Below are positions 1-64,000 of a stretch of 64,000 nt of DNA, piece after piece. The stretch is taken from the NCBI GenBank assembly GCA_018509705.1, contig GCA_018509705.1_3630.1; one strand, given 5' to 3'. Numbering within the stretch: the first letter of the stretch is position 1; the number at the start of each line of letters is the position of its first letter. The notes beneath the pieces are model-generated. The model was given only the letters and a program-made list of their open reading frames with translations. It did not search any database and was not told the DNA's origin. A program made the translations under genes and the position numbers. Source of the DNA: a phage.

Positions 1-178
1 CTCGCCCCTCGTAGGCGAGTGCCAATGAAGGGCCGACACTACCCATAGTAAGTAATAAATTTAAAACATGGTACTTAGGATCTAATATATTCTACATAAG
101 TTAAGTATATGTACTTAGTACCATAAGTACTAGATCTTTTGTTTTTTATTATTTAGTTATTTTAGTTATATTCTTTAT

Positions 179-222
179 GTGTCCGTATCACGGACAGTTA
201 GTGTCCGTATTACGGACAGTTA
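179..222. repeat. Two tandem 22-bp units (GTGTCCGTATCACGGACAGTTA / GTGTCCGTATTACGGACAGTTA), each with a 7-bp-arm palindrome TGTCCGT-N3-ACGGACA
   Basis: Read directly from sequence; operator-like dyad symmetry in non-coding leader. Confidence 0.8.
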
Positions 223-293
223 CTAACCTCTGTTCCAGAGCGAACATAAAACATACGAATCCTTATAGTACAGATATTTAAGTTTTTACTGGT

Positions 294-644
294 CTAACCA
301 GTTGTTGACATTCGAATAACTTCTTCTGGTGGCAAAACTTTGGAAAATGTGCATCTTTTACCTCTCCCTTGTGTGGATATTTCAACCACTCCCGCACATT
401 CTAAAGTTTTAACGCACGCTGCTGCTTTTGTTTTCTTTATTCCAACATCTGCTGCAATTTTCCTTGTGCTGGGTGTGAAGCGTGAACTTCCTCCAAGCTT
501 ATACCAGTTGTGCAGGTAGCAGTATACGATCTTGTCATACAAGTCAAGAACAACAACCTCCCCAGTTGTGTCATTCAAAACTTTTGACATAGATAGTATT
601 TCAAGGGGGACTTTAAGATATAGCAGCTTATCCCCATCTTTCAT
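294..644 (-). CDS. Hypothetical protein, possible helix-turn-helix DNA-binding protein
   Basis: 116-aa ORF; segment TRKIAADVGIKKTKAAACVKTLECAGVVE resembles an HTH/winged-helix recognition region. Confidence 0.4.
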   Translation of the reverse strand: MKDGDKLLYLKVPLEILSMSKVLNDTTGEVVVLDLYDKIVYCYLHNWYKLGGSSRFTPSTRKIAADVGIKKTKAAACVKTLECAGVVEISTQGRGKRCTFSKVLPPEEVIRMSTTG

Positions 645-691
645 ATCTCCTGATTCTCCTTGTGTGGCAATTTTCTTTAAAATAGCAGGGA

Positions 692-1246
692 TTACTCCCC
701 GCTGTCAATAGCAAAACTCATTGCAATACGGTATGCCTCTTCTAATGGTAAGAGTCTCCCCCACACATCCCAACCGACATCAAACTGTCTGCCAAACAAC
801 TGTTGTGTGGTTCCGTGAGCATGACCGAACAGTTGGACTGATCCGTGAGGCTTTCTGTTCCACTTTGCAAACTGGTAATGGCTCATACAGATCAAATTCT
901 TGTTGTGGCGAAGCTCGTAATAATCTACAACCTCATGACCGAACTCTTTCATAATTCTGACAGTCGTCCTTGTGTCATGGTTACCACGAACAAGAATAAT
1001 ATGTCCGTTCAACATATTTAGAACATCTGGGAGCAATTTGTTGATATTCTTATCATTAGTGCACGCAATATCTCCCAAGTGAAACACAGTGTCTGCAGGT
1101 GACACAACAGAGTTCCACTTGGTGATGATTCCCGCATTCATACTGTCAAGATTGTGATCATACTGAGATCTGTGTTTTTGACATGAGTCGAACTCCATGA
1201 CCCGCTGGTGGAGAAAGTGTGTGTCGCTTGTTACAAAGTATTTCAT
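692..1246 (-). CDS. Calcineurin-like metallophosphoesterase (Ser/Thr phosphatase-like)
   Basis: Motifs VTSDTHFLH, HLGDIA and VRGNHD match the metallophosphatase signature; start moved to internal Met (MKYF) to remove overlap with upstream gene. Confidence 0.75.
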   Translation of the reverse strand: MKYFVTSDTHFLHQRVMEFDSCQKHRSQYDHNLDSMNAGIITKWNSVVSPADTVFHLGDIACTNDKNINKLLPDVLNMLNGHIILVRGNHDTRTTVRIMKEFGHEVVDYYELRHNKNLICMSHYQFAKWNRKPHGSVQLFGHAHGTTQQLFGRQFDVGWDVWGRLLPLEEAYRIAMSFAIDSGE

Positions 1247-1253
1247 ACATTCC

Positions 1254-1721
1254 TCATTTAAGTTTAATGCAGTTTTTAAGCTGGCGTTCCATACGATCCA
1301 CAACCCTGTCTGGAACATCATGAATGCTTTTATTACCATGGCGGTTTTCAACCACGATCACGGTATAACTATACCCATGACTGATCGCCATGTCAATATA
1401 TTCTTGCACATATTTTTCTTTTGTAAACGTATTACTTACCACGATACGGTCGTATCCCATACGCATCATATCTTCTACGTTATCTTTGCACCATTTTGCT
1501 GCAAGTGTTACTTTACTTGCATCCCAGTTGTAATTTCCATCATCGTCGTACCAGAACATGTCGTTCTCAAAATGTGGATACAGACCTTCTAAAGATAGCG
1601 CATTTGCCAGTGTTGATTTGCCAGACCCTGGTAGACCACGCACGATATATAGCATTTTAGACATAGTAATCCTCCGTTTTAATTTCAACGATAGTATACC
1701 CAACTGTTTTGTTAATTTCAA
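1254..1721 (-). CDS. P-loop NTPase, polynucleotide-kinase-like
   Basis: Walker A GLPGSGKST near N-terminus; about 150 aa; immediately upstream of the phosphatase on same strand; start may be internal Met (MSKMLYIV). Confidence 0.6.
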   Translation of the reverse strand: MKLTKQLGILSLKLKRRITMSKMLYIVRGLPGSGKSTLANALSLEGLYPHFENDMFWYDDDGNYNWDASKVTLAAKWCKDNVEDMMRMGYDRIVVSNTFTKEKYVQEYIDMAISHGYSYTVIVVENRHGNKSIHDVPDRVVDRMERQLKNCIKLK

Positions 1722-1724
1722 GTG

Positions 1725-1758
1725 TTGACACTAGGTTATTTGTGTGGCAGGATAGACT
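1725..1758 (+). promoter_or_regulatory. Candidate sigma70-type promoter (TTGACA at 1725-1730, weak -10)
   Basis: Exact -35 hexamer upstream of first + strand gene; -10 is poor. Confidence 0.35.
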
Positions 1759-1785
1759 GACAAAATGACAAATGAGGAATGTATA

Positions 1786-2700
1786 ATGAAGTATTTTAAT
1801 GCAGACGACCTAGTTGACAAAGGTCTTGTAACCAGCAGATATTACCCAGATCTTGGGTTAAAGATCTATAAATATGCCAGAAAAGTATTCTACAACAACT
1901 TATGGCATTTGTCTCCTCGATTACTGGAGTGCCGAGGCATTGTTGTCGGTAATGAAGGAAATGTTGTGGCATGGCCCTTCACAAAAGTGTTTAACTTGGG
2001 AGAAAACTCCACCAACCTGCCTGACAATAAGCTTGTGACGGCGGTAGAGAAAAAGAACGGATTCCTTGGTGTGGTGTCATCTCATAAAGGTGAACTATTG
2101 TTCTCAACAACCGGGTCTCTTGATTCTCCATATTGTAACCTTGCAAAGGAAACCATCCAGGAGCAATGCAGTAATTTAGATCTTATCAAGAAGGTTATGG
2201 GCAATGAAAACATGACATTCATGTTTGAAATTTGTCACCCTTCAGATCCGCATATTGTTCAGGAAGATCATGGTGCATATTTGATAGGTTGCAGATATAA
2301 TGATTCTGGAATAATGCTACCAGAAGCAGCTTTAGATGGGATTGCCAAATACCTTGGTGCAAAACGTCCTCACACTGTGCGTGAAATTCCGTTCAGTTAT
2401 GCAAAAGAATTGGCTGCAGAAACAAGAGGTGAAGGGTATATGATTCGTAAGCCTTACTACCCTTATGATCTGCAGCTGAAGATTAAGTCTCCATACTATC
2501 TGGCACGGAAGGCCGTAATGAGGGGTAAAGCTTGGAAGATTTGGGATGATGATATCTTTAAACGTGTTGACGAAGAGTTTTACGGCATGGTAAACTTCAT
2601 TCGTAACAACTACACAGAGGATGTATGGAACTGCCTCCTGGAGCAGGAACGCCGTGAGATACTTGATTACTATTTCCACAACGAGAACTATATGCAATGA
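1786..2700 (+). CDS. Nucleotidyltransferase-superfamily polynucleotide ligase, probably RNA ligase
   Basis: Motif I-like EKKNGF (KxNG), motif IV EGYMIRK, motif V LKIKSP; start set at second ATG (1786) preceded by GAGGA. Confidence 0.5.
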   Translation: MKYFNADDLVDKGLVTSRYYPDLGLKIYKYARKVFYNNLWHLSPRLLECRGIVVGNEGNVVAWPFTKVFNLGENSTNLPDNKLVTAVEKKNGFLGVVSSHKGELLFSTTGSLDSPYCNLAKETIQEQCSNLDLIKKVMGNENMTFMFEICHPSDPHIVQEDHGAYLIGCRYNDSGIMLPEAALDGIAKYLGAKRPHTVREIPFSYAKELAAETRGEGYMIRKPYYPYDLQLKIKSPYYLARKAVMRGKAWKIWDDDIFKRVDEEFYGMVNFIRNNYTEDVWNCLLEQERREILDYYFHNENYMQ

Positions 2701-3047
2701 AGAAGTTGATTGTGTGGCTAGATGACTTGAGAGATCCGTCAAATTATGGGCTCCCAGACGCTATTTGGCTAAAGAATTCCTCCGAGTTTATGGATTTTAT
2801 TAACGATAATAAAAAGCTCTACAGACGCGTTTCTGAGTGGCATATGGACAACGACCTTGGAGAGGTATTCGAAGGGTACGATTGCCTATCCATGTTGGAG
2901 GAAAAGTTTGTATTTGGTAAGCCTCCTGTAGTTGACAACGTGAAGATTTTCGTGCATACTTCTAACCCATCAGCGGCTCGTAAATTCATGCTTGCGACTG
3001 ACTCGTTTAAAAAGTTTGGAATAGAGATTAAACAAAACATCTACTGA
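2697..3047 (+). CDS. Hypothetical protein
   Basis: 116-aa ORF overlapping upstream stop (ATGA coupling); no motif recognised. Confidence 0.45.
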   Translation: MKKLIVWLDDLRDPSNYGLPDAIWLKNSSEFMDFINDNKKLYRRVSEWHMDNDLGEVFEGYDCLSMLEEKFVFGKPPVVDNVKIFVHTSNPSAARKFMLATDSFKKFGIEIKQNIY

Positions 3048-3055
3048 GGACACTT

Positions 3056-3817
3056 ATGCGACGACTGATTGTTATCTCCGGTGCTGGTTTGAGTGCTGAA
3101 TCTGGTATTCCCACTTTCCGATCTGGTAGCACTGCAATGTGGGAGAATTTCAGCATCGATGAGGTGTGCAACATCCACACCTTTGCCAAGAACTACTATA
3201 AGGTGCATGACTTTTACAATGCACGTCGTGTAGCTTTAGGCAGTGTTGAGCCTAACCTTGCACATCTTCGGATCGCTGAGTGGTATTCCCGCTGGTCTGG
3301 TCGTGTGATCAACCTTACCACCAATGTAGATGATTTGCTGGAGCGTGCTGGTGTAAAACATGAAGATATTTTACATGTCCACGGGTATTTGCCAGAAATA
3401 GTCTATGAGGACGATGAAGGAAGTGACGTCATTAAGGACATTGGATACTCTGAGGTAGACGCAGGAAAGTATACCTGGGTTAAGCCTAATGTGGTGTTCT
3501 TCGGAGAAGTAGCTCCGAAGTATACAGACATGTATGACCTGTTGACTTCTCTTACGAGCAATGATATGGTTATCCTTGTAGGGTGCTCCAACACAGTTAT
3601 CAATTTTAACTGGGAGCTATTCCCTGCCTGCAATAAGGGAACCAAACTACTGATCGTTAATAAATACGACTCACAGCATCTAGAGGAGAATGGCATTTCA
3701 CGTAGTGATATTTACCAGTATGAGGATCGCGGCATCCCAGTTTGGTTTAACGGTGCGGTTGATGCCTTCTCTGATAAAACATTCATTGAGACTGTAGAAA
3801 ACTTTATGGAACTTTAA
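3056..3817 (+). CDS. Sir2-family (sirtuin-like) protein lacking the zinc-ribbon cysteines
   Basis: GAGLSAESGIPTFRSG (GAGxSxxSGIPxFR), TTNVDDLLERAG (TQNID-like), HVHG catalytic His, VVFFGE; no CxxC pairs. Confidence 0.75.
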   Translation: MRRLIVISGAGLSAESGIPTFRSGSTAMWENFSIDEVCNIHTFAKNYYKVHDFYNARRVALGSVEPNLAHLRIAEWYSRWSGRVINLTTNVDDLLERAGVKHEDILHVHGYLPEIVYEDDEGSDVIKDIGYSEVDAGKYTWVKPNVVFFGEVAPKYTDMYDLLTSLTSNDMVILVGCSNTVINFNWELFPACNKGTKLLIVNKYDSQHLEENGISRSDIYQYEDRGIPVWFNGAVDAFSDKTFIETVENFMEL

Positions 3818-3830
3818 AAGGAGACCTTTA

Positions 3831-4544
3831 ATGCTGAATACTAAATTAATTGACAACCTGGAAAAACTATCCCAACCTGAAAACTACCTTTGGTCTGCCA
3901 ACTGGGTGGAAAACTGGAACCGTGTGGCAGCTAAAGTGAAAAAATCATACACACCATTCGAATTACAGCTTAGCTTCATTGAGGAAGAGTTCAATGAAGT
4001 TTTGGAAGAGCTGGAGAAAGGTGATGGTGGAGATCACCTGCTAAAAGAGGCCTGCGATCTTCACGTTGTCACAAGTTATGCAGCTTATCTTGTTAATGAC
4101 AATCACGAAAAGTGGTCAAACCTGTTTGATAATCCACGAGGTCTTAAGTTCAAGATCGGTGAGTTCTATGACACACTGATCGCTGCGAAAAACACATCCA
4201 AGCAAAGAGCGTCAGCTTACCGTTTAGCGGAGTTGTCAACAGCTTTGCTGTTCCAGCTTCGCGGCGATGTGTGCGGGATGATGCGTAAGGTTCTCAAATC
4301 GAATGACAGCAAGTTTGCACGGGTCAACCATCTACGGTATTCACACGGTGCCAGTGCAGATATGCCTGCTGAACAACTCATCGAGTTGGAGATTAAAGAT
4401 CTTGAGCGACGCTTTGATGGTCGATATGAAGGTTTTGTTGCTAAGGAAGAATTCTACAACGGTAATAAAGTTATCATATTCCTCGACAGTAAAGGTAAGA
4501 TTATGAAGCCTTCAAGCTTCAAGGATGTAACAGAATATATTTAA
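3831..4544 (+). CDS. MazG-like nucleotide pyrophosphohydrolase (putative)
   Basis: Acidic EEEFNEVLEELEK...EACDLHVV segment resembles the MazG EExxE...D motif. Confidence 0.45.
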   Translation: MLNTKLIDNLEKLSQPENYLWSANWVENWNRVAAKVKKSYTPFELQLSFIEEEFNEVLEELEKGDGGDHLLKEACDLHVVTSYAAYLVNDNHEKWSNLFDNPRGLKFKIGEFYDTLIAAKNTSKQRASAYRLAELSTALLFQLRGDVCGMMRKVLKSNDSKFARVNHLRYSHGASADMPAEQLIELEIKDLERRFDGRYEGFVAKEEFYNGNKVIIFLDSKGKIMKPSSFKDVTEYI

Positions 4545-4550
4545 TAATAT

Positions 4551-4578
4551 AGCCGGGGCGATCCCGGCTTTACTTGTT
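4551..4578 (+). terminator. Rho-independent terminator
   Basis: Hairpin AGCCGGGGCGATCCCGGCT followed by T-rich tract, just after the MazG-like gene. Confidence 0.55.
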
Positions 4579-4608
4579 TCGGAAAGTATGCAAGTGAGGT
4601 AGAAAGTT

Positions 4609-4917
4609 ATGTACAAGCACTCCAGAGATCTTGAAAACGATGCTGTGTTTGGGGATCAGATGAAAGAATTGGTTAAACTTATAGGTAGGATAGAGGATAA
4701 GTTTGACACTAAGATCTACATCGACAGCAAAGTATTCAACCACAAAATATGGACAAATCTGTGTGTTGGACTACATGGAGATAAAGATGTGGTAAATTTA
4801 GTTGTAATTAAGTTCATAGTGTGGCAGAATAAAACTATAAATTATTACGATCCACACCTGCTTGTTTACCCGATAAAAGACCTATTAGAGAAGGAGGACT
4901 GCAATGCCGTTATTTAA
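4609..4917 (+). CDS. Hypothetical protein
   Basis: 102-aa ORF in co-oriented array; no motif recognised. Confidence 0.4.
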   Translation: MYKHSRDLENDAVFGDQMKELVKLIGRIEDKFDTKIYIDSKVFNHKIWTNLCVGLHGDKDVVNLVVIKFIVWQNKTINYYDPHLLVYPIKDLLEKEDCNAVI

Positions 4918-5173
4918 TCTTGCTAAACCTGTAGAAGCACACCAGTTTGACGGAAGCTCTTCATCAGTATCTGATCTGCAACGGTGGATTGATACAGGTG
5001 TGTTTACATCGTCACCTGTTCGGACCAGAGATCTTCGTCGTATGTGTGAGCTTGTAGAGCCGTTTGGTAACCTAGTCTTGTACCAGGGTGATTGGCTTGT
5101 TGATTTTATGGGTGACTGGTTGGTAATGAGTAAAGAAGAGATGTTTAAAATTTTTAAGGAAGAGGTAGAGTAA
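4904..5173 (+). CDS. Hypothetical protein
   Basis: 89-aa ORF; stop overlaps ligase start. Confidence 0.4.
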   Translation: MPLFNLAKPVEAHQFDGSSSSVSDLQRWIDTGVFTSSPVRTRDLRRMCELVEPFGNLVLYQGDWLVDFMGDWLVMSKEEMFKIFKEEVE

Positions 5174-6438
5174 TGCATCAATTCAAAACAACACTTTATG
5201 CTCGCAATAAAGACGGGTCCATCCAGATGTGGAAAGTAGATACAAGCGGCAACGAGGTTATTGTTGTGTTCGGCAGGGTTGGTGGCGCTGTACAATCAAA
5301 AACCACAAAATGTGAAGCCAAAAACATCGGGCGATCCAACGAAACTACAGCAGAAGAACAAGCTGTTTTAGAGGCGCAGTCTAAATGGGAAAAGCAAGTC
5401 CGGCTGGGTTACAAAGAAAATGTCGAAGACCTTGAGGCCATTGACATTTCACCTATGCTGGCGCAAGATGCTTCGAAAAAACCACACGCTATTGTGTATC
5501 CATGCCACCTGCAACACAAACTTGACGGGAACCGTTGCTTTGTCAAATTCGTAGACGGTGTACCTAAATTCATCTCTCGCGGTAACAAAGTGTATGAGCC
5601 GAAAGGTAACATCCTCCGTGAGCTACAAGACCTGCATGAAGAAACAGGCTTTGATGAATTTGATGGGGAGTTCTACATTCACGGTTTACCGTTGCAGAAA
5701 ATAACCTCCCTCGTTAAGAAATGGCGTAGTCTGGAAGACATTGAGAAAGAAATTGATAAGGATTTCATGGCAGACATAAAACGCCGTGAGAAAGCGATCA
5801 AGGCCGGAGAGGAGACATGGAAAGACTTCAACAAGGTTGATCATCCGGTTTATGAAGAACCTGTCCGTGATTCTGATCGGTATGGAGGTTACTGCTCTTA
5901 TGACCTGAAACTGATGGTGTTCGATGTTCCTGATTGCATCCATCGCTGGGAAGATCGGGCCACAAATCTTCAGGAAGTTATTGATTATTGTGAAGTTAAC
6001 CATCTCACAAACGTCGAGGGTGTTCCTTTCAAGATCGCCTACAACGAGGAAGAGGTTCGCAACTCCATCGGACAGTACATGCAGGAAGGTTATGAAGGAT
6101 CTATTATTCGTAACTTCTGTGGCACCTACGAATACGGTCAACGCTCTACTGATCTGCTCAAGTGGAAACTGTTCACCGATGTTGAAGCAAAAGTGATCGG
6201 TGTTGAAAAAGATAAAAACGGGGAAGGTGTTCTTATCTGCGAAGAGAAAGATGGGACACAATGCAAATGCAAAATGAAAGGCACTTTTGCCGTAAGGAAC
6301 TACGAAAAATGCTGCTCATATGTTGGCAAATTTATCACGATAAAATTCCAACAGCGTACGGTGGACGGTGTGCCTCAATTCCCTGTGGGTATCGCATTCC
6401 GCAATCTTAATCCAGAAACTTGGGAGGTGCTGGAATAA
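5173..6438 (+). CDS. ATP-dependent DNA ligase
   Basis: Motif I HKLDGNR (KxDGxR), FDGEFYIHG, EGSIIRN, LKWK. Confidence 0.75.
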   Translation: MHQFKTTLYARNKDGSIQMWKVDTSGNEVIVVFGRVGGAVQSKTTKCEAKNIGRSNETTAEEQAVLEAQSKWEKQVRLGYKENVEDLEAIDISPMLAQDASKKPHAIVYPCHLQHKLDGNRCFVKFVDGVPKFISRGNKVYEPKGNILRELQDLHEETGFDEFDGEFYIHGLPLQKITSLVKKWRSLEDIEKEIDKDFMADIKRREKAIKAGEETWKDFNKVDHPVYEEPVRDSDRYGGYCSYDLKLMVFDVPDCIHRWEDRATNLQEVIDYCEVNHLTNVEGVPFKIAYNEEEVRNSIGQYMQEGYEGSIIRNFCGTYEYGQRSTDLLKWKLFTDVEAKVIGVEKDKNGEGVLICEEKDGTQCKCKMKGTFAVRNYEKCCSYVGKFITIKFQQRTVDGVPQFPVGIAFRNLNPETWEVLE

Positions 6439-6561
6439 TGTAGGAAGGTCTAGTAGGTAACGGTAACCAATTGAATGATGGTTTTCAATTGGCACCTACA
6501 TAACCACACTATGCAGTGTTGTTGATCGGGTTAGTTATGAGTAAACTGGAGAGTATGAAAA

Positions 6562-7050
6562 ATGAAACTTGATAAAAATGTTCAACGAAAAGCTTTCTTG
6601 GATATGATCGCATATTCGGAAGGAACAGATAATGGTAGACAACCTACCAAGGATCGGGGGTACGATGTCATAGTCGGCGGCAAGCTGTTCAGCGATTACA
6701 GCAAGCATCCCGGTGTTTACGTTAAGCTAAATGCTAAACTTACCTCCTCCGCTGCTGGGCGTTACCAGGTTTTGGAGAAGTTTGCTAAACACTACATGAA
6801 ACAGTTAGGATTACCAGATTTTGGCCCTGCCAGTCAGGACAAGATTGCGTTGCAACTGATCCGTGAGTGCAAGGCTCTCGCCGACATTGATGAAGGGCGT
6901 ATTCATCAGGCCATTTATAAATGCCGCAGCCGCTGGGCAAGCTTCCCACCACCGCCAGGGGCTGGAAAGCTGTACAATCAGCGAGCAGAAAGTATAGACA
7001 AGATGCTGGAGATCTTTAAGAGGGCAGGTGGAGTTGTTACAGATGAGTAA
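6562..7050 (+). CDS. Endolysin, lambda R-type lytic transglycosylase
   Basis: Near-colinear similarity to phage lambda R as recalled (QRKAFLDM..SEGTDNGRQ..GYDVIVGG..AGRYQ). Confidence 0.9.
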   Translation: MKLDKNVQRKAFLDMIAYSEGTDNGRQPTKDRGYDVIVGGKLFSDYSKHPGVYVKLNAKLTSSAAGRYQVLEKFAKHYMKQLGLPDFGPASQDKIALQLIRECKALADIDEGRIHQAIYKCRSRWASFPPPPGAGKLYNQRAESIDKMLEIFKRAGGVVTDE

Positions 7051-7723
7051 CGGGATTGACTGGTGGAGTGTCTTTAGATACGATACAGGCACTGGAAGGT
7101 TGTTTTGGAAGTCCCCACCAAAAAACAAACCTCAACTAATGGGAAAGGAGGCTGGATGTACTAACAACGGGTACAGGGATATAGTCTATCGTGGCGTGCA
7201 TTACTACAGGCATAGATTGGTGTGGGAGATGCATTATGGACCAATCCCAGAAGGGTACGAAGTTGATCACATAAAGCCACTTTTCTATTCCGACGGTGTT
7301 GCGGATGATAGGGTAGAAAACCTACAACTGTTAACACCAGAAGAAAATGCAAAAAAGGCGGCAGATGACGGATGCCTGGCACGCAAGATACCTAAATCCA
7401 ATACTGGACATTTGGGTGTATATTTTCATGCTAGATCTGGAAGGTATGCTGCTTTTGGTAAGGTAGGTCATTACTATAAGAAAGACCTAGGAGAATACGA
7501 TACCTTAGAAGAGGCCATTGCTGCTCAAAAGTCTTTTGAAAGTGGCACGTTTGTCAGGGAATATCGTGGACAGCCTTTAGGGAGGGATAAATCTAGAGGT
7601 GTCAGATTTGAAGCAGATAGGGGCAAATGGAAAGTAACTTTCAGAGGAAAAACGCTAGGCAGGTTTGACACCAAAGAGTCTGCTGAAGCGTGTTACGCAA
7701 AGGCTCTTACTGAAAGCTTGTAA
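7043..7723 (+). CDS. HNH homing endonuclease with AP2-like DNA-binding domain
   Basis: HRLVWEMHYGPIPEGYEVDHIKP...NLQLLTPEEN (HNH) plus TGHLGVYFHARSGRYAAFG (AP2-like); start at in-frame ATG 7043. Confidence 0.7.
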   Translation: MSNGIDWWSVFRYDTGTGRLFWKSPPKNKPQLMGKEAGCTNNGYRDIVYRGVHYYRHRLVWEMHYGPIPEGYEVDHIKPLFYSDGVADDRVENLQLLTPEENAKKAADDGCLARKIPKSNTGHLGVYFHARSGRYAAFGKVGHYYKKDLGEYDTLEEAIAAQKSFESGTFVREYRGQPLGRDKSRGVRFEADRGKWKVTFRGKTLGRFDTKESAEACYAKALTESL

Positions 7724-7791
7724 CAGTATCATTGACATAACCACACGGACGTGGTATTGTCACCTCATAAAATGTTTGAGAGGGTTTAACC

Positions 7792-7998
7792 ATGAAAGAT
7801 TTTCTGTTGGCAATTTTGTTCATGGCGGCATGTCTGGCCTGTGGTGTAGTGTTTGCAGGTGAAACAGCGTATCTTGTCGATGTATATCGGGACAATGGTA
7901 AACGTATTTGCCTTTATGAGACAAGCCAAGGTGAGCTCTACGAACTTGTGAAACAAGGAGAGGCAGGTTCCTGCCCTCGTACCCATTTCTTTGAATGA
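7792..7998 (+). CDS. Putative small lipoprotein
   Basis: N-terminal hydrophobic signal with lipobox-like FMAAC/LAC motif; 68 aa. Confidence 0.4.
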   Translation: MKDFLLAILFMAACLACGVVFAGETAYLVDVYRDNGKRICLYETSQGELYELVKQGEAGSCPRTHFFE

Positions 7999-8007
7999 GG
8001 AGGATAC

Positions 8008-8472
8008 GTGGAAGACGGACGTTTAATGAAGTCTGAACGCAGGCTTATTGTGCAACTGATCCCAGAAACAGCTTGGTATAATAACCTCCGAAACGCTGTA
8101 AAGAAGAGTGAGTGGGATAAGATCCGCAAGAAGTGCTATAGAGAAGCCAACTACACCTGTGAGGTGTGCGGCGGTAAAGGCAGCAAACACCCAGTGGAGT
8201 GTCATGAACTTTACACTTTCGAAGAGGGAGTGATCCGGCTTGTCGGACTGATAGCGTTGTGCCCAGATTGTCACACATCGGTGCATCCTGGGTTAGCAAA
8301 TATTCGTGGAAAGTATGCTCAGGCAGTTAATCAGTTGGCTAAGGTGAATAAGATCACCAGAGGTATGGCAGAGGCGTATTACCGAGACTGCTTTGCAGAG
8401 TGGCGCGAGCTTAGTAAAGTTCCAGAATGGAAGACTGACTTTTCGTGGATAGAGGATTACCTTGATGGCTAA
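8008..8472 (+). CDS. HNH endonuclease (zinc-binding)
   Basis: CEVCG...ECHE...CPDCH cysteine/histidine arrangement; GAGGAGGA RBS upstream. Confidence 0.65.
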   Translation: MEDGRLMKSERRLIVQLIPETAWYNNLRNAVKKSEWDKIRKKCYREANYTCEVCGGKGSKHPVECHELYTFEEGVIRLVGLIALCPDCHTSVHPGLANIRGKYAQAVNQLAKVNKITRGMAEAYYRDCFAEWRELSKVPEWKTDFSWIEDYLDG

Positions 8473-8755
8473 GAGATCTGTAAAAGAGAAATTCGATAAG
8501 ACAGCTTTTGTATTCGATACACCTCTGGACGATATCATCAGAGGTATGCAAGCCTTGTATCGGAAGGCTGAATCTGAGCAGTTGTCTGAATCAGAACTTT
8601 ACTGGCTTGGTTGGTGGGAGTTAAACCTGCCTAGAGCTGAAAGTTCTTGTCTGAGAACTGTTAAAACGTGCGCCCAAGAAAACGCTGCACTTGGAATCTA
8701 CCACAAAAGGAAAAGATCAACAAAAAGCTCTCCAAGAAAGACTAAAAAGTCTTGA
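8462..8755 (+). CDS. Hypothetical protein
   Basis: 97-aa ORF; no motif recognised. Confidence 0.35.
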   Translation: MMAKRSVKEKFDKTAFVFDTPLDDIIRGMQALYRKAESEQLSESELYWLGWWELNLPRAESSCLRTVKTCAQENAALGIYHKRKRSTKSSPRKTKKS

Positions 8756-8781
8756 CAAAAGTGTTATTAATCTGATATTAT
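8752..8781 (+). promoter_or_regulatory. Sigma70-type promoter (TTGACA-18-TATTAT)
   Basis: Exact -35 and near-consensus -10 upstream of ORF at 8815. Confidence 0.55.
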
Positions 8782-8814
8782 CGGTCAGATATCTATAAAC
8801 TAGGAGAACTAGAT

Positions 8815-9123
8815 ATGCTTAAAATTTTTATTGTTGAAGATAAAGATATTGTCCAGTTGTATGCAAACGAGAATCATAAAGGTATGATTCTGAAGAAGGC
8901 AAGCAACCTTCATGAAAACACAATTCAACCTGGCGATGTAATTAAGATCTGTGGTTATATGATACCAGACTCCTTGATGAAAATAACCCACCACTGGGGG
9001 TCTAATCCGTTCCTTTTTGAAAAGTATTGGGATGTTGAGTCACTTATTGCAGAGAGTGATGATGCATTCCATTACAGCATCCAACCATCTTGCAGAATAA
9101 CTAACAGGAGGGTCTTTGAGTAG
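8815..9123 (+). CDS. Hypothetical protein
   Basis: 102-aa ORF downstream of promoter with AGGAG RBS. Confidence 0.45.
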   Translation: MLKIFIVEDKDIVQLYANENHKGMILKKASNLHENTIQPGDVIKICGYMIPDSLMKITHHWGSNPFLFEKYWDVESLIAESDDAFHYSIQPSCRITNRRVFE

Positions 9124-10255
9124 AGAATATCCACTTATTGAGTCCATAGATTGTCTGGCTGATCTTCTTGAACCTGACGCTATAGTTTATTATGACTTCG
9201 ATCAGGTTGCATATCAAGCTGCAGCAAGTTGTGAAAAAAGGACAATTGAGGTAACACACAAAGCCTCCGGACGTAAGAAGATGTTTAAAACACGAACAGA
9301 GTTCTGGGGGCGGCAGAAGAACACCGTTGGTGGTTGGTTAAAAGCTGAGAATACCAACCGTGAAGCTGCATGTAAAAAGGCTGGCAAGGAGTTTATTCCG
9401 TGGACACGAGAAGATTTCGATGTCTTGGATATCCAAACCCCTGATCCTGTAGAGAACTGCTTGCACACAATTAAGTGTAAAGCTAATGCAGTCCTTAATT
9501 ATCTCGGTATTCCGGAAGATCGGTGCGTGGGGGTACTTGGAGGCACAGGTAATTTCAGACTAGATCTTCCCATGCCGGAAAGATATAAAGCCAACCGTAA
9601 CAATACTCTTCGACCACTGCTGCTTGGAGATGCAAGACAGTATCTCCAAAAGCAGTATAATGCTCAAGTGATCAACGGTATCGAGGCTGACGACTGGTTA
9701 GCTATCCAGCAATTTGAAGGTTGGAATCACTACCAAAAAACAGGTAAGTTCAACAAGTTTATTATCTCTATTGATAAGGACCAAAGAACACTACCGGGGC
9801 TTGTGTTCGATCCCATGCGAAACGATAAGGGAGATTTTGTAAGAGAAACCCCTATGCTGATCGATAACGGTATGGGGAACATCTTCATGAAGCCTAATGG
9901 AGAGGTTGGTGGTTACGGAATGCTGTTCTTCGGATACCAAATGCTGTGTGGTGACTCTGCTGACAACATCAAGCCGTATCAGGGACTTATCGGTAAGGGT
10001 AAGTTCGGAGATGCCTCAGCATTCTACCTACTGTCTCAGTGCAGCACTCCAAAGGAGATGTGGATGGCTATTATTGATCAGTACAAGAAGTGGTTCCCGA
10101 AAGGTGTTGTTAAGTATACTGACTTCAATGGTATTGATCGTAGAATTTCCGTAGGTCAATGGATGAGTATAATTTTTGACTGTTTGTATATGAAGCGAAC
10201 ATTCAATGATCAAACAAAACTTGTTAACGTTCTTAGAAATGTTGGAGCAATTTGA
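9116..10255 (+). CDS. 5'-3' exonuclease / flap endonuclease-like (RNase H-like)
   Basis: GIEADDWLA matches the GxEADD motif of FEN/5' nucleases; TTG start with AGGAGG RBS. Confidence 0.5.
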   Translation: MSREYPLIESIDCLADLLEPDAIVYYDFDQVAYQAAASCEKRTIEVTHKASGRKKMFKTRTEFWGRQKNTVGGWLKAENTNREAACKKAGKEFIPWTREDFDVLDIQTPDPVENCLHTIKCKANAVLNYLGIPEDRCVGVLGGTGNFRLDLPMPERYKANRNNTLRPLLLGDARQYLQKQYNAQVINGIEADDWLAIQQFEGWNHYQKTGKFNKFIISIDKDQRTLPGLVFDPMRNDKGDFVRETPMLIDNGMGNIFMKPNGEVGGYGMLFFGYQMLCGDSADNIKPYQGLIGKGKFGDASAFYLLSQCSTPKEMWMAIIDQYKKWFPKGVVKYTDFNGIDRRISVGQWMSIIFDCLYMKRTFNDQTKLVNVLRNVGAI

Positions 10256-10587
10256 TGACTAAAAATTCTGTAGATAACGCAATTATGGAAGCTGTTTTTG
10301 AGGATGATCACACAACAGGGACACTTAAAACAAAAAATACATTCGTTGTTGCCACAGGTATGTGGCGGTTGTATGAAGATGACACCATTTCATACATCCT
10401 GTACACGGATGATTACGCAGATGACCGTGTATGGTCTGCTGTTTTAAAAGAGGATTGTGAGCTGATTGAGGGCGAGCGGTTATGCATGTTCACCAGTGTG
10501 GAAACAGATGTTAAGCTTTGCTCTCTCGTATTGTTCAAAGATAAGGCTTATGCTCCTGATGAAGGAGAGGAGGATGAGGAAGCATGA
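10252..10587 (+). CDS. Hypothetical protein
   Basis: 111-aa ORF, acidic C-terminus. Confidence 0.4.
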   Translation: MMTKNSVDNAIMEAVFEDDHTTGTLKTKNTFVVATGMWRLYEDDTISYILYTDDYADDRVWSAVLKEDCELIEGERLCMFTSVETDVKLCSLVLFKDKAYAPDEGEEDEEA

Positions 10588-11213
10588 GAGAGCGTCTATT
10601 ATCCATAGACCAGTCGTTGACACACACAGCTTGCGTTGTATGGGACGATGGAAAGCCTGTTCATAAGGTTGTGTTACGAACTCAAAGCTCATCTGCAAAA
10701 GAGAAGAAACCAGGGACGGTTTCTTTTGCAACAGCTGCTGAGCGTATTGACTGGATCTGCAAACAGGTCAGATATTATATCCACACGCACGGCGTTGACA
10801 CCGTAGTTATGGAAGGGCTTTCCTTTGGATCACGCGGGGATGCCACACGTGAACTGGCTGGGTTGTTTTACGGTCTTGAAGTTATGCTTTGGGATGCCTT
10901 AGCTGATTGTGAAAATGACGGCCTGTTTAAGGTCCACACAGTGACACCAACAACTGCCAAAAAGTTTGCTCGTAGTCATCTTCCTGAGGAACTTGCTTTC
11001 GAGGAGAAGAAAAAGCTTGACAAAAAGACAGGTAAAGAGCATACTGTGAAGAAACCTGTTACGATGGATAAAAAGTTGATGGTTAAGGCCTGCGAAGTAT
11101 CTGAACCTGGGTTCCTAGATGGGGTCAATTTGGTACAAGGTAAGGCCGATCTCGCAGATGCTTATTGGATAGGCAGGGCGCATCTGGAGGGATTATCGCA
11201 AAGCGTAAAATAA
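10584..11213 (+). CDS. RuvC-like Holliday junction resolvase (putative)
   Basis: N-terminal LSIDQSLTHTACVV and VVMEGL resemble RuvC-fold motifs. Confidence 0.4.
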   Translation: MRERLLSIDQSLTHTACVVWDDGKPVHKVVLRTQSSSAKEKKPGTVSFATAAERIDWICKQVRYYIHTHGVDTVVMEGLSFGSRGDATRELAGLFYGLEVMLWDALADCENDGLFKVHTVTPTTAKKFARSHLPEELAFEEKKKLDKKTGKEHTVKKPVTMDKKLMVKACEVSEPGFLDGVNLVQGKADLADAYWIGRAHLEGLSQSVK

Positions 11214-11770
11214 GAAAGAAAGCTGTCAAAGCCCCCGTTCATAACGGGTGGTTAAAAGATTCTAAGGACATAGCCAACTTTCGAAAAGAATTGTCAGAGG
11301 AGCAGGATGGTCTTGATCCGATCTTGTGCGAGCCACTTCGTAAGCCTTGTTTGGATCATGACCATCTGACTGGTCGTTGCAGGGGTGTTTTGTCACAATG
11401 CACTAATACCTTTGAGGGGTATGTGCTTAAATACTGGATGAAATACTGTAACGAGTATACAGATTGCAGTTTATCAGAGGCGTTGCGCCGGATGGCTGAC
11501 TATTTGGAGAAAGACTACAGCGACTTCCCGCTCCACAAAAACTACAGAGATGATATGACAAAGTTCTTGAGGAGATGCTCTAAAGCTACGATCATTGCAC
11601 GAGCAGAATCAGATCTCAATATTGTCATTAATCCAGAGTGCACCAAGCATGAGGCTATTGAGTTCTACATGCAAGAGTTTATAAAGAAAACTGAGGAGAG
11701 AGATTTCTATGGGGATGAAAAAGGTATTCAATCCTTGCGACTCAGTCCTGATCAGGATGAAATACCGTAA
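11165..11770 (+). CDS. Recombination endonuclease VII
   Basis: LDHDHLTGRCRGVLSQCTN matches T4 gp49 motif DHDHxxGxxRGxLCxxCN; start uncertain (TTG, overlaps upstream gene). Confidence 0.8.
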   Translation: MDRQGASGGIIAKRKIRKKAVKAPVHNGWLKDSKDIANFRKELSEEQDGLDPILCEPLRKPCLDHDHLTGRCRGVLSQCTNTFEGYVLKYWMKYCNEYTDCSLSEALRRMADYLEKDYSDFPLHKNYRDDMTKFLRRCSKATIIARAESDLNIVINPECTKHEAIEFYMQEFIKKTEERDFYGDEKGIQSLRLSPDQDEIP

Positions 11771-11942
11771 CTGGAAAGGTGTTGTTGCAGATCGCTGCGT
11801 TACTGAGCCTAATTTATGGTTTGGCTCTACAGAGTATCATAAAGAAGAGCAGTGGTTGATGCGTGCCTTCGATGTAGACAAGGGCGAATATCGTGACTTC
11901 GCTTTAAAAGACATTCTTCAGTTTTACTAAGGAATCTTAACG

Positions 11943-12926
11943 ATGATGACAAAGTTAACTCTTGAGCAAATTTTAACACTAAAGCAACAGGGATACACTA
12001 ATAGACAAATTGCTCGTGAATTTTTAGGCCGTGAGTCACGTGAGAGCTGGATCCGACTACAGCTTAAACGTGCACAAGAGAATATGTCAGAGATTGTAGG
12101 AGAAGCAACGGAGCGCTTCCTTGAAGAGCACAAAGGTGCTAAAGTTTGGGTGTATGATACAGAAACATCCCCAACAAACGGCTGGTTCTTTGGGCACTAT
12201 AAGACCAACATTCAAACCTGTGGTATTGAAGTTATGCCCTATATGCTAACTTTCGCAGGTAAGTGGTTAGACAGCCCTAGTGTGGTTGACTGCGCTCTTC
12301 CCGATTACAAAATGTGGGATGAGGATATTCACAATGATCTCGAATTGATTCAGGATTTGTGGTATTATCTGGATAAATGTGATGTCGCAGTAGCCCACAA
12401 TTCAGGTTTTGACTGTGGGTGGGCCAACCAACGATTTGCATTTCACGGGTTGCCTCCAACAAGCCCCTACAAAGAGGTTGACACCCTTAAAATGATCAAG
12501 AAGGCATTCCGTTTGAATGCAAACACTTTGGAGTATGCATGCAAATACTTCCAACTTGCCCGACAGAAACTAATTGACCACACATTTGAAATGTGGATCA
12601 AGTGTGTTCACGGTGATCTTGAGGCGTTTAAACAGATGCGGGAGTACAATGTTGGTGATATCCTATCTCTGGAAGGCCTGTATTTGCTGGCTCGACCGTT
12701 TGCTAAGCAGCACCCCAACATGTCATTGTACTACCAGGACGAGGAGCCAAAAGTTCGTTGCCCACGCTGTGGTGGAGAACACCTTCACGAGGAAGAAGCT
12801 TTGGCGTATACTCAATTGAGTGCATTTAAAACATACCGCTGCGAAGGTTGTGGATCTGTTGTTCGTGATCGTAACAACATCCGTACCAGAGAAGAAATGA
12901 AAAACACCCTGATTCAGATAATCTAA
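11943..12926 (+). CDS. DnaQ-like 3'-5' exonuclease with N-terminal HTH and C-terminal zinc ribbon
   Basis: Exo I VYDTETSP, Exo II AHNSGFD, Exo III YNVGDI; CPRCG...CEGCG. Confidence 0.6.
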   Translation: MMTKLTLEQILTLKQQGYTNRQIAREFLGRESRESWIRLQLKRAQENMSEIVGEATERFLEEHKGAKVWVYDTETSPTNGWFFGHYKTNIQTCGIEVMPYMLTFAGKWLDSPSVVDCALPDYKMWDEDIHNDLELIQDLWYYLDKCDVAVAHNSGFDCGWANQRFAFHGLPPTSPYKEVDTLKMIKKAFRLNANTLEYACKYFQLARQKLIDHTFEMWIKCVHGDLEAFKQMREYNVGDILSLEGLYLLARPFAKQHPNMSLYYQDEEPKVRCPRCGGEHLHEEEALAYTQLSAFKTYRCEGCGSVVRDRNNIRTREEMKNTLIQII

Positions 12927-12941
12927 CAATTATAGGGAGGC

Positions 12942-13778
12942 TTGCGCCTCCCTTTTCCTTTTGGAGGCACTTTGAGCAAGAAAGAGTCCAACGACAAATA
13001 TTACACAAACCCTGAGTATGCAGAATATCTTGTTGGTAAAGTAAAAGATAAGTATGGGAATTGTGCATACGTTGAGCCTTCTGCTGGAAGGGGTTCTTTT
13101 TCAAAACTATTTTCAGAGATACTGTCGTACGATTTAGTACCAGATCCTGAATTTGAAGGACCAACACCGTGCATTCAGGCAAACTTCTTGGAGGTGCATC
13201 CCAAGGCAGATGTCTTCATAGGTAACCCACCATTTGGCAAGAATTCATCCTTAGCTTGCAAATTCTTTAACCATTGTGCATCATTGCTAGAGATTGGAGG
13301 AGCTATAGCCTTCATCTTGCCACGGACATTTGAAAAAATATTTTTTGCAAACAAACTGGACATGTCGATGCATCTTGTCTACAGCGAAAGGTGCCCTAAG
13401 AACTCGTTTTTACTTAATGGCAAACCTTATGACGTGCCATGTGTTTTCCAAATTTGGGAGAAAAAGGCGTGCAATAGGGATCCTGTAGAGGTTGGAGAGA
13501 ATAAGTTATTTTCTTTTAGCACACCAGATGACTACGACTTCTGTGTAAGACGTGTTGGGTATAATGCTGGAAAAGTACTGGGGGATGATGATCCAAAATC
13601 TGAAGAATCTACATATTTCATAAAATCTTTAGTTGACGGTGTTGACAGAGTGTTTGCTGAATGCTATTCTTCTTTTCAAGAAGAAGCAGGTAAGACTGCT
13701 GGAATGAAGAGTATAGGCAAGAAAGAACTACAATACATTTTGGAGACCAGGTATGATCAAAAGCATAGATTTGACTAA
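12942..13778 (+). CDS. DNA N6-adenine methyltransferase
   Basis: Motif I-like EPSAGRGSF and motif IV FIGNPPFG. Confidence 0.7.
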   Translation: MRLPFPFGGTLSKKESNDKYYTNPEYAEYLVGKVKDKYGNCAYVEPSAGRGSFSKLFSEILSYDLVPDPEFEGPTPCIQANFLEVHPKADVFIGNPPFGKNSSLACKFFNHCASLLEIGGAIAFILPRTFEKIFFANKLDMSMHLVYSERCPKNSFLLNGKPYDVPCVFQIWEKKACNRDPVEVGENKLFSFSTPDDYDFCVRRVGYNAGKVLGDDDPKSEESTYFIKSLVDGVDRVFAECYSSFQEEAGKTAGMKSIGKKELQYILETRYDQKHRFD

Positions 13779-14211
13779 AGAACTTACTGATGCAAAAGCT
13801 TTTGGTGAGACAGCGGTACAAAGGGGGCAGGCGATGGGACTGGCACTACCTTTCGTCTTAAAAGAGCACTTTACCGATTTTCAACTTATCAAGGGTGATA
13901 AGGGAATGCTTATCCTGGAGCATAAGTTGAGTAAGAAACGCTATAAAGTTGTTTTTAATTCTAAAGCTCCAACAAAACTGGGATTCAGAACTTACAATCT
14001 TAACCCATCCTACACTAAGGGTGTTGGAAGGGTAGAACAACAGCATTTCAGTGCCAGAGCTTCTTTAGCCCCTTTGATGCTAAATTTCTCAGGGGTGGCT
14101 TTAGGATACCTTGATAAGAAAAGAGTTCTTCATGTCCGTTTCACAGACTTTGTAACGCTTTTAGCTAACAACGAGGTTGATGAAAAGGGACGTGTAAAAA
14201 CAAACTTCTAA
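13753..14211 (+). CDS. Hypothetical protein
   Basis: 152-aa ORF directly after methyltransferase. Confidence 0.4.
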   Translation: MIKSIDLTKELTDAKAFGETAVQRGQAMGLALPFVLKEHFTDFQLIKGDKGMLILEHKLSKKRYKVVFNSKAPTKLGFRTYNLNPSYTKGVGRVEQQHFSARASLAPLMLNFSGVALGYLDKKRVLHVRFTDFVTLLANNEVDEKGRVKTNF

Positions 14212-14226
14212 TAACGCATAGTATGA

Positions 14227-14430
14227 TTGGAGGCCACAATGACACTAAAGTTAACAATTCCAGACAGCTTTTCAGAAAACTTTATCCCAGAAATGATGGG
14301 TAAGATGCGATCATTGCTTGATCAGATTGAGGAAGCTGTTTGGGAAGACGATGCTGTAGTGGCTAACGAGCTGGTAGATAAGTGTAAAAGTATTATTGAT
14401 GCAGTTGAAGAATACCACGGAGGTTTTTGA
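14227..14430 (+). CDS. Hypothetical protein
   Basis: 67-aa acidic ORF with GGAGG RBS. Confidence 0.4.
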   Translation: MEATMTLKLTIPDSFSENFIPEMMGKMRSLLDQIEEAVWEDDAVVANELVDKCKSIIDAVEEYHGGF

Positions 14431-15044
14431 TGGATATTATTGTTCTTAACGCCCCACCTAGCAGTGGCAAGGATCACATTGCAGATCTCTTGTTGGAAGC
14501 TATTCCTAACTCACACCACCGTGAGGTTAAGGAAATGCTCTTCAGTGTGGCAATTAAGGCAGCTGGTGTAACCCCTCAACTCTGGAGTGCACTTTATGAC
14601 CGCCACTACAAGGAAGAGCCTTGCCCTTTCTTAATGATGGACGGCAAGCATGTTTCTCCGCGAGAATGGATGATCCATTGTAGTGAAAATCTGATTAAAC
14701 CTATCTTTGGTGAAGATGCTTTCGGTAAAGCCGCAGTCGCATCTTTGAAGAAAGATTTCCCTGAAGGTAAAGGGGTTGTTGTTTACTCCGATGGTGGATT
14801 CAAAGAGGAGCTGGCATGCCTTAGTGAGTACGCATACAGCACAGGTGGAGATCTGTTGTTGTTCCGTATTCACCGTGTCGGATATGACTGGGGAAATGAT
14901 TCCAGAACCTATCTAAGTCTGGAAAAGAACGGAATAAAAGGGATTGAGTTTGATGTTGTAAACCCTGAAGGTGCACCTTGGGAATGTGCATCGGAGATTG
15001 TGTGCAAGTATATTGATGCTAAAGAGGCCCAAGAAGAATGTTAA
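14427..15044 (+). CDS. dNMP kinase-like P-loop kinase (putative)
   Basis: N-terminal IIVLNAPPSSGKDHIADLL resembles T4 gene 1 dNMP kinase N-terminus. Confidence 0.4.
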   Translation: MMDIIVLNAPPSSGKDHIADLLLEAIPNSHHREVKEMLFSVAIKAAGVTPQLWSALYDRHYKEEPCPFLMMDGKHVSPREWMIHCSENLIKPIFGEDAFGKAAVASLKKDFPEGKGVVVYSDGGFKEELACLSEYAYSTGGDLLLFRIHRVGYDWGNDSRTYLSLEKNGIKGIEFDVVNPEGAPWECASEIVCKYIDAKEAQEEC

Positions 15045-15631
15045 TCGGAATTGATGTAGATTTGACACTGGTAGATTCAGGAACAGCATGGTGGGAGTGG
15101 TTGGAGCGTTTGTATGGTCCAGCCAGTAAGACAGTCGCTAAACCTTCTAACGGGCTGATGTATTACGATCTGTCAAAGTATTGGCCTGATCGCCCCAAAG
15201 AAAACATCATAGGGCCTTTTGATTTCTGGAGTGACCCGTTCCTTTACGACTTTCTTAAGCCTGAAGAGGGGGCTATTGAGGTTATGAAAGATTTGGTGGC
15301 TCGTGGTCACAAGCTTGCGTTTATCTCGGTATGCAAGAAAGGTCACCTTGCATCTAAATCAAGGTTCTTAAAGCGTTGGACCAGTGATTTTATGGATCTG
15401 GACGATCACACCCAGGGCCACGGATTCTACGCCACACATTTCAAAGGGAATGTGGCTGTAGATGTTATAATTGACGACAGGCATGAATACCTGAACCAAT
15501 TCGCTTCACGACCTGAAGTTATTAAAATCCTAAAAGATACGCCTTATGAGCAATTCGAGGAGTTAAAGGTCAGTATTGACTATACCGCTAATAGCTGGTA
15601 TAAAATAGGAAAGTTTTTAGAAGGTATTTGA
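15038..15631 (+). CDS. HAD-superfamily phosphatase (5'-nucleotidase-like)
   Basis: N-terminal IGIDVDLTL (DxDxT motif I). Confidence 0.5.
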   Translation: MLIGIDVDLTLVDSGTAWWEWLERLYGPASKTVAKPSNGLMYYDLSKYWPDRPKENIIGPFDFWSDPFLYDFLKPEEGAIEVMKDLVARGHKLAFISVCKKGHLASKSRFLKRWTSDFMDLDDHTQGHGFYATHFKGNVAVDVIIDDRHEYLNQFASRPEVIKILKDTPYEQFEELKVSIDYTANSWYKIGKFLEGI

Positions 15632-15632
15632 A

Positions 15633-15833
15633 ATGGGCAGATGTTCTAAAGGTGGCGATCCTGTAGTCAGATACGGAGACTGGCTAGAGGTATATAATCT
15701 GGAGGGAAAGCTAGTGTATGCTTCCAGGATCACCCAGGATATGTGCTCTGATATGTTTAACAGGTACCTTGCATTTAAGGCCAACATAAACCCAGACGAA
15801 ATTTCCAAAATTAAAACAAGGAGAGCTAAATAA
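15633..15833 (+). CDS. Hypothetical protein
   Basis: 66-aa ORF. Confidence 0.35.
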   Translation: MGRCSKGGDPVVRYGDWLEVYNLEGKLVYASRITQDMCSDMFNRYLAFKANINPDEISKIKTRRAK

Positions 15834-16816
15834 TGCTAAAACTGTGCACTGCAAAGATTATTGCTGACAGCATTTCCGAGAAAGGTAAGTGTATAACCAC
15901 TTTTGAGCTAGAGTATCCTAGAATCATTCACTCTGAACTCATGACACACCGAGTTTTCAGCAGAAACGCCATGTCCTCTCGTGCAGTACCTGTTAACAAA
16001 ATGCTGCAGCAGGTTATGGAAAATCCTGCAATGCCAGTTCGTTTTGGTGTAAACCAGCGAGGTATGGAGGATGGTGGCGATCACGATCAGAAGATCCGTG
16101 TAGAGTATACTGATCTTGAGTTCTCTCCTGAAGAGTTCTGGAAAGAAGCTGCCAAAAATGCAGCCTGGCACGCTGAGAAGTTTGCTCTTGCTGGATACCA
16201 TAAGCAGGTGTGTAACCGCTTAGTAGAGCCGTTTCAGCGCATGAAAACAGTTGTAACAAGCACCGAGTGGAATAATTTTTTCCACCTCCGTTGCTGGCAC
16301 GATGCAGATCCTACGATTCAGATGTTGGCTAATTGTATGTGGGAGGCTATGACTAATAGCACTCCTGAAATCCTTAAACCTGGTCAATGGCACACCCCAT
16401 ATGTAGAGCACATTTATTTGGACGGTGAGTTTAACTATGCTGTACGGGATGCAGAAGGAAAGCTCTGCGTTCTCAATACTGAAGAAGCTCTATCTATTAG
16501 TGCGAGCTGTTGTGCACAAGTATCTTATCGCAATATTGACAGCACGTTTGAAAAGGCAGACAATGTGGCTAAAAAATTGATTGGTGGGGATCGTATTCAT
16601 GCAAGCCCTTACGAGCACCAGGCAACACCTATGGATCACGATAACGCAATGGAACGTTTAAACTACTACCTGTCTTCATGTGAGATCACACAAGACATCA
16701 GTACTTGGCAGGAAGGTGTAACCCATCAAGACCGTGATGGTAAATTCTGGTCTGCTAACTTTTGTGGGTGGGTTCAGCACAGACAACTGCTTAATAACCA
16801 CTTCGTGAAAGGTTAA
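15833..16816 (+). CDS. thyX: ThyX-family flavin-dependent thymidylate synthase (or related pyrimidine-modifying enzyme)
   Basis: MTHRVFSRNAMSSR fits the ThyX signature RHRxxSxNxxSxR with T for first R; protein is longer (327 aa) than typical ThyX. Confidence 0.55.
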   Translation: MLKLCTAKIIADSISEKGKCITTFELEYPRIIHSELMTHRVFSRNAMSSRAVPVNKMLQQVMENPAMPVRFGVNQRGMEDGGDHDQKIRVEYTDLEFSPEEFWKEAAKNAAWHAEKFALAGYHKQVCNRLVEPFQRMKTVVTSTEWNNFFHLRCWHDADPTIQMLANCMWEAMTNSTPEILKPGQWHTPYVEHIYLDGEFNYAVRDAEGKLCVLNTEEALSISASCCAQVSYRNIDSTFEKADNVAKKLIGGDRIHASPYEHQATPMDHDNAMERLNYYLSSCEITQDISTWQEGVTHQDRDGKFWSANFCGWVQHRQLLNNHFVKG

Positions 16817-16845
16817 TCCTATCACAGCGATAGGTAACTTTTGTG

Positions 16846-16874
16846 TTGACTAATAGTATTAGATAATCTATAAT
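16846..16874 (+). promoter_or_regulatory. Sigma70-type promoter (TTGACT-17-TATAAT)
   Basis: Near-perfect consensus read directly. Confidence 0.65.
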
Positions 16875-16875
16875 A

Positions 16876-17376
16876 ATGGCTCACTTTGTTAGTGAGCCAG
16901 AAATGGAGACAGATATGAGTAATGTTATGATTCCTAAAAAGACATTTATTTCAGTTACTTTGGATTTCCTATCTACCGTTCCCGGGTTTAACGTTCGCAC
17001 ACGAAACGGTCTCCGAGCTGCACTCTTTGCCGTAGGGTTTGATTTAAAAAGTATTGATGTTCTTCGTGGAAAAAACGTTCGATGCAAAAATAAGCCAACA
17101 CATTATCGAAAGGCAGATGTATTTGCTGGTGTTATGCGTGCAGACTTTAGATACCCGCAAATGTATAACGGTGTAGATATTTTAGATGTAGATAAAGCAC
17201 CTGGTGAGGCAATGCTTGTTCAAGATCTTCCGTATGATATTCCTGTAGAGGATCGTGTTAATGTAAGAAAGTATACAAAACAATCTGAAAAGGCTGAAGA
17301 TATTCATATTGTTGATGAACCTTTCAATTTTGAAGATCTGCATCGCCTGGAAAAATTATTCGGTATTGAAAGCTAA
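16876..17376 (+). CDS. Hypothetical protein (start probably downstream, near 16915)
   Basis: 166-aa ORF; ORF begins immediately after -10 box so true start is likely a later Met. Confidence 0.4.
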   Translation: MAHFVSEPEMETDMSNVMIPKKTFISVTLDFLSTVPGFNVRTRNGLRAALFAVGFDLKSIDVLRGKNVRCKNKPTHYRKADVFAGVMRADFRYPQMYNGVDILDVDKAPGEAMLVQDLPYDIPVEDRVNVRKYTKQSEKAEDIHIVDEPFNFEDLHRLEKLFGIES

Positions 17377-17386
17377 GGTGGTGAAG

Positions 17387-17617
17387 ATGAGTCATAACTC
17401 CAAGTGGAAGGATCTTGGTTTTGCAAGTCGGGCAGAATATGTTGGTTGGCTTTGGTTCAACGGTCTGACAAACGATATTAAAATGTATGATGATGTTTAT
17501 TATGACGAGTATACAGGTAAAATTATAAATATCTCTGTAGAAGAGGATACCTTTATCCAGCAAGATACTGATACCTGCCTTGATAAATACGTTAATGAAG
17601 TGGAGGAAGCAAATTGA
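17387..17617 (+). CDS. Hypothetical protein
   Basis: Internal ATG with AAGGTGGTG RBS; track ORF 17309 overlaps upstream gene. Confidence 0.4.
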   Translation: MSHNSKWKDLGFASRAEYVGWLWFNGLTNDIKMYDDVYYDEYTGKIINISVEEDTFIQQDTDTCLDKYVNEVEEAN

Positions 17618-19929
17618 TCACCAAGGTAATTAAAAGTAACGGATGTGAAGTGGCATTCGATCCAGAACGTTTAAATAAGGCAGCTATTTTCGGTGACGAC
17701 GGTAACGGCAATTGGTCACATATTGCACTAGATGCATACAAACGACTGTATGATGGATGTACAACCAAAGAAGTTAACCAAGCTATCATAGACTCCTGTG
17801 TTAGCCGTAAAGACGAAGCACATTCTCGTATGGCTGGTCGTGTTCTTATTGGTCAGATTTATAAAGAGGCTTTTGGAGGGTTTACAAAGATCCCTTCCTT
17901 ACCATCATTTTACAATACCATGGTTGAGAAAGGGTATTGGGAGGATATGGGTTATAGCTTTACCGAGCTAAACACTTTAGACGCTGTTATTGACCACAGT
18001 AAAGATCTCGGTTATGGCTATGCAGTCCTTAAACAGTTTCGCGACAAATACGGGATCAAGGATACTCTTAAAGACACCCTGTTTGAATCCCCCCAGATGA
18101 TGTTTATGGGGATAGCAATGGCTGTCATGAAGAATATGCCGAAAGAACGTCGTATCAACGATGTTGTAAAATTATACACTTATCTGTCCGACTTAAAGAT
18201 CAATGCCCCGACACCGTACTTAAACGGGCTGCGCACAGGTAAGACAGGGTATGCATCTTGTTGTGTAATAAAAGCTGACGATACAGCAAAATCTATTGGT
18301 GTGGCACGTGAAGTTGCGTACACAATGACGGTTAACCAAGCAGGTATCGGCTACTACTTATCCTCAAGATCTGCAGGCGATGGTGTTCGTGGTAACACTA
18401 TTAAACATATGGGTAAGATTCCATATTATCGAGGTATTGATGCTGGTGTTAAGGAGAACAGACAACAATCACGTGGCGGTTCTGCAACAGTATCATTCCT
18501 TGCACTGGACCCGCAGATTGATGAGCTAATCCGTTTGAGAAACCCTATGACTGTTGCTTCAAAAAGAATCAACACCATGGACTACTCCATCGGTATTAAT
18601 AGGTCGTTTATCAACCGTGTGGCTAAGAATTTAGATTGGATGCTTGTTTCTTATAAGCACGCTCCTCAACTGCATGAGGGTATCTTCACCATGTCTATGG
18701 AGGAGTTTGATGCAGAGGTTGATCGTATTGCTAAAGATGACAGTATTCCTAAAACATGGATCCGAGCCAGAGATCTTGCTGTTGAACTGATCACGCAGCG
18801 TACTGAGGTGGGAAGGCTGTATGTATACTGGACAGATGAGATGAATAGACATACACCTTTTAAAGATGTGATCTATTCAAGTAACCTGTGTGCAGAAATA
18901 GCCCTCCCTACAAAAGGCTATTCAGATATGCGTAATATCTTCAAGTACGATGCTGATGATGGAGAGGTTGCATTGTGCTTCCTGTCATCTCTTGTAGCTG
19001 GAAGGGTTACTCCAGAGGAGTATGAGGATGTTGCATACTACACGGTGCTTATGATTGACAATGTTATGGAAATCATGACATATCCGTATGAAAATATGGA
19101 AAGCACAGTTAAAAAACGCAGATCCATCGGGGTTGGCCTTACCAATGTTGCACATTTTATTGCCAGCCACAAGGTTACTTACGGGTCTCCTGAAAGTAAA
19201 CAGCTCGTTCACGATCTTGCAGAACTTCACAGCTACAGCTTGCATAAGGCAAGTTTACGGTTGGCAAAAGAGCGTGGTGTCTGCGAGTGGATGCATAAAA
19301 CAAAATATCCAGAAGGTTGGTTACCAATCGACACCTATAACAAAGAGGTCGATAGCGTGGTGAAAGATCCTTCTCTTAAGCAGGATTGGGAAGGGTTACG
19401 TAAAGAAATCATTGAAAATGGTGGGCTACGTAATAGCGTTCTTGAAGCATATATGCCTAATGAAAGCTCTTCGCTGGCAACAAACACCACTAACGGGGTC
19501 TATCCTGTCCGTGAGCACATTATCTTTAAAAAGTCGCCACAAGGGCAGGTGCTGTTTATCGTTCCTGACTATGATGAGTTGAAAGAGTATTACACTTCGG
19601 CTTGGGACGTTGATACTAACGACATGATCGATATGTATGCTGTGATTCAAAAATTCACAGGTCAGGCAATCAGCGCGGATTTATACATAGACTACACCAA
19701 GTTGAAAGATGGTAAAATTTCAATGAAGGAGCAGCTAGGTTACCTTATCCGTGCCACTAAATTCGGGATGAAGACATGGTATTATTTAAACTCCCGGGTT
19801 GGTGCTGGTGACTCCTTGGCAGAGGAACTTCATGCCAAGAAACAGGCTGAAGATGAAACCAGAAAGAACTATCCTTTGATTGCAGATAGTTCAGTTGAAG
19901 ATCAGTATTGCGAAAGTTGTGCACTATAA
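17614..19929 (+). CDS. nrdA: Ribonucleotide reductase class Ia large subunit
   Basis: 771 aa; N-terminal ATP-cone (VIKSNGCEVAFDPERL), C-terminal CESCAL redox pair. Confidence 0.9.
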   Translation: MITKVIKSNGCEVAFDPERLNKAAIFGDDGNGNWSHIALDAYKRLYDGCTTKEVNQAIIDSCVSRKDEAHSRMAGRVLIGQIYKEAFGGFTKIPSLPSFYNTMVEKGYWEDMGYSFTELNTLDAVIDHSKDLGYGYAVLKQFRDKYGIKDTLKDTLFESPQMMFMGIAMAVMKNMPKERRINDVVKLYTYLSDLKINAPTPYLNGLRTGKTGYASCCVIKADDTAKSIGVAREVAYTMTVNQAGIGYYLSSRSAGDGVRGNTIKHMGKIPYYRGIDAGVKENRQQSRGGSATVSFLALDPQIDELIRLRNPMTVASKRINTMDYSIGINRSFINRVAKNLDWMLVSYKHAPQLHEGIFTMSMEEFDAEVDRIAKDDSIPKTWIRARDLAVELITQRTEVGRLYVYWTDEMNRHTPFKDVIYSSNLCAEIALPTKGYSDMRNIFKYDADDGEVALCFLSSLVAGRVTPEEYEDVAYYTVLMIDNVMEIMTYPYENMESTVKKRRSIGVGLTNVAHFIASHKVTYGSPESKQLVHDLAELHSYSLHKASLRLAKERGVCEWMHKTKYPEGWLPIDTYNKEVDSVVKDPSLKQDWEGLRKEIIENGGLRNSVLEAYMPNESSSLATNTTNGVYPVREHIIFKKSPQGQVLFIVPDYDELKEYYTSAWDVDTNDMIDMYAVIQKFTGQAISADLYIDYTKLKDGKISMKEQLGYLIRATKFGMKTWYYLNSRVGAGDSLAEELHAKKQAEDETRKNYPLIADSSVEDQYCESCAL

Positions 19930-19936
19930 TTTTAAA

Positions 19937-19956
19937 GGGGCTTCGGCCCCATTTTA
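19937..19956 (+). terminator. Rho-independent terminator
   Basis: GGGGCTTCGGCCCC hairpin followed by ATTTT after nrdA. Confidence 0.5.
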
Positions 19957-19968
19957 GAGGTTAGAATA

Positions 19969-21057
19969 ATGGCTGTATTTAATGCTGAGAACACCGCTCA
20001 TAAAACTGGTGACTATCCGCTGTTTCTAGGACAGCAAATGGGTATGTACGACTCTATCAACAAAAAATATCCACAACTGTTTGAACTGTACAAAAAACAA
20101 AAAGAACAAGATTGGGCAGAGGATGAAGTGGATTTGTCGCAATCTATTTCAGATTTTGTAACATGCTCAAAGTCAACTTATGACGTGATGGTGCAGACCT
20201 TGATGTGGCAATGGGAGGCTGATAGCGTTGCGGCAAGATCGATCATCTGCCTCTTTTCACCATTCATCACTAATAGTGAGCTTTTCACCCTATTGATGAA
20301 ACAGTCGGAGATTGAAGTTCTTCACGCACTAACTTACTCAGAGATTGTTAGACAATGCCTCCCCAATGCCCGTGAGATTATAGAAGAGATCCAGGAAAAC
20401 CAAAACGTTCTGAGCAGATCCGGCGTTATTGTCAAATACATGCAGGAACTCGAGGTTATTGGTGCAAAATACCGACTGGATCCTTCTAGTGTTGAAGAAG
20501 ATGTTGTGCGGAAATGCATTCTTAGAGCGCTTTTTGCACTTTTGGCTCTGGAAAGTATTGAGTTTATTGCAAGTTTTGCATGCACTTTCGCAGTGGCTGA
20601 ACAGGGTATCTTTGTTCAGGTGGCGCAGCTTGTTCAAAAAATCATGCTTGACGAAATGCTACATTCGAAAGGTGATTTTGCCATCATTGATATCCTGCTT
20701 AACGATCCCGCATGGGAGAAAAGCTTCCTTGAGATAAAGGGAGAGTTAAAAGAGATTCTTGATGAAGTACGAACCAAGGAGTACGGTTGGAGCGACTATA
20801 TTTTCAGCGAAGGAAGAGCGATTATAGGTCTTAACTCACCGTTGCTTAAAGAATGGGTTGACTATAACTGTTCACCGATTTATGATTACTACGACATCGA
20901 CAAAGACTTTGTGCCGCCAACAAAGGACCCGCTACCGTTTATGCAGGTGTGGATGAAACCTTCATTGCAACAGACGGCGAACCAAGAAATGTCGAACACT
21001 GACTACCGCGTCAACACAACTGTTAACGACGCTGAAGAAGAAATTTGGGAGTTTTAA
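19969..21057 (+). CDS. nrdB: Ribonucleotide reductase class Ia small subunit
   Basis: 362 aa, immediately downstream of nrdA; assigned from position and size, no motif cited. Confidence 0.8.
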   Translation: MAVFNAENTAHKTGDYPLFLGQQMGMYDSINKKYPQLFELYKKQKEQDWAEDEVDLSQSISDFVTCSKSTYDVMVQTLMWQWEADSVAARSIICLFSPFITNSELFTLLMKQSEIEVLHALTYSEIVRQCLPNAREIIEEIQENQNVLSRSGVIVKYMQELEVIGAKYRLDPSSVEEDVVRKCILRALFALLALESIEFIASFACTFAVAEQGIFVQVAQLVQKIMLDEMLHSKGDFAIIDILLNDPAWEKSFLEIKGELKEILDEVRTKEYGWSDYIFSEGRAIIGLNSPLLKEWVDYNCSPIYDYYDIDKDFVPPTKDPLPFMQVWMKPSLQQTANQEMSNTDYRVNTTVNDAEEEIWEF

Positions 21058-21060
21058 TAT

Positions 21061-21339
21061 ATGAGCTGTGAAAAATCTTTTTTCTTTATTATTTACGGTA
21101 AAGATAACTGCCCACATTGTGTCAGAGCAAAAGAATTTGCAATCAGCAAAGGTCTGCCTTTTGTATATAAGACACTTGGCGAGGGATACACAAAAGAAGA
21201 GCTTATTGAGAAGTGTAGCCCAATCGTGCCCAGAACGTTGCCGCAGATCTTCTTAGAAAGCAATCTTGAAAGTGTCCATATAGGCGGTGCCGACGATTTC
21301 ATCTCTTTTGTTAAGAATGGTTTTGGAGAGAAAAAGTGA
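21061..21339 (+). CDS. Glutaredoxin/NrdH-like redoxin
   Basis: CPHC active site in YGKDNCPHCVRAKEF; 92 aa. Confidence 0.7.
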   Translation: MSCEKSFFFIIYGKDNCPHCVRAKEFAISKGLPFVYKTLGEGYTKEELIEKCSPIVPRTLPQIFLESNLESVHIGGADDFISFVKNGFGEKK

Positions 21340-22199
21340 AAGTTGTAAAACGGGACGGTAGAGAAGAGTTCTATAACGGAATTAAGGTGATCAAGGCGGC
21401 AGAGTCCGCCTTACTTGAGTCTGGACATACTGAAGAAGAAGCTTACCGGATCGCCTGCGCGGTTAATGAAGTTGTTGCTAACAATCTACCAACCGACCAG
21501 TGCACGATCTCTGTAAAAAATATCCATATCCTTGTTGAAGACGCTCTTATGGATATGGGTTTAAAATGTGCAGCCAGAGAATACATCCAGTATAGGCAGA
21601 CAAGAGATAATAACAGAGAGGCAGGTGGAAAACTGCTTGCAGATATTAGTGGCTTCTTGGATCGCACTTGTGATGAATTTACAAAAGAAAACGCAAATAA
21701 GCCTACCAATCATGTACACACTCATCGTGACCTGCTTGCAGGCATTCTTAGCAAACACCTTGCATCAACACAGATCCTGCCAGACCGTGTCTCTGAAGAG
21801 CACAATAAAGGCTTCATCCATGTGCATGATCTTGACTACTTGATCAGTCCGTTAACAAACTGTTGTTTGGTAAATTATCCAGATATGCTGGAAAACGGAT
21901 TCAACATTGGTAACGCTCATGTCAGTAAGCCGAAGTCAATAGGGGTTGCAACAACAATCCTTAGCCAAATCTCTAGTGCGGTAGCTAGTGCTCAATATGG
22001 TGGTCAGACTATGAGCCATATTGATCATTATCTGGCACAGTATGCTGAAGCAACCTATGAGAAGAACCTTAAATTTTGCCAGGAACATTGGTTGCCAGAT
22101 GCTGAGACTGTTGCAATGCAAATGACAGATAAAGACGTATTTGACAGCATGCAGACTTTGCTCTATCAAATCAATACGTTAACTTCTGTCAACGGTTAA
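21336..22199 (+). CDS. nrdD: Anaerobic ribonucleoside-triphosphate reductase, exon 1 (3' boundary approximate)
   Basis: N-terminal ATP-cone MKVVKRDGREEFYNG; frame ends in stop followed by structured non-coding RNA-like sequence. Confidence 0.75.
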   Translation: MKVVKRDGREEFYNGIKVIKAAESALLESGHTEEEAYRIACAVNEVVANNLPTDQCTISVKNIHILVEDALMDMGLKCAAREYIQYRQTRDNNREAGGKLLADISGFLDRTCDEFTKENANKPTNHVHTHRDLLAGILSKHLASTQILPDRVSEEHNKGFIHVHDLDYLISPLTNCCLVNYPDMLENGFNIGNAHVSKPKSIGVATTILSQISSAVASAQYGGQTMSHIDHYLAQYAEATYEKNLKFCQEHWLPDAETVAMQMTDKDVFDSMQTLLYQINTLTSVNG

Positions 22200-22507
22200 C
22201 AAACTGGCCGTTTTAAAACTCTGCTAACCTCAGTATGAGGGGTCAGCTGATCGCTGGCTAACGGGGAACGCTAAGGCGAAAGCTATGCCAATCCCGTGAC
22301 TAGCTTCACAAGGAGTGAGGCGGTTGTAACGACTAACCTTTTGGTGTAGGGATTATGGAAGATTCCGAAACGCAGAGGTCTGATTAAGAATCACACGGTG
22401 TGATTTCAGGCAAGAGATAGTCTGGCCTTGTGGAAACATAAGGGTGGGGACCGCAAACCCCTTTTATCACATTAAGTTTAGGTCTGGACACCTCAGTATT
22501 TGGTAGA
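22200..22507 (+). ncRNA. Putative group I intron 1 in nrdD (boundaries approximate)
   Basis: About 300 nt without ORF between nrdD fragments; AAGAGATAGTC at 22412-22422 matches the group I S element consensus as recalled; GTTGTAACGACTAA resembles the R element. Confidence 0.55.
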
Positions 22508-22762
22508 ATGATTACCAAAAACTACTTGAAAGTCCACAAAATGGGTCTTGGTGAAGAACGTATCACACCTGTGTTCCCTAAAGTGCTGTTCTTCCTAGAA
22601 GAGGGTGTCAACATGAACCCTGGAGATCCTAACTATGATTTGAAACGATTAGCTTTGGAATGCTCTGCAGAGCGGATTTATCCTGACTTTGTTTCTGTTC
22701 CACTAAATCGTAAAGTGACAGGATCGACAGATGGCAAAGTAACGAGCATGGGTAAACTATAA
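22508..22762 (+). CDS. nrdD: Anaerobic ribonucleotide reductase, exon 2 (boundaries approximate)
   Basis: 84-aa ORF in a different frame between two intron-like regions; assigned by position only, not by NrdD motif. Confidence 0.5.
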   Translation: MITKNYLKVHKMGLGEERITPVFPKVLFFLEEGVNMNPGDPNYDLKRLALECSAERIYPDFVSVPLNRKVTGSTDGKVTSMGKL

Positions 22763-23500
22763 CTGCTCATGTAAAATCTATCTAAACGGGGAAACTCCAG
22801 AACGGACAATCCCGTGCTAAACGTAACAGAACTCCTGACCAAGAGGAGTCCTGAAATGAGAAAACAAATTCGTGATTTTGAAGGTTATGAAATTGACGAG
22901 ATGGGCAATGTTTATTGCACCCGCTACGAAAATGAAAGAATTATTCATTCGTGGGAAGAGATAAACACAGGTTACCGTCTTGTTAGGATACGCAAGAACA
23001 AAAAGACTGTTTGCCTAAGGGTTCACAGACTTGTTGCTGAATCGTTCTTACCAAATCCAGACAATTTACCCTATGTTAAGCACAAAGGGGACAACAGGAA
23101 AGATAACAGTGTATACAACCTTGAGTGGGGAGCTTGCCCAGACAATACGCAAGAAGGATACAACAACAACTGTTATGCTTTTTACACAAAATGCCACGGT
23201 GTGAAAGCCACCAACAAATTAACTGGTGAGGTTTTCCACTTTAAAAGTCTGAGATGTTGTGCTGATGTTTTAGGAGTGGATAGAAAAAGAATATCTGCTA
23301 TCCTGAAACGTGGTGCGCCTAATAACTATGATTACGAGTTCTGTTACGAAATGCCTAACGACTAACCGTGATGAATGTAGCGGTGTAGGGTGTAAGCCGA
23401 TGACACTCGAAATGGTAGACACACTAAGTGTGAAGATATAGTCTGATCTGCATGGGAACATGCAGCAGCACGTAAAGGTGCGGGGGTGGACTTGCGAACC
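22763..23500 (+). mobile_element. Putative group I intron 2 in nrdD carrying a homing endonuclease ORF (boundaries approximate)
   Basis: AAGATATAGTC at 23433-23443 is an exact match to the S element consensus as recalled; HNH ORF embedded. Confidence 0.6.
22856..23365 (+). CDS. HNH homing endonuclease (intron-encoded)
   Basis: VHRLVAESF...VKHKGDNRKDNSVYNLEW (HNH_3-like) plus N-terminal EGYEIDEMGNVY motif; ATG at 22856 with AGGAG RBS. Confidence 0.7.
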   Translation: MRKQIRDFEGYEIDEMGNVYCTRYENERIIHSWEEINTGYRLVRIRKNKKTVCLRVHRLVAESFLPNPDNLPYVKHKGDNRKDNSVYNLEWGACPDNTQEGYNNNCYAFYTKCHGVKATNKLTGEVFHFKSLRCCADVLGVDRKRISAILKRGAPNNYDYEFCYEMPND

Positions 23501-24478
23501 ACCCTGAACATAATGTGTAGAAGTTTCTTATCGAAATATAGCGACCCTGTAACAGGCGAGGAGAAATACCTTGGCAGATTTAACTTAGGCGTTGTTAGCC
23601 TTAACCTGCCAATGATTGCGGCAAAAGCTAAAACGGAAGGTGTTGATTTCTTTGCAGTTCTTGACGAATACCTGGATCTTGCATACGAGGCTCACCTTGT
23701 AAGGGTTAACCGTCTAAAAGGAACAAAGGCAGGGCAGAACCCTATCATGTGGTGTGAAGGCGCTCTTGCTCGCCTGGATCCTGAAGAGAGTATTGATAAA
23801 CTCTTCTATGACGGGTACGCTTCCATCAGTATTGGGTATATTGGTGTGTATGAAACCTGTCAGATTTTGGGCAGGGAGGGTGACAAGGCTTTAGCTCTTG
23901 GAATACTACAGCACATGAGAGATGCTTGTGAGCGATACAAGAAGGAAAGTAGACTAGCGTTTAGCTTGTACGGCACTCCTTCTGAGAGTCTATGCTATAA
24001 AGCTGCAACCTGTCTGGATCGTGAATATCCTGAAGTGTTGAAGCACGAGCATGAATATCTCACCAACAGTTTCCATCAGCCAGTATGGATCAATAGCTCT
24101 CCTTTTGATAAGTGGGAGTATGAAGAAGGTTTTGCTATGATATCCTCTGGTGGCAACATCGGATACGTAGAGACACCAAATCTGAAAAACAACTTAGATG
24201 CTTTGGAAGCTCTTGTTGATTTCGGATATAAACACATTATGTATTTTGGTATCAACCAGCCTGTGGATAAATGTCTTAAGTGTGGTTTCTCTGGTGAGTT
24301 CAGTGCAACAGCTAAAGGGTTCTGCTGCCCTGCGTGCGGATGCCACGATGAACAATATATCTCAGTGATCCGAAGAGTGTCTGGATACCTTTCCAGTCCT
24401 AACTCCCGTCCTTACAATAAAGGTAAGCAAGCGGAAGTTATAGAACGGGTTAAGCACTACGGAAGTTGTGGTTGCTGA
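23486..24478 (+). CDS. nrdD: Anaerobic ribonucleotide reductase, exon 3 (5' boundary approximate)
   Basis: Conserved CRSFL and GRFNLGVVSLNLP region, C-terminal zinc site CLKCG...CPACG and glycyl radical motif RRVSGYL. Confidence 0.85.
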   Translation: MDLRTTLNIMCRSFLSKYSDPVTGEEKYLGRFNLGVVSLNLPMIAAKAKTEGVDFFAVLDEYLDLAYEAHLVRVNRLKGTKAGQNPIMWCEGALARLDPEESIDKLFYDGYASISIGYIGVYETCQILGREGDKALALGILQHMRDACERYKKESRLAFSLYGTPSESLCYKAATCLDREYPEVLKHEHEYLTNSFHQPVWINSSPFDKWEYEEGFAMISSGGNIGYVETPNLKNNLDALEALVDFGYKHIMYFGINQPVDKCLKCGFSGEFSATAKGFCCPACGCHDEQYISVIRRVSGYLSSPNSRPYNKGKQAEVIERVKHYGSCGC

Positions 24479-24544
24479 TACTTGACAAAAGCCACAAGGA
24501 TGTGGCACCCTTAGTTCAAAGACGAGAACTAAGAGGATTCAGCA

Positions 24545-25705
24545 GTGAGAAAACTTACAACCGAAGATTTTATAGAGGGGGCGAAAGCAGTTCATGGTGA
24601 TAAATATGATTATTCCAAAGTCAAATATGTGGGTGCACACACCAAGATTGTAATTATATGCCCTGAGCATGGAGAATTTAAGAAAACTCTTGGAGATCAC
24701 CTCCGTAAAAAACAGGGTTGCCCAAAATGTCAGATTGAAGCAGAAAGAGCGGCTTCTGCTGAAAAATTTAAAGCGGAGGCCGAGGCTAAGTATAATTATA
24801 AATATGATTACTCTAAGGTAGAGTATGTAAATGCTAAAACTAAAGTTGTGATTGTTTGTCCTGTTCACGGCGAGTTTGAGCAAAAGCCTGATAACCATCT
24901 CCGCGAGGGGGGTTGCCGTAAGTGTGGAGGAACTGAGAGAAAGACTACTGAAGAGTGGATCGCTGAGGCAAAAGCGCTTCATGGCGATAAGTATGATTAC
25001 TCTCTTGTAAATTATAAAACCGGTAATGATAAAGTGGAGATAATCTGTAATACATGTGGTGCTCACTTCCCACAAAGACCTCATGACCATGCACCAAGTG
25101 GAAAAGGTTGCCCCGAGTGCGGGAAGAAGAAGGTGGCCGAGGTTAGTAGGAAGACGCAGAGAAAGAAAGCATCTGAGGTAGCTAAAAGGTTTGAGGCAAG
25201 AGCCAGAGCTATCCATAAAGATAAATACGATTATTCCAGGGTGGAATATGTTAATAGGGAGACAGAGGTCACTATCATCTGTCCGATTCACGGGGAGTTC
25301 ACACAAAAACCGTTTGTCCACATCAACCAAAAAGCTGGCTGTCAAAAATGTGCTAAAGTCGGCTTCTTATCTCATGAACATGGTAGCCTTTATATCATGG
25401 TTGACGATCTGGAAGTACCAACTATGATGAAAATTGGTGTGAGTGTCCGGGTAGATGAACGAAGAAAAGATGTGTTAAAAAGAGCTAAAAAAGCTGGTGC
25501 TAGATTCTCTGATCTACATGTTATAAAAACTTGGGAAGGAACAACAGACGACATGCAAACTTTAGAAAAAGCTATGCACCAAGCCTTGAGCCAATACAAA
25601 ATCAACTTCACAGAGAAGTTTGATGGCTGTCGAGAGTTCTTCTACTACAGACCGGAGGTGTTCAGCATAGTGGAAGCAGCGTATAAAGAGATCTGCGGTA
25701 AATGA
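24545..25705 (+). CDS. T5orf172/GIY-YIG-like domain protein with four N-terminal tandem Cys/His repeat modules
   Basis: Four repeats of about 60 aa (KYDYSKV.YV...TK..I.CP.HGEF.QKP..H...GC.KC); C-terminal KIGVS...E..H..L...REFF pattern. Confidence 0.55.
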   Translation: MRKLTTEDFIEGAKAVHGDKYDYSKVKYVGAHTKIVIICPEHGEFKKTLGDHLRKKQGCPKCQIEAERAASAEKFKAEAEAKYNYKYDYSKVEYVNAKTKVVIVCPVHGEFEQKPDNHLREGGCRKCGGTERKTTEEWIAEAKALHGDKYDYSLVNYKTGNDKVEIICNTCGAHFPQRPHDHAPSGKGCPECGKKKVAEVSRKTQRKKASEVAKRFEARARAIHKDKYDYSRVEYVNRETEVTIICPIHGEFTQKPFVHINQKAGCQKCAKVGFLSHEHGSLYIMVDDLEVPTMMKIGVSVRVDERRKDVLKRAKKAGARFSDLHVIKTWEGTTDDMQTLEKAMHQALSQYKINFTEKFDGCREFFYYRPEVFSIVEAAYKEICGK

Positions 25706-25757
25706 TCGTAGAAAGATACACACATCTTAAACATGCTATAAACTAAGGAGGTACAGT

Positions 25758-25874
25758 ATGTCTAAAGGTATTTCTAAAATTTGCAAGTGTGGTTGTCGTT
25801 GCAATCTTCGTTGGTGCAAGGCACTAGATGATTTTATTTGGCATTGCCCTAAATGTGATACGGAGTATCTATGA
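25758..25874 (+). CDS. Small Cys-rich zinc-ribbon-like peptide (38 aa)
   Basis: Hand-translated MSKGISKICKCGCRCNLRWCKALDDFIWHCPKCDTEYL; strong RBS AAGGAGG; stop overlaps nrdG start. Confidence 0.5.
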   Translation: MSKGISKICKCGCRCNLRWCKALDDFIWHCPKCDTEYL

Positions 25875-26344
25875 ACATTGTCGGATACACAGAAATATCT
25901 TACACAGAAGGGCCAGGTATTAGAACTGCCTTGTGGGTATCTGGGTGCCCACACGCTTGCCCTGGTTGCTTTAATCAGGCATTTTGGTCAAAAGATAAGG
26001 GGAGGGAGTTCACTGAAGAAGATTTGCAAAAAATCTTGTCAGATTTAGATAACCCGTCTGTGTGCGGTATCTCTCTGCTGGGTGGAGAACCCTTAGCATA
26101 CTATAATGAGCCAGATATTATTAGCCTGATGGAGAAAATTAAGGAAAAATTTGGTGACAAGAAAACTATTCTTGTATATACTGGGTTCACATTTAACCAT
26201 ATCTCTAGTGATGTTCTTAAACTGGCTGATATCATCATTGACGGTAAGTATGTAAAAGATTTACCAACCAAGAAACCGTTCCGAGGCAGTGATAATCAAA
26301 GAATGTTTAAAAAAGTATCAGGCGGTTGGGTTCAGGTAGACTAG
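25871..26344 (+). CDS. nrdG: Anaerobic ribonucleotide reductase activating protein (radical SAM)
   Basis: CPHACPGC radical-SAM cysteine motif; 157 aa. Confidence 0.85.
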   Translation: MNIVGYTEISYTEGPGIRTALWVSGCPHACPGCFNQAFWSKDKGREFTEEDLQKILSDLDNPSVCGISLLGGEPLAYYNEPDIISLMEKIKEKFGDKKTILVYTGFTFNHISSDVLKLADIIIDGKYVKDLPTKKPFRGSDNQRMFKKVSGGWVQVD

Positions 26345-26347
26345 TTG

Positions 26348-26377
26348 TTGACAAAGCTTTGTTTAGATAGGTATAAT
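26348..26377 (+). promoter_or_regulatory. Sigma70-type promoter (TTGACA-18-TATAAT)
   Basis: Consensus hexamers read directly. Confidence 0.65.
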
Positions 26378-26408
26378 TATCGTAAAATGAAAGCAGAGGA
26401 GGTGCCAA

Positions 26409-26522
26409 ATGGCTAAAAAAGCCTTGAAGAAGGCGTACAAGAAAGAGATTGCGCTTGAGCTTAAGAAAAAACACAAGCGTGAAAAGAAACATCATGAGGA
26501 TGAAGAGGGGGTGCAACAGTGA
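26409..26522 (+). CDS. Small highly basic peptide (37 aa)
   Basis: Hand-translated MAKKALKKAYKKEIALELKKKHKREKKHHEDEEGVQQ; GAGGAGG RBS. Confidence 0.35.
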   Translation: MAKKALKKAYKKEIALELKKKHKREKKHHEDEEGVQQ

Positions 26523-26869
26523 CACAAGAACGTATCGATTTGGCTAATAAGTTTGTAGATCTCATTTTGCCACGGTTAGTTACTCAACATGCAGACGCTA
26601 TTTCTACTAATCTTGATGGCTTACGCCTAATGCTGAATCGCACAGATGATCCTCGTATTCGAGCTGATTTAGAAGCCTCTGCCAACAAACTGGAAAAGTT
26701 CTTGCAAGTAGATACGCAAGAAGCCTTACACAAGATTATGGTGGAAGGTTTCTCTAAAGAATTTACCATTAAAGAGCTTAAGGAGCTGATCCACCAAGAA
26801 GAGATGAATATCCGAGTTCAGGCTGTTGCAAGCAGCATGGAAGCGGCTATTGAAAAACTGTTGCAGTAA
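26519..26869 (+). CDS. Hypothetical protein
   Basis: 116-aa ORF. Confidence 0.4.
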   Translation: MTQERIDLANKFVDLILPRLVTQHADAISTNLDGLRLMLNRTDDPRIRADLEASANKLEKFLQVDTQEALHKIMVEGFSKEFTIKELKELIHQEEMNIRVQAVASSMEAAIEKLLQ

Positions 26870-26907
26870 AAGTACTTGGCACATCTCAATCTGAAAGGAG
26901 TACCAAC

Positions 26908-27696
26908 ATGGGTCGAGCTAAAGAAACAAAACGCATGCGTGATGAAGCTAGAGAGGCTCGCAAATCTGATCGCCTGCGTAAGGCTGCTGAGAAATTTGCT
27001 GACGAACGAGAGCACACCGCTCCAGCTCTCCGACCGATGAATAAAAAGCAGCAAAAGTATCTTGATTATCTAGGGTCGCGTAAGATTATTATTGTAAACG
27101 GTGTGTTTGGATCCGGTAAGACATTCATGGCATCTGCATATGCAGGTGATCTTCTGCGTAAGAATGAGATTGATAAGATCATTGTTGCACGTCCTTATGT
27201 ACAGACCGGAAAATCAAGCGGATACAAACCGGGAACGTCAATGCAGAAGCTTTGGCCTTACCTTCGCAGTATGATGGACACTATTTGTCGTCGTGTTGGC
27301 AAAGGTGCTTTTGCCGCAATGCTGGGAGATGGTCAGAACAGCCGTATCGAGATTTGTGAAGTTGAAAGCATTCGTGGTCGTAGTTTCGATGAGCGATGCT
27401 TTGTCCTGATTGACGAGGCACAGCAAACTAACCCTGAAGAAATGTTGTCAATTATCACAAGGATCTCTGATCAGGCCACACTTGTAATTATGGGAGATAA
27501 TAGCCAACGCGACATCCCTGGTAAATCTGGCCTTGCATGGGTGACGGATTTCTTTACTCGTCATCCAGATCCTGAGGTTGGAATGATCAGCTTTGATAGT
27601 CCAGACGATGTCGTTCGTTCTGGGTTGGGTCGTCAGATTGCACTCAATCTTATTGAGGATCGTGCAAATCATATTTGGACCCCTGTTTCCGAGTAA
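26908..27696 (+). CDS. phoH: PhoH-like ATPase
   Basis: Walker A GVFGSGKT; 262 aa. Confidence 0.8.
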   Translation: MGRAKETKRMRDEAREARKSDRLRKAAEKFADEREHTAPALRPMNKKQQKYLDYLGSRKIIIVNGVFGSGKTFMASAYAGDLLRKNEIDKIIVARPYVQTGKSSGYKPGTSMQKLWPYLRSMMDTICRRVGKGAFAAMLGDGQNSRIEICEVESIRGRSFDERCFVLIDEAQQTNPEEMLSIITRISDQATLVIMGDNSQRDIPGKSGLAWVTDFFTRHPDPEVGMISFDSPDDVVRSGLGRQIALNLIEDRANHIWTPVSE

Positions 27697-27740
27697 TACA
27701 GAAGGGTGGTTATTCCACCCTTAAATGTCTAAAACAGTTG

Positions 27741-27769
27741 TTGACAAACAGGTGAGCTTTAGATACTAT
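27741..27769 (+). promoter_or_regulatory. Sigma70-type promoter (TTGACA-17-TACTAT)
   Basis: Read directly; lies inside the track ORF, implying a later start codon. Confidence 0.45.
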
Positions 27770-27799
27770 TATTGGACAAAACAAGGAGAAGGGCACAGT

Positions 27800-28111
27800 A
27801 TGGCTACAATACAAGAGAGACTGAATAAAATATACTGCCTGTTTGTCTATAACGGTGAGACAATTTTGGCAAATAAAGGATCCAAGAATGTGTGGACCAA
27901 GGATAGTGGTGGTAATATAATCAACTTAGCGTTGCTACGTGAGCGCCGACACAGATTCTTTACCGAGTCTCGGATTATTGAAAGCAGCACCTGCTACAGA
28001 ACAGGCGATAAAGTGATTGTTGACAATGATACGTGGTATGTGGTAGACTGGCAATCATTGAGCTGTGATGCTTCTGACAATCGTAAGTATTCCATAGTGA
28101 TTGCTAAATAA
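27800..28111 (+). CDS. Hypothetical protein
   Basis: Start reset to ATG 27800 with AAGGAGAAGGG RBS. Confidence 0.45.
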   Translation: MATIQERLNKIYCLFVYNGETILANKGSKNVWTKDSGGNIINLALLRERRHRFFTESRIIESSTCYRTGDKVIVDNDTWYVVDWQSLSCDASDNRKYSIVIAK

Positions 28112-28171
28112 AGGTAAATGTGAATCAGGTTTAAATAAACAGCTTTCAACTTCCAATATTAAGGATTTCTC

Positions 28172-29221
28172 ATGAATTTAACATATCGCAGCACCATGGT
28201 ACACGGCATGAAAGAAAAACAGAACGGTTTCGAACCTATGAGTAATAAAATGTTCGGTATGCCGGGTGGTATTATGGAAACATACAGCTACCCAACACCA
28301 GTTGTTGACCACGTTCTTTATATCGACGATTTGGAAGACTTACAAGATCATATGTCTCGTCTGCAGACGATCCGTATGGCTCAGCCGGAAGAAAGCATTC
28401 GGGTGATCATCAATAGCCCTGGGGGTTGCGTGCACATTGCAATGGCTTATCTGCAGGCATTCCGCGAGTCTCAGGCAAGCGTTGTTGCACATGCTGAAGG
28501 GATGTGCTGCTCTGCTGGAACAATCTTATGGCTTGGTTGCAAAGAACGTACTGTGGCTCCGGACACAGAATTTATGTTCCACTACTATCAAGGTGGCACT
28601 TATGGTAACGGTGTGAACATGAATACTCAGGTCAGCTACTGGAAAAAACGTTTTGAACGCCTGATCGAAAAATACTACGGTGGGGTGCTGACAGAAGATG
28701 AGATCGCATCCATCACAGCTGGCGGTGAAGTGTGGTTAGATGGAGAAGAGCTGGCATCTAGAACTGGTGCTATCATTCTGGACGATGAAAACATTCAGCG
28801 CATTCAGAATGGACAGAAACCGAAAAAGCTTTTGGCAAAAAGTGATGAAGAAGGTGTGCTAGGCGAAGCAGGCCTGCCAGAGATTCACCAATGCACATCT
28901 CTGGACGAGCTGGTTCATGCTGTTGAGTCTGCAAAAGCAAATGGTATGAAAGATGATGTTCACACTGTGTTCCTGAATCTGCAGATGGAAAGTGGCGAGA
29001 CCGTCCGGATCGCCCTGGGTGAAATTACTTCAGAAGATCTGCAGCGATTCTCTGTCGTCGAACTTCAGGATATTCTGTCTCAATTGAAGACTACTCTGAA
29101 CGGCGGTGAAGAGGTTAAGGTGAAAGACAAGACCCGCAAGCGTCTGATGGACAATATCATTAAAACAGCAAAAGAGCTCAATGAAAAAATCCTGGGTGCA
29201 GGAATTGTCGAAGAAGCTTAA
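28172..29221 (+). CDS. ClpP-like serine protease with C-terminal extension
   Basis: VIINSPGG, GMCCSAG (Ser), FMFHYYQGG (His) resemble ClpP; about 150 aa of extra acidic/coiled C-terminal sequence. Confidence 0.6.
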   Translation: MNLTYRSTMVHGMKEKQNGFEPMSNKMFGMPGGIMETYSYPTPVVDHVLYIDDLEDLQDHMSRLQTIRMAQPEESIRVIINSPGGCVHIAMAYLQAFRESQASVVAHAEGMCCSAGTILWLGCKERTVAPDTEFMFHYYQGGTYGNGVNMNTQVSYWKKRFERLIEKYYGGVLTEDEIASITAGGEVWLDGEELASRTGAIILDDENIQRIQNGQKPKKLLAKSDEEGVLGEAGLPEIHQCTSLDELVHAVESAKANGMKDDVHTVFLNLQMESGETVRIALGEITSEDLQRFSVVELQDILSQLKTTLNGGEEVKVKDKTRKRLMDNIIKTAKELNEKILGAGIVEEA

Positions 29222-29233
29222 ACATTAATTCTA

Positions 29234-29257
29234 AAGCCCTCTTCGGAGGGCTTTTAT
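29234..29257 (+). terminator. Rho-independent terminator
   Basis: AAGCCCTCTTCGGAGGGCTT hairpin plus T-tract. Confidence 0.6.
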
Positions 29258-29272
29258 GATCTGGAGATTTGC

Positions 29273-29806
29273 ATGACTTGTGCTAGAAAACCTGATGAAC
29301 AACGTAACGCATACGATGAGTATGTGACACCGGAGTGGTGTGCAGAAGGGCTGTATGACCTTATTCCGTTCCCAGAGGGCTGGACCTACTTAGAGCCTTG
29401 CAGGAATAGTGCCTCAGGTGTGTTCTACTCCCGTATGCCGTTAGGATCTGCATGGGGAGAAATCCAAGAAGGTGTTGACTATCTGAATACAGAATACAAC
29501 CATGTTGACTGTATTATCACCAACCCACCATACAGTTTGGCTCGTGAGTTTGTAGACAAGGCGTTGAAAGATGCTGACGTAGTTATTATGCTTTTGCGTC
29601 TTAATTTTCTGGAAAGCAAAGCCAGATTTGAATGGTGGCTTGATAATGCACCTACCACTGTGATCACAATATCTAAGCGTCCATCTTTTCAATCAAATGG
29701 CAGAACTGACGGGCAAGCATATGCATATTTTGTGTGGGATAAGAAAAACCGTTTAGGCTTGCCGCCATTTATGTGGTTGGCACCACCAGAGGTAGACCTG
29801 AAATGA
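29273..29806 (+). CDS. Small DNA methyltransferase (NPPY motif)
   Basis: ITNPPYSL catalytic motif IV; 177 aa. Confidence 0.65.
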   Translation: MTCARKPDEQRNAYDEYVTPEWCAEGLYDLIPFPEGWTYLEPCRNSASGVFYSRMPLGSAWGEIQEGVDYLNTEYNHVDCIITNPPYSLAREFVDKALKDADVVIMLLRLNFLESKARFEWWLDNAPTTVITISKRPSFQSNGRTDGQAYAYFVWDKKNRLGLPPFMWLAPPEVDLK

Positions 29807-30087
29807 AAATGAGTGCTAAGGACAAATTACACCAGTTAGCGCTAAAACGTCCTGTAACGCTCCCTGACGAGCTTAACTCCATTTATGATGCGATTGTAGG
29901 GGAGATACAAAATAAAGCGTTAGCAGGCTTTCTGGGGTGCGGATTTTCGATAAATCTACCCTCGCATCTCTCAGATTACTTCCCGCACATTGTTGGAGAT
30001 TTAAGGGCAGGAGGTCTGCAGGTAGATGTTGTTGGCATCTCCCCAGAGAAAAATAATACGGTTGCCTACTTGACAGTAACCTGGTAG
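29803..30087 (+). CDS. Hypothetical protein
   Basis: ATGA overlap with methyltransferase stop. Confidence 0.4.
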   Translation: MKMSAKDKLHQLALKRPVTLPDELNSIYDAIVGEIQNKALAGFLGCGFSINLPSHLSDYFPHIVGDLRAGGLQVDVVGISPEKNNTVAYLTVTW

Positions 30088-30124
30088 TTGTGTATTGTTG
30101 TTTTCAACAAGAGGGGGGTCATTT

Positions 30125-30364
30125 ATGTACAAGTCATTTTCAATCTACTCAAGACAGGCGAAACACTACACAGAGATCCTGATCACTCAGAAAAAATCTG
30201 TGGAAGGTGAGTGGGAATATCACCATAAAATGTTGCGTCCAGACTGGGTTTTTGATAGACTTATTGCTATGATCCCTCTCGGAGAAGTATACCCTCTGAC
30301 AGCCCATCGCGATGCTTGGGATTTAATTGATTACATAGATTCATTTAAGGAGCCTAGATTATGA
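30125..30364 (+). CDS. Hypothetical protein
   Basis: Internal ATG with GAGGGGGG RBS. Confidence 0.4.
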   Translation: MYKSFSIYSRQAKHYTEILITQKKSVEGEWEYHHKMLRPDWVFDRLIAMIPLGEVYPLTAHRDAWDLIDYIDSFKEPRL

Positions 30365-30762
30365 AGATTGAGATTACTAAAGAAGGTAAGAAAGTGTCCG
30401 GCAACTATGCAACAGTAATTCGGGATTTAATGTTTGAAGCCACCAAGATCGGTACATCTAAAGTTGGTCAAACTGTTAGTGTGCAAAGTAATATCGCCAC
30501 AGGAGAGAAGGTATTCATTGTGGTCAAAGGGCAGGATCCTGTGGAAGGAACAGTGGGCCGAGGAGGTTACCTGTGCATTTCTGAAGAGCCTCGTATGCTA
30601 GTGGCTGACTCCGCTACTATAGGTGGGAAACGTGTGTGCGAGGCGGATGAGGTAATGATTATCCAGCCTGTTGACCCAGATGATCCAGCAACTTGGATGG
30701 TAGGAAATGAAATCTTCTCTTTAGAAGAGTTATCCTTCCCAGCCCCGCGCTCTGTTCAGTAA
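30361..30762 (+). CDS. Hypothetical protein (MKIEI-start small protein)
   Basis: 133-aa ORF; N-terminus similar to family A paralogs. Confidence 0.45.
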   Translation: MKIEITKEGKKVSGNYATVIRDLMFEATKIGTSKVGQTVSVQSNIATGEKVFIVVKGQDPVEGTVGRGGYLCISEEPRMLVADSATIGGKRVCEADEVMIIQPVDPDDPATWMVGNEIFSLEELSFPAPRSVQ

Positions 30763-30801
30763 TAATTTATCTTACCAGGGACGGTAGAAGCAGGAGGTAG
30801 C

Positions 30802-31035
30802 ATGAAAGTTAAATTTCTTACAGATTTAGGGTACCCTTCCTTGGTTGACTGTGTTGGTAAAATTGTGGAAGCAAAACGGCTATCTGCAAACGAGAATGTT
30901 GTCCTGGTTAAAGGGAAGGATTTACTAGCTGCAGGTGCAGAGTCTGGCAGGATCTCTCCTGATTATATGTATTACCTATCTTTAAGTAATCTGCCAGAGC
31001 GAGGCGGTAAAGGCCTTGAAGTTGTGGAGGAGTGA
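30802..31035 (+). CDS. Small paralog family A member
   Basis: MKVKFL start, DLLAAGA motif, ends LEVVEE; AGGAGG RBS. Confidence 0.55.
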   Translation: MKVKFLTDLGYPSLVDCVGKIVEAKRLSANENVVLVKGKDLLAAGAESGRISPDYMYYLSLSNLPERGGKGLEVVEE

Positions 31036-31565
31036 CAGGTATGCTTCTGATTAACTGGGAAGACCTCTATGGGGACAAAGACCCTGTTGCGTTTGTTGAT
31101 CGTAGGTGGAGATACACTGAAGAACAACTGGCGGCAAAAAATTTAACTGCAAAACGCAGAAAGATCATCCAGTGCAAGTACAAATACGCACAGTTTGCTG
31201 CAAAAGTGTCTCCACAAATCGAGAGCTTTGTGCTTAAATTGTATGACGAGTACCTCAAATTCAAATTGGATTTTGTACAGGTGTACCGTGCACAGGTACG
31301 ACCAGATACCAACATATGTAGATGGAAGGTTGTTTGTGACGGTAAAGATTTGCCGCTCAGCTTGACAATTGAGTGGCGTTATGGGTATCATGAGTGTGGT
31401 CTGTATGATATTTGGGATGTCATTGTAGATCCTGCTAAGCATCTGAACACAGAGGAGCTGGAATATATCAATAAGGTTATTCTCGATATGTTTTTCAGCT
31501 ACACCCATGAAAACTCTGAGAAAGAACGGGATAATTTTCTTGACACCCTCAGCTGCCATTTGTAG
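31032..31565 (+). CDS. Hypothetical protein
   Basis: 177-aa ORF. Confidence 0.45.
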   Translation: MTGMLLINWEDLYGDKDPVAFVDRRWRYTEEQLAAKNLTAKRRKIIQCKYKYAQFAAKVSPQIESFVLKLYDEYLKFKLDFVQVYRAQVRPDTNICRWKVVCDGKDLPLSLTIEWRYGYHECGLYDIWDVIVDPAKHLNTEELEYINKVILDMFFSYTHENSEKERDNFLDTLSCHL

Positions 31566-31568
31566 TAT
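31540..31568 (+). promoter_or_regulatory. Sigma70-type promoter (TTGACA-17-TAGTAT)
   Basis: Read directly at 3' end of upstream ORF. Confidence 0.55.
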
Positions 31569-31595
31569 ACAATTTAACCTACAAAGGGAGGACCA

Positions 31596-31832
31596 ATGAG
31601 TATAAATGTTGTGCTAATAGGTTACCTGGTAATGTCCGTTATAACAGCGGTATTCTTGACAGGTGTATGCATCGTGTCCAGACGAAGGGTGAAGTTTGAT
31701 GATTTTATCACCATCATCACTGCTGCACCTTTTTGGCCTGTTGTTATCTTCATCGTGATAATGTGCCTGGTTGATTACTACAAGAATATCCGTAAGGAGA
31801 AAAAGGAGGGTAGGGATGGAGACCGCACCTAA
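31596..31832 (+). CDS. Small membrane protein (two hydrophobic segments)
   Basis: Two hydrophobic stretches of about 20 aa each. Confidence 0.45.
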   Translation: MSINVVLIGYLVMSVITAVFLTGVCIVSRRRVKFDDFITIITAAPFWPVVIFIVIMCLVDYYKNIRKEKKEGRDGDRT

Positions 31833-31968
31833 AACTGTTTATACTGTTCTTAAAGAGATTGCGTTCTACGCAGATCTTAGCCAGGCACCTTTATGGGAAA
31901 AGAGCATGTATTTAAAATGGTGCGTTAATTTAGGGAGGCCTTCCAGTGTTTCAAGCCATGTTTATTGA
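31816..31968 (+). CDS. Hypothetical small protein
   Basis: ATG with AAAGGAGGG RBS inside track ORF 31771. Confidence 0.35.
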   Translation: METAPKTVYTVLKEIAFYADLSQAPLWEKSMYLKWCVNLGRPSSVSSHVY

Positions 31969-32051
31969 GATGCTATCTGGGGTATTGTTACTGGTAGCCA
32001 TCTTAGGTGGTGCAGTTCTGATGTATAACTATCTTGAAAAAGGAGACAGCA

Positions 32052-32237
32052 ATGGTAAAAAATAAATCTTTAGAGCAGGCTGAAAACCTTCTCCACGAGC
32101 TGGTAAAGGAGTGGAAAGTTGAATACTCAGATTTTAATGCACGAGAGGGTGAAGATTATTGGCCTACTGAGCGCTCCGAGGGTGAATGGTATCAAGATTT
32201 TATAGAGTGGTTATATCAGACGTGCGATGAGGGGTGA
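32052..32237 (+). CDS. Hypothetical protein
   Basis: ATG with AAAGGAGA RBS. Confidence 0.4.
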   Translation: MVKNKSLEQAENLLHELVKEWKVEYSDFNAREGEDYWPTERSEGEWYQDFIEWLYQTCDEG

Positions 32238-32707
32238 CGATGTTTGTTAAATATGTAAAAACGTGCCTCAACAGCCTTGGCAGAGAGCATTGGTACACCT
32301 TGCTTGAAAAAGGAGAAATTTTAACAAAATCTGGAAAGATAACTTTGATACCTCTTGATAGTAAAGGTAAAGACCCGTCACGACTTGTTATAGATGATTA
32401 CGTTACAGGTGTGACGTTCGAGGTCTCTGTGGAGAGGTTAATACGCAGAGCTGGCGGCCCTTATGACCGAAGAGAGTATGTTTTCGATTCCGTTACAGAG
32501 ATGGGGGAGCATCCGTCTTTAATGTTCAGGATGGTAATCAGAGATATGAGGTCATCTATAGATAGGATCGTAAAGGACATTAAGGAACCTTTTAGAGTAA
32601 AAGTTAAGAAGTTTTTCGATTCTAAGATTAACATACTCGCCGTTGCACTAGGTGTAGTTCAACTTCTGTTAATTTTGCACTATTTTGAACTACTATTTAA
32701 GTGGTAG
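32234..32707 (+). CDS. Hypothetical protein with C-terminal transmembrane segment
   Basis: 157-aa ORF, hydrophobic C-terminus. Confidence 0.45.
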   Translation: MTMFVKYVKTCLNSLGREHWYTLLEKGEILTKSGKITLIPLDSKGKDPSRLVIDDYVTGVTFEVSVERLIRRAGGPYDRREYVFDSVTEMGEHPSLMFRMVIRDMRSSIDRIVKDIKEPFRVKVKKFFDSKINILAVALGVVQLLLILHYFELLFKW

Positions 32708-32766
32708 TTGAGATATGGCACAAAGGATGTGCCATAGTGAAATAAACTAAGAAAGAGGTAGAGAGA

Positions 32767-33114
32767 ATGCCAAAGATTAAAACGTTATTACTGTGGGTAG
32801 CTGTTTTAGCTTTTATAGGGTACTGGACTTGGGAAACTGAATTAAAAGATATCGGATATACCAGTCTTGAGAGCAAGGCGTGCATTGGCATAACCGATGC
32901 GTTCAGGCAAAATGCTATGGATCACGAATGTGTTGATGCAGATATAGATGAGAAACTGTCTAAGGACAAAGATTTTTACCATGGGCATGCTTTACTTGAT
33001 AGTGGTGACACTGTAGAGTTCTGGTCGTGGTTTCGTGAAGATGGAACAATAAAAACAGCAGTAAAGATCTCTAACAAAGAGTTAATGCTGTTGCAGCAAA
33101 AGGAGGCTCAATGA
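32767..33114 (+). CDS. Hypothetical protein with N-terminal signal/TM segment
   Basis: Hydrophobic N-terminus LLLWVAVLAFIGYW. Confidence 0.45.
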   Translation: MPKIKTLLLWVAVLAFIGYWTWETELKDIGYTSLESKACIGITDAFRQNAMDHECVDADIDEKLSKDKDFYHGHALLDSGDTVEFWSWFREDGTIKTAVKISNKELMLLQQKEAQ

Positions 33115-33398
33115 TCTGGATATCCTATGCTGATGGCACCATGCTGTATACTGCAGGTACCAGATATGAAGTTCAGGAGAACGATAAAAAATTTATCGTA
33201 AAAACATTTGACAAGGACGACAACCTTTTGCTAGAATTGACTTCCAAAGTTGGAGAGGTATCCAATATCCAGTTGGATTGTGGTCATAAAGATAATCCAC
33301 TCAAAAAACCTGGAGTAGGTAAGGCTTCAGAAGAACGTCTGTCTCGTATTGCAGAAAGCGTTTCTCCCCAAAAATCTAAGAAGAGGACTAGAAAATGA
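33111..33398 (+). CDS. Hypothetical protein
   Basis: 95-aa ORF, stop/start overlap. Confidence 0.4.
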   Translation: MIWISYADGTMLYTAGTRYEVQENDKKFIVKTFDKDDNLLLELTSKVGEVSNIQLDCGHKDNPLKKPGVGKASEERLSRIAESVSPQKSKKRTRK

Positions 33399-33589
33399 AA
33401 AACTTACGTTTTAACACTTATTACTACAACACATTGAATGATTTGTATTATATTGTTCGAAGTAAAAGTCCTGAAACAGTCCTATTCTGCCGCGAACCTT
33501 TCAAAGGGGAGGAAGTAGAGTCTGAGATGAATGTTAGCCAGATCACCTCTTTGTTGCTCTCAGGCGCAATGGAAGAAGCAATATTCTAA
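33395..33589 (+). CDS. Hypothetical protein
   Basis: 64-aa ORF. Confidence 0.35.
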   Translation: MKNLRFNTYYYNTLNDLYYIVRSKSPETVLFCREPFKGEEVESEMNVSQITSLLLSGAMEEAIF

Positions 33590-33607
33590 ACCAGGCGGGA
33601 GGGTTTT

Positions 33608-33793
33608 ATGAAGCACTATTGCCTGTCTGGTAGAATGGGTGCAGATTGTGATTGGGTTTTCTTAAAACTTGTCAGCATTCGAGAGTTCATCCCAGAGGAA
33701 GAGCAAGAAAGCGAGCTGATGTCATGGATCAACCACTACGGTAACACTTTTCGGCATGTTAAGGTAGAAGAGTTGCCAAGCGAGGCTGATTGA
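33608..33793 (+). CDS. Hypothetical protein
   Basis: 61-aa ORF. Confidence 0.35.
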   Translation: MKHYCLSGRMGADCDWVFLKLVSIREFIPEEEQESELMSWINHYGNTFRHVKVEELPSEAD

Positions 33794-33795
33794 CT

Positions 33796-33885
33796 ATGAT
33801 TGCATCAATATTAACGTTTATGGGTGGCGTGGCATTCGGATTCATTGTTTGCCTGTTTATAGTGATTATGTCTATGCGAGGCTGA
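33796..33885 (+). CDS. Small hydrophobic peptide (29 aa)
   Basis: Hand-translated MIASILTFMGGVAFGFIVCLFIVIMSMRG; single TM helix. Confidence 0.35.
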   Translation: MIASILTFMGGVAFGFIVCLFIVIMSMRG

Positions 33886-33888
33886 ATT

Positions 33889-34185
33889 ATGAAACTTTTT
33901 GAGTGGTTTAAAAAGTTTAAATATAAAGCTGTAGCCATCGTGCCGTGGTCCATTCAGTGGGTTGATGAAGGTGGTCTACCGATACCTGGTGACAAAGATA
34001 CTGGGTACTGGATTATGATGGAGAACGGGTTTGGAAAGCGAAAGTATACGTGCACAAACTCTACTCGATCTGCACTTAATAGAGTACCTGGTTACAAACT
34101 TATGGTTGTGTGGAAAATGTCAGGCGTGCCTCCAGCCAATGCTCAATTTCTTACTGACAATCCGACCACGGTAGAGGGAGATTGA
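33889..34185 (+). CDS. Hypothetical protein
   Basis: 98-aa ORF. Confidence 0.4.
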   Translation: MKLFEWFKKFKYKAVAIVPWSIQWVDEGGLPIPGDKDTGYWIMMENGFGKRKYTCTNSTRSALNRVPGYKLMVVWKMSGVPPANAQFLTDNPTTVEGD

Positions 34186-34469
34186 TAATGAAAAAGATTA
34201 ACAGTAGTGAAGTAGAGTTTAAACTTGTCGGAAAAGGCACTTACTGGGAAGTTCGTCAAAAGGTATATTTGTTCGGTCTTATTCCCTACTGGTCTAAATT
34301 CTACTGGGGAGCTAACGAGTTGGGAAGATACGCCACCAAATCAATGGCACTTATTGGTATAGCAGAGTACATTGCAGCCCGAGACAGGGTTGGAACCACT
34401 TATTACTACACTGCTGACGATATTCGTAACAGTGTTTACGTCCCACAACCGCCTGAGGGAGACCGTTGA
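34182..34469 (+). CDS. Hypothetical protein
   Basis: 95-aa ORF. Confidence 0.4.
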   Translation: MIMKKINSSEVEFKLVGKGTYWEVRQKVYLFGLIPYWSKFYWGANELGRYATKSMALIGIAEYIAARDRVGTTYYYTADDIRNSVYVPQPPEGDR

Positions 34470-34693
34470 TGAAAGTTAAAGTTTTAGATTCAAGCTTCTA
34501 TATTGGTCAGGAGCCCTTAGTGGGGAAAGTGTTTACCGCTATCCCTAACGAAGATTATCCTGACCTTTTAAAAATAAAAGGTGCAGATCTTATTGCCGCT
34601 GGTGCATCTCAGGACTGCTTTGACAGTCAGTGGACCTACAACTTTGCCCTTGGTGAGGATGTAGAGATAGTGGAGGACGATCATGAAGGTTAA
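34469..34693 (+). CDS. Small paralog family A member
   Basis: MKVKVL start, DLIAAGA motif, VEIVED end. Confidence 0.55.
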   Translation: MKVKVLDSSFYIGQEPLVGKVFTAIPNEDYPDLLKIKGADLIAAGASQDCFDSQWTYNFALGEDVEIVEDDHEG

Positions 34694-34937
34694 AATTCTT
34701 GATTCTAACGTCTACTTGGGACAATCCTTCCTGAAGGGAAAGGTCGTTCCTGCGGTATACTTTGAAGGGTTGCCGTGGGATGATCCTGTGCGGCAACATC
34801 ACAGTTATGTAGGCCACAACGTGGTGTTTATCTTGGGATCAGACCTGATCGCTGCTGGTGCACCGGAATATTATTTCGGGGAAGAGTCCTATTATGCCTT
34901 TGGGGCAGGGTCAGATGCAGATATTGTAGAGCTGTGA
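34683..34937 (+). CDS. Small paralog family A member
   Basis: MKVKIL start, DLIAAGA motif, ADIVEL end. Confidence 0.55.
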   Translation: MKVKILDSNVYLGQSFLKGKVVPAVYFEGLPWDDPVRQHHSYVGHNVVFILGSDLIAAGAPEYYFGEESYYAFGAGSDADIVEL

Positions 34938-35348
34938 TTGGTAACCGTTGTGAAAAATAAACTGTTCAAAGTTACAATGAAAATTCGCGGAGCTTGGAGC
35001 GTAAAGCAAGGGCGTATCCCAGAATTTGAGAAAGACTTCTACGTAGTCTCCACCTCGGAGGAGGCTGCATGCTGGCAGGCTGGCTATGCCTATGCAAGAA
35101 CCTGGTACGAAGGATACCAGACCGGGGGATATGACGGAGAAATTATCAGCAAAGGTGTGGAAGAAATTAATGTGTTGACAAGTGAAAAAGTTTTTGTTAT
35201 AGTGCACCCAGATTCTAGAGTGAAGCATTACTGGAATGCCAGAACAAAAACTTGGACACCGTTTGCAGATTCTGCTACACCACTTTTAAACCAGAAAGCT
35301 CTTGACTCTGTCCCGAGCTATGGGGTTGTTGAAGAAAAGCTAAACTGA
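34938..35348 (+). CDS. Paralog family B member
   Basis: C-terminal HPDSRVKHYWNARTKTWTP resembles HPHSNIAYYWDVLNNEWTP of ORF 37155. Confidence 0.45.
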   Translation: MVTVVKNKLFKVTMKIRGAWSVKQGRIPEFEKDFYVVSTSEEAACWQAGYAYARTWYEGYQTGGYDGEIISKGVEEINVLTSEKVFVIVHPDSRVKHYWNARTKTWTPFADSATPLLNQKALDSVPSYGVVEEKLN

Positions 35349-35365
35349 AACGGTGAGGTACTAAC

Positions 35366-35656
35366 ATGATGGATTTAGTTCTAGACACTGATAACACCGG
35401 AGCGTTTAAAAAGGATGGTGTAACAAGCGTTGACCAATCATTCCCTGCCAAGATTGACTCAAAATGGACCTACAAGTTTGATGGAGAGATCTTCGCAAAT
35501 GATGAGAAGGTTGTAGATGCTGCAGCCATTTTGAACGCTCTAGGGTACGACCCTGTGAATTCTTTGATCAAGGATCCTGTTGAGTTTGCAGAGTATGTTC
35601 GAAAAATGGCAGATCTTGCTGTGGATATTTTAAAAACTATCGACAACAATCTGTAA
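35366..35656 (+). CDS. Hypothetical protein
   Basis: 96-aa ORF. Confidence 0.4.
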   Translation: MMDLVLDTDNTGAFKKDGVTSVDQSFPAKIDSKWTYKFDGEIFANDEKVVDAAAILNALGYDPVNSLIKDPVEFAEYVRKMADLAVDILKTIDNNL

Positions 35657-35662
35657 AAACTG

Positions 35663-35691
35663 TTGACACAACGCTTCAGATTTAGTATCAT
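35663..35691 (+). promoter_or_regulatory. Sigma70-type promoter (TTGACA, -10 TATCAT)
   Basis: Read directly; followed by a GC hairpin in the leader. Confidence 0.5.
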
Positions 35692-35738
35692 TGTTTTCAA
35701 AGAGGGTTTGGTTCCCTCTTCTTTAAAAGGAACACGTT

Positions 35739-36056
35739 ATGCAAATTGAAATCACTGGCAACGTAGAAATCACTGAAGGTATGGTGTCTTTCATTTCCCA
35801 CAAAATGTCTAAGCTGGAGCGTTTGCATCCCTCTGCCAACTATGCACGTGTGAGTGTAAAAGTTGAAAATGATCACCAGGAAGTTATGGCGTTCATTTTT
35901 GACAATTCTGGAAAAGAAGTTATTGCCAAAGCTAAAGGCAGTGATGCTTACGAGGCAACTGACCGTATGGTAGATGTTGCAGCACGTCAACTGGCTAAAT
36001 GCGGTGGAAAGAAAGGTAAGGGGAAAGGCAAAGTAAAGATTGACTTTAGAGAATGA
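35739..36056 (+). CDS. Hypothetical protein
   Basis: 105-aa ORF, Lys/Gly-rich C-terminus. Confidence 0.4.
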   Translation: MQIEITGNVEITEGMVSFISHKMSKLERLHPSANYARVSVKVENDHQEVMAFIFDNSGKEVIAKAKGSDAYEATDRMVDVAARQLAKCGGKKGKGKGKVKIDFRE

Positions 36057-36193
36057 GGTGCTACAATGGGTGTGATCAAGAAATTAGTCCCAAATGTAGA
36101 GATTGCATGCTTTGAAATTATGTTTGCAATCGCAGTTGTAGTTAATGTGTTAGGTTACGGCTATTAATATCAAATAATTGAGGAGACCTCTAA

Positions 36194-36463
36194 ATGAAAA
36201 TTAAATTATTCAAAACTGAGCTGGCAGACAAAAACTGTGGACTGGTTGAAGGTATGATTGTCGAAGCACAACCAGTTGACTATATGAAGGTGGTTCGTGA
36301 TGCCCTGGGTGAAGGTTTTGATCTGATGGAGCCAGCTCTGCGAGAAGATGTTATCGAGATGGCTAAAAAGCACACACCTGAAGGCATGGTGGTGTTTGTT
36401 GCACCGGGTAACGGAGAAGAGTTGATTGTAACTCCGGATGTGTATGAGATTGTAGAGGAATAA
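36194..36463 (+). CDS. Small paralog family A member
   Basis: MKIKLF start, YEIVEE end. Confidence 0.55.
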   Translation: MKIKLFKTELADKNCGLVEGMIVEAQPVDYMKVVRDALGEGFDLMEPALREDVIEMAKKHTPEGMVVFVAPGNGEELIVTPDVYEIVEE

Positions 36464-36554
36464 TCCTGCTTGGATTAGCATACTTCCTCGATAAGGAAGG
36501 TTTGTAATTATTTGTGGGAAAGGAATCCCAATCTCTTACCAGAGGTGATACTAT

Positions 36555-36818
36555 ATGATTGTTTATTTTAAAACTTCAGGTGGATACCCTGATTCTCAAA
36601 GCTTGATCGGAAAAACGTGCACAGCATACTCACCTCTTGATGAGGAGGTAGGCGATATTCTACGAAATATGTATCGGATTGATCCTCAAGAAGCTTTTGA
36701 TCAAAACCTTGTATTTGTCAAGGGCTCAGACATGAAGTCTTTGGGAGCATTCCCTGAAGCAGATGATGATGCCGTTTATTCGTTCATGACCCCTTTTGAA
36801 GCTATGGTTGTTGGGTGA
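36555..36818 (+). CDS. Small paralog family A member (divergent)
   Basis: Similar size and layout to neighbours. Confidence 0.4.
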   Translation: MIVYFKTSGGYPDSQSLIGKTCTAYSPLDEEVGDILRNMYRIDPQEAFDQNLVFVKGSDMKSLGAFPEADDDAVYSFMTPFEAMVVG

Positions 36819-36822
36819 TAAT

Positions 36823-37155
36823 ATGAAAGTACGCTTTATTGGTGAAACAATTCCTGTGCATCTCCGGTCGCCTGAGGATTCTGCAGATCTTGCATCTCAA
36901 AAGGCGAGAGGTTATGATAAGAAAGTAACCTCAACTGATGTAGTGCTTGAGGCTACTAGTCTACCTGACCCTGCTGCATTCTTTAATCATTATGGGTACT
37001 ATTTCAGCAATCTGATGAATATCGGTGAGCTTGTGTTTATTAGTGGTGGAGAGATTGTTAGCAAGCTTGGCGGCGATCCGGATGTCTTTCATGAAACCTG
37101 TCCTTTTGCATTTGTGGTAGGTTCAGATGTGGAAGTTATTGAGGAGGTGCGGTAA
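36823..37155 (+). CDS. Small paralog family A member
   Basis: MKVRFIG start, VEVIEEVR end. Confidence 0.5.
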   Translation: MKVRFIGETIPVHLRSPEDSADLASQKARGYDKKVTSTDVVLEATSLPDPAAFFNHYGYYFSNLMNIGELVFISGGEIVSKLGGDPDVFHETCPFAFVVGSDVEVIEEVR

Positions 37156-37550
37156 TGGTAAGCCTATACCGTGTTGAGTATAGCTCAGATACTGTATACA
37201 ACGTAAGAAGCAAAGATCGCAGCGACAGAGTGCAAGAAATGTATGTTCTTGCCGACAGTCCGTTATCTGCAGCGTTCAAGGCAGGGGCTCTTGCATCTCG
37301 TTGGAAATTTGAAGGCGGATCTTTCTATGAAGAAACCCTTGAAGATTCTGTTGTTATTTCTTCTGTAGAGGTTTCAGATGACTACGAAGGGAAAAAGTTC
37401 GTAATGCGGCACCCACACAGCAACATTGCGTACTACTGGGATGTTCTGAACAACGAGTGGACCCCAGATCTTCAGAAGGCTACTGTGCTAACACCGTTTT
37501 TGGCAGATAAGTTCCCACCAGAAGGTAATTTATCCGCACTGTTTCAGTAA
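37155..37550 (+). CDS. Paralog family B member
   Basis: Shares HP.S..YW...W.P block with ORF 34938. Confidence 0.45.
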   Translation: MVSLYRVEYSSDTVYNVRSKDRSDRVQEMYVLADSPLSAAFKAGALASRWKFEGGSFYEETLEDSVVISSVEVSDDYEGKKFVMRHPHSNIAYYWDVLNNEWTPDLQKATVLTPFLADKFPPEGNLSALFQ

Positions 37551-37568
37551 TTTTCTTGCACACAGGTG

Positions 37569-37597
37569 TTGACAACGCCAACCCTGTGTGAAATAAT
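37569..37597 (+). promoter_or_regulatory. Sigma70-type promoter with flanking inverted repeat (CACAGG...CCTGTG)
   Basis: TTGACA at 37569-37574 bracketed by dyad symmetry. Confidence 0.45.
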
Positions 37598-37629
37598 ACC
37601 TTCATCTTAACAAGACAGGAGACCGATTG

Positions 37630-37887
37630 ATGAAGATTAAATTGAAAAACCTTGAAACGGCAGAGATTCAGGACGGTGTTGATTTCCGTTCTAAAGATGG
37701 TGACATCTTAGAGGTAAATATTCCAACCTACGAGCTGATTAAAGGTTTTGGCAACGTTCAGGAAGAGGATATTACAGAAATTCTTATGATGTTGATTCTT
37801 GACGGAACTGTGTTTGTAGGTGAAGGTGAGAACGCTATTGCAATCCCAGGCCATTTTTATGAAGTAGTTGACGAAGAGGTGCTGTAA
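37630..37887 (+). CDS. Small paralog family A member
   Basis: MKIKLKNL start, YEVVDEEVL end. Confidence 0.55.
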   Translation: MKIKLKNLETAEIQDGVDFRSKDGDILEVNIPTYELIKGFGNVQEEDITEILMMLILDGTVFVGEGENAIAIPGHFYEVVDEEVL

Positions 37888-38238
37888 ATGAAAGTAGAAA
37901 TTACTGGTTTTGATGTTAATGTGGTTCCGGAAGATATTTTAGCTAAACTTCCGGAAGGTTTTGGTAACGGTGTTGTGGTGGATGCTGTTCCTCCTACTAA
38001 AGACATTCTGCTGCAGTATGGTGTAGCAGAGGAAGATGTCGATAAAGTTCTTACAATGATGGCAATCAATCGTGTTGTCGTTGTTAAAGGTCTCGATAAT
38101 TTTGAGAGTGATCCACTGATTATTCGTGGAGATGACTACAAAATCATCGATAATGAAGGCCAAGAGTTCTATGAGCCTTGTGCAGAAGATATTCTTAACT
38201 TATTACTGGAAGCAGGCACCGAAGAGGAGGACGAATAA
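37888..38238 (+). CDS. Small paralog family A member
   Basis: MKVEITGF start, acidic C-terminus. Confidence 0.5.
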   Translation: MKVEITGFDVNVVPEDILAKLPEGFGNGVVVDAVPPTKDILLQYGVAEEDVDKVLTMMAINRVVVVKGLDNFESDPLIIRGDDYKIIDNEGQEFYEPCAEDILNLLLEAGTEEEDE

Positions 38239-38567
38239 TGAAGATTGACCCGTTACTGAAGGCTCGTGCAGAAAAAGCGTACACCATTAAGTTGACCAAC
38301 TTGGTTCCTACTTGTCATCCGGATGTAGGTTGGCCCGAAGGTTTGGTGGAGGGAACTGTAACAGCTGCATACCTTCCTAACATCAAATACCTCATGGAAA
38401 TCTTGGAGCTGGATGAGGAAACGGCAGAAGAGTTCCAGTTGGACATGAAACAAAGTGGGACTCTGGTTATTCACGGGTGGTACAATACTAAAGATGCAGA
38501 AGACCCTCTGGTAACTTCTAATCTGGCATATGAAATCTTAGGGCCTTTGAACCTGGAGGAAGACTAA
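38238..38567 (+). CDS. Small paralog family A member (divergent)
   Basis: MKID start, acidic C-terminus, translationally coupled. Confidence 0.4.
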   Translation: MKIDPLLKARAEKAYTIKLTNLVPTCHPDVGWPEGLVEGTVTAAYLPNIKYLMEILELDEETAEEFQLDMKQSGTLVIHGWYNTKDAEDPLVTSNLAYEILGPLNLEED

Positions 38568-38854
38568 TGAAAGATCTGGTTAAGATTAAGATTAAAGATA
38601 CCAATGGAGAACTCAGCCATTTTGGAATTAATGATGGTGACGAGCTGATCGCACACCTGCCTACCAAGGAGGTTGTAAGCAAAGCAGTTGCCGGAGAAGA
38701 AGCTGCAATGCAGGCTGCAGGTGTGGATGAAAACTATGTAGCTATGTGCATGTGCCGAGATCAGGTTGTTCTGTATAAAGCGTATCGACCAAACGGAGCC
38801 ACGGAGTGGCTTGTATTCCGACCCGAAGGATATGAAATCTTAGAGGCACTATGA
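38567..38854 (+). CDS. Small paralog family A member
   Basis: KIKIKD near start, YEILEAL end. Confidence 0.45.
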   Translation: MKDLVKIKIKDTNGELSHFGINDGDELIAHLPTKEVVSKAVAGEEAAMQAAGVDENYVAMCMCRDQVVLYKAYRPNGATEWLVFRPEGYEILEAL

Positions 38855-38943
38855 TAAATCTTGCCAAGGTTGCAACGGCACTGTTAATTATTTGCTGGTC
38901 AGTAACCTTAACACTGTGTCTTGTATTTCAGTGAGGTGCTTGT

Positions 38944-39207
38944 ATGAACATCCTGATGTGGGTTATAGCAGTGGCGTTTGTTGCATGTTTTTGCTGCTGG
39001 GTTGCGGTGAGGATTTCTGTAGCTACCCTTCGGAAGTTGGGGTTCTCAGAATGGGATATTAATATCCTTTCTTTTCGCAATGAAACAATCTCAGCCGCCC
39101 TGCTTTGTAAGAAATTTAAGTGGGAACCTTGTGAGGTCATGAGCTATCTAAGAACAGGCGATATCCCTGAAAGATTTAAAAAAGTTCTTGACGGCAAGGA
39201 TAAATGA
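38944..39207 (+). CDS. Small membrane protein
   Basis: N-terminal TM helix WVIAVAFVACFCCWVAV. Confidence 0.45.
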   Translation: MNILMWVIAVAFVACFCCWVAVRISVATLRKLGFSEWDINILSFRNETISAALLCKKFKWEPCEVMSYLRTGDIPERFKKVLDGKDK

Positions 39208-39362
39208 CAGTATAGTGACTAACAAGAGGTGAGGGGTGACTGATTTTACTGAAGCTTTAATGACGGCCTTGTCTGTTTTAGCGCTATCGGTGTGTTTTGG
39301 GGCGTTATTCACATCTCTGGTTAAAGTTTTACATACAGTATTATTACCCAAGGAGCGCAGTA

Positions 39363-39614
39363 ATGACGAAGATTGACTTGAATGCTGGTGATCATGTTGT
39401 TGTCAAATGCGTTGGAGATTATCTTGGATTCACAATCGGCAATACTTACGAGGCGGTAGTGGCGAAGGTTTATCATGATAAAGTCCTCAGTCTTGTATTT
39501 GACTGTGATGATGACGGAGATGACCGTTACGTCTGTGAGGTGCTGGCTCGTGACGATAGTGAAGACCAGAAATTCCTGGTTATTGAACTGAACGGTATTT
39601 TTGTAGAACGTTAA
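39363..39614 (+). CDS. Hypothetical protein
   Basis: ATG with AAGGAG RBS inside track ORF 39297. Confidence 0.4.
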   Translation: MTKIDLNAGDHVVVKCVGDYLGFTIGNTYEAVVAKVYHDKVLSLVFDCDDDGDDRYVCEVLARDDSEDQKFLVIELNGIFVER

Positions 39615-39642
39615 TTTAAAACAACATAAGGAGACTCTTACT

Positions 39643-39948
39643 ATGGCTAAATCTAAAGTTGAACTGTTCACCTCTCTTCCTTCTGACACTGCAGAACGTG
39701 ATCGCCTTCGCAAAACAATTGAAGAACTGGTGGAACTCCAGCTTCAGATTAAAGATTTGAAAGATGCCATCAAGGATATCATTCTTGTTGAGAAGCAGGA
39801 TCATCTGTATTCTCCTAAATTCATCAAATCTCTGGTGGCTACCGAGTTCGATATTCGCTATGAGGCTGAAAAACGTCGCGCTAAAATCGAAGAAGAGGTT
39901 GAGCACATGTCTGAGGCAGACATTCTGTTCAAACGCTCTGTAGAATAA
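39643..39948 (+). CDS. Hypothetical coiled-coil protein
   Basis: 101 aa, charged heptad-like sequence; strong RBS; followed by strong terminator. Confidence 0.5.
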   Translation: MAKSKVELFTSLPSDTAERDRLRKTIEELVELQLQIKDLKDAIKDIILVEKQDHLYSPKFIKSLVATEFDIRYEAEKRRAKIEEEVEHMSEADILFKRSVE

Positions 39949-39953
39949 TGACA

Positions 39954-39980
39954 AAGAGGGGGGCTTGGGCCCCTCTTTTT
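39954..39980 (+). terminator. Rho-independent terminator
   Basis: AAGAGGGGGGCTTGGGCCCCTCTT hairpin plus TTT. Confidence 0.65.
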
Positions 39981-40003
39981 ACTATCTATGAAGGAGATTT
40001 GAG

Positions 40004-40330
40004 ATGGGTATACCGATTACTGTAAAAGAGCTAAATGAACGTGATGCAGGTGGTCTATGGCCTGCACGAAAAATCCGCTGCGTCTATATGAAAGAGAATC
40101 TTGAACATCTTGATCAACAGATAAAGGTCGGCGATATTTTCGAGGTCTTCTATTCCAATCGGCGCAACTGGGAAACCATTCAGCCTTCTGGTTTTGTTCT
40201 TGCCAAACTTGACACTGGAGAAGTGATTATCCCTGGGTTGGATATTGTCTTCGAAATTATCCAGGAGTGGGATCCGGATAAGATTAGATACGAAGAATTA
40301 TTCGGTAAAGGTATTATCAAACCTGTGTGA
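40004..40330 (+). CDS. Hypothetical protein
   Basis: 108-aa ORF with GAAGGAGA RBS. Confidence 0.45.
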   Translation: MGIPITVKELNERDAGGLWPARKIRCVYMKENLEHLDQQIKVGDIFEVFYSNRRNWETIQPSGFVLAKLDTGEVIIPGLDIVFEIIQEWDPDKIRYEELFGKGIIKPV

Positions 40331-40338
40331 GGTGGATT

Positions 40339-40638
40339 ATGTCTACAAAGGCGGCTAAATACTCCTATATGCCATCAACCTCTGCAGAGGTAGACTTTAG
40401 TTTCGATGTGTTTCCACTGTTTGAGGTGGTTCTGGCATACCCAACAATACTATCTACTCCTGAATCACTTGTGCCTGTTAAGTTGCAGAACGCTATGCAT
40501 TCTATGCACTACAACAATAAATGTAGGCACAGATGGTGTCAGGACGAGGAGAGAGATTTGGATAGTTTGAGAGATTTTGACAGTCACCTTTTGACACCTT
40601 TCAGCTACTCCAACCTTGATAAGCCTTCATGGGTATAG
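40339..40638 (+). CDS. Hypothetical protein
   Basis: Start reset to ATG 40339 with GAGGTGG RBS. Confidence 0.4.
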   Translation: MSTKAAKYSYMPSTSAEVDFSFDVFPLFEVVLAYPTILSTPESLVPVKLQNAMHSMHYNNKCRHRWCQDEERDLDSLRDFDSHLLTPFSYSNLDKPSWV

Positions 40639-40663
40639 CAAAATATCAAATTTAAGACACCTA

Positions 40664-40690
40664 GGACGCTCTGTGGCGTCCTTTTCTTTA
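40664..40690 (+). terminator. Rho-independent terminator
   Basis: AGGACGCTCTGTGGCGTCCT hairpin plus T-tract. Confidence 0.6.
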
Positions 40691-40851
40691 TATGGTGCAC
40701 GATTGCATACCTTGGACAAATAATCTCGTTACAGAGCGTTTAAGGACGGTCTACAAACAAATCTCTCTTTCGAGCGTAGCGAGAACGCACGTCCGTTTTG
40801 ACCCAAATCACCATACGCTCGGATTTTAACCAAACCCTCGCGGCGTTTCTG

Positions 40852-40880
40852 TTGACACATTACCGCTCCAGTGATAGTAT
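40852..40880 (+). promoter_or_regulatory. Sigma70-type promoter (TTGACA-17-TAGTAT)
   Basis: Read directly. Confidence 0.55.
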
Positions 40881-40912
40881 CCACACATAGTTTGTAGAAT
40901 ATGGAGTACACA

Positions 40913-41002
40913 ATGAGAACATTGTCCGAAGTTTTAGTGGTGATCCTGATGATTATTACGTCCATAGCGGCTGTTGCCGGAATACTCACGGGTGGAACAT
41001 GA
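40913..41002 (+). CDS. Small hydrophobic peptide (29 aa)
   Basis: Hand-translated MRTLSEVLVVILMIITSIAAVAGILTGGT; GGAG RBS; ATGA overlap with next ORF. Confidence 0.4.
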   Translation: MRTLSEVLVVILMIITSIAAVAGILTGGT

Positions 41003-41211
41003 TCAACACACATGCATCTGAAGAGACATCCGAAGGAGTGACCATATGTCCCTTGGCTGATCCAGTGAAAGAGGAAAACTTCGATTCTGAAGATTCTCCA
41101 TCTTCGCTCCAGGTAGATCCTGAGGCTGATGATCTAACGTGGGAAGACATCGTAGACATCTGGTTCTCTATTATGCCTGAGCACGAAGAGTTCAGGGGTG
41201 GTAGACTATGA
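40999..41211 (+). CDS. Small highly acidic protein
   Basis: 70 aa rich in D/E. Confidence 0.4.
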   Translation: MINTHASEETSEGVTICPLADPVKEENFDSEDSPSSLQVDPEADDLTWEDIVDIWFSIMPEHEEFRGGRL

Positions 41212-41332
41212 AGCACCGAGCCCACACAGGTTCCTCATGCTAAAGCATGGCCTGAAGAGGCAAACGTGCATAATTCCAGTGCATTGGAACGTATAAAACC
41301 CAGTTCACACTCTCATTTCCAGAGGAGATTTC

Positions 41333-41548
41333 ATGAAGATAGAAATATTTGGTGGAGCTGACAACACTCGTGGCCTGATTTACCTTGAGTTCGATGAATC
41401 ATACCTGCCAGAGGTGTTAAATATGGACTCTGTTGCTGATGCTTTGGGAGTAAGTCCTAAAGATCTCTACTCTGGTGCTGAGATTGATGGTTGGGAGGAG
41501 ACCATGAACATTGATTTCAGTGAAGTAGGTGATGAACCACTGGACTGA
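41333..41548 (+). CDS. Small acidic protein (family A-like start MKIEIF)
   Basis: 71 aa; AGAGGAGA RBS. Confidence 0.45.
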   Translation: MKIEIFGGADNTRGLIYLEFDESYLPEVLNMDSVADALGVSPKDLYSGAEIDGWEETMNIDFSEVGDEPLD

Positions 41549-43034
41549 CACACAATTAGCTACCCGGCTAAAGTGCTGGGAGCACCTATAACACATCTTT
41601 CAACTAAATTTCCCACCACCACAATCACTTACCTCCCACACATGACTGTTTGCTTGTTTAGTGAGCAGTCATGCCTTGACATTCTTGCCTATCCTGATAA
41701 AATTAAGTTCTTCTCTTTTCTTTTACCGAGTAATTCGGGTTTTCTGTTCTCTTCGGTTTGAAGGGGGTATGGAGATACACCTGAGTGAACAGGGTGAACA
41801 ACCGAACCATTGGCTATGGCATTAGCATGGCGAAGCGGACGGGTGACGAAAGAGGGGCCGGAGGACACCAGTCACTGCCATATGATATATGGGTGATAAC
41901 CTGAAGAATCTGAATAAGTGTTTAAGTACCAGTCAGAGGAAAAGGTGAATGGTAGCTGAAGGGGAGGGGGGTTTCTTGTATCTTTAATTTGTATATTATG
42001 TATACACTTGTAAACCAATTTCATCTGAATCTGTTTACCACACAAAGTGGATAGAGACAAATATTACCTATTAAACTTGAATTATTTATAGAAAATACCA
42101 CAACACCACTTAAGTCTTTGATTTTACACACAAATCCTGCAGATATTCAACCTCCATATTTAACATACTTGTAACATATTCCATACTCTACCTGCCTGAT
42201 CAATTTCCCCAACTACATCCCCCATATTTTCCCTGTCTGTACTACCCCTGCCCCGCCGGGAGTCCCGTCATATCTGGCTTTCCAGCAAATATCACACCCA
42301 CAAATATCATTGCCTGAAGAGGGTTTCATCCCATAATACCTGCCTTGCCTGAAGAGGGTTTCATACGCCACGTAAATTTTTTAATTGACCCCTCCCCGCC
42401 GCCGGAAAGGTTGGCTTTTCTCGCACAGACCTGAAGAGTCAGCCAGAAATATCTGAATAGGCCCAATTCTACCCCGATTTTGACCTGACCTACAGGAGCG
42501 CTGCCCTGTCAGGAGCCGTAGCGACTGGAGTGCTGCCAGGCGGACGAAATGGGAATACTTCTCATTCTTATAACAATTCTCAAATATCGAGGCAGTGAGG
42601 CAAATTAATAGGCCAGGCCGTTCACACAGTGGCACAACATTTGCAACCTATCCTGTGGGGATGAATGAGAATACCTATCATTGTGAGAACCATTATCATT
42701 ACGGGCAATTTAACATAATACCCATTATGCGCACCACTGGCGATACATACAGGGATTGATAACATGGGTTACTGTTTACGCACATAACAATTATATTTCT
42801 TACCATTTGTGTGGGATATAGTTAGCAGCCGATAGATTAGATATTAACCTGCAGACTTCTGACCGTCCAGACGTCTAAACGCCCACACACCAAGGATTAT
42901 ACATACACTCCTGAATGTAAACAGGGCCGCAAAAATGCTACCATACAAGCTTGTAAATTTTTCATGCAGCACTTGACAAAGAGGAGAAAAACTTGTCTGA
43001 CATAATGTGACCTAACTGACACAACATGACACTT

Positions 43035-43121
43035 TTACACACCTATTAGTTTACACACTGGATTGTTTACATTCCTGATTGTTCACATGCTAACCATTTA
43101 CATGATTGACTGTTTACACAC
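43035..43121. repeat. Six phased iteron-like repeats of TTTACA/TGTTTACA at about 16-bp spacing
   Basis: Copies begin near 43035, 43050, 43066, 43082, 43099, 43112. Confidence 0.6.
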
Positions 43122-43130
43122 CGATAATCA

Positions 43131-43394
43131 GCCATGCCATTCGTTTGCATGACAATAATTATACATGACAATAATCGCACTGATTATAATTAGCATGACA
43201 TAATATAAAAGCAGGGCAACTATTAGCAGATCTATAGTTGCCTTGCTTGTCATGTCATGATTAACTAAATACAAGGCAACTATGATCTGATTAATAGTTT
43301 GCAGACAAACTATCACGGGGGTGATGGTTACTGCTTTTATATTATGTCGCGACTCCGTCGCGCCATGCCATTCGTTTGCATAGTTGCCTTATTG
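43131..43394. repeat. Composite dyad region: 20-bp direct repeat GCCATGCCATTCGTTTGCAT (43131-43150, 43362-43381) framing an 18-bp inverted repeat and multiple GCAACTAT sites
   Basis: Inverted arms GACATAATATAAAAGCAG (43197-43214) and CTGCTTTTATATTATGTC (43331-43348); GCAACTAT in both orientations. Confidence 0.7.
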
Positions 43395-43991
43395 TTACAG
43401 ATAAAATAATTGTATTGTTAATTATTTCTTATCTTTCTATTAGTCATCTAATGATTTCAGTTAATATAGTAACGTACAGTAAACATTAGACGACTAAAGA
43501 TTTCTCTGCTTATGGTAACCTAACGTGACAATTCCAGACTGTTTACGAAAAATGTTGACACCTGGGCCGATTTATGTTATGCAGTTTACACGAATAATTA
43601 TTTTATGCAGGTATTGACTATTCCGTTATTCTATGGTTGGAATAAATGCTTAGCAGGCTATAGAATGGCGAGCGTACGTAAATTCTGAGATCTGGCGGCT
43701 ATAGTTATACTCGATTTTTCACGTAGAAAACGCTTTTGTAGTTATGTAAGTGTATGACTTATAAAGATTTTTAGTTGTTGACAAGCTATTGAAGATATGC
43801 ATCAGGTTAAATTTTGTGCAAATGCTGCATTATGTGCAATTTTGGAAGGAAAAACGTGTAAAAATGGCCCTGCTACCACACAATGAAAAATTATGCAATA
43901 GTTATTTTATATGTATGTTTGTACAGTGGGGTTAATTGCTGGCTTGTTGATTATTCCATTTGCCAGGCGGGGCCATTTGTGGTAGGAAAAG

Positions 43992-44022
43992 AGGAGACAA
44001 AAAGAAAGGGGCTTTAAGCCCC
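43992..44022 (-). terminator. Rho-independent terminator for the leftward gene block
   Basis: GGGGCTTTAAGCCCC hairpin followed on the - strand by TTTCTTTTT. Confidence 0.55.
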
Positions 44023-44042
44023 TGACCGTGCACCTTGTTGTA

Positions 44043-44306
44043 TTATTTGTTGCTCATCCAGTTTTCCCAAGCTGCCTGATAATCTGCCTCACTACGGCGG
44101 ATCTCTTCTTGCTCTTCAAGGCGGATCTCTTCTTCCAGGTACCCCAAGATGTCAGCCTTTTTGGTCTGGCGTAACATCCAATCATCTTTTTTACGAGTGA
44201 AGATCTTATAAGCTTTCTCGCAAACCTCTTTTTTGCTACCTTTCTGGACTTCAAGAATTCTGTAGGCCATGTACTGAACTAATTTAAGCTGATCCAGACG
44301 TTTCAT
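44043..44306 (-). CDS. Hypothetical protein
   Basis: Start reset to internal ATG with AAGAGGAAA RBS; charged 87-aa product. Confidence 0.45.
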   Translation of the reverse strand: MKRLDQLKLVQYMAYRILEVQKGSKKEVCEKAYKIFTRKKDDWMLRQTKKADILGYLEEEIRLEEQEEIRRSEADYQAAWENWMSNK

Positions 44307-44367
44307 GATGTTTTCCTCTTTATGTGGTCCTGGTTTAGTGGGCCTTTTGGCCCGTGTCATTATCTTA

Positions 44368-44640
44368 TTACTTATGGCGGCAGAATTCAAGTGTTTTTAA
44401 TTGATAATCTTCCTCAGCCTGGAGTACGACCGCCTCGATCATTTCGTTGGCATTGTTAAAGCCATAACCTTTAGCGAACTCATCCGCGCCACCTTCGTGA
44501 TCATGTTCTGCGTTCATCGCTTCCACAAAATGGAATTCCAAATTGTTGAGGTAGGGGCTTGATGTGCCGTCTTCTTTTTCGATGAGATCCCAAATAGCAT
44601 TAAAACGTGATTCGACTTCTTGATTAATCCAGCTTGACAT
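44368..44640 (-). CDS. Hypothetical protein
   Basis: 90-aa ORF with AGGAGAGAGG RBS. Confidence 0.45.
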   Translation of the reverse strand: MSSWINQEVESRFNAIWDLIEKEDGTSSPYLNNLEFHFVEAMNAEHDHEGGADEFAKGYGFNNANEMIEAVVLQAEEDYQLKTLEFCRHK

Positions 44641-44851
44641 AGTGTTTTCCTCTCTCCTGGTTATTGTGTGGGCACTTTTGCCCCTTCAAGATAAATGTTA
44701 CCCCACCCCATGGCAGATGTCAACGGTTTTTATAGTTCTTATATGACAGGCAGGCCCGGTGATTGTCTCCACCCGTCGCCAGGTGCCTGCCGTGAAACAA
44801 GTATAACAAAAAACAGGACCATTGCAAGCCCTGTTTTGTAGTTTATAAGGA

Positions 44852-45043
44852 TTATATTTTTTCGCCTATGTAGTCCGGTCGGTTTTTCTCTGTCATGCGC
44901 TTGAGCAATTCTTGCATGTTGCTTATGGCTTGCAGTGTATCCCCTTCCAGACTTGAATCAACATAATCAGGATCGTCTATAACCTTTCTATGATTATGAT
45001 AACGCAGTACCGCCAATACCTTTCTAACTTGTTCGATATTCAT
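44852..45043 (-). CDS. Hypothetical protein
   Basis: 63-aa ORF. Confidence 0.35.
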   Translation of the reverse strand: MNIEQVRKVLAVLRYHNHRKVIDDPDYVDSSLEGDTLQAISNMQELLKRMTEKNRPDYIGEKI

Positions 45044-45055
45044 TTTTATCGCTCT

Positions 45056-45190
45056 TTAAAACAAGGTGCCAACCGTTCCCAATAGATCACTGACTACCAG
45101 GACAATACTGATCAGCACATACCTAACCATAAGGGGAAAGAGCGCCAGCGATCCAGCCACAATCCCCAAGGTGATGATTATCTTTCTCAT
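45056..45190 (-). CDS. Small hydrophobic peptide (44 aa)
   Basis: Hand-translated MRKIIITLGIVAGSLALFPLMVRYVLISIVLVVSDLLGTVGTLF; start 2 nt after upstream stop. Confidence 0.35.
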   Translation of the reverse strand: MRKIIITLGIVAGSLALFPLMVRYVLISIVLVVSDLLGTVGTLF

Positions 45191-45192
45191 GG

Positions 45193-45477
45193 TTAACGGT
45201 TTACGTAAGCTTTACCGTTTACGGTGATGGGCAGATCTTCCAGGTCTGGATCTTCCTTAAGGTCGCGAGCAAGCTCACCGCACCGGATACCCTCGAATCC
45301 GTAGTACTCTGTTGTGCCGTCATTAAAAGTTTTAGCGGCAAGGCATAAGCGATAAGTAACCCAGATTTGATTGACGGCATGGATATCCGTTAGATTAACC
45401 TCTTTTGCCAGCTCTTTAGCCATTACAGGCGCATTAAGTCCAACAACCAGGGCAACTACTGCGATCATCTTTTTCAT
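45193..45477 (-). CDS. Secreted/periplasmic protein with signal peptide
   Basis: N-terminal MKKMIAVVALVVGLNAPVMA; AAAGAGG RBS. Confidence 0.5.
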   Translation of the reverse strand: MKKMIAVVALVVGLNAPVMAKELAKEVNLTDIHAVNQIWVTYRLCLAAKTFNDGTTEYYGFEGIRCGELARDLKEDPDLEDLPITVNGKAYVNR

Positions 45478-45568
45478 TGTGTCTAGCCTCTTTCTGCTAC
45501 GTTTAAGGCGGCGGTAACCGCCTGTTTATGATTTATTGGTTAATTTTCAGGTATCGCTATAAATTAAA

Positions 45569-45793
45569 CTATGCTGTACGCTCAACTATAACAACGGTTT
45601 GAGGGATCTCACCTTCCACCACTATCAAGGCCTTTTTCTGCGTGATGGATATCTTTACCCGTTGCAGCGTGGCGGTGAAGTCTTTCATTTCGTCACGTGG
45701 TGTTTTAGTGCAATGCCAGATCTCAGGCTTACCTATTTGCAAGCCGCGTAAAAATTCTGTTTTACCTGTCTTATTCGTGATCATTTGATTCAC
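45569..45793 (-). CDS. Hypothetical protein
   Basis: 74-aa ORF. Confidence 0.4.
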   Translation of the reverse strand: MNQMITNKTGKTEFLRGLQIGKPEIWHCTKTPRDEMKDFTATLQRVKISITQKKALIVVEGEIPQTVVIVERTA

Positions 45794-45794
45794 C

Positions 45795-45899
45795 TTAACC
45801 GATACCGTGGGAAGATAGGATCATGTTAGCCATAGTTGCAACCACTCCAACCGATAATGCCAGGCCAACTACTACAACCGTGAAAATTTTCTCTAACAT
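45795..45899 (-). CDS. Small hydrophobic peptide (34 aa)
   Basis: Internal Met of track ORF with GAGGG RBS; single TM helix. Confidence 0.35.
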   Translation of the reverse strand: MLEKIFTVVVVGLALSVGVVATMANMILSSHGIG

Positions 45900-45982
45900 G
45901 ATTCTACCCTCATTAATGGGCGTTGCCTTATTGCCCCGCCCTACGAAATACAGTCTATCAAGTAATAAACTATTGTCAAGAT

Positions 45983-46120
45983 TTATTTTACTTCCCAAAC
46001 GGAAAATTCACTACCTGGCGGAATCATCTTTTTAATCTTGTTTGCTGCTGCTACCAGATCCACGGCTTGTACTGTAATAATATAACCAATTGTCGAGGCT
46101 GTTGCGTTGAAAGTTTTCAT
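45983..46120 (-). CDS. Small protein (45 aa)
   Basis: Hand-translated MKTFNATASTIGYIITVQAVDLVAAANKIKKMIPPGSEFSVWEVK; GAGGG RBS. Confidence 0.35.
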   Translation of the reverse strand: MKTFNATASTIGYIITVQAVDLVAAANKIKKMIPPGSEFSVWEVK

Positions 46121-46457
46121 TAAATTACCCTCATTAATGGCGGGAAGTATTCCCGCGCTATGTAGTACACTTTACCAGATTGTTGACTGTTGTCAAACTA
46201 TTTTAACGATAATCATCATATGCTTTATTGACCTGGCGAATATAACATTCAAAAGCTAGATCAATAGATTTATATTCACGGATATATTCACCATAGGAAA
46301 CCACATACATTTCTATAGCTTCCTCATATGCGAGGAGAATAGAATCTAAGCCTACGATCTCAGTCTTTGCAATAATAGCCATGATTTTTATCCTCTTTGT
46401 GGTTGGTGGGGCTTGTTGCCCCCTTTGATTTATATTCTACAGTCTTATAAGGTCATG

Positions 46458-46691
46458 TCAACTATTTTCAAAAAATTTTTCTGCTGTAATATTTTTCCCG
46501 GTAGGGTTCGCTACTTTCAAAATTTTATCATGCACTGGACGCCCAAAAGAATAAGCGCCGTACACAGTGCACCAATAATCGCCGTCAGGCTGTACTATTA
46601 CAGCCGCATAGGGTACGCCTTTTTCGTTTTTGCTGACAAAATAGATCACGTTGCCATTAATAGCCTCGGCGCGTTTAATTTGTTCCATCAT
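46458..46691 (-). CDS. Hypothetical protein
   Basis: 77-aa ORF with AGAGAGG RBS preceded by GC hairpin. Confidence 0.45.
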   Translation of the reverse strand: MMEQIKRAEAINGNVIYFVSKNEKGVPYAAVIVQPDGDYWCTVYGAYSFGRPVHDKILKVANPTGKNITAEKFFENS

Positions 46692-46747
46692 GATGATTTG
46701 CCTCTCTTTATTTTCATAATTGGGGGGCCTTTTCGGCCCCGCCAGGT

Positions 46748-47032
46748 TTATTTATTGATAGCGTGCAGCGGGAAAGGTACGCCAGGTTGATAGATAACTT
46801 TTACAACCTCATCAGAGCAAAAGAAATTACAAAATTCACCCTGATAAGCCTCATCCTCTTTTAATTCTTCATCAACATACTGGAAAAAGTAGTCAATGCT
46901 TGGATAATCCTGACCGGGATTATATTCAACCATGGTTAATAACAATTCTTGATCATTCCGTATGATATGCATACCAGCTTTTAAGTATTTGGCTTCCATT
47001 TCTACTACATCGCCAACGGTAACAATAGCCAT
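46748..47032 (-). CDS. Hypothetical protein
   Basis: 94-aa ORF. Confidence 0.45.
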   Translation of the reverse strand: MAIVTVGDVVEMEAKYLKAGMHIIRNDQELLLTMVEYNPGQDYPSIDYFFQYVDEELKEDEAYQGEFCNFFCSDEVVKVIYQPGVPFPLHAINK

Positions 47033-47169
47033 GGTTTTAACTCCTATCTATCCGGTTAATGATTGGAGGCCTCACCGCCCCCCGACACCCTTTATTATCC
47101 ATATTGTAGGACTTGATGCAAGTACTTCTTTAAAAATTTTTTAAGCGCCTTGGGGGCCGCTGTAACGCC

Positions 47170-47200
47170 AAAATAATAAAGGCTATGCAACCGCATAGCC
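47170..47200 (-). terminator. Rho-independent terminator (- strand)
   Basis: GGCTATGCAACCGCATAGCC hairpin followed on - strand by T-rich tract. Confidence 0.5.
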
Positions 47201-47238
47201 TTTATGTGATTATATCGCTGCAGGCCCTGCCAGGGGCC

Positions 47239-47589
47239 TTATTTTGCATTCTTTCCTATATTGCCGCTACGGTACCAGCGTTTACGGTGAAAATGGTAAT
47301 AATCACCATCGGCATTAAACATCAGATGATTTTCAATAACCAGCTTACGAAGGTGGGCCGGATCTTGTTCCATTCTTGCCAGATTCTGGCGGCTGTTACG
47401 TAAGCGGATAAATTCTATATTCAGGCCGTTGATTGCAGCATGGATGTCAAAGTAACCACCTTTGAGACGTTCACGCATGGCGTTAAGCTCAACACAATAT
47501 ACAGATTTCTCACAAATCAAGGTATTAGCCAGGGCGCGGACCTGGGCAAGAGGGTTAAGCTCATTAAGGTAATATAGTTTTACTTTCAT
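47239..47589 (-). CDS. Hypothetical protein
   Basis: 116-aa ORF. Confidence 0.45.
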   Translation of the reverse strand: MKVKLYYLNELNPLAQVRALANTLICEKSVYCVELNAMRERLKGGYFDIHAAINGLNIEFIRLRNSRQNLARMEQDPAHLRKLVIENHLMFNADGDYYHFHRKRWYRSGNIGKNAK

Positions 47590-47606
47590 AAAATCACCTG
47601 CTGAAA

Positions 47607-47927
47607 TTAGTTTGAGAAAACATCGTTCACAATAGCGATCACAATGCCGCCCACCTTGTCACGGTCAACAATGCACAAATCACCATAGATCATGTGGTAG
47701 TCTGGATGATCTTTGACGGAATAGTCGATAAGTGTTTTCTTGTCATCCAGCTTACTAACTTCCATTCTCATAACGATATGAGAATCATCAAAGGCATTAT
47801 TCCGAAAAGTCATAACCTGACCGCCAGGGCACCCGGTGATTTCCACCTCCACGCCGTCTACGATCTGACCATCAAAGAAATAAAGATTATTAGCCTGGAT
47901 AAACATGATCATTACTCCTTTTTGCAC
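47607..47927 (-). CDS. Hypothetical protein
   Basis: 106-aa ORF. Confidence 0.45.
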   Translation of the reverse strand: MQKGVMIMFIQANNLYFFDGQIVDGVEVEITGCPGGQVMTFRNNAFDDSHIVMRMEVSKLDDKKTLIDYSVKDHPDYHMIYGDLCIVDRDKVGGIVIAIVNDVFSN

Positions 47928-47950
47928 TGATTATTTTAACAGGGTTTAAA

Positions 47951-47994
47951 TTTACTTTATTGATGGCCCTGGAGTCAAGGCCATCTAAAAATAA
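47951..47994 (-). promoter_or_regulatory. 44-bp conserved element, copy 1 (palindrome GATGGCC-N10-GGCCATC containing a - strand TTGACT)
   Basis: Near-identical to copies at 51667 and 52288; sits just upstream of a - strand gene. Confidence 0.55.
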
Positions 47995-47997
47995 ATT

Positions 47998-48198
47998 TTA
48001 CAGGCCTACAATCTCTTTAATTCGTTTTACTGCTGCCTCAGCGCCTTGAGGGTAAAAATTATGGTAACCAATCACGCGAGTGATACTAATCGCCGTTTGA
48101 TGATCTTCATAATCACCTTTAAAGATTTCTTGACCGTCAATCAGCACGGCAATTTTTTCTTCTTTTTTGAAGTTAATAACGCGGATATTGTTGCTCAT
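47998..48198 (-). CDS. Hypothetical protein
   Basis: 66-aa ORF with AAGGAGA RBS. Confidence 0.4.
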   Translation of the reverse strand: MSNNIRVINFKKEEKIAVLIDGQEIFKGDYEDHQTAISITRVIGYHNFYPQGAEAAVKRIKEIVGL

Positions 48199-48339
48199 TT
48201 TGTTTCTCCTTTTGGAACTTTGTCTATGCGGTGGGGAGTGTCTCCCCGTTGATTGTTATTATCCATATTCTGGATCGGATTGCAACACTCAGGGAGAAAA
48301 AAATTTGAAAAGTTAGGCCCCCATGATCGGGGGCCGTTC

Positions 48340-48459
48340 TTAGTTACTTACAGCGATAAAGTACATCCCTACGCCTAGCAATATTTCAAGGGCGATAATC
48401 TCAAGCCATACCATAACGCGGCGCACCTTATCGGTGCATGGCTTATCCTTGGTTGTCAT
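48340..48459 (-). CDS. Small hydrophobic peptide (39 aa)
   Basis: Hand-translated MTTKDKPCTDKVRRVMVWLEIIALEILLGVGMYFIAVSN; GGGGAG RBS. Confidence 0.35.
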   Translation of the reverse strand: MTTKDKPCTDKVRRVMVWLEIIALEILLGVGMYFIAVSN

Positions 48460-48625
48460 CGTCTCCCCCTTTCCTTCTGGTAGTAGTGACGCGATCTACA
48501 ATGGCCCCCAGGAGTCCTATCACGACACACACCACAAGAAAAATTATCTCCGCTGTTGTTCGATCCATTGTTATAAAATTCCTCAAGATCAGGCCTGAAA
48601 ATAAAGCGTTCGTTATTGAATCCAT
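48443..48625 (-). CDS. Small membrane protein
   Basis: 60-aa ORF with TM segment IIFLVVCVVIGLLGAIV. Confidence 0.35.
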   Translation of the reverse strand: MDSITNALFSGLILRNFITMDRTTAEIIFLVVCVVIGLLGAIVDRVTTTRRKGGDDDNQG

Positions 48626-48678
48626 CCCGCCAGGCGGCTGGCTTCAAATCTTCACTAAAGGGGTTAATTAACGTGGCA

Positions 48679-49083
48679 TTATTTAAACGGCTGGTCCACA
48701 TATTTTCTATTCCTCTCAAATAGGCGATCCGCCTCAGTTAAACAAATCTCATGGGCGTGATCTCTGGTTTTAGCTTCATCGAAAACCTGTTGTGCAAGGC
48801 TGCAACGTAGGGAGACTGGAAGATCACTATAATAGGCGTTGACAAACGTTTGAGCGTCGTACAGGTCTGAAAATACTTTACCCTTTCTATTATTCCCCTT
48901 GTCAACAATTGCAAGGATAACCAATACAATAGTTGCAACCACCCCCAGGAAAATAGATATAATAAACCATAAAAAGGCGGATCTTCCCATCTTGCCAGCG
49001 ATCCAGGCGTTAAACAAGGCAACCAATACAGCCAAAATAATAAATTCCATTCTATGTACCTCTTTTACAGTTCTGATTAACAA
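48679..49083 (-). CDS. Membrane protein (two TM helices); start uncertain
   Basis: Hydrophobic segments FIILAVLVALFNAWIA and FLWFIISIFLGVVATIVLVILAIV. Confidence 0.45.
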   Translation of the reverse strand: MLIRTVKEVHRMEFIILAVLVALFNAWIAGKMGRSAFLWFIISIFLGVVATIVLVILAIVDKGNNRKGKVFSDLYDAQTFVNAYYSDLPVSLRCSLAQQVFDEAKTRDHAHEICLTEADRLFERNRKYVDQPFK

Positions 49084-49114
49084 TAAGGCGGCAAATATGC
49101 CGCCTGCTACCTGA

Positions 49115-49495
49115 TTAAAAATTATCGCCGTAAATCTTTCCGCTTTCTACCCATACCACCACGCGAGGCATACTATCCCACACGTCTTGTTTTAGATTGA
49201 GCGCGTGCAATTCTTCGGTGGTGCTCATACCGGGCACGGGCTGATTGTATACTGCAAAACGACCGCCTGCATAATCATAGGCCAGGGTTAAATCACACTG
49301 GATCATCTTTTTGATCATGGCATTAAGCATGGCGTTAGCCGCATATTGATCACGTTTTAAAGGCAACTCTTTGATTAGTTTGCGATAGTTTTCGATATGG
49401 TCGCACACTGTTTCACGAGGAAGATCTTTCATATCTTCACGGAATGTAACCAGGTTAAACATAACGGTGTCAATAGCCTTGGTAGTGTTTTTCAT
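49115..49495 (-). CDS. Hypothetical protein
   Basis: 126-aa ORF with AAGAGGA RBS. Confidence 0.45.
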   Translation of the reverse strand: MKNTTKAIDTVMFNLVTFREDMKDLPRETVCDHIENYRKLIKELPLKRDQYAANAMLNAMIKKMIQCDLTLAYDYAGGRFAVYNQPVPGMSTTEELHALNLKQDVWDSMPRVVVWVESGKIYGDNF

Positions 49496-49585
49496 GATGT
49501 TATCCTCTTTGTTTTGTGTTGGGGCAAACGTCTTGCCACCTTGAGTTTTAATATAGCAGGTTTTTAGGTTATTGCAACACTTTAT

Positions 49586-49963
49586 TTATGAAAAAGTCAT
49601 CTCACCATATTCATCGACATCAAACCGCCAATCATTGGCCTCGATAAGGCCGATCAGGTTTTCTGCGGTGAACTGTTCTAGATAGGCCTCCTCCAGGTCT
49701 ACGTAAACCTTGCGGGATAGCTCCCGTACCGTCTCGGTGATCAGTTCTTCCAGGTCTTCCACTTTGTTTTCTTGTTTGGCGGTCAGATCTAGCCAAGTGG
49801 TATCAATGTACCCGCTTACAGTGTTTTCATGGCTGTAATGGCTGTACTTGTCGCGTTCAACACTGGCTGATAACTCGCCATCGTGCATTGTGCCGAACAA
49901 GTGACGAATTGATCGGAACTTGGTCAGGGCCTTTACTTTACGCAAAAATTTTTCTAAATCCAC
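49586..49963 (-). CDS. Hypothetical protein
   Basis: 125-aa acidic ORF. Confidence 0.45.
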   Translation of the reverse strand: MDLEKFLRKVKALTKFRSIRHLFGTMHDGELSASVERDKYSHYSHENTVSGYIDTTWLDLTAKQENKVEDLEELITETVRELSRKVYVDLEEAYLEQFTAENLIGLIEANDWRFDVDEYGEMTFS

Positions 49964-50020
49964 GTTTTCAGCACTGATTGACGCGCCGTCACCCTGGCAC
50001 CAAAAGCCTGACCAATGTAC

Positions 50021-50209
50021 TTAGGTATCTTCAAGGCCATACTCTGGAAAAACATATTCTTTATAGTATTCAATTACACTTTCTGCAAAAAAGTTATCCC
50101 CGCTGTGTTCTTCTCTTTCGCGGACCATTTCAACGGCTTTTTCTTTTTGTTCGTCGGTCAGCACGTCGAAAGATAAATTGTAACCTGCGGTAATGTTAAC
50201 GGTGGTCAT
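50021..50209 (-). CDS. Hypothetical protein
   Basis: 62-aa ORF downstream of promoter and leader hairpin. Confidence 0.45.
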   Translation of the reverse strand: MTTVNITAGYNLSFDVLTDEQKEKAVEMVREREEHSGDNFFAESVIEYYKEYVFPEYGLEDT

Positions 50210-50266
50210 GATATTTTCTCCTATTTTCTTTGTTAGTGGCGGGAAGTTTTCCCGCCTGTGTGTTTA

Positions 50267-50294
50267 AGTATACTTATTGAGGCTTACTTGTCAA
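50267..50294 (-). promoter_or_regulatory. Sigma70-type promoter on - strand (TTGACA-16-TATACT)
   Basis: Read directly on reverse complement. Confidence 0.55.
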
Positions 50295-50544
50295 CACTAT
50301 TTTTTAAATTATTGTGGCGCAAAATGTTTAAAATCTCCTCAACGTCATCAACACGGCGGCAATTTTTAAACGCTACCAATTGCCCCATGATTTTAATCAC
50401 TGGGCGGCCTTGCCAGTGCCCCTGAAGAAAGCGCGCCCTGACTTTATCGGTGGAACTATCACGCCACCAAATAGCCTTGTTGTTGCAGTAGTAAAAATTA
50501 TTCAGGATAACATCAACTTTATCAAAATTTTTTAATTTACGCAT
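50284..50544 (-). CDS. Hypothetical protein
   Basis: 86-aa ORF. Confidence 0.4.
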   Translation of the reverse strand: MRKLKNFDKVDVILNNFYYCNNKAIWWRDSSTDKVRARFLQGHWQGRPVIKIMGQLVAFKNCRRVDDVEEILNILRHNNLKNSVDK

Positions 50545-50762
50545 GGCGTTTACTCCTTTCTCTCTTTGATGTGGTTAGTATAGCTAACCTGTTGACGATG
50601 TCAATGATATTTTTAACGCCATGAAACGGCCCTGGGCGATGTTTTCAGGTTAAAGGGGGCGATTGCATAGGTGGGGGCCTTTTTGGCGCTTACAGGGCCA
50701 ACCAGGGGCGCTATTCGTAGGATAGAAATAAAAAGCCCCGCACAATGGCGGGGCGTTGGTTG

Positions 50763-50984
50763 TTATTTGTCTTTATGGCGGTATCGTTCTGCCTGTCGTT
50801 CACGTTCCAAAAGTAGGCCGGGCAATTTACGATCATAATGATTACGCCAGATCTTCCCAAACCTTTTTGGCTTATTCAGTTTATTGTTACGCTGGCGGCG
50901 TTCTGGCAGCTCTTCGGAATCATGAGGGCGCTTTACAATTTTCTCGAAATTAATTTTCATATATTCCCCCCTTGCTAACTTCAA
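50763..50984 (-). CDS. Small highly basic protein
   Basis: 73 aa rich in R/K. Confidence 0.4.
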   Translation of the reverse strand: MKLARGEYMKINFEKIVKRPHDSEELPERRQRNNKLNKPKRFGKIWRNHYDRKLPGLLLERERQAERYRHKDK

Positions 50985-51303
50985 TATTGGCCTGAATAGC
51001 CCGGATACGGCGCTTTATAACTTCCTGATCTGTGTGGTCGTATCCCCAAAAGTCTACAATTTTTGCGCCCCCCGCCTCCAGGCGGTATAGTGTTTCCTGC
51101 ATTTTGTAAGCCGGGATCGGTCGCGGTGTTACTTGGTCACCTTCTTTATTTTTATACTTTATAATATAATCTTCGTTATCGTTGAATGCCCAAAATGGAT
51201 ATTCTGCAAGGGCGGTACTTCCTCTTTCCTTTTTATCCTGGATCTTATTTACAATTAAAGCCGTAGCAATAGCGCCAATAATAAAACTTGCCCCGCTGAT
51301 CAT
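50950..51303 (-). CDS. Hypothetical protein with N-terminal TM segment
   Basis: 117-aa ORF; hydrophobic N-terminus. Confidence 0.45.
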   Translation of the reverse strand: MISGASFIIGAIATALIVNKIQDKKERGSTALAEYPFWAFNDNEDYIIKYKNKEGDQVTPRPIPAYKMQETLYRLEAGGAKIVDFWGYDHTDQEVIKRRIRAIQANIEVSKGGIYEN

Positions 51304-51377
51304 GTACTTTCTCCTTTCATGGTGTTAATAAATTATCTTTATAGATGGCCCTGCAACCAGGACCACCGAAAAAATAA

Positions 51378-51623
51378 CTATTTCACAATGCCTACAAAAC
51401 AGATCCCGCCTTCACCTATATAAGCAATATCGGTCACTTTATAACTTGTCAAGATCTGCTTATTTAGTTCATTAATAAAATCGGTCATTGCGTTGGTGTA
51501 GTTGTCTTCCGTGTCTAAGGCATAATCCCAGGTGTACACCTTTTTACGTCCGAAGCCTTTTACCATGATACGGGCGCTTTTGGTGTTGGTAGGGGCATAA
51601 TATTTGGTGATTAGTGCTGCCAT
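51378..51623 (-). CDS. Hypothetical protein
   Basis: 81-aa ORF downstream of element copy 2. Confidence 0.45.
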   Translation of the reverse strand: MAALITKYYAPTNTKSARIMVKGFGRKKVYTWDYALDTEDNYTNAMTDFINELNKQILTSYKVTDIAYIGEGGICFVGIVK

Positions 51624-51666
51624 GGTTTTAACTCCTATGCATTAGTTCAGTGTTAACAGTATAAAG

Positions 51667-51710
51667 TTTACTTTATTGATGGCCCTGGTGTCAAGGCCAT
51701 CTAAAAATAA
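51667..51710 (-). promoter_or_regulatory. 44-bp conserved element, copy 2
   Basis: TTTACTTTATTGATGGCCCTGGTGTCAAGGCCATCTAAAAATAA. Confidence 0.55.
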
Positions 51711-51712
51711 GC

Positions 51713-52054
51713 TTACTCGTTTTCTTCCAGCTCCGCAAGCTCTTCTTTTGCTTCTTCTAACTCTGTCTGTAATTCCTGGTATTCTTCATCGTCCTCAATA
51801 TCCAGGCTGTCGATGTAGTCGCTAAATCCGCAGCGGTAAGCGATAGGATCTAGCTCCTTGAGGATACGCGACGGAAGAAAAGAAATGTTTCCGATCATAA
51901 TTTCGCCGTAGATCTCGTCTAACCATTCATCATAGTTTTCGTCGTACTTGTCCTCGTCGATTTCAAAGTTATCGATCTTATTCTCAAGGTCTGCGATCTG
52001 TTTTTTCAGTTCAGCGATCTGCATAGCTTTTTCTGAGGCGGTCATAGTAGTCAT
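51713..52054 (-). CDS. Highly acidic coiled-coil protein
   Basis: 113 aa, D/E-rich with heptad-like spacing. Confidence 0.45.
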   Translation of the reverse strand: MTTMTASEKAMQIAELKKQIADLENKIDNFEIDEDKYDENYDEWLDEIYGEIMIGNISFLPSRILKELDPIAYRCGFSDYIDSLDIEDDEEYQELQTELEEAKEELAELEENE

Positions 52055-52105
52055 GGTGTTTTTCTCCTTTTGTGTGTTCTGGGAAGTTTTCCCGTTTATG
52101 TGCTT

Positions 52106-52133
52106 ATTATATCGATTTAAGTTAGCTTGTCAA
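52106..52133 (-). promoter_or_regulatory. Sigma70-type promoter on - strand (TTGACA-16-TATAAT)
   Basis: Read directly on reverse complement. Confidence 0.55.
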
Positions 52134-52253
52134 TTAAAAGTTTAAGAAAAATTTTGCGACACCGTTGGCGCTACCCATCAACATTTGCGCCAGGATGTAC
52201 CCAATGATGCAAACGATGATGGTTACCTTTGTGTGCTGGCGTGTAGTGCTCAT
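52134..52253 (-). CDS. Small hydrophobic peptide (39 aa)
   Basis: Hand-translated MSTTRQHTKVTIIVCIIGYILAQMLMGSANGVAKFFLNF; AAAGGAGG RBS. Confidence 0.4.
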   Translation of the reverse strand: MSTTRQHTKVTIIVCIIGYILAQMLMGSANGVAKFFLNF

Positions 52254-52287
52254 CTTTAAGCCTCCTTTTCCGCTCAACTGTGGTTAG

Positions 52288-52331
52288 TTTACTTTATTGA
52301 TGGCCCTGGTGTCAAGGCCATCTAAAAATAA
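52288..52331 (-). promoter_or_regulatory. 44-bp conserved element, copy 3
   Basis: Identical core to copy 2. Confidence 0.55.
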
Positions 52332-52333
52332 AC

Positions 52334-52729
52334 TCAATAAGTTTTTAGTACTTTCCCGTCCAATCTGTCAAGCTGGATCTCGATAGCTGCAGAAAACCTA
52401 TTGTAAACCACATCGCCCAGGGAGTCCAGCCAATCTATGACGTTATATACCTGCTCTTTATTCTTGCAAGTCCGGATCCGTTTCATTACGTAAGACGGAT
52501 CAATATTAGCGCTCTCGTTGTTGTGGTCCTGCGCCTGGCCTGCTGCGCTAGTTATAGATTTTACAACCACCTGAAAGGGCTTTAAGGTGCCTTTTGCGTT
52601 CATCTCACGCGCTTTTGCGGCGCGGTTGTTATATGTTACACAACGGCGGCAAATGTTGACCAAATGCATATCAATAATTTTTTCATCGTTTGCCAGTTCG
52701 TTCATGATGCGGCGTACGTTCTTGTTCAT
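52334..52729 (-). CDS. Hypothetical protein
   Basis: 131-aa ORF. Confidence 0.45.
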   Translation of the reverse strand: MNKNVRRIMNELANDEKIIDMHLVNICRRCVTYNNRAAKAREMNAKGTLKPFQVVVKSITSAAGQAQDHNNESANIDPSYVMKRIRTCKNKEQVYNVIDWLDSLGDVVYNRFSAAIEIQLDRLDGKVLKTY

Positions 52730-52811
52730 GATCTTTTTCCTTTGTGCTGGCGGGAAACATTCCCGCCTTTTGTGTCTAGTTTACTTAAATTTTGCAGCGT
52801 GTCAATGATTT

Positions 52812-53210
52812 TTATTCGTGGGCGCATGTTACAATGTGTTTTTTATAGCCCAGGTGGTCAGCAAGTGCCGACAAAAACTCTTCTTCGTAGATCCAGCCGT
52901 CGGCAGTGATCCCCATAGCATTTAATGCGCTCTCAAGTGCTGCGTTAGCTTTATCGTAACCGTGACCGCTCGCCTTGCCGCCAGTATAACCGTACTTATT
53001 GTTCTTGTTGTCGTGAATCCAAAACACGCAGTAGTGAGTGTTCCCGCTGGCGGCGGCATAATACCGGATCTCAGCTACTTCGTGCAAATTATTGTCATCG
53101 TCCAGGCCCACCAGATTATAAGCCTTGTAAAATCCACGATCACGGCGGCAGTTCTTGACATCAGAAAAAGAAAAGTCCGCATTATCAAAATTAAAGGTAG
53201 TGGTTTTCAT
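52812..53210 (-). CDS. Hypothetical protein
   Basis: 132-aa ORF. Confidence 0.45.
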   Translation of the reverse strand: MKTTTFNFDNADFSFSDVKNCRRDRGFYKAYNLVGLDDDNNLHEVAEIRYYAAASGNTHYCVFWIHDNKNNKYGYTGGKASGHGYDKANAALESALNAMGITADGWIYEEEFLSALADHLGYKKHIVTCAHE

Positions 53211-53274
53211 GATTTTATCCTCTTAGTGTCTTTTGTGTTTTTAGTGTATTTGGTGTCGGACTATATGTCAATAC

Positions 53275-53472
53275 TTATTTTTTATTAAACCAGTGGTTGA
53301 TCTGTCCTTTTGTCAGGGCGCAACGATTAAGCTGTTGCCGGGTATAGCTCTGACCGCGACGGAATTTATAAAGGCCTTGCCCGTTGTTGATGGTTACGTC
53401 CACCTGGCAAACCATTTGATCGGTGACCACCTGGCGAGTGTTGCGACGTACTTTGATCCCGTATGCGTTCAT
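53275..53472 (-). CDS. Small basic protein
   Basis: Start reset to internal Met with AAGAGGA RBS because a promoter overlaps the track start. Confidence 0.4.
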   Translation of the reverse strand: MNAYGIKVRRNTRQVVTDQMVCQVDVTINNGQGLYKFRRGQSYTRQQLNRCALTKGQINHWFNKK

Positions 53473-53522
53473 AAATTTATCCTCTTTACTGGTTAGTGCG
53501 GTGTTGTTCACCTTGTAGGGTA

Positions 53523-53550
53523 ATAATACCATGATTAACCTTGTTGTCAA
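53523..53550 (-). promoter_or_regulatory. Sigma70-type promoter on - strand (TTGACA-16-TATTAT)
   Basis: Read directly on reverse complement. Confidence 0.5.
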
Positions 53551-53837
53551 CGATTATTTTAAATTATTTTTATGATAGAATCCACCTGCCGCCCCCGCCA
53601 GGTTAACCACCATTTTTTCGTACTCTTCTTTATGTTCCCGCGCTTCTGTATCATTAATCACTACATTTCCCAGGTGAGTAGCATTACCTTTCATTTTTGT
53701 ACCTCCTCTTCAATTGTTTACCCTACAGCATGGGCCTACCAGGTTTGCAAGATTTCACCCTCTCCCACCTGGTCAGTTAGGTCCTGCCAGGTTGCAACGG
53801 TTAGCGCATCAGGTTAGAAAAATTTTTTGAAAAGGTG

Positions 53838-53866
53838 TTGACAGCGGCCCCGCCAGGGGGCACAAT
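53838..53866 (+). promoter_or_regulatory. Sigma70-type promoter on + strand inside the - strand block (TTGACA-17-CACAAT)
   Basis: Exact -35; no + strand ORF downstream. Confidence 0.4.
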
Positions 53867-54293
53867 ATACCTATCGAAAGGACGGCAGGCACCGGTGACG
53901 GGGGAGACAACCACCGGGGATGGGCGCTGCATAAAATGAGAACGGTTATCATTATCATTTAAAAATTTATGCAAAAAATCCTTGCCTTCTTTGTCCTGTG
54001 TGATACTATAATAACAAGCCGGGGCAACAGGGGCCGGGAGACAATCACCGGGCCTGCCCGTTATTCTGCAAACGAGAATGATTATCATTCAAAATTCTAA
54101 ATGAGAACTCCTCGCATTTAATAAATTTAATTAGCATGCTAATTACCCTCCGTAACAATTTCCTATAAAACAGTATCCCATAAAATATTCCCATATAGAA
54201 ATTTTAAAAATCCATTTCTGAAAACGAAAAATCGATTTCGTCCCCAAAAATTTCAGGTCGAGAGCTGGAACGATTTCCAGAAAATCCGATTCA

Positions 54294-54389
54294 GAAAACG
54301 AAAAACAGATCGAGTACTTGGAAATTTATCGAGAAAAATTTTCAGAAAATTCAATCTTTGAAACGAAAAACAGATCGAGTACTTGGAAA
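54294..54389. repeat. 30-bp direct repeat GAAAACGAAAAACAGATCGAGTACTTGGAAA (two near-identical copies 65 bp apart; degenerate third copy near 54219)
   Basis: Read directly in 1-kb non-coding island. Confidence 0.75.
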
Positions 54390-54694
54390 GCTGTACCGCA
54401 ACTTCAAGATAGTGGCTGGATTATTGCCATAAAAGGCCAAGGGCGAGTGGGAAAGTTCTGGTAGAAGGGTGTGAGCATACGCGGAAAATCTGGAATGGTA
54501 GCCCGGAATATGACGCAAACGATAGGATGAGTGGTTCAGCTCATCGTGTCTACCCTGAAAAATCCATTTTAGTTTTCGATCCGTTTTCTGATTTTCTAAG
54601 AATTTTAAAATATCTGGCCTGGTGAAATATCAAAAAGGAGGAAATCCATTTTAGAAATCCCCCTTATACTTGATATGCCAGAAATTTTCAAGTA

Positions 54695-55024
54695 TCAGCT
54701 ATCTTTGTTTTTAGGTTTATACATGCGGAGAGGTATAGTCTTTGTAACATTCCACTTCCTCAACCCTTCCCAGCTCCAATTGTGGGCGTGGTATCCGGTT
54801 ATGCATGCACTGCTAGAGTGATCGTAAGCATAAGAGAACGCTAAGCGCACCAGGTGAGGCCAGTCCTTCCACGGTTGTGGCCCGTAAGCTTTTCTCCAAC
54901 ACCGACACAAACTAAATGTCTCAAGGATAGGAAGGATAACAAACCCATACACTGTAACCAAAATAGTCAGTGCAATGATTGTCAGGAACACATACCCTGC
55001 AGTTGAAATGATGATCTCTGTCAT
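54695..55024 (-). CDS. Membrane protein
   Basis: N-terminal hydrophobic segments (IIISTAGYVFLTIIALTILVTVYGFVILPI). Confidence 0.45.
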   Translation of the reverse strand: MTEIIISTAGYVFLTIIALTILVTVYGFVILPILETFSLCRCWRKAYGPQPWKDWPHLVRLAFSYAYDHSSSACITGYHAHNWSWEGLRKWNVTKTIPLRMYKPKNKDS

Positions 55025-55218
55025 TTGTCGTCCCCTTTCTTACGGATATAAATGTGAGAACCTGCCTGTATATAAATTTCTCGACCATCTTCTGCAAAGA
55101 TGTGGAATACACGATCACCTTCGTACTCGATACGAGATATCTTCATGATTGTCTTTCCACCTGGGATGCGGATCTCGTCTCCCACAGCGATGTTCCATGC
55201 AGATTTAAGCTTAAACAT
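55021..55218 (-). CDS. Hypothetical protein
   Basis: Start reset to internal Met with AAGGAGGG RBS. Confidence 0.4.
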   Translation of the reverse strand: MFKLKSAWNIAVGDEIRIPGGKTIMKISRIEYEGDRVFHIFAEDGREIYIQAGSHIYIRKKGDDK

Positions 55219-55456
55219 CCGCACCCTCCTTTGGGAACTCGAATTCTGGCATAGCCATATACGCCACAACAGGGTTGTAATCAAAGTAGAAATGACCGTT
55301 AATTATCCCAGTTTTGTGAGCATAGTCACCAGATCCTGCAAGAACAACCTCGCAAACTCCGAAATCCACCTTGCCATTCTCATCTGCCATGGCTACAATA
55401 TACTTTCCTAGAGGCATGTTTTTAACGCCGTCTACAAATGTCCACCCTTTGTTCAT
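55211..55456 (-). CDS. Hypothetical protein
   Basis: 81-aa ORF. Confidence 0.4.
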   Translation of the reverse strand: MNKGWTFVDGVKNMPLGKYIVAMADENGKVDFGVCEVVLAGSGDYAHKTGIINGHFYFDYNPVVAYMAMPEFEFPKEGADV

Positions 55457-55477
55457 AACTTTATCTCCTGGACTTTC

Positions 55478-55810
55478 TTAAGGTAACCAGTAAACAATTT
55501 CGCCTTTCAGTTCCATGTCGTTACCGACATAGATTTTCCAGCCATCCATTTTAGCCACTGCAGGAGTGAAGTCCGTAGAACCACTAACCTCTTTCCAAGT
55601 CCCGTAGTCAGGTTGCCAGATATAGAATCCACCTTCCTTGTCCCATGCTCCATATACCACATCGAGCAGGTTGCCCATTGCAACAATAGTGGGCCGTGGG
55701 AATAATACATCTACAGATGCGCCACAATTTCGGGTAGATTTTAAATTACAATCCCAAAAGATGTCTGCCAGTGTAGCGGCAATAGCTTTACGTCTTTCTA
55801 ATGTTACCAT
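55478..55810 (-). CDS. Hypothetical protein
   Basis: 110-aa ORF. Confidence 0.45.
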   Translation of the reverse strand: MVTLERRKAIAATLADIFWDCNLKSTRNCGASVDVLFPRPTIVAMGNLLDVVYGAWDKEGGFYIWQPDYGTWKEVSGSTDFTPAVAKMDGWKIYVGNDMELKGEIVYWLP

Positions 55811-55817
55811 ATCATAC

Positions 55818-56009
55818 TCACTTGTTGTTAATAAGTTCTAAAACTTTCTGTCTTACTTTGTCAAGGTCTGTTGATTCAAAAACTGTGCGATATTCCCAAC
55901 TTTGCCCATAGGAGTGACTGCAATCCCCGTAGCACCATTGCTCAATTTGATAGTATTCAAGGAACGGGTGCTGTCTAACTATGATACCATCCCGGTTAAA
56001 AATTACCAT
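55818..56009 (-). CDS. Hypothetical protein
   Basis: 63-aa ORF. Confidence 0.35.
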   Translation of the reverse strand: MVIFNRDGIIVRQHPFLEYYQIEQWCYGDCSHSYGQSWEYRTVFESTDLDKVRQKVLELINNK

Positions 56010-56072
56010 AATACATCGCTCTCTGTTAGTTTATGCGTATATTATACACTGCAGTTTTCAGATGTCAACCTC

Positions 56073-56267
56073 TTACAGATTGCTCCAGTACAATCGGCAT
56101 TTACATTTTGGGCAATGAGGTTCTTTTATGTAATAACCGTCAGTCTTTGGAACACTTTTTGGTGCAGTTTTAATATTGTACCTGGTAAAACATCGGAAGC
56201 AGGTTACCTCTCCGATCTGTTGATCGTTAATCCACTCGCCAGAGTAAAGCTCTTTCTTGTTTCTCAT
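56073..56267 (-). CDS. Small zinc-ribbon-like protein
   Basis: CFRC...CPKCKC cysteine pairs; start reset to internal Met. Confidence 0.4.
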   Translation of the reverse strand: MRNKKELYSGEWINDQQIGEVTCFRCFTRYNIKTAPKSVPKTDGYYIKEPHCPKCKCRLYWSNL

Positions 56268-56518
56268 AATTCTCTTCAAAATCCTCTGCAATCTTATACC
56301 AAAATCTCCAGCCAGAAAGCACACGGGAACACTTTGAGGATTGAATCTTTACTTGGCTCGGAAGTTCTTTTTCCGTATGGTAGGTAGAAATACCCTCCTG
56401 CAGATTCGAATATAGCTCCTTCGGTTGTATCTACCACAGCAAGAATTAAGATTTTAGTCTCCACAGTGCTCCCCTCTCTTAGTTGTTGTGGTGACTATAC
56501 CATCTCAAAAACCAGCTG

Positions 56519-57076
56519 TCAACACTTTTTGTACTCCACCACGATAATATCCATATCAAAAGTGGCAAGGTTAATAACGTCCTCTACGTGCTCCCACTTC
56601 AAACCGCCTATGCCGCACCCGATCTTAGGGATGTAGAATGGTAAAGTCGATCCACTGAATACCTCATTGACTAGCTCAAAGCCTTTCAGGATTGAGAAAT
56701 ATTCAGCATTAGGTCCTGGGTAGAACTGAGTATACAGATTGATTCCGTAGACAATACCTCTCGGAGATAAGTGCTCCCATCGGGAGAACGCACCCAGTTT
56801 ACTTAGGCAACCATGTCTGGTCTCTTTGTCAGCTGCCAATGCTTGAGGGAACTCACGGGTAATCTGTTTTGCTATCCCCTTGCCCATTGTGTGGAAGCAG
56901 TTACAACCGTGGATCAGGTGACCAGCACCACTCTTAAAAAGGGAGATTAAATCTCCCTCTACAGTATCAATAATCACGGTATTCCAGCTCCTCTTCTGCA
57001 ATTTCCAAAAACTCATCCCAACCCTGTGGCATATTTGAGTTGCCGAAGTGGCTTTCGTAGTAGAGATTTTTACCAC
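56519..57076 (-). CDS. Macro-domain protein (ADP-ribose binding/processing), putative
   Basis: HGCNCFHTMGKGIAKQI resembles the macro NAAN..GGG motif; PKIGCGIGGL resembles the glycine-rich phosphate-binding loop. Confidence 0.5.
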   Translation of the reverse strand: MVKISTTKATSATQICHRVGMSFWKLQKRSWNTVIIDTVEGDLISLFKSGAGHLIHGCNCFHTMGKGIAKQITREFPQALAADKETRHGCLSKLGAFSRWEHLSPRGIVYGINLYTQFYPGPNAEYFSILKGFELVNEVFSGSTLPFYIPKIGCGIGGLKWEHVEDVINLATFDMDIIVVEYKKC

Positions 57077-57392
57077 TTGGAAGGTAGAAATCTGTTACCT
57101 CATAGAATCCACAATCGTCGCACTCACCTTCTTCAAACTTGGCCTCAACCTTAATACCGAGGAAGGTGAAAAGTTTATGGATATCTTCAGTTTCGAACTC
57201 CCAGTGAATGTTGTTTTCCGCATCGGTGTAGAACTGGATCAGCAGACCATTGTCCAGTTTACCAAAATACTCTGTGAAGTAACTTCCTTCCCAGAAATCT
57301 TTATGACAAATAATATCCATGCGTTTGCCCATAATAATGGTGTGAGCGTTTTGGGCATCGTCACGAATCAGTTTTGGCATTTCATAGATCAT
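56967..57392 (-). CDS. Hypothetical protein
   Basis: 141-aa ORF overlapping downstream gene start. Confidence 0.4.
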   Translation of the reverse strand: MIYEMPKLIRDDAQNAHTIIMGKRMDIICHKDFWEGSYFTEYFGKLDNGLLIQFYTDAENNIHWEFETEDIHKLFTFLGIKVEAKFEEGECDDCGFYEVTDFYLPSGKNLYYESHFGNSNMPQGWDEFLEIAEEELEYRDY

Positions 57393-57457
57393 CTTAGTTC
57401 TCCGGGTTCAACAGGTGGTGCTACAGGAAGATCATAAAACATGGCTATCACAGTCTC

Positions 57458-57655
57458 TTACACAGGAATTGCTTCAAATAGACCGTTATCTATACCGTCC
57501 TTCAGATAGAGATTATATTCTATATCGGTATCTGTATAAAGGGCAGCATCCAGCATTCTATCTGTGAGTCCATCCATCGGGTGGAGAAACCACCACCCAC
57601 GCCAGTCAAAGTAACAGCCTGGTGCATCTTCTCTTACACGGATTCGATAAATCAT
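57458..57655 (-). CDS. Hypothetical protein
   Basis: 65-aa ORF. Confidence 0.35.
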   Translation of the reverse strand: MIYRIRVREDAPGCYFDWRGWWFLHPMDGLTDRMLDAALYTDTDIEYNLYLKDGIDNGLFEAIPV

Positions 57656-57751
57656 GGGCAGTGGCCTCCTGTTAGTTATACATCCCAGTTTTCTTCGTTC
57701 ATCACGTCCTCCCGTTCTATGAAGTTATAATTGCACACCTTTCAACCTGTG

Positions 57752-58168
57752 TCAACAGAAAACTTCAACAAATTCTTCCACAGTTTTAATGTCGTGGGAA
57801 AAAGGTTTACGGCTATAACGGGCAATAGCACTATCAACCACCGCCCGGTACTCCAAATCTTCAGAATATTTCATGAAGCATTGCAGCGTCTCTGGGCAGA
57901 TAGCTAAATAGCTCCACCACCCCTCTTCAGATTGGTAGTCGAATCCCATACTCTCCAACCATGAAGCATATACGCCTGCACCCTCAAGCCAGTGAGTATT
58001 TTCATCCAGAAACTTGTTAATAGACATGTGAGCTTCTAAGCATTTATCCAGCTCTTTTCCGTTAACCAGCCACGCACTGACCATGGCGCATCCAAGGTCT
58101 ACAGATTGAGTTGACAGGTTGTATTGGTCATAGTTCTCAGGTTTAACAATGATATCTTCTAATGTCAT
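57752..58168 (-). CDS. Hypothetical protein
   Basis: 138-aa ORF. Confidence 0.45.
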   Translation of the reverse strand: MTLEDIIVKPENYDQYNLSTQSVDLGCAMVSAWLVNGKELDKCLEAHMSINKFLDENTHWLEGAGVYASWLESMGFDYQSEEGWWSYLAICPETLQCFMKYSEDLEYRAVVDSAIARYSRKPFSHDIKTVEEFVEVFC

Positions 58169-58229
58169 TTTTCAGATCTCCTTATACAAAAAGCCCCACC
58201 CTTTCGGGCAGGGCTATGTTAGTTATGTG

Positions 58230-58808
58230 TTAAAAGTATTCATAGAAGTATCCATCTGGAGCTGGAATTTTTTCATGAATGTAGTAACCAATATATATTC
58301 CAGTTTCTCTGCTACAAGAGTTGTGGGATACCCATTCTTTAAGAACGTTACCATTCATGTCCAACCTCCTTACATTTTTGCACCGTCTACCGCTGGTGCT
58401 TCTATGTAACAGAATATCCTCTGTCTGCTTGTCTTTATTTTCTCCCCAAGTCGTTAAACGGATATTATCAAAAGAGTACCCTTTGAAATCATCTATCCTG
58501 TCGCAAGAAGGCTTTTTCCTTTTGTCGTATCCGCTGGCTACCCACTGATCATACAACTCTTTGTAACCGTTTAGGTATAGCCACTCCTTAAACTCTTTTT
58601 TGGTGTAAGTCGGAGGAGGGTGACCTCTTTGCTTGCTGTTGCACTTTTGAGCCTTGTACAACACACGTATTACACCTTTTTCTGAAGAGTCTTTAGCAAA
58701 TTGGTCAGCCTCCCTGCTGGCCTTCTTGCAACACTCTTTGCACGTTGATTTGTTACTGGTGTAGAAGTCGGAGGCCTCCTTGTCCTCTCCACAACGTTTG
58801 CATTTCAT
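58230..58808 (-). CDS. Zinc-ribbon protein, possibly a nuclease/homing-endonuclease-like protein
   Basis: N-terminal CKRCG...CKECC; no clear catalytic motif identified. Confidence 0.3.
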   Translation of the reverse strand: MKCKRCGEDKEASDFYTSNKSTCKECCKKASREADQFAKDSSEKGVIRVLYKAQKCNSKQRGHPPPTYTKKEFKEWLYLNGYKELYDQWVASGYDKRKKPSCDRIDDFKGYSFDNIRLTTWGENKDKQTEDILLHRSTSGRRCKNVRRLDMNGNVLKEWVSHNSCSRETGIYIGYYIHEKIPAPDGYFYEYF

Positions 58809-58816
58809 AACTGACC

Positions 58817-60043
58817 TCAGAAAGGGATCGAGTCATCGAACTCATACTGTGCTGGATTCTGGCCCATCGGGTCATCTTCCTCGTCATTTACAGGAGGAGC
58901 GTCTACAGTGTTTTGCTGTGGAGCGGCTTCCTGTTTGGCAGTTTGAGGTTCTTGATGGTCAGTTGACCCAGCCCCGTTCTTGATCCAATCGTACAACGGC
59001 TCAGCCAGATTAGTCAAGACATCTTTTGCTTCTGTAGTAATTGCCACTGCAAAATCATCAACTTTCGTTTTCTTGTCAATACGGCGACAAGCGTTCAACA
59101 CCGCATTACCGACACTGGCACCCACTTCATCTTCAGTTCGGTTGGTGGCTTGAGCATACTCTTTCTTAAGCTCAATGGTGACTACGTGCAGTGTTTTAGC
59201 CATGCCTAGTGGGTCGTCTACCTTAAACCCGCGATCCAGGATGATTTGCAACGCATTGATGCTATGCCCCGTTTCCACACCGATAGGGTCGTAAGAGGAT
59301 TTACGCTTGCCACCAGAGCCTTGAGTGCCGTTCTCTGCCTTAGGAGGATAGGCCTTGAAACCACTGATAATGTTTCCGGTGTCTTTGTCAACAATGGCTG
59401 CAACACGACCACCTACCACCAGGTCTTTAAGCTGCTCATCAGTGACAACCATAGCACCTTCGCCAATCTTGTGGTCATTAACAGTAACCACGTTGCCAAC
59501 AATCTGAGTCACATCACCATAGATGCGTAAAACGTCCTGATTGGCATTCTGCTGAGGTTTCTGCTTCTGGCCTTGTGATTGTGCACCTTGTTGCTGTTTT
59601 TGCTGCTGAGTCGCTGCTGGAGCCTCTCCTGCACCCAGCTTAACCATCTTAGCCAGTGAGCCTTTGTAATAGGTCTTACCGTTATGCTCGTTTGCCTTCA
59701 AAGGGATATTTACGATCCATCCTGGCGTTACGGTTTCCCACTTGTCATCAATCTTAACAGAGACAGAGTCTTGATGACCCGGTTTAAGCAGTTTATCACC
59801 CATGCTGATCCAGACTTCTTCACCACCTTGAAGCAGGTTATCAGAGGAATCCAGTTCAGAAATCAGTAAAGAGATGGTGTGGCTGGATTCAATTTTCTTA
59901 CCTTGCCACACAGTGGTTTTAATACCTGTTGTAGGATCAGCACCTTTGATAGGCTTGATGCTGACACGTTTAATCATGCCGTGAGCCAGTAAAACAGTTT
60001 CACGCGGATTCATCGGGTTAGCGAATTGTTGAATAACGCTCAT
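58817..60043 (-). CDS. Putative single-stranded DNA-binding protein
   Basis: C-terminal acidic tail ending DDSIPF resembles SSB tip DDDIPF; central Q-rich linker; 408 aa. Confidence 0.4.
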   Translation of the reverse strand: MSVIQQFANPMNPRETVLLAHGMIKRVSIKPIKGADPTTGIKTTVWQGKKIESSHTISLLISELDSSDNLLQGGEEVWISMGDKLLKPGHQDSVSVKIDDKWETVTPGWIVNIPLKANEHNGKTYYKGSLAKMVKLGAGEAPAATQQQKQQQGAQSQGQKQKPQQNANQDVLRIYGDVTQIVGNVVTVNDHKIGEGAMVVTDEQLKDLVVGGRVAAIVDKDTGNIISGFKAYPPKAENGTQGSGGKRKSSYDPIGVETGHSINALQIILDRGFKVDDPLGMAKTLHVVTIELKKEYAQATNRTEDEVGASVGNAVLNACRRIDKKTKVDDFAVAITTEAKDVLTNLAEPLYDWIKNGAGSTDHQEPQTAKQEAAPQQNTVDAPPVNDEEDDPMGQNPAQYEFDDSIPF

Positions 60044-60408
60044 TATTTGTCTCCTTGTTCTTCGTTAGTGTTTGCCGTGTGTGCAAACCCTGCTTGAATT
60101 AATTTGTCCTGAACTTGAGCCAACAGCCCCATTGCAAAACTTGTGGTCCCAGAGAGGGCCATCAGCATATCTCGTTGTTGAGCTACCCAACCTAAGGCAT
60201 AGTCCAAACGACGATATTTTTCTTCTTCACGCAGAGCTTGAAATAATTGTTCAGCCTCTGGTTGTTGTGTGAGCTCCTGAAGTCTTCCCATGAAAGAAGA
60301 AAGCACTAGCAGAAGAGACACTTGATCTTTACTTAACCCTAAGAAAAATTCTTGAGGTTGTTCTTGCTCGTTCATCGCAACCGACGCTTGATCGTTCATT
60401 TGTTCCAT
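60043..60408 (-). CDS. Hypothetical protein
   Basis: 121-aa ORF, stop/start overlap with SSB-like gene. Confidence 0.45.
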   Translation of the reverse strand: MEQMNDQASVAMNEQEQPQEFFLGLSKDQVSLLLVLSSFMGRLQELTQQPEAEQLFQALREEEKYRRLDYALGWVAQQRDMLMALSGTTSFAMGLLAQVQDKLIQAGFAHTANTNEEQGDK

Positions 60409-60491
60409 TATGGAATCTCCGATTTTATTTGAACAACATAGAAGGAGACACTATTTTAGCATCCCCTTCTGCAAATTACAATAGGTATTTG

Positions 60492-60737
60492 TTAGCCAAT
60501 CACTTCGAAAGTTCCCCAATTCCCGTCCAGCAGGCAGGTGATCGGATCCCCATCGTCGTCAAAGATTTCAAAGTTTTCAGCATCCAGGATGTGGCCCTCG
60601 AACACAATACTTTCGTCGCCACCACCAGAAATAACAGCGTATTCCTTACCTTGAGTCAAGTTTTGACACCCTTTGCCACCAAAACCTACTTCAACACAAC
60701 GTACTTTCTGTCCTGCGCGAGCAACTACTTCAGTCAT
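60492..60737 (-). CDS. Hypothetical protein
   Basis: 81-aa ORF. Confidence 0.4.
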   Translation of the reverse strand: MTEVVARAGQKVRCVEVGFGGKGCQNLTQGKEYAVISGGGDESIVFEGHILDAENFEIFDDDGDPITCLLDGNWGTFEVIG

Positions 60738-60754
60738 CTTAAGGTCTCCTGATA

Positions 60755-61075
60755 TTAATCGTCAAGTTCAAAATAGATTTTAACAGCTTCATCAAAGATT
60801 GGAATCCCAATGTTGTTGATAAGCTGCCAAACTACCATATCTTTACCTGGATCTGGGAGAATGTCAACCTTTCTCCATGCGCTGTATATCCAGTTCGGAC
60901 CACCTTCTGCACTAACTGGCAGATTTTCACCAGCCTCCTGCAGATACTTATACAGCAAAAGATATTCTGGATACTCTAGAACACTGTCCTCTGTAGTATA
61001 TAGCAGTTCACGGTATACTTTTAAGAACCCTGCTGGGGTAATGTTTTCAGTCTTCATTTGCCGCTTCTCCTGCAT
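60755..61075 (-). CDS. Hypothetical protein
   Basis: 106-aa ORF. Confidence 0.45.
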   Translation of the reverse strand: MQEKRQMKTENITPAGFLKVYRELLYTTEDSVLEYPEYLLLYKYLQEAGENLPVSAEGGPNWIYSAWRKVDILPDPGKDMVVWQLINNIGIPIFDEAVKIYFELDD

Positions 61076-61439
61076 TCATCAGGTCTGCCATAGCGTCACC
61101 TACGAAGAGAACAACCACATCGTTGACAGCGTCAGCATCATCTTTATTGACGTTGCTGAATTTAGGACACACCGCAATGATCATATAGACACCGTTACCA
61201 ACCTGAACTGTCCGTGTGGTGCACATCATGGCGGTATTTGTGCCTTCTTTGAAGGCGAAGCCTTGAAGACGCTCCTCTAAAGTGTTACCGGTAGATTTCA
61301 GAAGCGCCAGCTCGTCCAAGGCATAGATGATATCTCCGGAAGTTAGTGTTGCCTTGCCATCAGACACCATAATAACTCCATCAGTACCGTCAAGCTTAGA
61401 GGCTTCAAAGATATCAATATCCCAAATATTTTTCATCAC
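61047..61439 (-). CDS. Hypothetical protein
   Basis: 130-aa ORF. Confidence 0.45.
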   Translation of the reverse strand: MMKNIWDIDIFEASKLDGTDGVIMVSDGKATLTSGDIIYALDELALLKSTGNTLEERLQGFAFKEGTNTAMMCTTRTVQVGNGVYMIIAVCPKFSNVNKDDADAVNDVVVLFVGDAMADLMNAGEAANED

Positions 61440-61756
61440 GCTTCCTCGTCGTCTAAAGAGTTGAAGATTTCACCGAAGTATTCTAAGACTTCTAGCTCCC
61501 GTGTGGTGCAGAAAACACAGTCACCGTTGTCATCCTCGATAACGGCCTCTTTACCCAGCACATCTACTTCAAGTTTATCGTTCAACAGGACAGCCCCTGT
61601 GTAAACTTTGTCGGCTGTGCAGTCCCGAAAAGCAGAGTCTTTCTCCAGATAGTCTGGCTTAACCTTGGCTTTAATTCGTTGGTATTGTTTGGTCATTGCT
61701 GTGGTCCCCTTTCGTTTTGATAGGGCCATTATATTAGGCCCCATCACTGTTGTCAA
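61436..61756 (-). CDS. Hypothetical protein (AFRDCT paralog)
   Basis: Shares AF[RK]DCT block and Cys spacing with ORF 61760. Confidence 0.45.
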   Translation of the reverse strand: MTTVMGPNIMALSKRKGTTAMTKQYQRIKAKVKPDYLEKDSAFRDCTADKVYTGAVLLNDKLEVDVLGKEAVIEDDNGDCVFCTTRELEVLEYFGEIFNSLDDEEA

Positions 61757-61759
61757 GTA

Positions 61760-62014
61760 TTAATGTTCAGGTTTTACAAAAACTACTTCATTAACAGTGC
61801 ACCATACAGAGTCTCCTTCATCATCTTTAAAGGTAAGGCACTGTGCTGAGTTTTCCAGCTCATCGATCTCTTCTTGTGATAAAGGGGCCCCTTCTTCCAG
61901 GAGGGCTTTTACCAGAGGGTTCTCACAAAACTCTGCTTCATAAATTGCACCGACTGTGCAATCTTTAAAAGCTCGGTCATTTGCAACGCATTCTGACTTC
62001 AAAGTAATTTTCAT
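61760..62014 (-). CDS. Hypothetical protein (AFKDCT paralog)
   Basis: Paralog of ORF 61436. Confidence 0.45.
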   Translation of the reverse strand: MKITLKSECVANDRAFKDCTVGAIYEAEFCENPLVKALLEEGAPLSQEEIDELENSAQCLTFKDDEGDSVWCTVNEVVFVKPEH

Positions 62015-62090
62015 CTTAGCAGTCTCCTTAGTTATTTAAAAATCAACACTCTGTTTGTGCGAAGCATCTTATATCTAATCTTACTTCTTG

Positions 62091-62489
62091 TCAATGGCTA
62101 TTTTCAATCAGCCACACAGGGTCTAGGTAAATTTGTTGGCGTGTTGCCCAATGACAAACTTCATTGTACATCTGAATCTCTTTGTCAGTCAGTTCACGAA
62201 TAGGCTCATCTATACCCTCATTTTTGTGGTAATCCCAGTCGGCATCGATTTCCCACAACCATGACTTGTTGTCACCACGCTTACGCACACAGAAGTCACC
62301 GGGACGGCCTGCCAATGCATTTAAGAACTCGTTCTCCGCTCGCTCCTGAAGAATACTAAGGAGCAAAACGTTGGAGCATGACCGTAAAATATGCTTCAGC
62401 TCACAATCATCAATCTCAACTTCAATACGTTGTTTGACTGTGTGGGTACCTTTTACTAACATCCTACCTCCTCTAAACGAACTCTGCAA
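62091..62489 (-). CDS. Hypothetical protein
   Basis: 132-aa ORF. Confidence 0.45.
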   Translation of the reverse strand: MQSSFRGGRMLVKGTHTVKQRIEVEIDDCELKHILRSCSNVLLLSILQERAENEFLNALAGRPGDFCVRKRGDNKSWLWEIDADWDYHKNEGIDEPIRELTDKEIQMYNEVCHWATRQQIYLDPVWLIENSH

Positions 62490-62667
62490 GAGTTGTGTTG
62501 TTCACTGCACCGCAGTAAATGGAGTATCCCAGCCCATTAGAGTGCAGAAACCACGGCGTGCCGAAATTATCTTTCACGTAGACATCACCGTTGTTTGTAA
62601 AGGGCCAATATTCTTCCCCAAGGGTAAAATACCTATTCATACCTTCAGCAAGATACTTTACTTTCAT
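62473..62667 (-). CDS. Small paralog family C member
   Basis: KDNFGTPWFLHSNG motif. Confidence 0.4.
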   Translation of the reverse strand: MKVKYLAEGMNRYFTLGEEYWPFTNNGDVYVKDNFGTPWFLHSNGLGYSIYCGAVNNTTLAEFV

Positions 62668-62891
62668 AGGTCCTCTTCAACAACTACAAACTTGGCAAGC
62701 AAAGTGGTTCCGTAGATATGATACTCACCGTTTGCCAGGTGAGAGATATACCAGGCAACCCCTTCCTCGTCTTTAATCATTTTGTTTGCACGAGCTTTAT
62801 CGTAATAAACCTCGTAGGTCTTTCCTTCTTTAAAGAATGACAGGTCTGTCATCTTTTCTTCTACAAAGGTAGCTTTAACCAAAGTCGTCAT
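62664..62891 (-). CDS. Small paralog family C member
   Basis: KDEEGVAWYISHLANG motif. Confidence 0.4.
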   Translation of the reverse strand: MTTLVKATFVEEKMTDLSFFKEGKTYEVYYDKARANKMIKDEEGVAWYISHLANGEYHIYGTTLLAKFVVVEEDL

Positions 62892-63262
62892 TGATCGGTC
62901 TCCTTCTTGTTAAGTCTGAATACTGCAATAATAGCATTCCCAAGGTGCAGTGTCAAGTCATTTCCAAGATACCACAGCATCCCACGGTCATCTTTAATGA
63001 AAGGGTAACAATCTGGTGCCTTCCAGACATTGTACACTTTCCCAACCTGAAAGAAATCAGGCCCTGTTGGGATTTTGGTGCCAGGCCACACTTGAGATAC
63101 CTGAACACACTCCACCTGCATAATAACAGGAATGGTCATGGATGTAAATGTTTTTGTTGGCTCTACTACCATAAAAGTCTCCTCTTTGCTCAACAGCACC
63201 TCCCTGTGCTGATAGTTTACATTAGTGACAATCACCCCAGTTACGACCACACAAGTATTCAC
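62888..63262 (-). CDS. Small paralog family C member
   Basis: KDDRGMLWYLGNDL motif. Confidence 0.4.
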   Translation of the reverse strand: MNTCVVVTGVIVTNVNYQHREVLLSKEETFMVVEPTKTFTSMTIPVIMQVECVQVSQVWPGTKIPTGPDFFQVGKVYNVWKAPDCYPFIKDDRGMLWYLGNDLTLHLGNAIIAVFRLNKKETDQ

Positions 63263-64000
63263 CTGTGATCTGGAACGGGACTCCCATCATTTTAGAAGCT
63301 TGCCAGAAGCAATGCACCACCATTTCACCCACAGGGCTCCAGATAAGTTCAAGCTTTCCGTCATCGTTCAGGATAGGATCGTACACCGTGTTTCCGTCTC
63401 TGTCAACCACTTCGTTTCCGTCCTCATCCTTGCGTGCCTTTTTGTACTTATGACCGTCGAACACATGAAGTTTGGCTTCCTGCTCTGCCTTAAATGCTTC
63501 CAGTTCTTCAATTGTGTCGAAGGTGTACACAGTCTTATACTTCGGTGTGTCAGGCACTTGAAGCTGATATTCGTCATGGTAATAGATAATACGACGGACA
63601 CCTTCATCGTACCACCCACGCTTCACCATTTGGTGGTGCATGAGTATCCCAACTAAGTCACACAGCGATGCACCACCATTTTGTTGGTATGCATTAAGTA
63701 AAGAGTGTTTAGATCGGGTCCAGATAGCATGACCATCAAAAGAGTAGATAAACTTCTTACCTGTTGCTTCCCAGAATTTCTCCAGATCCTCTTTGCGCCC
63801 CTTAAGACCGGGGTTGGCATCCCAAAGTGCATCGATCACCCTTTGCCCCAACTCTGGGGAGATATCCAGCATATCTGCAACTTTATCTTTTTGTGCCCCG
63901 TACATAACCCCATACGTGATAGGTTTACCGTCGTTACGAGACACCTCTCTGCCTGCTACTTTTGTATATGCCTCAGCATTGTTTTGGTGTGCGTCTCCGT
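63222..64000 (-). CDS. DNA polymerase I-like (family A) polymerase, C-terminal part; 5' end lies beyond window
   Basis: R.DGKPITYGVMYGA (motif B-like) and YYHDEYQL (motif C HDE); ORF is open to the window edge. Confidence 0.65.
   Translation of the reverse strand, partial: GDAHQNNAEAYTKVAGREVSRNDGKPITYGVMYGAQKDKVADMLDISPELGQRVIDALWDANPGLKGRKEDLEKFWEATGKKFIYSFDGHAIWTRSKHSLLNAYQQNGGASLCDLVGILMHHQMVKRGWYDEGVRRIIYYHDEYQLQVPDTPKYKTVYTFDTIEELEAFKAEQEAKLHVFDGHKYKKARKDEDGNEVVDRDGNTVYDPILNDDGKLELIWSPVGEMVVHCFWQASKMMGVPFQITGEYLCGRNWGDCH

Follow-up and report, generated by a model that had tools for sequence, protein, structure and literature searches.

Does the lambda R-type endolysin gene of an rV5-like E. 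coli phage lie in a lysis gene neighbourhood that two free-standing HNH endonuclease genes have colonised, as an earlier note on its DNA had proposed, or does it stand among genes of another kind? The question concerns four genes within the window, i.e. the whole stretch of 64,000 nucleotides that was analysed: the endolysin gene, an HNH-AP2 gene directly after it (here the first HNH gene), a small open reading frame taken for a lipoprotein (ORF 7792) and a second HNH gene. The reading that we favour, with a probability of about 0.8 for the explanation as a whole, is that the region forms part of a DNA replication and recombination block in which one lambda R-type endolysin gene is embedded, accompanied by a mobile first HNH gene, a secreted ORF 7792 product and a second HNH gene that belongs to the core genome, with the lysis genes of the phage dispersed.

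Gene content of the locus

The window belongs to a Vequintavirus, and coverage of the locus varies among its relatives; the literature on 'rV5_ev' records yielded nothing relevant. The phage is a large virulent myovirus that encodes rIIA/rIIB as well. Little about the locus is out of the ordinary, and annotations of it already exist for related phages. All four open reading frames were found where the earlier note had placed them (Table 1), with homology too strong for chance ORFs. Its description of their surroundings as a lysis gene neighbourhood had to be given up, as the endolysin is a single gene within a co-directional block of DNA ligase, exonuclease, EndoVII, DnaQ and RNR genes and thus stands alone among genes of DNA metabolism.

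The second HNH gene and the exonuclease gene of this block are separated by two small Vequintavirus-specific genes, which are called 'transposase-like' in annotations elsewhere. Pfam and PHROG searches found no transposase domain in either, and counterparts are missing from the same position in 4MG, CR3, W70 and KB57, four genomes of other lineages in which the exonuclease is found at 54-55% amino acid identity. A promoter is located at 8752-8781. The region is highly mosaic even without endonuclease involvement, as exemplified by two ligase alleles at 50-70% identity.

Table 1. Features of the locus and the holin candidate, in window coordinates.
Feature	Position	Length and start	Strand	Basis or remark
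Lambda R-type endolysin (lytic transglycosylase, GH104-like)	6562..7050	162 aa	+	Homology to PDB 1AM7; PHROG 90
Putatively replaced endolysin 3' end, FPPPPGAGKLYNQRAESIDKMLEIFKRAGGVVTDE	6939..7050	last ~36 codons	+	Identity drop; linkage to first HNH gene
First HNH gene, putative free-standing HNH_3 + AP2-like homing endonuclease gene	7043..7723	226 aa	+	Pfam; PHROG 99
Sigma-70-type promoter of ORF 7792, TTGACA-17-TATTGT with upstream TG	7732..7760		+	Annotated promoter P90 in rV5; right edge of inserted segment
ORF 7792, predicted small Sec-signal-peptide protein with two invariant cysteines	7792..7998	68 aa	+	PHROG 4641; alignments
Second HNH gene, core HNH-like zinc-finger protein	8008..8472	154 aa, GTG start	+	PHROG 5200
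Two small Vequintavirus-specific genes, 8462-8755 and 8815-9123	8462..9123		+	Between second HNH gene and exonuclease
5'-3' exonuclease gene	9116..10255		+	Conserved downstream partner of second HNH gene
Putative holin, orthologue of BASEL bas53_0113	48682..49050		-	Two TMDs; ~42 kb from endolysin

The endolysin and the first HNH gene

The classification as lambda R-type endolysin is borne out by homology to lambda lysozyme (PDB 1AM7) over the full length (E = 3.7e-49, residues 4-160 against 3-154); the protein also matched PHROG 90, 'endolysin', with E = 8e-52, and a Pfam search of it returned no match. Its AYSEGT segment aligns with AWSEGT of lambda, and a comparison of five Vequintavirus alleles showed that each of them keeps the SEGT motif with the catalytic Glu (Glu19 in lambda R). 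Neither a signal nor a SAR segment was detected, with no hydrophobic stretch above the TMD threshold within 6562-7050; the enzyme is predicted to be cytoplasmic and, as it has neither a signal nor a SAR domain, holin-dependent. Like lambda R (PDB 1AM7, 3D3D), to which it is ~58% identical over the full length, it carries the SEGT motif and would be a soluble protein devoid of a secretion signal. It differs from lambda R in its setting, since the latter sits in the S-R-Rz/Rz1 cassette and the former alone in a DNA-metabolism block, and in its C-terminal ~36 residues, which form a recombinant allele and include an inserted PPPP.

The ATG of the first HNH gene overlaps the endolysin stop codon (ATGAGTAA). 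Its product matched HNH_3 (PF13392) with 50.2 bits (cut-off 24.8), AP2 (PF00847) with 26.8 bits (E = 6.4e-6), which is below the gathering cut-off of 33.3, and PHROG 99 in two stretches, and its catalytic motif DH...N...N is intact (EVDHI...ENLQLL...EEN). The endolysin reading frame is continuous, i.e. the gene does not reside within an intron or intein, and an intron-borne endonuclease was rejected, as an Rfam scan at E <= 1 found no intron family at the locus. Two further candidates were discarded: an RNA hairpin controlling translation of the gene, the fold being no better than those of shuffled sequences (z = -0.77), and, as a recombination or promoter motif, the 11/12-mer ACATAACCACAC on the flanks of the endolysin unit, which occurs only twice in the window and is matched by a second perfect 12-mer pair present by chance within the same stretch of 1.8 kb.

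Among ~123 Vequintavirus records, 11 carry the first HNH gene, at one place each and always at the same locus; it is missing from rV5, JohannBauhin and LL12 and found in nimi. Where it is missing, the gap between the endolysin and ORF 7792 is only ~63 bp. The proposal that a mobile HNH-AP2 gene was inserted after the endolysin and separates ORF 7792 from it thus held, with the proviso on the AP2 score given above. Relatives of the gene at <=40% identity are scattered over ~480 unrelated phage genomes.

The segment that varies extends into the endolysin gene. Codons 1 to ~126 represent the common rV5-type allele, with 98-100% nucleotide identity to rV5 up to ~6938, and the last ~110 bp have 67-74% nucleotide identity to alleles without an endonuclease gene, compared to 98-100% just upstream. 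This tail allele, at 96-99% identity, is shared by all 11 carriers of the first HNH gene and by no other record; its nearest relative beyond these is the endolysin tail of the V18/EduardKellenberger type, with 82.6% identity over 92 nt. Judged from the alignment, the inserted segment has its left edge at ~6939 and its right edge just before the ORF 7792 promoter, the alleles all becoming alike again a few bases ahead of the -35 box. We interpret the tail as a co-converted flank or a cleavage-immune allele that is tied to the putative homing endonuclease gene.

Two more endonuclease genes of PHROG 99 were found at the endolysin of other Vequintavirus phages. One, of the DrSchubert type, lies downstream of the endolysin in 20 records; the other (HEG3), of the EduardKellenberger type, lies upstream in 4 intact copies, with further, decayed copies in JEP1 and V18. 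Each is accompanied by its own endolysin allele.

We propose that the endolysin mRNA probably serves for translation of the first HNH gene too. During mixed infection, the enzyme would cut the allele that lacks the endonuclease gene, within or close to the 3' end of the endolysin gene, and repair off the endonuclease-carrying genome would copy the gene together with a flank of ~110 bp. The outcome would be a chimeric but intact endolysin, the last ~36 codons of which stem from a more divergent, V18-like allele and are presumably no longer cut by the enzyme.

Presence and absence alone give no direction, and this gain by homing has to be weighed against loss by deletion. If the first HNH gene were ancestral and had been deleted in most lineages, its divergent tail would be due to ordinary homologous recombination and not to co-conversion, a course with precedents in the ligase alleles mentioned above and in the decay and loss of HEG3 in JEP1 and V18. 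We consider this unlikely in view of the perfect linkage between gene and tail allele (11/11), the intactness of the gene including its catalytic motif, the sharp edges of divergence, which match those of the endonuclease cassette, and the presence of three different endonuclease genes of one family at a single gene of ~0.5 kb, each linked to an endolysin allele of its own. Gain by homing being the preferred reading, we regard the first HNH gene as a probable mobile, free-standing homing endonuclease gene, whose homing activity and target are predicted from the pattern of alleles.

This pattern resembles that of SegF, SegG and similar free-standing homing endonuclease genes in T4-like phages, which reportedly bring about 'intronless homing' and localized marker exclusion; free-standing genes of this kind have reportedly been reviewed as a class. 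As with SegF and SegG, the first HNH gene is intergenic, free-standing, sporadic among close relatives and confined to one fixed site, with a short diverged tract in the neighbouring gene and different endonuclease genes in the same hot spot across lineages. Unlike them, it encodes an HNH_3 protein with putative AP2-like DNA-binding repeats and not a GIY-YIG enzyme, and the neighbour that it would target is an endolysin gene and not a DNA-metabolism gene. HNH-AP2 homing endonucleases are said to occur in phages and cyanobacteria; the first HNH gene shares with them and with PHROG 99 an HNH_3 domain followed by one or more putative AP2-like repeats, in a family that is widespread and patchy in enterobacterial phages, and differs in its AP2 score, below the Pfam threshold, and in that its closest relatives outside Vequintavirus are <=40% identical.

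The second HNH gene

In BASEL annotations, the second HNH gene starts at an alternative ATG at 8026. It matched PHROG 5200, 'HNH endonuclease', with E = 1e-72, this name being an annotation and not a test. Pfam gave no family at E <= 0.01, NCBIfam only IscB with 19 bits (cut-off 175), and a profile search against PDB sequences only weak HNH matches (E 0.02-0.4). In 24 diverse sequences, the core CExC...ECHE...CPxCH...H is invariant (C51, C54, C85, C88, H66, H89 and H93), as would be expected of an HNH protein with a CxxC...CxxC zinc site, a catalytic His and, on the helix, a metal-binding His or Asn. This motif can be aligned with the HNH domain of 6ME0, a group II intron maturase, and the canonical central Asn is absent from the family, the column facing the Asn of 6ME0 being occupied by Gly or Arg. 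An AF2 model with a pLDDT of 96.9 displays a beta-beta-alpha element composed of a hairpin (64-84) and a helix (86-91); a Foldseek search of this model against the PDB returned no HNH structure, with DotN as the best match (E = 0.11). As the canonical Asn, a Pfam HNH model and a Foldseek HNH match are all lacking, the label 'nuclease' refers to a weak sequence motif and a topology, and the protein should be seen as a putative nuclease only.

The gene was found in 240 phage records of several genera, at 241 places in total; every record except one has a single copy, and 119 of them match at 95-99% identity. Its orthologue is located directly upstream of the 5'-3' exonuclease gene in the four genomes of other lineages that were examined (4MG, CR3, W70, KB57), with the two small genes in between in Vequintavirus. 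Its divergence, ~50% amino acid identity, is in line with that of its neighbours (40-60%), and no close relatives without it were seen. Only one HNH gene is common to CB7 and CR3 (CB7 Table 3; PMC7344957). The second HNH gene is a vertically inherited core gene and not a mobile insertion, and its fixed place upstream of the exonuclease points to a function in the DNA metabolism of the phage.

These data decide against the view that the two HNH genes are selfish homing endonuclease genes which entered a lysis cassette recently. Both fall into PHROG families named 'HNH endonuclease', both are labelled 'putative homing endonuclease' in GenBank and BASEL records, and homologues of the second gene at ~44% identity exist outside the subfamily, in distant phages and in records labelled cyanobacterial. 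We nevertheless hold this view to be very unlikely, given the distribution, fixed synteny and neighbour-like divergence of the second gene and the fact that the genes around both belong to DNA metabolism and not to a lysis cassette. The ~44% homologues make an ancient horizontal acquisition of the second gene possible; the contigs of two of them, P0066 and P0103, look like large phage genomes and have no recurrent neighbour. Comparison of gene order with relatives gave a divided answer: the first HNH gene is variable, and the second, supposed to be a colonist as well, is invariant.

A precedent for a resident HNH protein would be gp74 of HK97, which is said to be a packaging cofactor. Like gp74, the second HNH gene encodes a small HNH-type protein, fixed and syntenic in a functional module and not selfish. 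Unlike gp74, it adjoins the 5'-3' exonuclease gene in a replication/recombination module and not the terminase, and it represents a distinct family (PHROG 5200) defined by CExC...ECHE...CPxCH, with neither the canonical Asn nor a Pfam model.

ORF 7792 and the dispersed lysis genes

ORF 7792 is a real, conserved gene of PHROG 4641 (E = 4e-28) with orthologues in Mydovirus, Seunavirus and W70, and its inheritance across the subfamily is not tied to that of the endolysin. A link to lysis via the gene found between its homologue and that of the second HNH gene in other genera was dismissed, this gene encoding a NADAR-domain protein or, in W70, a homing endonuclease. Two cysteines, C40 and C61, are invariant across the alignments, and all sequences have an AxA-type signal peptidase I motif in register (VFA|G, AWS|G, AWA|G, AFA|T, AHA|S), the signal peptide being assigned by the (-3,-1) rule and alignment. 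With 19 aa, the hydrophobic segment of the window copy is long and could alternatively be an uncleaved membrane anchor. An AF2 model (pLDDT 82) comprises the signal helix and a 4-stranded beta-sheet; searches for an informative fold had no success, the PDB matches (E >= 0.045) being limited to generic small beta-domains and those in BFVD to uncharacterised phage proteins. On these grounds, the product is predicted to be a small Sec-secreted periplasmic protein, probably with a disulfide bond.

A strict lipobox was found in none of the 13 sequences of the family. A relaxed, PROSITE-like lipobox (FMAAC, with Cys14) is confined to the window copy and three near-identical sequences; under PROSITE rule PS51257, Cys14 is too near the N-terminus. 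Both Cys14 and Cys17 are missing in seven orthologues (P0006-P0010, 4MG, KB57), and P0005 and W70 each have one N-terminal Cys outside a lipobox context.

The statement that no holin or spanin pair accompanies the endolysin was confirmed by a TMD scan, in which ORF 7792 was the only small TMD-containing ORF within ~18 kb of the endolysin, and by a search for spanin homologues, of which the window contains none. The spanin pair, for which the earlier note had suggested searching the rest of the genome, lies beside the large terminase gene, outside the window, ~10 kb from the endolysin and on the other strand (PMC6658697, PMC7344957). The o-spanin of LL12 has a true lipobox (LLCG|C), in contrast to ORF 7792. 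The only annotated holin candidate was the putative holin listed in Table 1, with 97.6% identity to bas53_0113 over 123 aa (tblastn); in a search with six small membrane proteins of the window and LL12 gp67, neither it nor any of the others matched known holin families. The lysis genes are thus dispersed, with the only annotated holin candidate ~42 kb away from the endolysin.

ORF 7792 is neither a lipoprotein nor a spanin. That it might be an outer-membrane lipoprotein after all, as an o-spanin or a Cor/Llp-like superinfection-exclusion lipoprotein, is extremely unlikely: the relaxed lipobox of four sequences and the position next to the endolysin in relatives without a homing endonuclease gene are outweighed by the consistent lack of a strict lipobox beside a conserved signal peptidase I motif, the absence of Cys14 and Cys17 from most orthologues, neighbours (endolysin or homing endonuclease gene on one side, second HNH gene on the other) that include no i-spanin gene, and the existence of the actual i/o-spanin pair, with its LLCG|C lipobox, next to TerL (PMC6658697, PMC7344957, PMC6139136). 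Half of the scenario of the earlier note is thereby refuted, by the invariant second HNH gene and by an ORF 7792 lacking a lipobox; the half that stands is the variable first HNH gene.

A more speculative thought, to which we attach little probability, is that ORF 7792 encodes a periplasmic regulator, be it an inhibitor of lytic transglycosylases or tail lysozyme like T4 Spackle, an antiholin-like timer like T4 RI, or a protein with an equivalent role in lysis or superinfection. T4 Spackle (Sp) and the RI antiholin are small secreted periplasmic proteins made before lysis. ORF 7792 would be comparable to them as a functional analogue only, being small, having a secretion signal at its N-terminus and being preceded by a sigma-70-type promoter of its own; no sequence or fold similarity to them was found, and its predicted fold is a 4-stranded beta-sheet with a Cys pair. 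If true, such a regulator would help explain how lysis is controlled without a recognisable lysis cassette.

Discussion

The value of the present findings is mostly corrective: they leave the current understanding of homing and lysis unchanged. The second HNH gene (rV5 gp087 family, PHROG 5200) bears the label 'homing endonuclease' in public records, as does the first; it behaves as a core gene of the Vequintavirinae that is linked to the 5'-3' exonuclease, and it should not be counted as selfish, nor dropped from core-gene phylogenies on that account. Likewise, ORF 7792 should be annotated as a conserved secreted mini-protein and not as a lipoprotein or spanin.

In Vequintavirus, the endolysin gene may have been targeted repeatedly, by at least three different HNH-AP2 homing endonucleases, and their co-conversion tracts may be the main driver of endolysin allele diversity, which ranges from 51% to 99% amino acid identity within one genus. 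In the rV5-like phages, which are used in phage-therapy and biocontrol cocktails, the endolysin comes as several alleles linked to homing endonuclease genes and as chimeras, and the lysis genes are dispersed.

Endonuclease gene 1 and the endolysin tail

Nucleotide searches with the interval 6000-9200 returned 123 phage records at 90-99% identity, nearly all of them Vequintavirus (rV5-like) myoviruses of E. coli. The full span was covered by none of the 123; matches fell into coverage classes of 88%, 75% and 64% and were often split into two pieces, which already indicated insertions or deletions at the locus. About 19-20 matching GenBank records (MG0656xx) are named 'Campylobacter phage ...' and are 97-98% identical to the E. 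coli rV5-like phages here; their host labels look doubtful.

The four open reading frames of the earlier note are all present (see table). Lambda lysozyme R (PDB 1AM7) matches the whole length of the endolysin (E = 3.7e-49), and the SEGT motif with the catalytic Glu lies within the alignment; the protein falls into PHROG 90 ('endolysin') and has no match in Pfam. Its stop codon is overlapped by the ATG of the first HNH gene, HNH no. 1 (ATGAGTAA), with GGAG 9 nt upstream; RNA folding gave no significant structure over this start, and no intron-like RNA was found at the endolysin/HNH no. 1 locus. The catalytic DH...N...N motif of HNH no. 1 is intact. A sensitive DNA search found the gene in only 11 records, once each and always at the endolysin locus; it is present in nimi and absent from rV5, JohannBauhin and LL12. 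Protein relatives (≤40% identity) turn up here and there in ~480 unrelated phage genomes, often in more than one copy and beside varied genes. HNH no. 1 behaves as a mobile element, and the earlier description of a free-standing HNH-AP2-type endonuclease gene beside the endolysin holds for this real and variable gene. It is annotated already in 11 GenBank records at ~97% identity.

In a multiple alignment, the last ~36 endolysin codons, from position ~6939 (right after ...CGCTGGGC), are swapped in frame for those of a divergent homologue, and at the right edge all alleles reconverge a few bases 5' of the -35 box of the sigma-70 promoter. Identity to relatives lacking the homing endonuclease gene (HEG) is 98-100% on either side and 67-74% in the endolysin tail only. 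Exactly the 11 records with HNH no. 1 have the same tail allele at 96-99% identity. The next closest tail (82.6% over 92 nt) belongs to the much more divergent V18/EduardKellenberger-type endolysin, and FPPPPGAGKLY... is common to both. HNH no. 1 with its linked divergent tail is the pattern expected of a moving free-standing HEG, which would travel with a co-converted flank or bring a cleavage-resistant version of its own target.

A perfect 12-mer, ACATAACCACAC, stands on either side of the endolysin-HEG unit (6498-6509 and 7735-7746), the second copy within the ORF 7792 promoter; these are its two occurrences in the whole window. It was rejected as a meaningful flank, because the same 1.8 kb holds another perfect 12-mer pair, unrelated to the first, which points to chance.

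Upstream, the DNA ligase gene (5173-6438) exists within the genus as two very divergent alleles with sharp edges (region 5100-6450) and flanks of 95-100% identity: one shared by the window, rV5 and DrSchubert (98-100%), the other by nimi, JohannBauhin and LL12, with just 50-70% nucleotide identity to the first. The window's combination of rV5-type ligase, nimi-type endolysin tail and HNH no. 1 occurs in 0 of the 123 records and is ordinary mosaicism. Four records named as rV5 derivatives ('rV5_ev...'; LR597647, LR694165, LR694610, LR694611) carry HNH no. 1 and the linked tail, both of which reference rV5 lacks, and their match, unlike that of rV5, begins only at ~6376; a literature search found no paper describing them.

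Features of the locus and of comparison loci
Feature	Sequence	Position	Strand	Remarks
Endolysin	window	6562-7050		lambda R-type
HNH no. 1	window	7043-7723		HNH_3 above Pfam threshold; AP2 E = 6e-6, under gathering score
Sigma-70 promoter	window	7732-7760		TTGACA-17-TATTGT, TG upstream; annotated P90 in rV5
ORF 7792	window	7792-7998		PHROG 4641, family with no assigned function
HNH no. 2	window	8008-8472		PHROG 5200 'HNH endonuclease'; passes no Pfam model
Two small genes	window	8462-8755, 8815-9123		named 'transposase-like'/'transposase' in rV5 and PHROG 14449
78-aa protein	window	31596-31832	+	two TMDs, highly charged C-tail
94-aa protein	window	45193-45477	-	clear signal peptide (...PVMA↓KE)
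Putative holin orthologue (BASEL)	window	48682-49050	-	97.6% identity
Upstream HEG	EduardKellenberger (L010)	1431-2147
Loci beside HNH no. 2/ORF 7792 homologues	4MG; KB57; CR3; W70	1851-3517; 2990-3496; 3071-3493; 2962-3471

HNH no. 2 as a core gene

Both HNH genes had been taken for colonists of the locus, and comparison of synteny bears this out for HNH no. 1, which varies, but not for HNH no. 2, whose place upstream of the exonuclease is fixed. By tblastn, HNH no. 2 occurs in 240 records, as one copy in all but one (241 places), 119 homologues being 95-99% identical and the rest, at ~36-57%, lying in other genera (Seunavirus, Certrevirus, Mydovirus, W70-like, Erwinia, Klebsiella and Pectobacterium phages). 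In 4MG, CR3, W70 and KB57 the orthologue is directly 5' of the 5'-3' exonuclease gene, followed in common order by two small ORFs, EndoVII, a small ORF and a DnaQ-like exonuclease. The neighbouring genes have diverged to the same degree as HNH no. 2 itself (~50%; exonuclease 54-55%, ORF 10584 39-49%, EndoVII 43-60%), and a table in the CB7 paper lists one HNH common to CB7 and CR3 (PMC7344957). HNH no. 2 is thus a core gene, a modestly new reassignment.

In Vequintavirus, two small genus-specific genes are inserted between HNH no. 2 and the exonuclease, with a strong promoter-like site at 8752-8781. Pfam found no transposase domain in either, and calling them transposases is probably an artefact of annotation. 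The gene directly 5' of the HNH no. 2 orthologue in other Vequintavirinae genera encodes a NADAR-domain protein; in W70 a PHROG 99 homing endonuclease gene adjoins the orthologue, and in ECP2303 (3252-3470) a 72-aa DUF7205 ORF, absent from the window, separates it from the ORF 7792 homologue.

The core of the family, CExCG...HPVECHE...ALCPxCHxxxHxG, is very strongly conserved and is placed on a beta-hairpin plus helix in an AF2 model (pLDDT 96.9), but the position of the canonical HNH Asn holds Gly or Arg, solved HNH domains match the family only marginally (E = 0.02-0.4), and Foldseek found no solved homologue for the model. The label we use for HNH no. 2 is therefore HNH-like zinc-finger protein; it probably acts as a nuclease in the replication/recombination module.

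ORF 7792 and the dispersed lysis genes

ORF 7792 had been read as lipoprotein-like. Its two N-terminal cysteines are not conserved (7 orthologues have none there), and a strict lipobox was found in no aligned sequence, in contrast to the true o-spanin of LL12 with its textbook LLCG↓C. Conserved throughout the family are a mature segment of ~46 residues with invariant C40 and C61 and, ahead of it, a basic n-region and a short hydrophobic core; an AxA-type motif for signal peptidase I is also kept in register (VFA↓G, AWS↓G, AFA↓T, AHA↓S). In the AF2 model four beta-strands form a sheet after the signal helix; fold searches with this model were uninformative. ORF 7792 is thus predicted from its sequence to be a secreted mini-protein rather than a lipoprotein. 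Homologues are 63-97% identical in close relatives and 33-38% in KB57, 4MG and W70, where the adjacent genes are SPFH/Band7 and NADAR-domain genes instead of the endolysin; in 4MG the 5' neighbour is an SPFH/Band7 'lipoprotein' gene.

Nor is the locus a lysis neighbourhood: the endolysin is embedded in a co-directional block of DNA-metabolism type (RNA ligase, Sir2, DNA ligase, exonucleases, EndoVII, methyltransferases, thymidylate synthase, RNR), and the spanins lie beside TerL elsewhere. In the LL12 record the other strand carries them, ~10 kb upstream of the endolysin; the announcement of that phage locates both the i-spanin and the o-spanin beside the large terminase and found the holin not identifiable (PMC6658697). 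Such dispersal of lysis genes is already documented for the subfamily: Kongari et al. assign the rV5 spanins to a family of 'separated' architecture (PMC6139136), and the CB7 paper describes CB7, rV5 and PVP-SE1 as without a classic lysis cassette and a SleB-like secreted hydrolase as subfamily-wide (PMC7344957). Annotated in full, JohannBauhin has its spanins beside TerL, a 'putative holin', and the SleB-like hydrolase gene 5' of rIIA/rIIB; of these, only the putative holin maps into the window. The 78-aa product resembles a class II holin. Neither it nor the holin orthologue, nor other small two-TMD proteins, matched a known holin family, and these two and the 94-aa protein matched no family of known function. 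The earlier observation is confirmed, and its interpretation was half right.

The endolysin as a hot spot for endonuclease genes

DrSchubert-type phages (20 records) have an endolysin just 51-55% identical to that of the window at the protein level. Directly 3' of it stands a different member of the PHROG 99 endonuclease family, and the flanks are almost those of the window (ligase 99.8%, ORF 7792 100%). In EduardKellenberger-type phages, a third PHROG 99/HNH_3 gene lies directly 5' of a 72%-identical endolysin; it is intact in 4 records, incomplete in JEP1 and for the most part gone from V18, where the linked endolysin allele is kept. The JEP1 and V18 remnants resemble the stage of decay in the life cycle of a homing endonuclease. 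With these three linked gene types, an endonuclease gene abuts the endolysin in about a third of Vequintavirus records, each with its own allele. Endonuclease genes of PHROG 99 have a hot spot at the endolysin. Modestly new are the chimeric endolysin tail and the finding that three endolysin alleles are each tightly linked to a different endonuclease gene.

Follow-up and report, generated by a model that had tools for sequence, protein, structure and literature searches.

Two probable group I introns, one with an HNH endonuclease gene, in the class III ribonucleotide reductase gene nrdD of a Vequintavirus

Does an nrdD gene that appears as three pieces separated by stops still encode one enzyme? 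In the window, as we call the whole 64-kb stretch of DNA that was analysed, which derives from an rV5-like Vequintavirus infecting E. coli, open reading frames (ORFs) at 21336-22199, 22508-22762 and 23486-24478 match positions 1-154, 180-263 and 263-562 of the NRDD profile, just as a sequence-only reading had described them when it proposed an nrdD split by two group I introns, the second holding an HNH gene. Intron-less alleles, a restored 707-aa frame and covarying ribozyme cores bear that proposal out, and we put at about 90% the probability that nrdD is a single gene which acquired two group I introns independently, both in phase 0. Splicing in vivo, the activity of the endonuclease and its target site are what we infer; the literature searched yielded no RNA or biochemical proof of splicing for either intron in any Vequintavirus.

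The splice sites were placed to the base through relatives that are missing one or the other intron: phiWec191 is without exactly 22197-22453, a 257-bp block whose absence sets the end of exon 1, and RudolfGeigy and EmilHeitz are without exactly 22754-23515. The exon limits first proposed were those of the ORFs and had to be moved to the splice sites of Table 1, with exon 2 starting 54 nt before the ATG that had been used for it. The pieces, moreover, occupy two reading frames rather than three, since intron 1, at 257 nt, shifts the frame between exons 1 and 2, whereas intron 2, at 762 nt (3 x 254), leaves exons 2 and 3 in one frame with stops between them. Both introns are in phase 0, intron 1 between the Gly287 and Gln288 codons and intron 2 between those of Gly387 and Cys388. 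The GTG start of exon 1 overlaps the glutaredoxin stop, and exon 3 opens with the catalytic cysteine codon.

Table 1. Positions in the window of the nrdD exons, the two proposed introns with their predicted helices, and neighbouring genes
Feature	Position	Strand	Description
nrdD exon 1	21336..22196	+	287 codons; ATP-cone and N-terminal part of NrdD core; final base U22196
Intron 1	22197..22453	+	257-nt group I intron, without ORF
Intron 1 P1	22191-96/22207-12		AACGGU/GCCGUU; wobble U22196•G22207 at 5' splice site
Intron 1 P3	22219-24/22372-77		
Intron 1 extra hairpins	22228-40 and 22242-58		Between P3 5' strand and P4
Intron 1 P4; P5/P5a; P6a	22261-66/22292-97; 22270-88; 22303-21		
Intron 1 P7; P7.2	22331-35/22418-22; 22349-66		
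Intron 1 P8; P9	22380-22409; 22426-43		
Intron 1 terminal G	22453		omega-G
nrdD exon 2	22454..22753	+	100 codons, Q288-G387; final base U22753
Intron 2	22754..23515	+	762-nt group I intron, T4 sunY lineage, HNH gene inside
Intron 2 P1	22747-53/22765-71		CAUGGGU/GCUCAUG; wobble U22753•G22765
Intron 2 P10	22757-61/23516-20		CUAUA/UGUAG
Intron 2 P3; P4; P5	22777-82/23414-19; 22786-91/22810-15; 22796-22806		
Intron 2 P6a	22822-31/23339-48		Within 13-nt perfect inverted repeat 22822-34/23336-48
Intron 2 P6b; P7	22831-49; 23360-64/23439-43		
Intron 2 HNH ORF	22856..23365	+	169 aa, I-HmuI-like, in P6a loop
Intron 2 P7.1; P7.2	23365-84; 23388-23408		
Intron 2 P8; P9	23420-32; 23448-65		
Intron 2 P9.1; P9.2	23468-81; 23484-23504		
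Intron 2 terminal G	23515		
nrdD exon 3	23516..24478	+	C388 to end; Pfam NRDD 263-562 and Gly_radical; Zn-ribbon cysteines
Free-standing endonuclease-like gene	24545..25705	+	386 aa; Pfam and PHROG matches
38-aa ORF	25758-25874		Precedes nrdG
nrdG	25871-26344		Activase gene, intact; downstream of nrdD

Functionally, removal of both introns yields an uninterrupted ORF of 2124 nt (707 aa), and its product aligns to T4 NrdD unbroken through both junctions, the middle piece included (E=2e-167, residues 103-701 vs 6-604); residues 1-703 also align unbroken to an ATP-cone-bearing NrdD of 734 aa. Cys388 corresponds to T4 Cys290, the thiyl-radical cysteine on the finger loop, Gly677, the glycyl-radical residue, aligns with T4 position 580, and the zinc cysteines are residues 640, 643, 658 and 661; with the ATP-cone (Pfam, E=4e-14) and the adjacent gene for the NrdG activase, these are the features of a class III ribonucleotide reductase. 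The exons are 93-97% identical to uninterrupted alleles, with zero indels.

Structurally, both intervening sequences show a U•G wobble in P1, a terminal G, a group I core and an excision that restores the frame. The S element motifs reported earlier are present (AAGAGATAGTC at 22412 and AAGATATAGTC at 23433), and the pattern, with one mismatch allowed, has 5 matches in the 64-kb window against 1.2 expected by chance. In the Rfam Intron_gpI (RF00028) search suggested as a check, nothing reached the gathering score of 50 bits, but intron 1 (22187-22443) and intron 2 (23360-23465) were matched below it, at 29.2 and 35.3 bits, and no other match was found in the window at E<0.01. For calibration, the score of T4 sunY is 105.3 bits and that of the phi92 homologue of intron 2, which has no ORF, 70.6 bits; the shortfall of intron 2 arises because its 510-nt ORF splits the core, and that of intron 1 because of the insertion between P3 and P4.

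Evolutionarily, intron 2 is, judging by its core, a member of the sunY lineage (subgroup IA2-type, with P7.1/P7.2 and no P2). Its core is 65-87% identical to those of T4 sunY, IME537, phi92 and F100, with the guide GCUCAUG in common; against the T4 intron, which sits in the same host gene and shares the identical guide, P7 and J8/7, the presence of P7.1/P7.2, the lack of P2 and an in-frame stop right behind the 5' splice site, all helices align, with 76% identity over the 5' part and 65% over the whole core (71% for the IME537 variant). In a covariation analysis across five relatives, with the core aligned to phi92, F100, T4 and IME537, 96.8% of cells were paired and 22 pairs had changed on both sides, a level that 0 of 500 shuffles reached; slid controls gave 1-7 such pairs. 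At the 5' splice site, the U•G pair was retained in 5/5 relatives, and P10 changes in step with the exon (CUAUA/UGUAG here vs UUGGCA/UGCCGA in F100).

The formal covariation count applies to intron 2 only; for intron 1 the basis is one diverged sister allele plus metagenomic relatives. In the EmilHeitz variant of intron 1, P3 carries a compensatory change (CUCUGC/GCAGAG to CUCUCC/GGAGAG), with further compensatory changes in hairpin B, P6a and P9, and P3 also covaries among the metagenomic relatives, where P3 partners were picked for complementarity. The minimum-energy fold recovers the located helices (z=-3.54), and the first three bases of the intron form an in-frame UAA stop. Its core order is non-canonical, in that a pair of hairpins separates the 5' strand of P3 from J3/4-P4, and with the sunY lineage it has only generic core motifs in common. 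The diverged sister found in other isolates has an HNH gene of its own, in P8.

Such peculiarities might be read to mean that intron 2 alone is functional and intron 1 a degenerate, splicing-defective relic, as its 29.2-bit Rfam match (in an alignment that imposes a different, mismatched P3), its lack of an ORF and its P7.1 of 2 bp would allow. We consider this improbable: the 257-nt form is at least 99% conserved in 14 records with all helices intact, and U is the last base of the 5' exon in every intron-plus allele examined, against G in phiWec191, the sole intron-1-minus allele read there. The two-hairpin arrangement is, in addition, common to many metagenomic relatives together with a covarying P3, which marks it as a family trait and not as decay.

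A more radical view, which we regard as very unlikely, is that the insertions are non-splicing mobile endonuclease cassettes and that the nrdD fragments are translated separately and assembled into an active enzyme. Split genes of this kind do occur, as in nrdA/mobE of Aeromonas phage Aeh1, whose fragments assemble into active enzyme. The related phage CB7 is reported to have HNH 'introns' that do not splice (PMC7344957), and the ATG at 22508 could start the middle fragment. Exon 2, though, begins 18 codons before that ATG, within conserved NrdD sequence, the exon 3 boundary has neither a start codon nor a ribosome-binding site, and intron 1 has no endonuclease; the retention of ribozyme core, U•G pair and terminal G via compensatory changes would also go unexplained if splicing were irrelevant. 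Least probable of all is a decaying pseudogene that insertions and frameshifts have broken up and that yields no full-length NrdD, a view that has on its side the separate-CDS annotation by most depositors and the dispensability of NrdD in aerobic laboratory culture, owing to which a poorly splicing intron could persist, but which is at odds with the stop-free 707-aa frame left when two exactly bounded blocks are taken out (Cys388, Gly677 and the zinc cysteines all in place), with exons so close to uninterrupted alleles and free of indels, with covarying group I structure in the inserts and with an intact nrdG.

On the favoured reading, each intron would fold into its group I core after transcription, whereupon exogenous guanosine would attack after the U of the P1 U•G pair (U22196 or U22753) and the freed 5' exon would attack after the terminal G (G22453 or G23515), the ligated mRNA then being translated into the 707-aa class III ribonucleotide reductase. 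Most probably the HNH enzyme attacks nrdD alleles that lack the intron in co-infecting phages, by nicking or cutting them, and repair would copy in intron 2 plus a short segment of the 3' exon (homing).

The HNH ORF, reported earlier and confirmed here, is preceded by an AGGAG Shine-Dalgarno site (22844-22848) lying inside the P6b hairpin, and its last six codons and stop (YEMPND and stop) double as the P6a 3' strand, J6/7 and the P7 5' strand. The protein matches PHROG 59 'HNH endonuclease' (E=4e-31) and, over its full length, PDB 1U3E, which is I-HmuI, the HNH nicking endonuclease of the SPO1 DNA polymerase intron (E=1e-7); it falls below the Pfam cutoffs for HNH_3 (19.1 vs 24.8) and I-HmuI_NUMOD-like (20 vs 27). 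I-HmuI is collinear with it (169 aa here vs 174 aa) and is likewise phage intron-encoded, the two apparently sharing an HNH core and a C-terminal NUMOD-like DNA-binding helix, but it differs in host gene and position in the intron, and the similarity goes no further than the above E-value. Comparison with the copy in SD2 gives pN/pS=0.089 at pS=0.61, a sign of purifying selection that argues for a functional HNH protein. Before the catalytic His, however, stands a Lys (VKHK) where I-HmuI has a metal-binding Asp (VDHK), so that HNH activity is not assured.

How new, then, is the locus? The contrast drawn earlier with T4 stands, in that T4 nrdD has a single intron, encoding a GIY-YIG enzyme, at another site. 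The T4 intron splits the Tyr180 codon (phase 1); intron 1 is inserted 32 nt downstream of that site, and intron 2 109 codons downstream, between the codons equivalent to Gly289 and Cys290. The T4 ORF, I-TevII, is placed between P9.1 and P9.2. Intron 2 was also considered as the same mobile element as sunY and rejected as such, given its Gly289/Cys290 site and its HNH ORF in P6a. The implied novelty of the twin arrangement was overstated, though: at least seven twin-intron genomes are deposited (navn, 241Ecol014PP, A135, A147, phita32, C2 and JEP1), Vibrio phage F100 has two intervening sequences in nrdD, and joins are already annotated for single introns in the phi92 record ('spliced variant') and in BASEL phages, whose records give intron 1, with or without a homing endonuclease gene (HEG), as a join. 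Twin group I introns beside conserved catalytic residues, one of them encoding an HNH endonuclease, are also on record for nrdE of Staphylococcus phage Twort, according to the part of PMC3653736 that cites Landthaler et al. 2002; that gene is a class Ib nrdE of a Gram-positive phage with splicing shown experimentally, whereas splicing here is predicted. The locus is therefore a further member of a known, ordinary type of phage mobile element, and it leaves the known workings of group I introns and of homing endonucleases as they were.

The same elements as here make up the nrdD introns of RudolfGeigy, EmilHeitz, navn, phita32, JEP1 and 241Ecol014PP, and navn, A135, A147 and 241Ecol014PP have the same arrangement of both introns at 96-98% identity. 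Outside the genus, phi92 and SD2 (Justusliebigvirus) carry intron 2 at the same Gly/Cys site with 86.5% core identity, in an NrdD that lacks the ATP-cone, is only ~63-69% identical and has no intron 1; the HNH gene recurs in SD2 (88.8% aa identity), whereas the phi92 intron, at 279 nt, has lost its ORF or never had one. Intron-2-plus alleles of both genera share the 3' flank TGTAGAAGTTTCTT, in place of which intron-minus alleles have TGCCGGAGTTTTCTTAGC, and by this comparison the flank shared across the two genera is shown to be a co-conversion tract. Along with the presence/absence polymorphism, the shared tract supports homing indirectly.

Insertion sites in nrdD extend beyond the single T4 site, to four in all when the two intervening sequences of F100 are counted, and one falls exactly at the catalytic cysteine codon. 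The F100 site between Gly222 and Gly223 is a candidate, counted as an intervening sequence alone. Within the sunY lineage of ribozymes, three states of the endonuclease occur: a GIY-YIG enzyme, an HNH enzyme, or no enzyme.

It is possible, if doubtful, that the two introns record two things not described before, a switch of site by the sunY lineage and, in intron 1, a core of non-canonical order. The sunY ribozyme lineage may have moved within nrdD from the Tyr180 codon to Gly289/Cys290 while keeping the guide GCUCAUG, and the 5' exons AUGAGU and AUGGGU fit with guide-directed reverse splicing; it may then have taken an HNH gene (in P6a) for its GIY-YIG gene and spread across genera with a co-converted exon tract. 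Intron 1, for its part, may represent a widespread phage intron lineage of the order P1-P3-[two hairpins]-J3/4-P4. If true, with all six presence/absence states circulating, nrdD of Vequintavirus would offer a natural setting in which to follow the homing cycle.

Those six configurations were found among 58 sampled Vequintavirus genomes; across ~120 closely related genomes, intron and endonuclease presence segregate in every combination, making the locus useful for the study of intron and endonuclease gain, loss and co-conversion. Among the records examined none annotates both introns as spliced, and most depositors enter the nrdD pieces as separate CDSs (navn_79/80/82, nrdD_1/2/3); in most deposited Vequintavirus genomes the locus appears as a hypothetical protein and two or three 'NrdD' fragments. 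With the splice sites placed to the base, the 707-aa enzyme can be annotated by a correct join.

A further endonuclease-like gene, free-standing and outside the introns, sits between nrdD and the 38-aa ORF, its product combining repeated Zn-ribbon modules with a T5orf172/GIY-YIG-like domain. It is missing from RudolfGeigy, SophiaRose and O157 typing phage 14 alone have copies of >99% identity, and the free-standing endonuclease gene that follows nrdD in navn is a different one.

The nrdD region (21336-24478) most closely matched Escherichia phage navn, with 98.2% identity over 99% of the query, and belongs to a Vequintavirus (rV5-like) genome. The three NrdD-like ORFs, the HNH ORF and the group I "S element" strings (22412 and 23433) that a sequence-only reading had reported were all found where it placed them. 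The three ORFs, the middle fragment among them, covered positions 1-154, 180-263 and 263-562 of the Pfam NRDD profile, and Pfam also recognized an N-terminal ATP-cone and a C-terminal glycyl-radical domain. The fragments occupy two frames rather than the three proposed, since the length of intron 2 (762 nt) is divisible by three and leaves exons 2 and 3 in a common frame. Because each insert is present or absent among close relatives, its boundaries could be fixed without any model: phiWec191 is collinear with the window except for 22196-22452, which has no counterpart there, and a block between 22753 and about 23524 is missing from RudolfGeigy and EmilHeitz, two phages of the BASEL collection. 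The junction sequences then gave the exact splice sites, on the condition that a U precede the 5' splice site and that the intron end in G.

Positions of nrdD exons, introns, intron elements and neighboring genes in the window
Feature	Position	Strand	Detail
nrdD exon 1	21336-22196	+	
Intron 1	22197-22453	+	257 nt
Intron 1 P1			AACGGU/GCCGUU, U22196•G22207
Intron 1 P3	22219-22224 with 22372-22377		
Intron 1 hairpin A	22228-22240		
Intron 1 hairpin B	22242-22258		
Intron 1 P7	22331-22335 with 22418-22422		
Intron 1 other helices			P4, P5-P5a (GAAA loop), P6a, P7.2, long P8, P9 (GAAA loop)
Intron 1 terminal G	22453		
nrdD exon 2	22454-22753	+	
Intron 2	22754-23515	+	762 nt
Intron 2 P6a	22822-22834 with 23336-23348		13-nt perfect inverted repeat
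HNH ORF	22856-23365		169 aa
nrdD exon 3	23516-24478	+	
Endonuclease-like gene	24545-25705	+	386 aa, between nrdD and nrdG
nrdG (activase)	25871-26344		downstream of nrdD

Both introns fall between codons, and each brings in a stop codon soon after its 5' splice site (GGU followed by UAA in intron 1, and by AAA CUA UAA in intron 2). The predicted ligated junctions are GUCAACGGU joined to CAAACCCC (22196 to 22454) and GCAUGGGU joined to UGUAGAAG (22753 to 23516), and the joined exons form 2124 nt, or 707 codons, with zero internal stops. In a single alignment (E=2e-167), residues 103-701 of the spliced NrdD match residues 6-604 of T4 NrdD, and residues 1-703 also align to a solved 734-aa ATP-cone NrdD. 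Junction 1 lies between Gly287 and Gln288 (T4 Gly190 and Gln191) and junction 2 between Gly387 and Cys388 (T4 Gly289 and Cys290), the latter cysteine being the thiyl-radical cysteine on the finger loop of the T4 structure; Gly677 is aligned with the radical glycine position, and the zinc cysteines are present. The GTG start at 21336 overlaps the glutaredoxin stop and yields a full ATP-cone (Pfam E=4e-14), with the alignment to the 734-aa protein beginning at query residue 1. The BASEL and phita32 records begin nrdD 213 nt further downstream and omit the ATP-cone.

An intein was ruled out, as the inserts are out of frame or stop-rich, as was a group II intron, for which structure of that type is absent. 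A pseudogene, a split gene expressed unspliced and a dead intron 1 are all unlikely, because removing the introns restores the exact reading frame, exon sequences are conserved, and compensatory changes maintain both ribozyme cores. The sequence-only reading of nrdD as split by two group I introns, the second with an HNH ORF, is right, and both introns are predicted to splice. In the Rfam search that it had proposed, zero families reached the gathering score in the whole 64 kb window, whereas a permissive scan placed Intron_gpI at 22187-22443 (29.2 bits) and at 23360-23465 (35.3 bits), the only two matches in the window with E<0.01 and both of them the introns. As calibration, T4 sunY, the T4 nrdD intron, scored 105.3 bits and the ORF-less phi92 copy of intron 2 70.6 bits; the low score of intron 2 arises because its 510-nt ORF splits the core, rather than from a defective ribozyme, and that of intron 1 because the Rfam alignment imposes a mismatched P3. 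By BLAST, neither intron has a further copy elsewhere in the window.

Evolutionarily, intron 2 is, on sequence and covariation, a member of the sunY lineage. Over its first 100 nt it shares 76% identity with the beginning of the T4 intron, including the guide GCUCAUG. Three other phages carry the same intron at this Gly-Cys site: the phi92 copy is 279 nt long, lacks an ORF and is annotated "spliced variant", SD2 has the HNH gene, and Vibrio phage F100 has a related one. After removal of the ORFs, the window core was aligned with those of phi92, F100, T4 and IME537, a T-even phage, and ten helices (P1, P3, P4, P5, P6a, P7, P7.1, P7.2, P9 and P9.2) were scored. We found 96.8% of cells paired and 22 pairs with both sides changed, versus 1-7 in controls whose 3' partners were slid by 1-3 columns, and none of 500 shuffles reached any of five measures. 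P3, the helix that makes the pseudoknot, changed at four of its six pairs, and P10 covaries with the exon (CUAUA/UGUAG in the window, UUGGCA/UGCCGA in F100). Some T-even phages, among them IME537 (L007, 1487-2530), have at the T4 sunY site a ribozyme variant whose P7.1 is identical to that of window intron 2. Core identity to window intron 2 is 71% for IME537 versus 65% for T4's own intron, which hints that intron modules may have been exchanged between T-even and rV5-like or phi92-like phages.

Functionally, the 169-aa ORF sits in the loop closed by P6a, with its AGGAG ribosome-binding site within a small P6b hairpin, and its final six codons and stop (YEMPND*, a C-terminus also found in SD2 and F100) form the P6a 3' strand, J6/7 and the P7 5' strand. 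It matched PHROG 59 "HNH endonuclease" (E=4e-31), and I-HmuI (PDB 1U3E, E=1e-7) aligned along its whole length, while Pfam HNH_3 and NUMOD-like matches fell under cutoffs. Comparison with the SD2 copy (pS 0.61, pN/pS 0.089) shows purifying selection on the protein. It has Lys where I-HmuI has Asp before the catalytic His, and its HNH endonuclease activity is a prediction. The P6a repeat and P6b hairpin (22822-22849, 23336-23348) compete for bases 22831-22834, and P6b contains the endonuclease Shine-Dalgarno sequence; by analogy with a proposal for T4 introns, switching between P6a and P6b could link folding of the ribozyme with translation of the endonuclease.

Structurally, every core helix of intron 1 could be placed, and an unconstrained minimum-energy fold recovered all of its helices except the P7 pseudoknot (z=-3.54). 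A sister intron, found in EmilHeitz, FV3, phita32 and others, is 87% identical over the first 141 nt, holds a 177-aa HNH gene in P8, and differs by compensatory changes at P3 (CUCUGC/GCAGAG becoming CUCUCC/GGAGAG) and likewise within hairpin B, P6a and P9; the join for intron 1 had already been annotated by the BASEL authors. Hairpins A and B separate the P3 5' strand from J3/4-P4, giving the non-canonical order P1-P3-hairpin A-hairpin B-UAA-P4. When IMG/VR was scanned with a sequence pattern, 42 loci (L012-L053) proved to share the P4-P5 core, and many of them keep the hairpin order, their P3 strands differing yet complementary; the scan that compared the P3 strands itself selected for complementarity, is partly circular, and is supportive only. 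A MAFFT alignment with distant ORF-less relatives was out of register from P6 to P8, and intron 1 was therefore judged helix by helix, from single-sequence folds and the complementarity scan; the short P3 was recovered in only two of six such minimum-energy folds. No specific description of a named P3.1/P3.2 element turned up in a literature search, and the only precedent found for a P3-P4 insertion was yeast aI5beta, termed non-canonical (PMC2396411). A hairpin also spans the 3' splice site, pairing intron GGGG (22446-22449) with exon CCCC (22458-22461), and in the sister allele bearing a homing endonuclease gene (HEG) both sides are altered (GGAG/CUCC), with synonymous exon changes, in one event only; the pairing may be a genuine helix at the 3' splice site, or else reflect linked variation that was co-converted.

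Compared with known systems, T4 has, as had been noted, a single nrdD intron with an endonuclease of another family, GIY-YIG I-TevII, lying between P9.1 and P9.2; that intron splits codon Tyr180, and window introns 1 and 2 lie 32 nt and 109 codons downstream of its site. The nrdD of F100 (L010, 200-2691) also has two endonuclease-containing intervening sequences, one HNH-bearing at the window-equivalent Gly222-Gly223 and the other the sunY-type intron at Gly-Cys. Counting the former as a putative intron, the compared phages have four nrdD insertion sites, two of them occupied by the sunY lineage with an identical guide and similar 5' exons (AUGAGU, AUGGGU), a distribution that is compatible with, and would not by itself prove, guide-directed reverse splicing. 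A reductase gene with two introns, of which one encodes an HNH enzyme, is known from phage Twort (nrdE; cited in PMC3653736). The rV5 paper describes introns in the terminase gene only, consistent with the intron-less rV5 nrdD, and we found no paper describing Vequintavirus or phi92 nrdD introns. The arrangement, put forward as a distinct mobile-element configuration, does differ from T4 in site and endonuclease, but it recurs, with both introns in at least seven records (from a separate similarity search with the nrdD region), and adds one more case to a well-known class.

The spliced exon sequence matched 121 phage records, and among the 58 with a complete gene in an evenly spaced sample, classed by span, 29 were intron-less (including V5/rV5), 4 had intron 1 only, 16 intron 1 with its HEG, 6 intron 2 only, 1 both introns as in the window, and 2 both introns with both HEGs. 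About 20 "Campylobacter phage" records (GenBank MG0656xx, host C. jejuni, unannotated) are 95-97% identical to E. coli Vequintavirus here and look mislabelled, or like coliphage contaminants. Exon 3 starts with TGTAGAAGTTTCTT in every allele that has intron 2, including those of phi92 and SD2 despite NrdD proteins only about 63-69% identical to the window's, versus TGCCGGAGTTTTCTTAGC in intron-minus Vequintavirus alleles; at the intron 2 site the intron-less allele (rV5 or RudolfGeigy) reads ATGGGT followed by TGCCGGAGTTTTC, and the intron-plus flank is TGTAGAAGTTTC. This shared start is the pattern that would be expected from co-conversion during homing, and the TGTAGAAGTTTCTT tract also provides the P10 partner.

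The 386-aa protein encoded downstream of nrdD combines four repeated Zn-ribbon modules (DUF723/DUF4379) with a T5orf172/MUG113 GIY-YIG-like domain and matches PHROG 681; T4 mobC holds the equivalent position, between T4 nrdD and nrdG. RudolfGeigy does not carry the gene, navn has a different ORF at this place, and SophiaRose and O157 typing phage 14 are the only phages with copies above 99% identity, a distribution that makes the window nrd locus a mosaic unmatched by any single record.

Follow-up and report, generated by a model that had tools for sequence, protein, structure and literature searches.

Introduction

Among the homing endonuclease genes (HEGs) with a T5orf172 domain, 200 of 229 carry zinc fingers of the CapR, DUF723 or DUF4379 type (Barth et al. 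2023, PMC10448857). Such fingers frequently occur several times in one protein ("class V repeat proteins", compared to beads on a string), their modules are shuffled, the genes cluster round essential genes as HEG islands, and of phage HEGs in general it was stated that "nuclease genes occupy boundaries of genetic exchange" (PMC10448857). According to the same authors, homing by T5orf172 HEGs is without experimental verification (PMC10448857). The names Vequintavirus and rV5 have no occurrence in that paper, and the nrdD-nrdG site and the allele series described below are absent from it. For a related T5orf172 protein, ICP1 Odn (Gp88), cleavage of double-stranded DNA was shown experimentally (PMC8263062), and the cysteines of the CapR finger were found to be needed for DNA binding by an electrophoretic mobility shift assay (EMSA) of Cys-to-Ser mutants (PMC8096241).

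Here, a 64,000-nucleotide stretch of phage DNA (contig GCA_018509705.1_3630.1, hereafter the window) was analysed. ORF 24545..25705, located in the nrdD-nrdG spacer, is probably a free-standing HEG of the T5orf172 branch of the GIY-YIG superfamily, and homing is predicted for it. As in the HEGs of PMC10448857, an N-terminal zinc-finger array is joined to a C-terminal T5orf172 domain, the gene lies beside essential nucleotide-metabolism genes, other HEGs and introns in the manner of an HEG island, alleles differ in the number and order of modules, and recombination breakpoints fall at or in the gene. It differs from those of ICP1 and the other phages in that paper by its occurrence in a Vequintavirus coliphage lineage, and by having four fingers that are all of the DUF723 type, with the CapR profile below its cut-off. 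The architecture noticed in the original prediction is real, but it is less novel than was implied there, as it had already been described in PMC10448857.

The window protein shares with I-TevI and the Seg proteins of T4 a GIY-YIG-type catalytic domain tethered to a separate and extended region for DNA binding, of which a zinc finger is part, and with Seg also the free-standing position between phage genes, including nrd genes, and the co-conversion of flanking markers. In I-TevI and Seg, however, the catalytic domain is N-terminal rather than C-terminal, the motif is GIY...YIG rather than the T5orf172 variant SLY...KIG, and DNA is bound by a zinc finger, a minor-groove helix and a helix-turn-helix instead of the four tandem fingers predicted here. 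In ICP1 Odn, too, the T5orf172 nuclease domain is joined to a DNA-binding domain that can be swapped, but this second domain is RepA_N and Odn targets a satellite replication origin as an anti-parasite weapon, whereas the window protein has a zinc-finger array and the genomic pattern of a homing element. The CapR protein of PLE contains a related Cys-based zinc-finger DNA-binding module; it lacks a nuclease domain and functions as a repressor, while the nuclease domain of the window protein is apparently intact. The locus is a well-resolved coliphage case of the T5orf172/zinc-finger-array class of HEGs described in 2021-2023, and offers an exact junction, the sequence of the empty site, a series of alleles whose fingers are shuffled, and a recombination breakpoint that has been mapped.

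Phage, locus and flanking genes

The host phage of the window is a Vequintavirus (rV5-like myovirus of E. coli). Positions 24000-26400 matched SophiaRose at 98.0% and O157 typing phage 14 at 97.1% identity over 95% of the length, and about 120 further Vequintavirus records matched parts of the same region. The genes of the locus are as follows.

21336..24478, + strand: nrdD, the left-hand host gene (exons 21336-22195, 22453-~22753 and ~23524-24478; Pfam NRDD)
22814-23365: HNH ORF inside the second nrdD intron (Pfam HNH_3, NUMOD-like)
24545..25705, + strand: homing-endonuclease-type ORF, 386 aa, GTG start
25758..25874, + strand: Cys-rich peptide ORF, 38 aa, with a strong ribosome-binding site (RBS; AAGGAGGT) and an ATGA overlap with the nrdG start at 25871 (phrog_20137)
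25871..26344, + strand: nrdG, activase of the anaerobic ribonucleotide reductase and right-hand host gene (Pfam Fer4_12, E 1.1e-42; Radical_SAM)

The exon limits of nrdD were obtained by blastn against the intron-less nrdD of Murica. Two group I introns interrupt the gene (Rfam Intron_gpI, E 3e-4 and 4e-6, both below the gathering score), in agreement with the earlier description of nrdD as intron-containing. The nrdD-nrdG spacer measures 1392 bp in the window versus 176 bp in phages with an empty site.

Zinc-finger repeats

The start codon of ORF 24545..25705 is preceded at a distance of 7 nt by the RBS AAGAGGA (24531-24537), and the product is 96.9% identical to SophiaRose QXN68891, annotated as "putative GIY-YIG nuclease family protein". 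Pfam profiles run against the whole ORF gave DUF723 with 53.1 bits (cut-off 20.9; three stretches) and DUF4379 with 44.9 bits (cut-off 24.5). The CapR profile PF21817 scored 15.5 bits against a cut-off of 24.2, so that the protein falls outside the CapR subfamily itself. DUF4379 is described in Pfam as a probable treble clef zinc finger; its match was strongest at aa 161-194, in the third of four repeats.

24545..24742, + strand: zinc-finger repeat 1, DUF723 type (aa 1-66; CPEHG ... H52 ... C59-x2-C62)
24743..24937, + strand: zinc-finger repeat 2, DUF723 type (aa 67-131; CPVHG ... C124-x2-C127)
24938..25144, + strand: zinc-finger repeat 3, four-Cys variant (aa 132-200; C168-NT-C171 ... C189-x2-C192)
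25178..25366, + strand: zinc-finger repeat 4 (aa 212-274; CPIHG ... C266-x2-C269)

The four consecutive repeats of about 60 aa that had been proposed were borne out by their alignment scores as well as by DUF723 and DUF4379: pairwise protein identity was 43-58%, and local BLOSUM62 scores between repeats were 116-176 versus 22-25 for shuffled sequences (z = 17-36). The invariant core reads KYDYS..V.Y....I.C..(H/C)G.F....H....GC..C. Each repeat keeps the order C-x2-H/C ... H ... C-x2-C (C39/H42/H52/C59/C62 in repeat 1), repeat 3 carrying CNTCG where CPxHG is expected, and a long Lys/Arg-rich helix is predicted ahead of repeat 4 (about aa 190-224). The proposal that each repeat is a potential zinc-binding unit is likewise upheld as far as Pfam assignment and residues go, with the four putative metal ligands (C39/H42/C59/C62 and their equivalents) intact in all four repeats; these Cys and His positions also hardly vary among 33 diverse repeats taken from homologues in metagenomes. 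DNA identity between the four repeats of the ORF is just 55-60%, and they are therefore regarded as old modules rather than products of a recent tandem duplication.

Repeat 1 alone was modelled by AlphaFold with a pLDDT of 92.6. In the model, a helix is followed by a beta-hairpin with the CPxHG knuckle in its turn, a short helix, and then a further helix with the C-x2-C pair at its N-terminus, a layout that would fit a treble-clef finger. A profile search of PDB sequences with the repeat alignment returned nothing significant, and the 64-kb window contained no paralogue of the ORF elsewhere.

C-terminal nuclease domain

The remainder of the protein forms one domain.

25367..25702, + strand: T5orf172/MUG113 domain of the GIY-YIG superfamily (aa 275-386; SLYIMVDD in beta 1, MKIGVS in beta 2, GCREFF)

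The T5orf172/GIY-YIG-like domain, recognized earlier as a C-terminal fusion, was confirmed by Pfam at aa 282-371 (PF10544 T5orf172, 27.1 bits, cut-off 20; PF13455 MUG113, 29.3 bits, cut-off 22.3), by PHROGs with the whole protein (phrog_681 "endonuclease", E 3.7e-80), and by a fold comparison in which the domain is predicted to adopt the GIY-YIG alpha/beta fold. Six residues (K296, G298, R306, E341, H345 and E364) were invariant in 21 homologues. Of these, R306 and E364, the latter within GCREFF, are candidates for the catalytic Arg and Glu, being placed where the family motifs are expected. When the nuclease-domain alignment was compared by hhalign with an approximate sequence of I-TevI, the probability was 0.08, and equivalence of R27/E75 to R306/E364 was not supported.

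A profile search of PDB sequences with the C-terminal alignment gave nothing significant, and NCBIfam had no match to the protein. PADLOC gave a weak match to PDC-S57 (E 6e-4) covering the generic nuclease domain only; with a hit so weak and generic, and none in NCBIfam, assignment to a known defence system is unsupported.

Insertion site and junctions

The spacer was compared with the empty sites of Murica, rV5_ev146, FV3, FFH2 and PDX, and the left flank was aligned over 16 loci.

24479..24507, + strand: conserved left flank after the nrdD stop (TTGACA at 24482-24487; hairpin GCCACA-AGGA-TGTGGC at 24491-24506)
24508..25742 (right end approximate), + strand: inserted cassette of about 1235 bp, replacing about 20 nt (TATTATTGACACACAGTGAG)

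Homology to the empty-site phages stops at 24507. This left junction is base-identical in seven alleles, with the shared flank ...TGA TAC TTGACA AAA GCCACAAGGATGTGGC A immediately before it, and the hairpin at 24491-24506 was independently picked up by a promoter and hairpin scan. After the junction, empty sites continue with TATTATTGACACACAGTGAG CTAGGAGG...ATG, the last triplet being the start of the peptide ORF, and occupied sites continue with the cassette, homology returning at the RBS of the peptide.

In empty sites CATATT comes next after the left flank and completes a promoter-like TTGACA-N18-CATATT ahead of the peptide-nrdG unit, for which it presumably acts as promoter. The nucleotides replaced by the cassette include the -10 part of this element; the -35 part and the hairpin are kept. 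No convincing promoter for ORF 24545..25705 itself was found in a promoter scan of the window. Since the cassette replaces about 20 nt of the spacer, the recognition sequence expected for a site-specific enzyme is destroyed in occupied genomes.

Distribution and alleles in Vequintavirus

ORF 24545..25705 is not a core gene of the genus. A query was built from Murica that consisted of nrdD, the 176-bp spacer with its unannotated peptide ORF, and nrdG, and a contiguous empty site was found with it in 68 of 120 Vequintavirus records, a distribution opposite to the uniform conservation that the original prediction had named as counter-evidence. An insert of more than 1 kb splits the site in 27 of the 120, and DNA related to the nuclease domain lies directly upstream of the peptide gene in 25 Vequintavirus records. 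The allele of the window itself was present in only two other records, SophiaRose and typing phage 14. At least seven alleles occupy the junction, and the number, type and order of their fingers vary (723, DUF723 type; 4379, DUF4379 type):

Window, SophiaRose and typing phage 14: 723-723-723(CNTCG)-723, 386 aa
Mangalyan: 723-723(CNTCG)-4379-723, 386 aa
JEP1: 723-4379-723, 311 aa
phiWec189: 723-723-723(CNTCG), 333 aa
WalterGehring (annotated "putative homing endonuclease"): 723-723(CNTCG)-4379, 330 aa
navn, I29 and A13b: 723-723-4379, 310 aa
ECML-10: 723-4379-4379-4379, 375 aa

The four-Cys module of the CNTCG type (repeat 3) is the best kept across alleles (65-69% identity), and the nuclease domains are 58-66% identical to one another. 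Outside the genus, the closest relatives of the nuclease domain are lambdoid phage and prophage proteins with a single finger (63%, as close as between alleles). These proteins, namely gp12 of the lambdoid coliphage mEp013, that of mEp021 and proteins of E. coli prophages, have nuclease domains with 60-69% protein and 70-73% DNA identity; they differ from the window protein in their length of about 178 aa, their one DUF4379-type finger and their location in the replication region of temperate phages.

In metagenomes, arrays of four to nine such fingers are common, so that four fingers are unremarkable. From their motifs, most of these arrays appear to be fused to a different, PD-(D/E)xK-like C-terminal domain.

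The insertion and its distribution bear on a different role for the protein, namely that a nuclease or DNA-binding protein without homing is kept for excluding or degrading competing phages or satellites, or for repressing the nrdG promoter region. The same domain types have been co-opted in this way (ICP1 Odn against a satellite, PLE CapR as a repressor), and the cassette sits on the -10 region of the promoter-like element while sparing the -35 region and hairpin. Autorepression by I-TevI is a precedent for a repressor role of a homing nuclease. The PDC-S57 match would also agree with such a role, but it is restricted to the generic nuclease domain, most members of the genus are without the gene, and presence or absence at a fixed site, many interchangeable alleles and co-converted flanks (see below) are what homing predicts. 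A job other than homing is consequently considered quite improbable.

Signs of recent horizontal movement

Comparison with SophiaRose showed 2 mismatches in 1177 nt (99.8% identity) over the left spacer and gene body, versus 36 in 955 (96.1%) in nrdD exon 3, 93.4% identity in exon 2 and 14 mismatches in 474 (97.0%) in nrdG. The 3' end of the gene has another origin.

25656..25757, + strand: recombinant 3' end (last 14 codons and downstream spacer), of the JEP1/navn type and not of the SophiaRose type

Sliding identity was 100% to SophiaRose up to about 25655 and thereafter 93-100% to JEP1, which places the breakpoint inside the conserved coding motif EFFYYRPEVF. The window allele thus seems to have replaced a resident allele of the JEP1 type, one crossover falling within the gene. 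The window allele is found beside an nrdD with no intron in typing phage 14, one in SophiaRose and two in the window, and with alleles of the navn type the 3' end of nrdD has been replaced and a terminator and a promoter-like element of their own are present. On sequence grounds, the high identity of the insert relative to its flanks and the chimeric 3' end point to recent horizontal movement and to the replacement of one allele by another. Patterns of this kind agree with those described for phage HEGs (PMC10448857). Recombination alone, without action of the nuclease, could in principle yield such a mosaic.

A further explanation is that the gene is an inactive, decaying relic of an HEG that now spreads only passively via general recombination. 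Decay after fixation is predicted by the HEG life cycle, non-synonymous changes prevail among the few substitutions that separate the three near-identical alleles (2:0 and 4:1, non-synonymous to synonymous), and a truncated, frameshifted variant of 327 aa (P0002) occurs in metagenomes, so that some copies of the gene may be decaying. These substitution counts are, however, too small for significance, the ORF was full-length in 10 of the 10 alleles examined, every predicted zinc ligand is retained, as are both the invariant Arg and the invariant Glu, and 99.8% identity across diverged backbones implies recent transfer. For the window gene, decay to an inactive relic is accordingly rated as very improbable.

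Proposed homing and target recognition

A mobile nuclease is strongly favoured because of the presence or absence at a fixed junction, the multiple alleles, and an insert more conserved than its flanks; with this evidence, the first of the two options left by the original prediction (another mobile nuclease, or a regulator) is supported. As a homing endonuclease, the protein would act through its four tandem DUF723-type fingers, which as "beads on a string" would jointly read a long asymmetric site in the DNA of phages without the gene. The most likely target would be the conserved spacer around ...GGATGTGGCA/TATTATTGACACACAGTGAG/CTAGGAGG..., which is destroyed by the insertion. The C-terminal GIY-YIG-type domain would cut near the finger-bound site, the break would be repaired in a mixed infection from the genome carrying the HEG, and repair would copy the cassette together with variable lengths of flank into the recipient. 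Zinc and DNA binding by the protein, its target site, its cutting activity and a biased inheritance of the gene are all inferred.

It is conceivable, though unlikely, that each finger reads DNA independently and can be exchanged by recombination, and that modules correspond to subsites by a code that could be deciphered. In that case, the CNTCG-type module that is shared would recognize the subsite common to all alleles, and the alleles together would provide natural training data for a new programmable nuclease scaffold.

E. coli K-12 supports the growth of Vequintaviruses, and numerous isolates that carry or lack the gene can be obtained, the BASEL collection being one source; the nrdD-nrdG locus is for these reasons a convenient E. 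coli system in which to test homing by T5orf172 proteins and the specification of targets by finger arrays.

Cys-rich peptide upstream of nrdG

The peptide encoded at 25758..25874 had been noted for its strong RBS, its overlap with nrdG and eight cysteines; the ORF, the RBS and the overlap stand, but the count is seven Cys and one His. Judging from the ATGA overlap, the peptide is translationally coupled to nrdG. Of 122 phage records that matched, 121 contain it, those with and those without the nuclease gene alike, and it is hence not part of the mobile element. That the nuclease instead serves the anaerobic ribonucleotide reductase as a core accessory protein, perhaps as a metal or redox partner alongside the Cys-rich peptide, is scarcely credible: nothing but the position between nrdD and nrdG and the Cys/His content speaks for it, a nuclease fold is predicted, homologues have unrelated neighbours, in lambdoid mEp013 for instance replication genes, and the role is effectively refuted by the absence of the gene in the 68 of 120 genus members that retain nrdD, peptide and nrdG.

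The podovirus ACG-C91 (SP6-like) has a 35-aa homologue of the peptide, 83% identical and coupled through ATGA to a DNA ligase gene. The idea that peptide and nuclease gene are functionally linked was rejected, given the genus-wide presence of the former and its coupling to DNA ligase in the podovirus. Among 1.84 billion representative proteins, only three close clusters of the peptide were found. Because the ACG-C91 homologue is coupled to DNA ligase, the "ribonucleotide reductase" label attached to the 38-aa peptide (phrog_20137, FFH2 ORF107) is to be read in annotation as positional only.

Insertions around nrdD and nrdG

Features of the nrdD-nrdG region and of the site near phoH were located in the window and at the corresponding loci of relatives, as follows.

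Window 22196-22452 and ~22760-23520: two group I introns in nrdD (Rfam Intron_gpI)
Window 22814-23365: HNH/NUMOD-like endonuclease ORF within the second intron
Window 24491-24506: perfect hairpin GCCACA-AGGA-TGTGGC, directly before the insertion junction
L005 (MaxTheCat) 2082-2454, L004 (WalterGehring) 3599-3980 and L016 (Mangalyan) 2510-2882: extra DNA from the peptide gene to nrdG
L001 (SophiaRose) 7765-8694 and L003 (navn) 7575-8504: further T5orf172 gene, 309 aa, three fingers

Both introns were matched by Intron_gpI under its gathering score (E 3e-4 and 4e-6), and the first was without an ORF. Both were present in navn, only the first in SophiaRose, and neither in Murica or O157 typing phage 14. 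The hairpin before the junction was kept in occupied and empty sites alike, and on the minus strand it resembles a terminator, with TTTTGT next to it on the 3′ side.

In navn, I29 and A13b (L003 ~4440-4600, L006 and L009, respectively), the C-terminus of NrdD was KHVGNVDWCPLSK (stop) instead of KHYGSCGC (stop), and this altered end adjoined a 310-aa HEG allele. Downstream of it lie a strong hairpin of terminator-like form and a TTGACT-N17-TATAGT element; therefore, the HEG cassette of these three phages seems to have carried a foreign nrdD 3′ end along. The extra DNA of MaxTheCat, WalterGehring and Mangalyan (about 390 bp, which include a pair of short ORFs, one of roughly 34 aa and one of roughly 78 aa) is one more variable insert of the spacer. 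The second T5orf172 gene of SophiaRose and navn was flanked by phoH on one side and by the small ORF that comes next on the other; this site was empty in the window (27697-28171), where the phoH-to-clpP distance of 475 nt was identical to that of Murica.

Nuclease domains and finger arrays in other phages and metagenomes

A single-finger T5orf172 protein of 178 aa was found in the lambdoid coliphages mEp013 (L017 2293-2829) and mEp021. Its nuclease-domain DNA was 70-73% identical to that of the window, which indicates an exchange of this domain between unrelated coliphage families. Metagenomic proteins with 4-9 DUF723 zinc fingers were very common (at least 8000 matches), and most of the homologues P0003-P0120 ended in a PD-(D/E)xK-like region (motif ...LDFYLP...IECQG.QHF...), not in T5orf172; the finger array is thus joined to at least two predicted nuclease types.

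Cys-rich peptide and host labels

Window 25758-25874: Cys-rich peptide, 38 aa
L018 (ACG-C91) 2501-2608: homologue of the peptide

The peptide was core in Vequintavirus, and its homologue in the SP6-like podovirus ACG-C91 (83% identity) was ATGA-coupled to a DNA ligase gene, not to nrdG. Only three close clusters were obtained in a search of 1.84 billion representative proteins, and the label 'ribonucleotide reductase' looks purely positional.

Eighteen MG0656xx records ('Campylobacter phage' A13b, D1, C5 and others), labelled as Campylobacter jejuni phages and classified as Vequintavirus, were 88-97% identical to coliphages at the nrdD-nrdG locus. Their Campylobacter host label is doubtful, and the one record examined, A13b, was marked UNVERIFIED.
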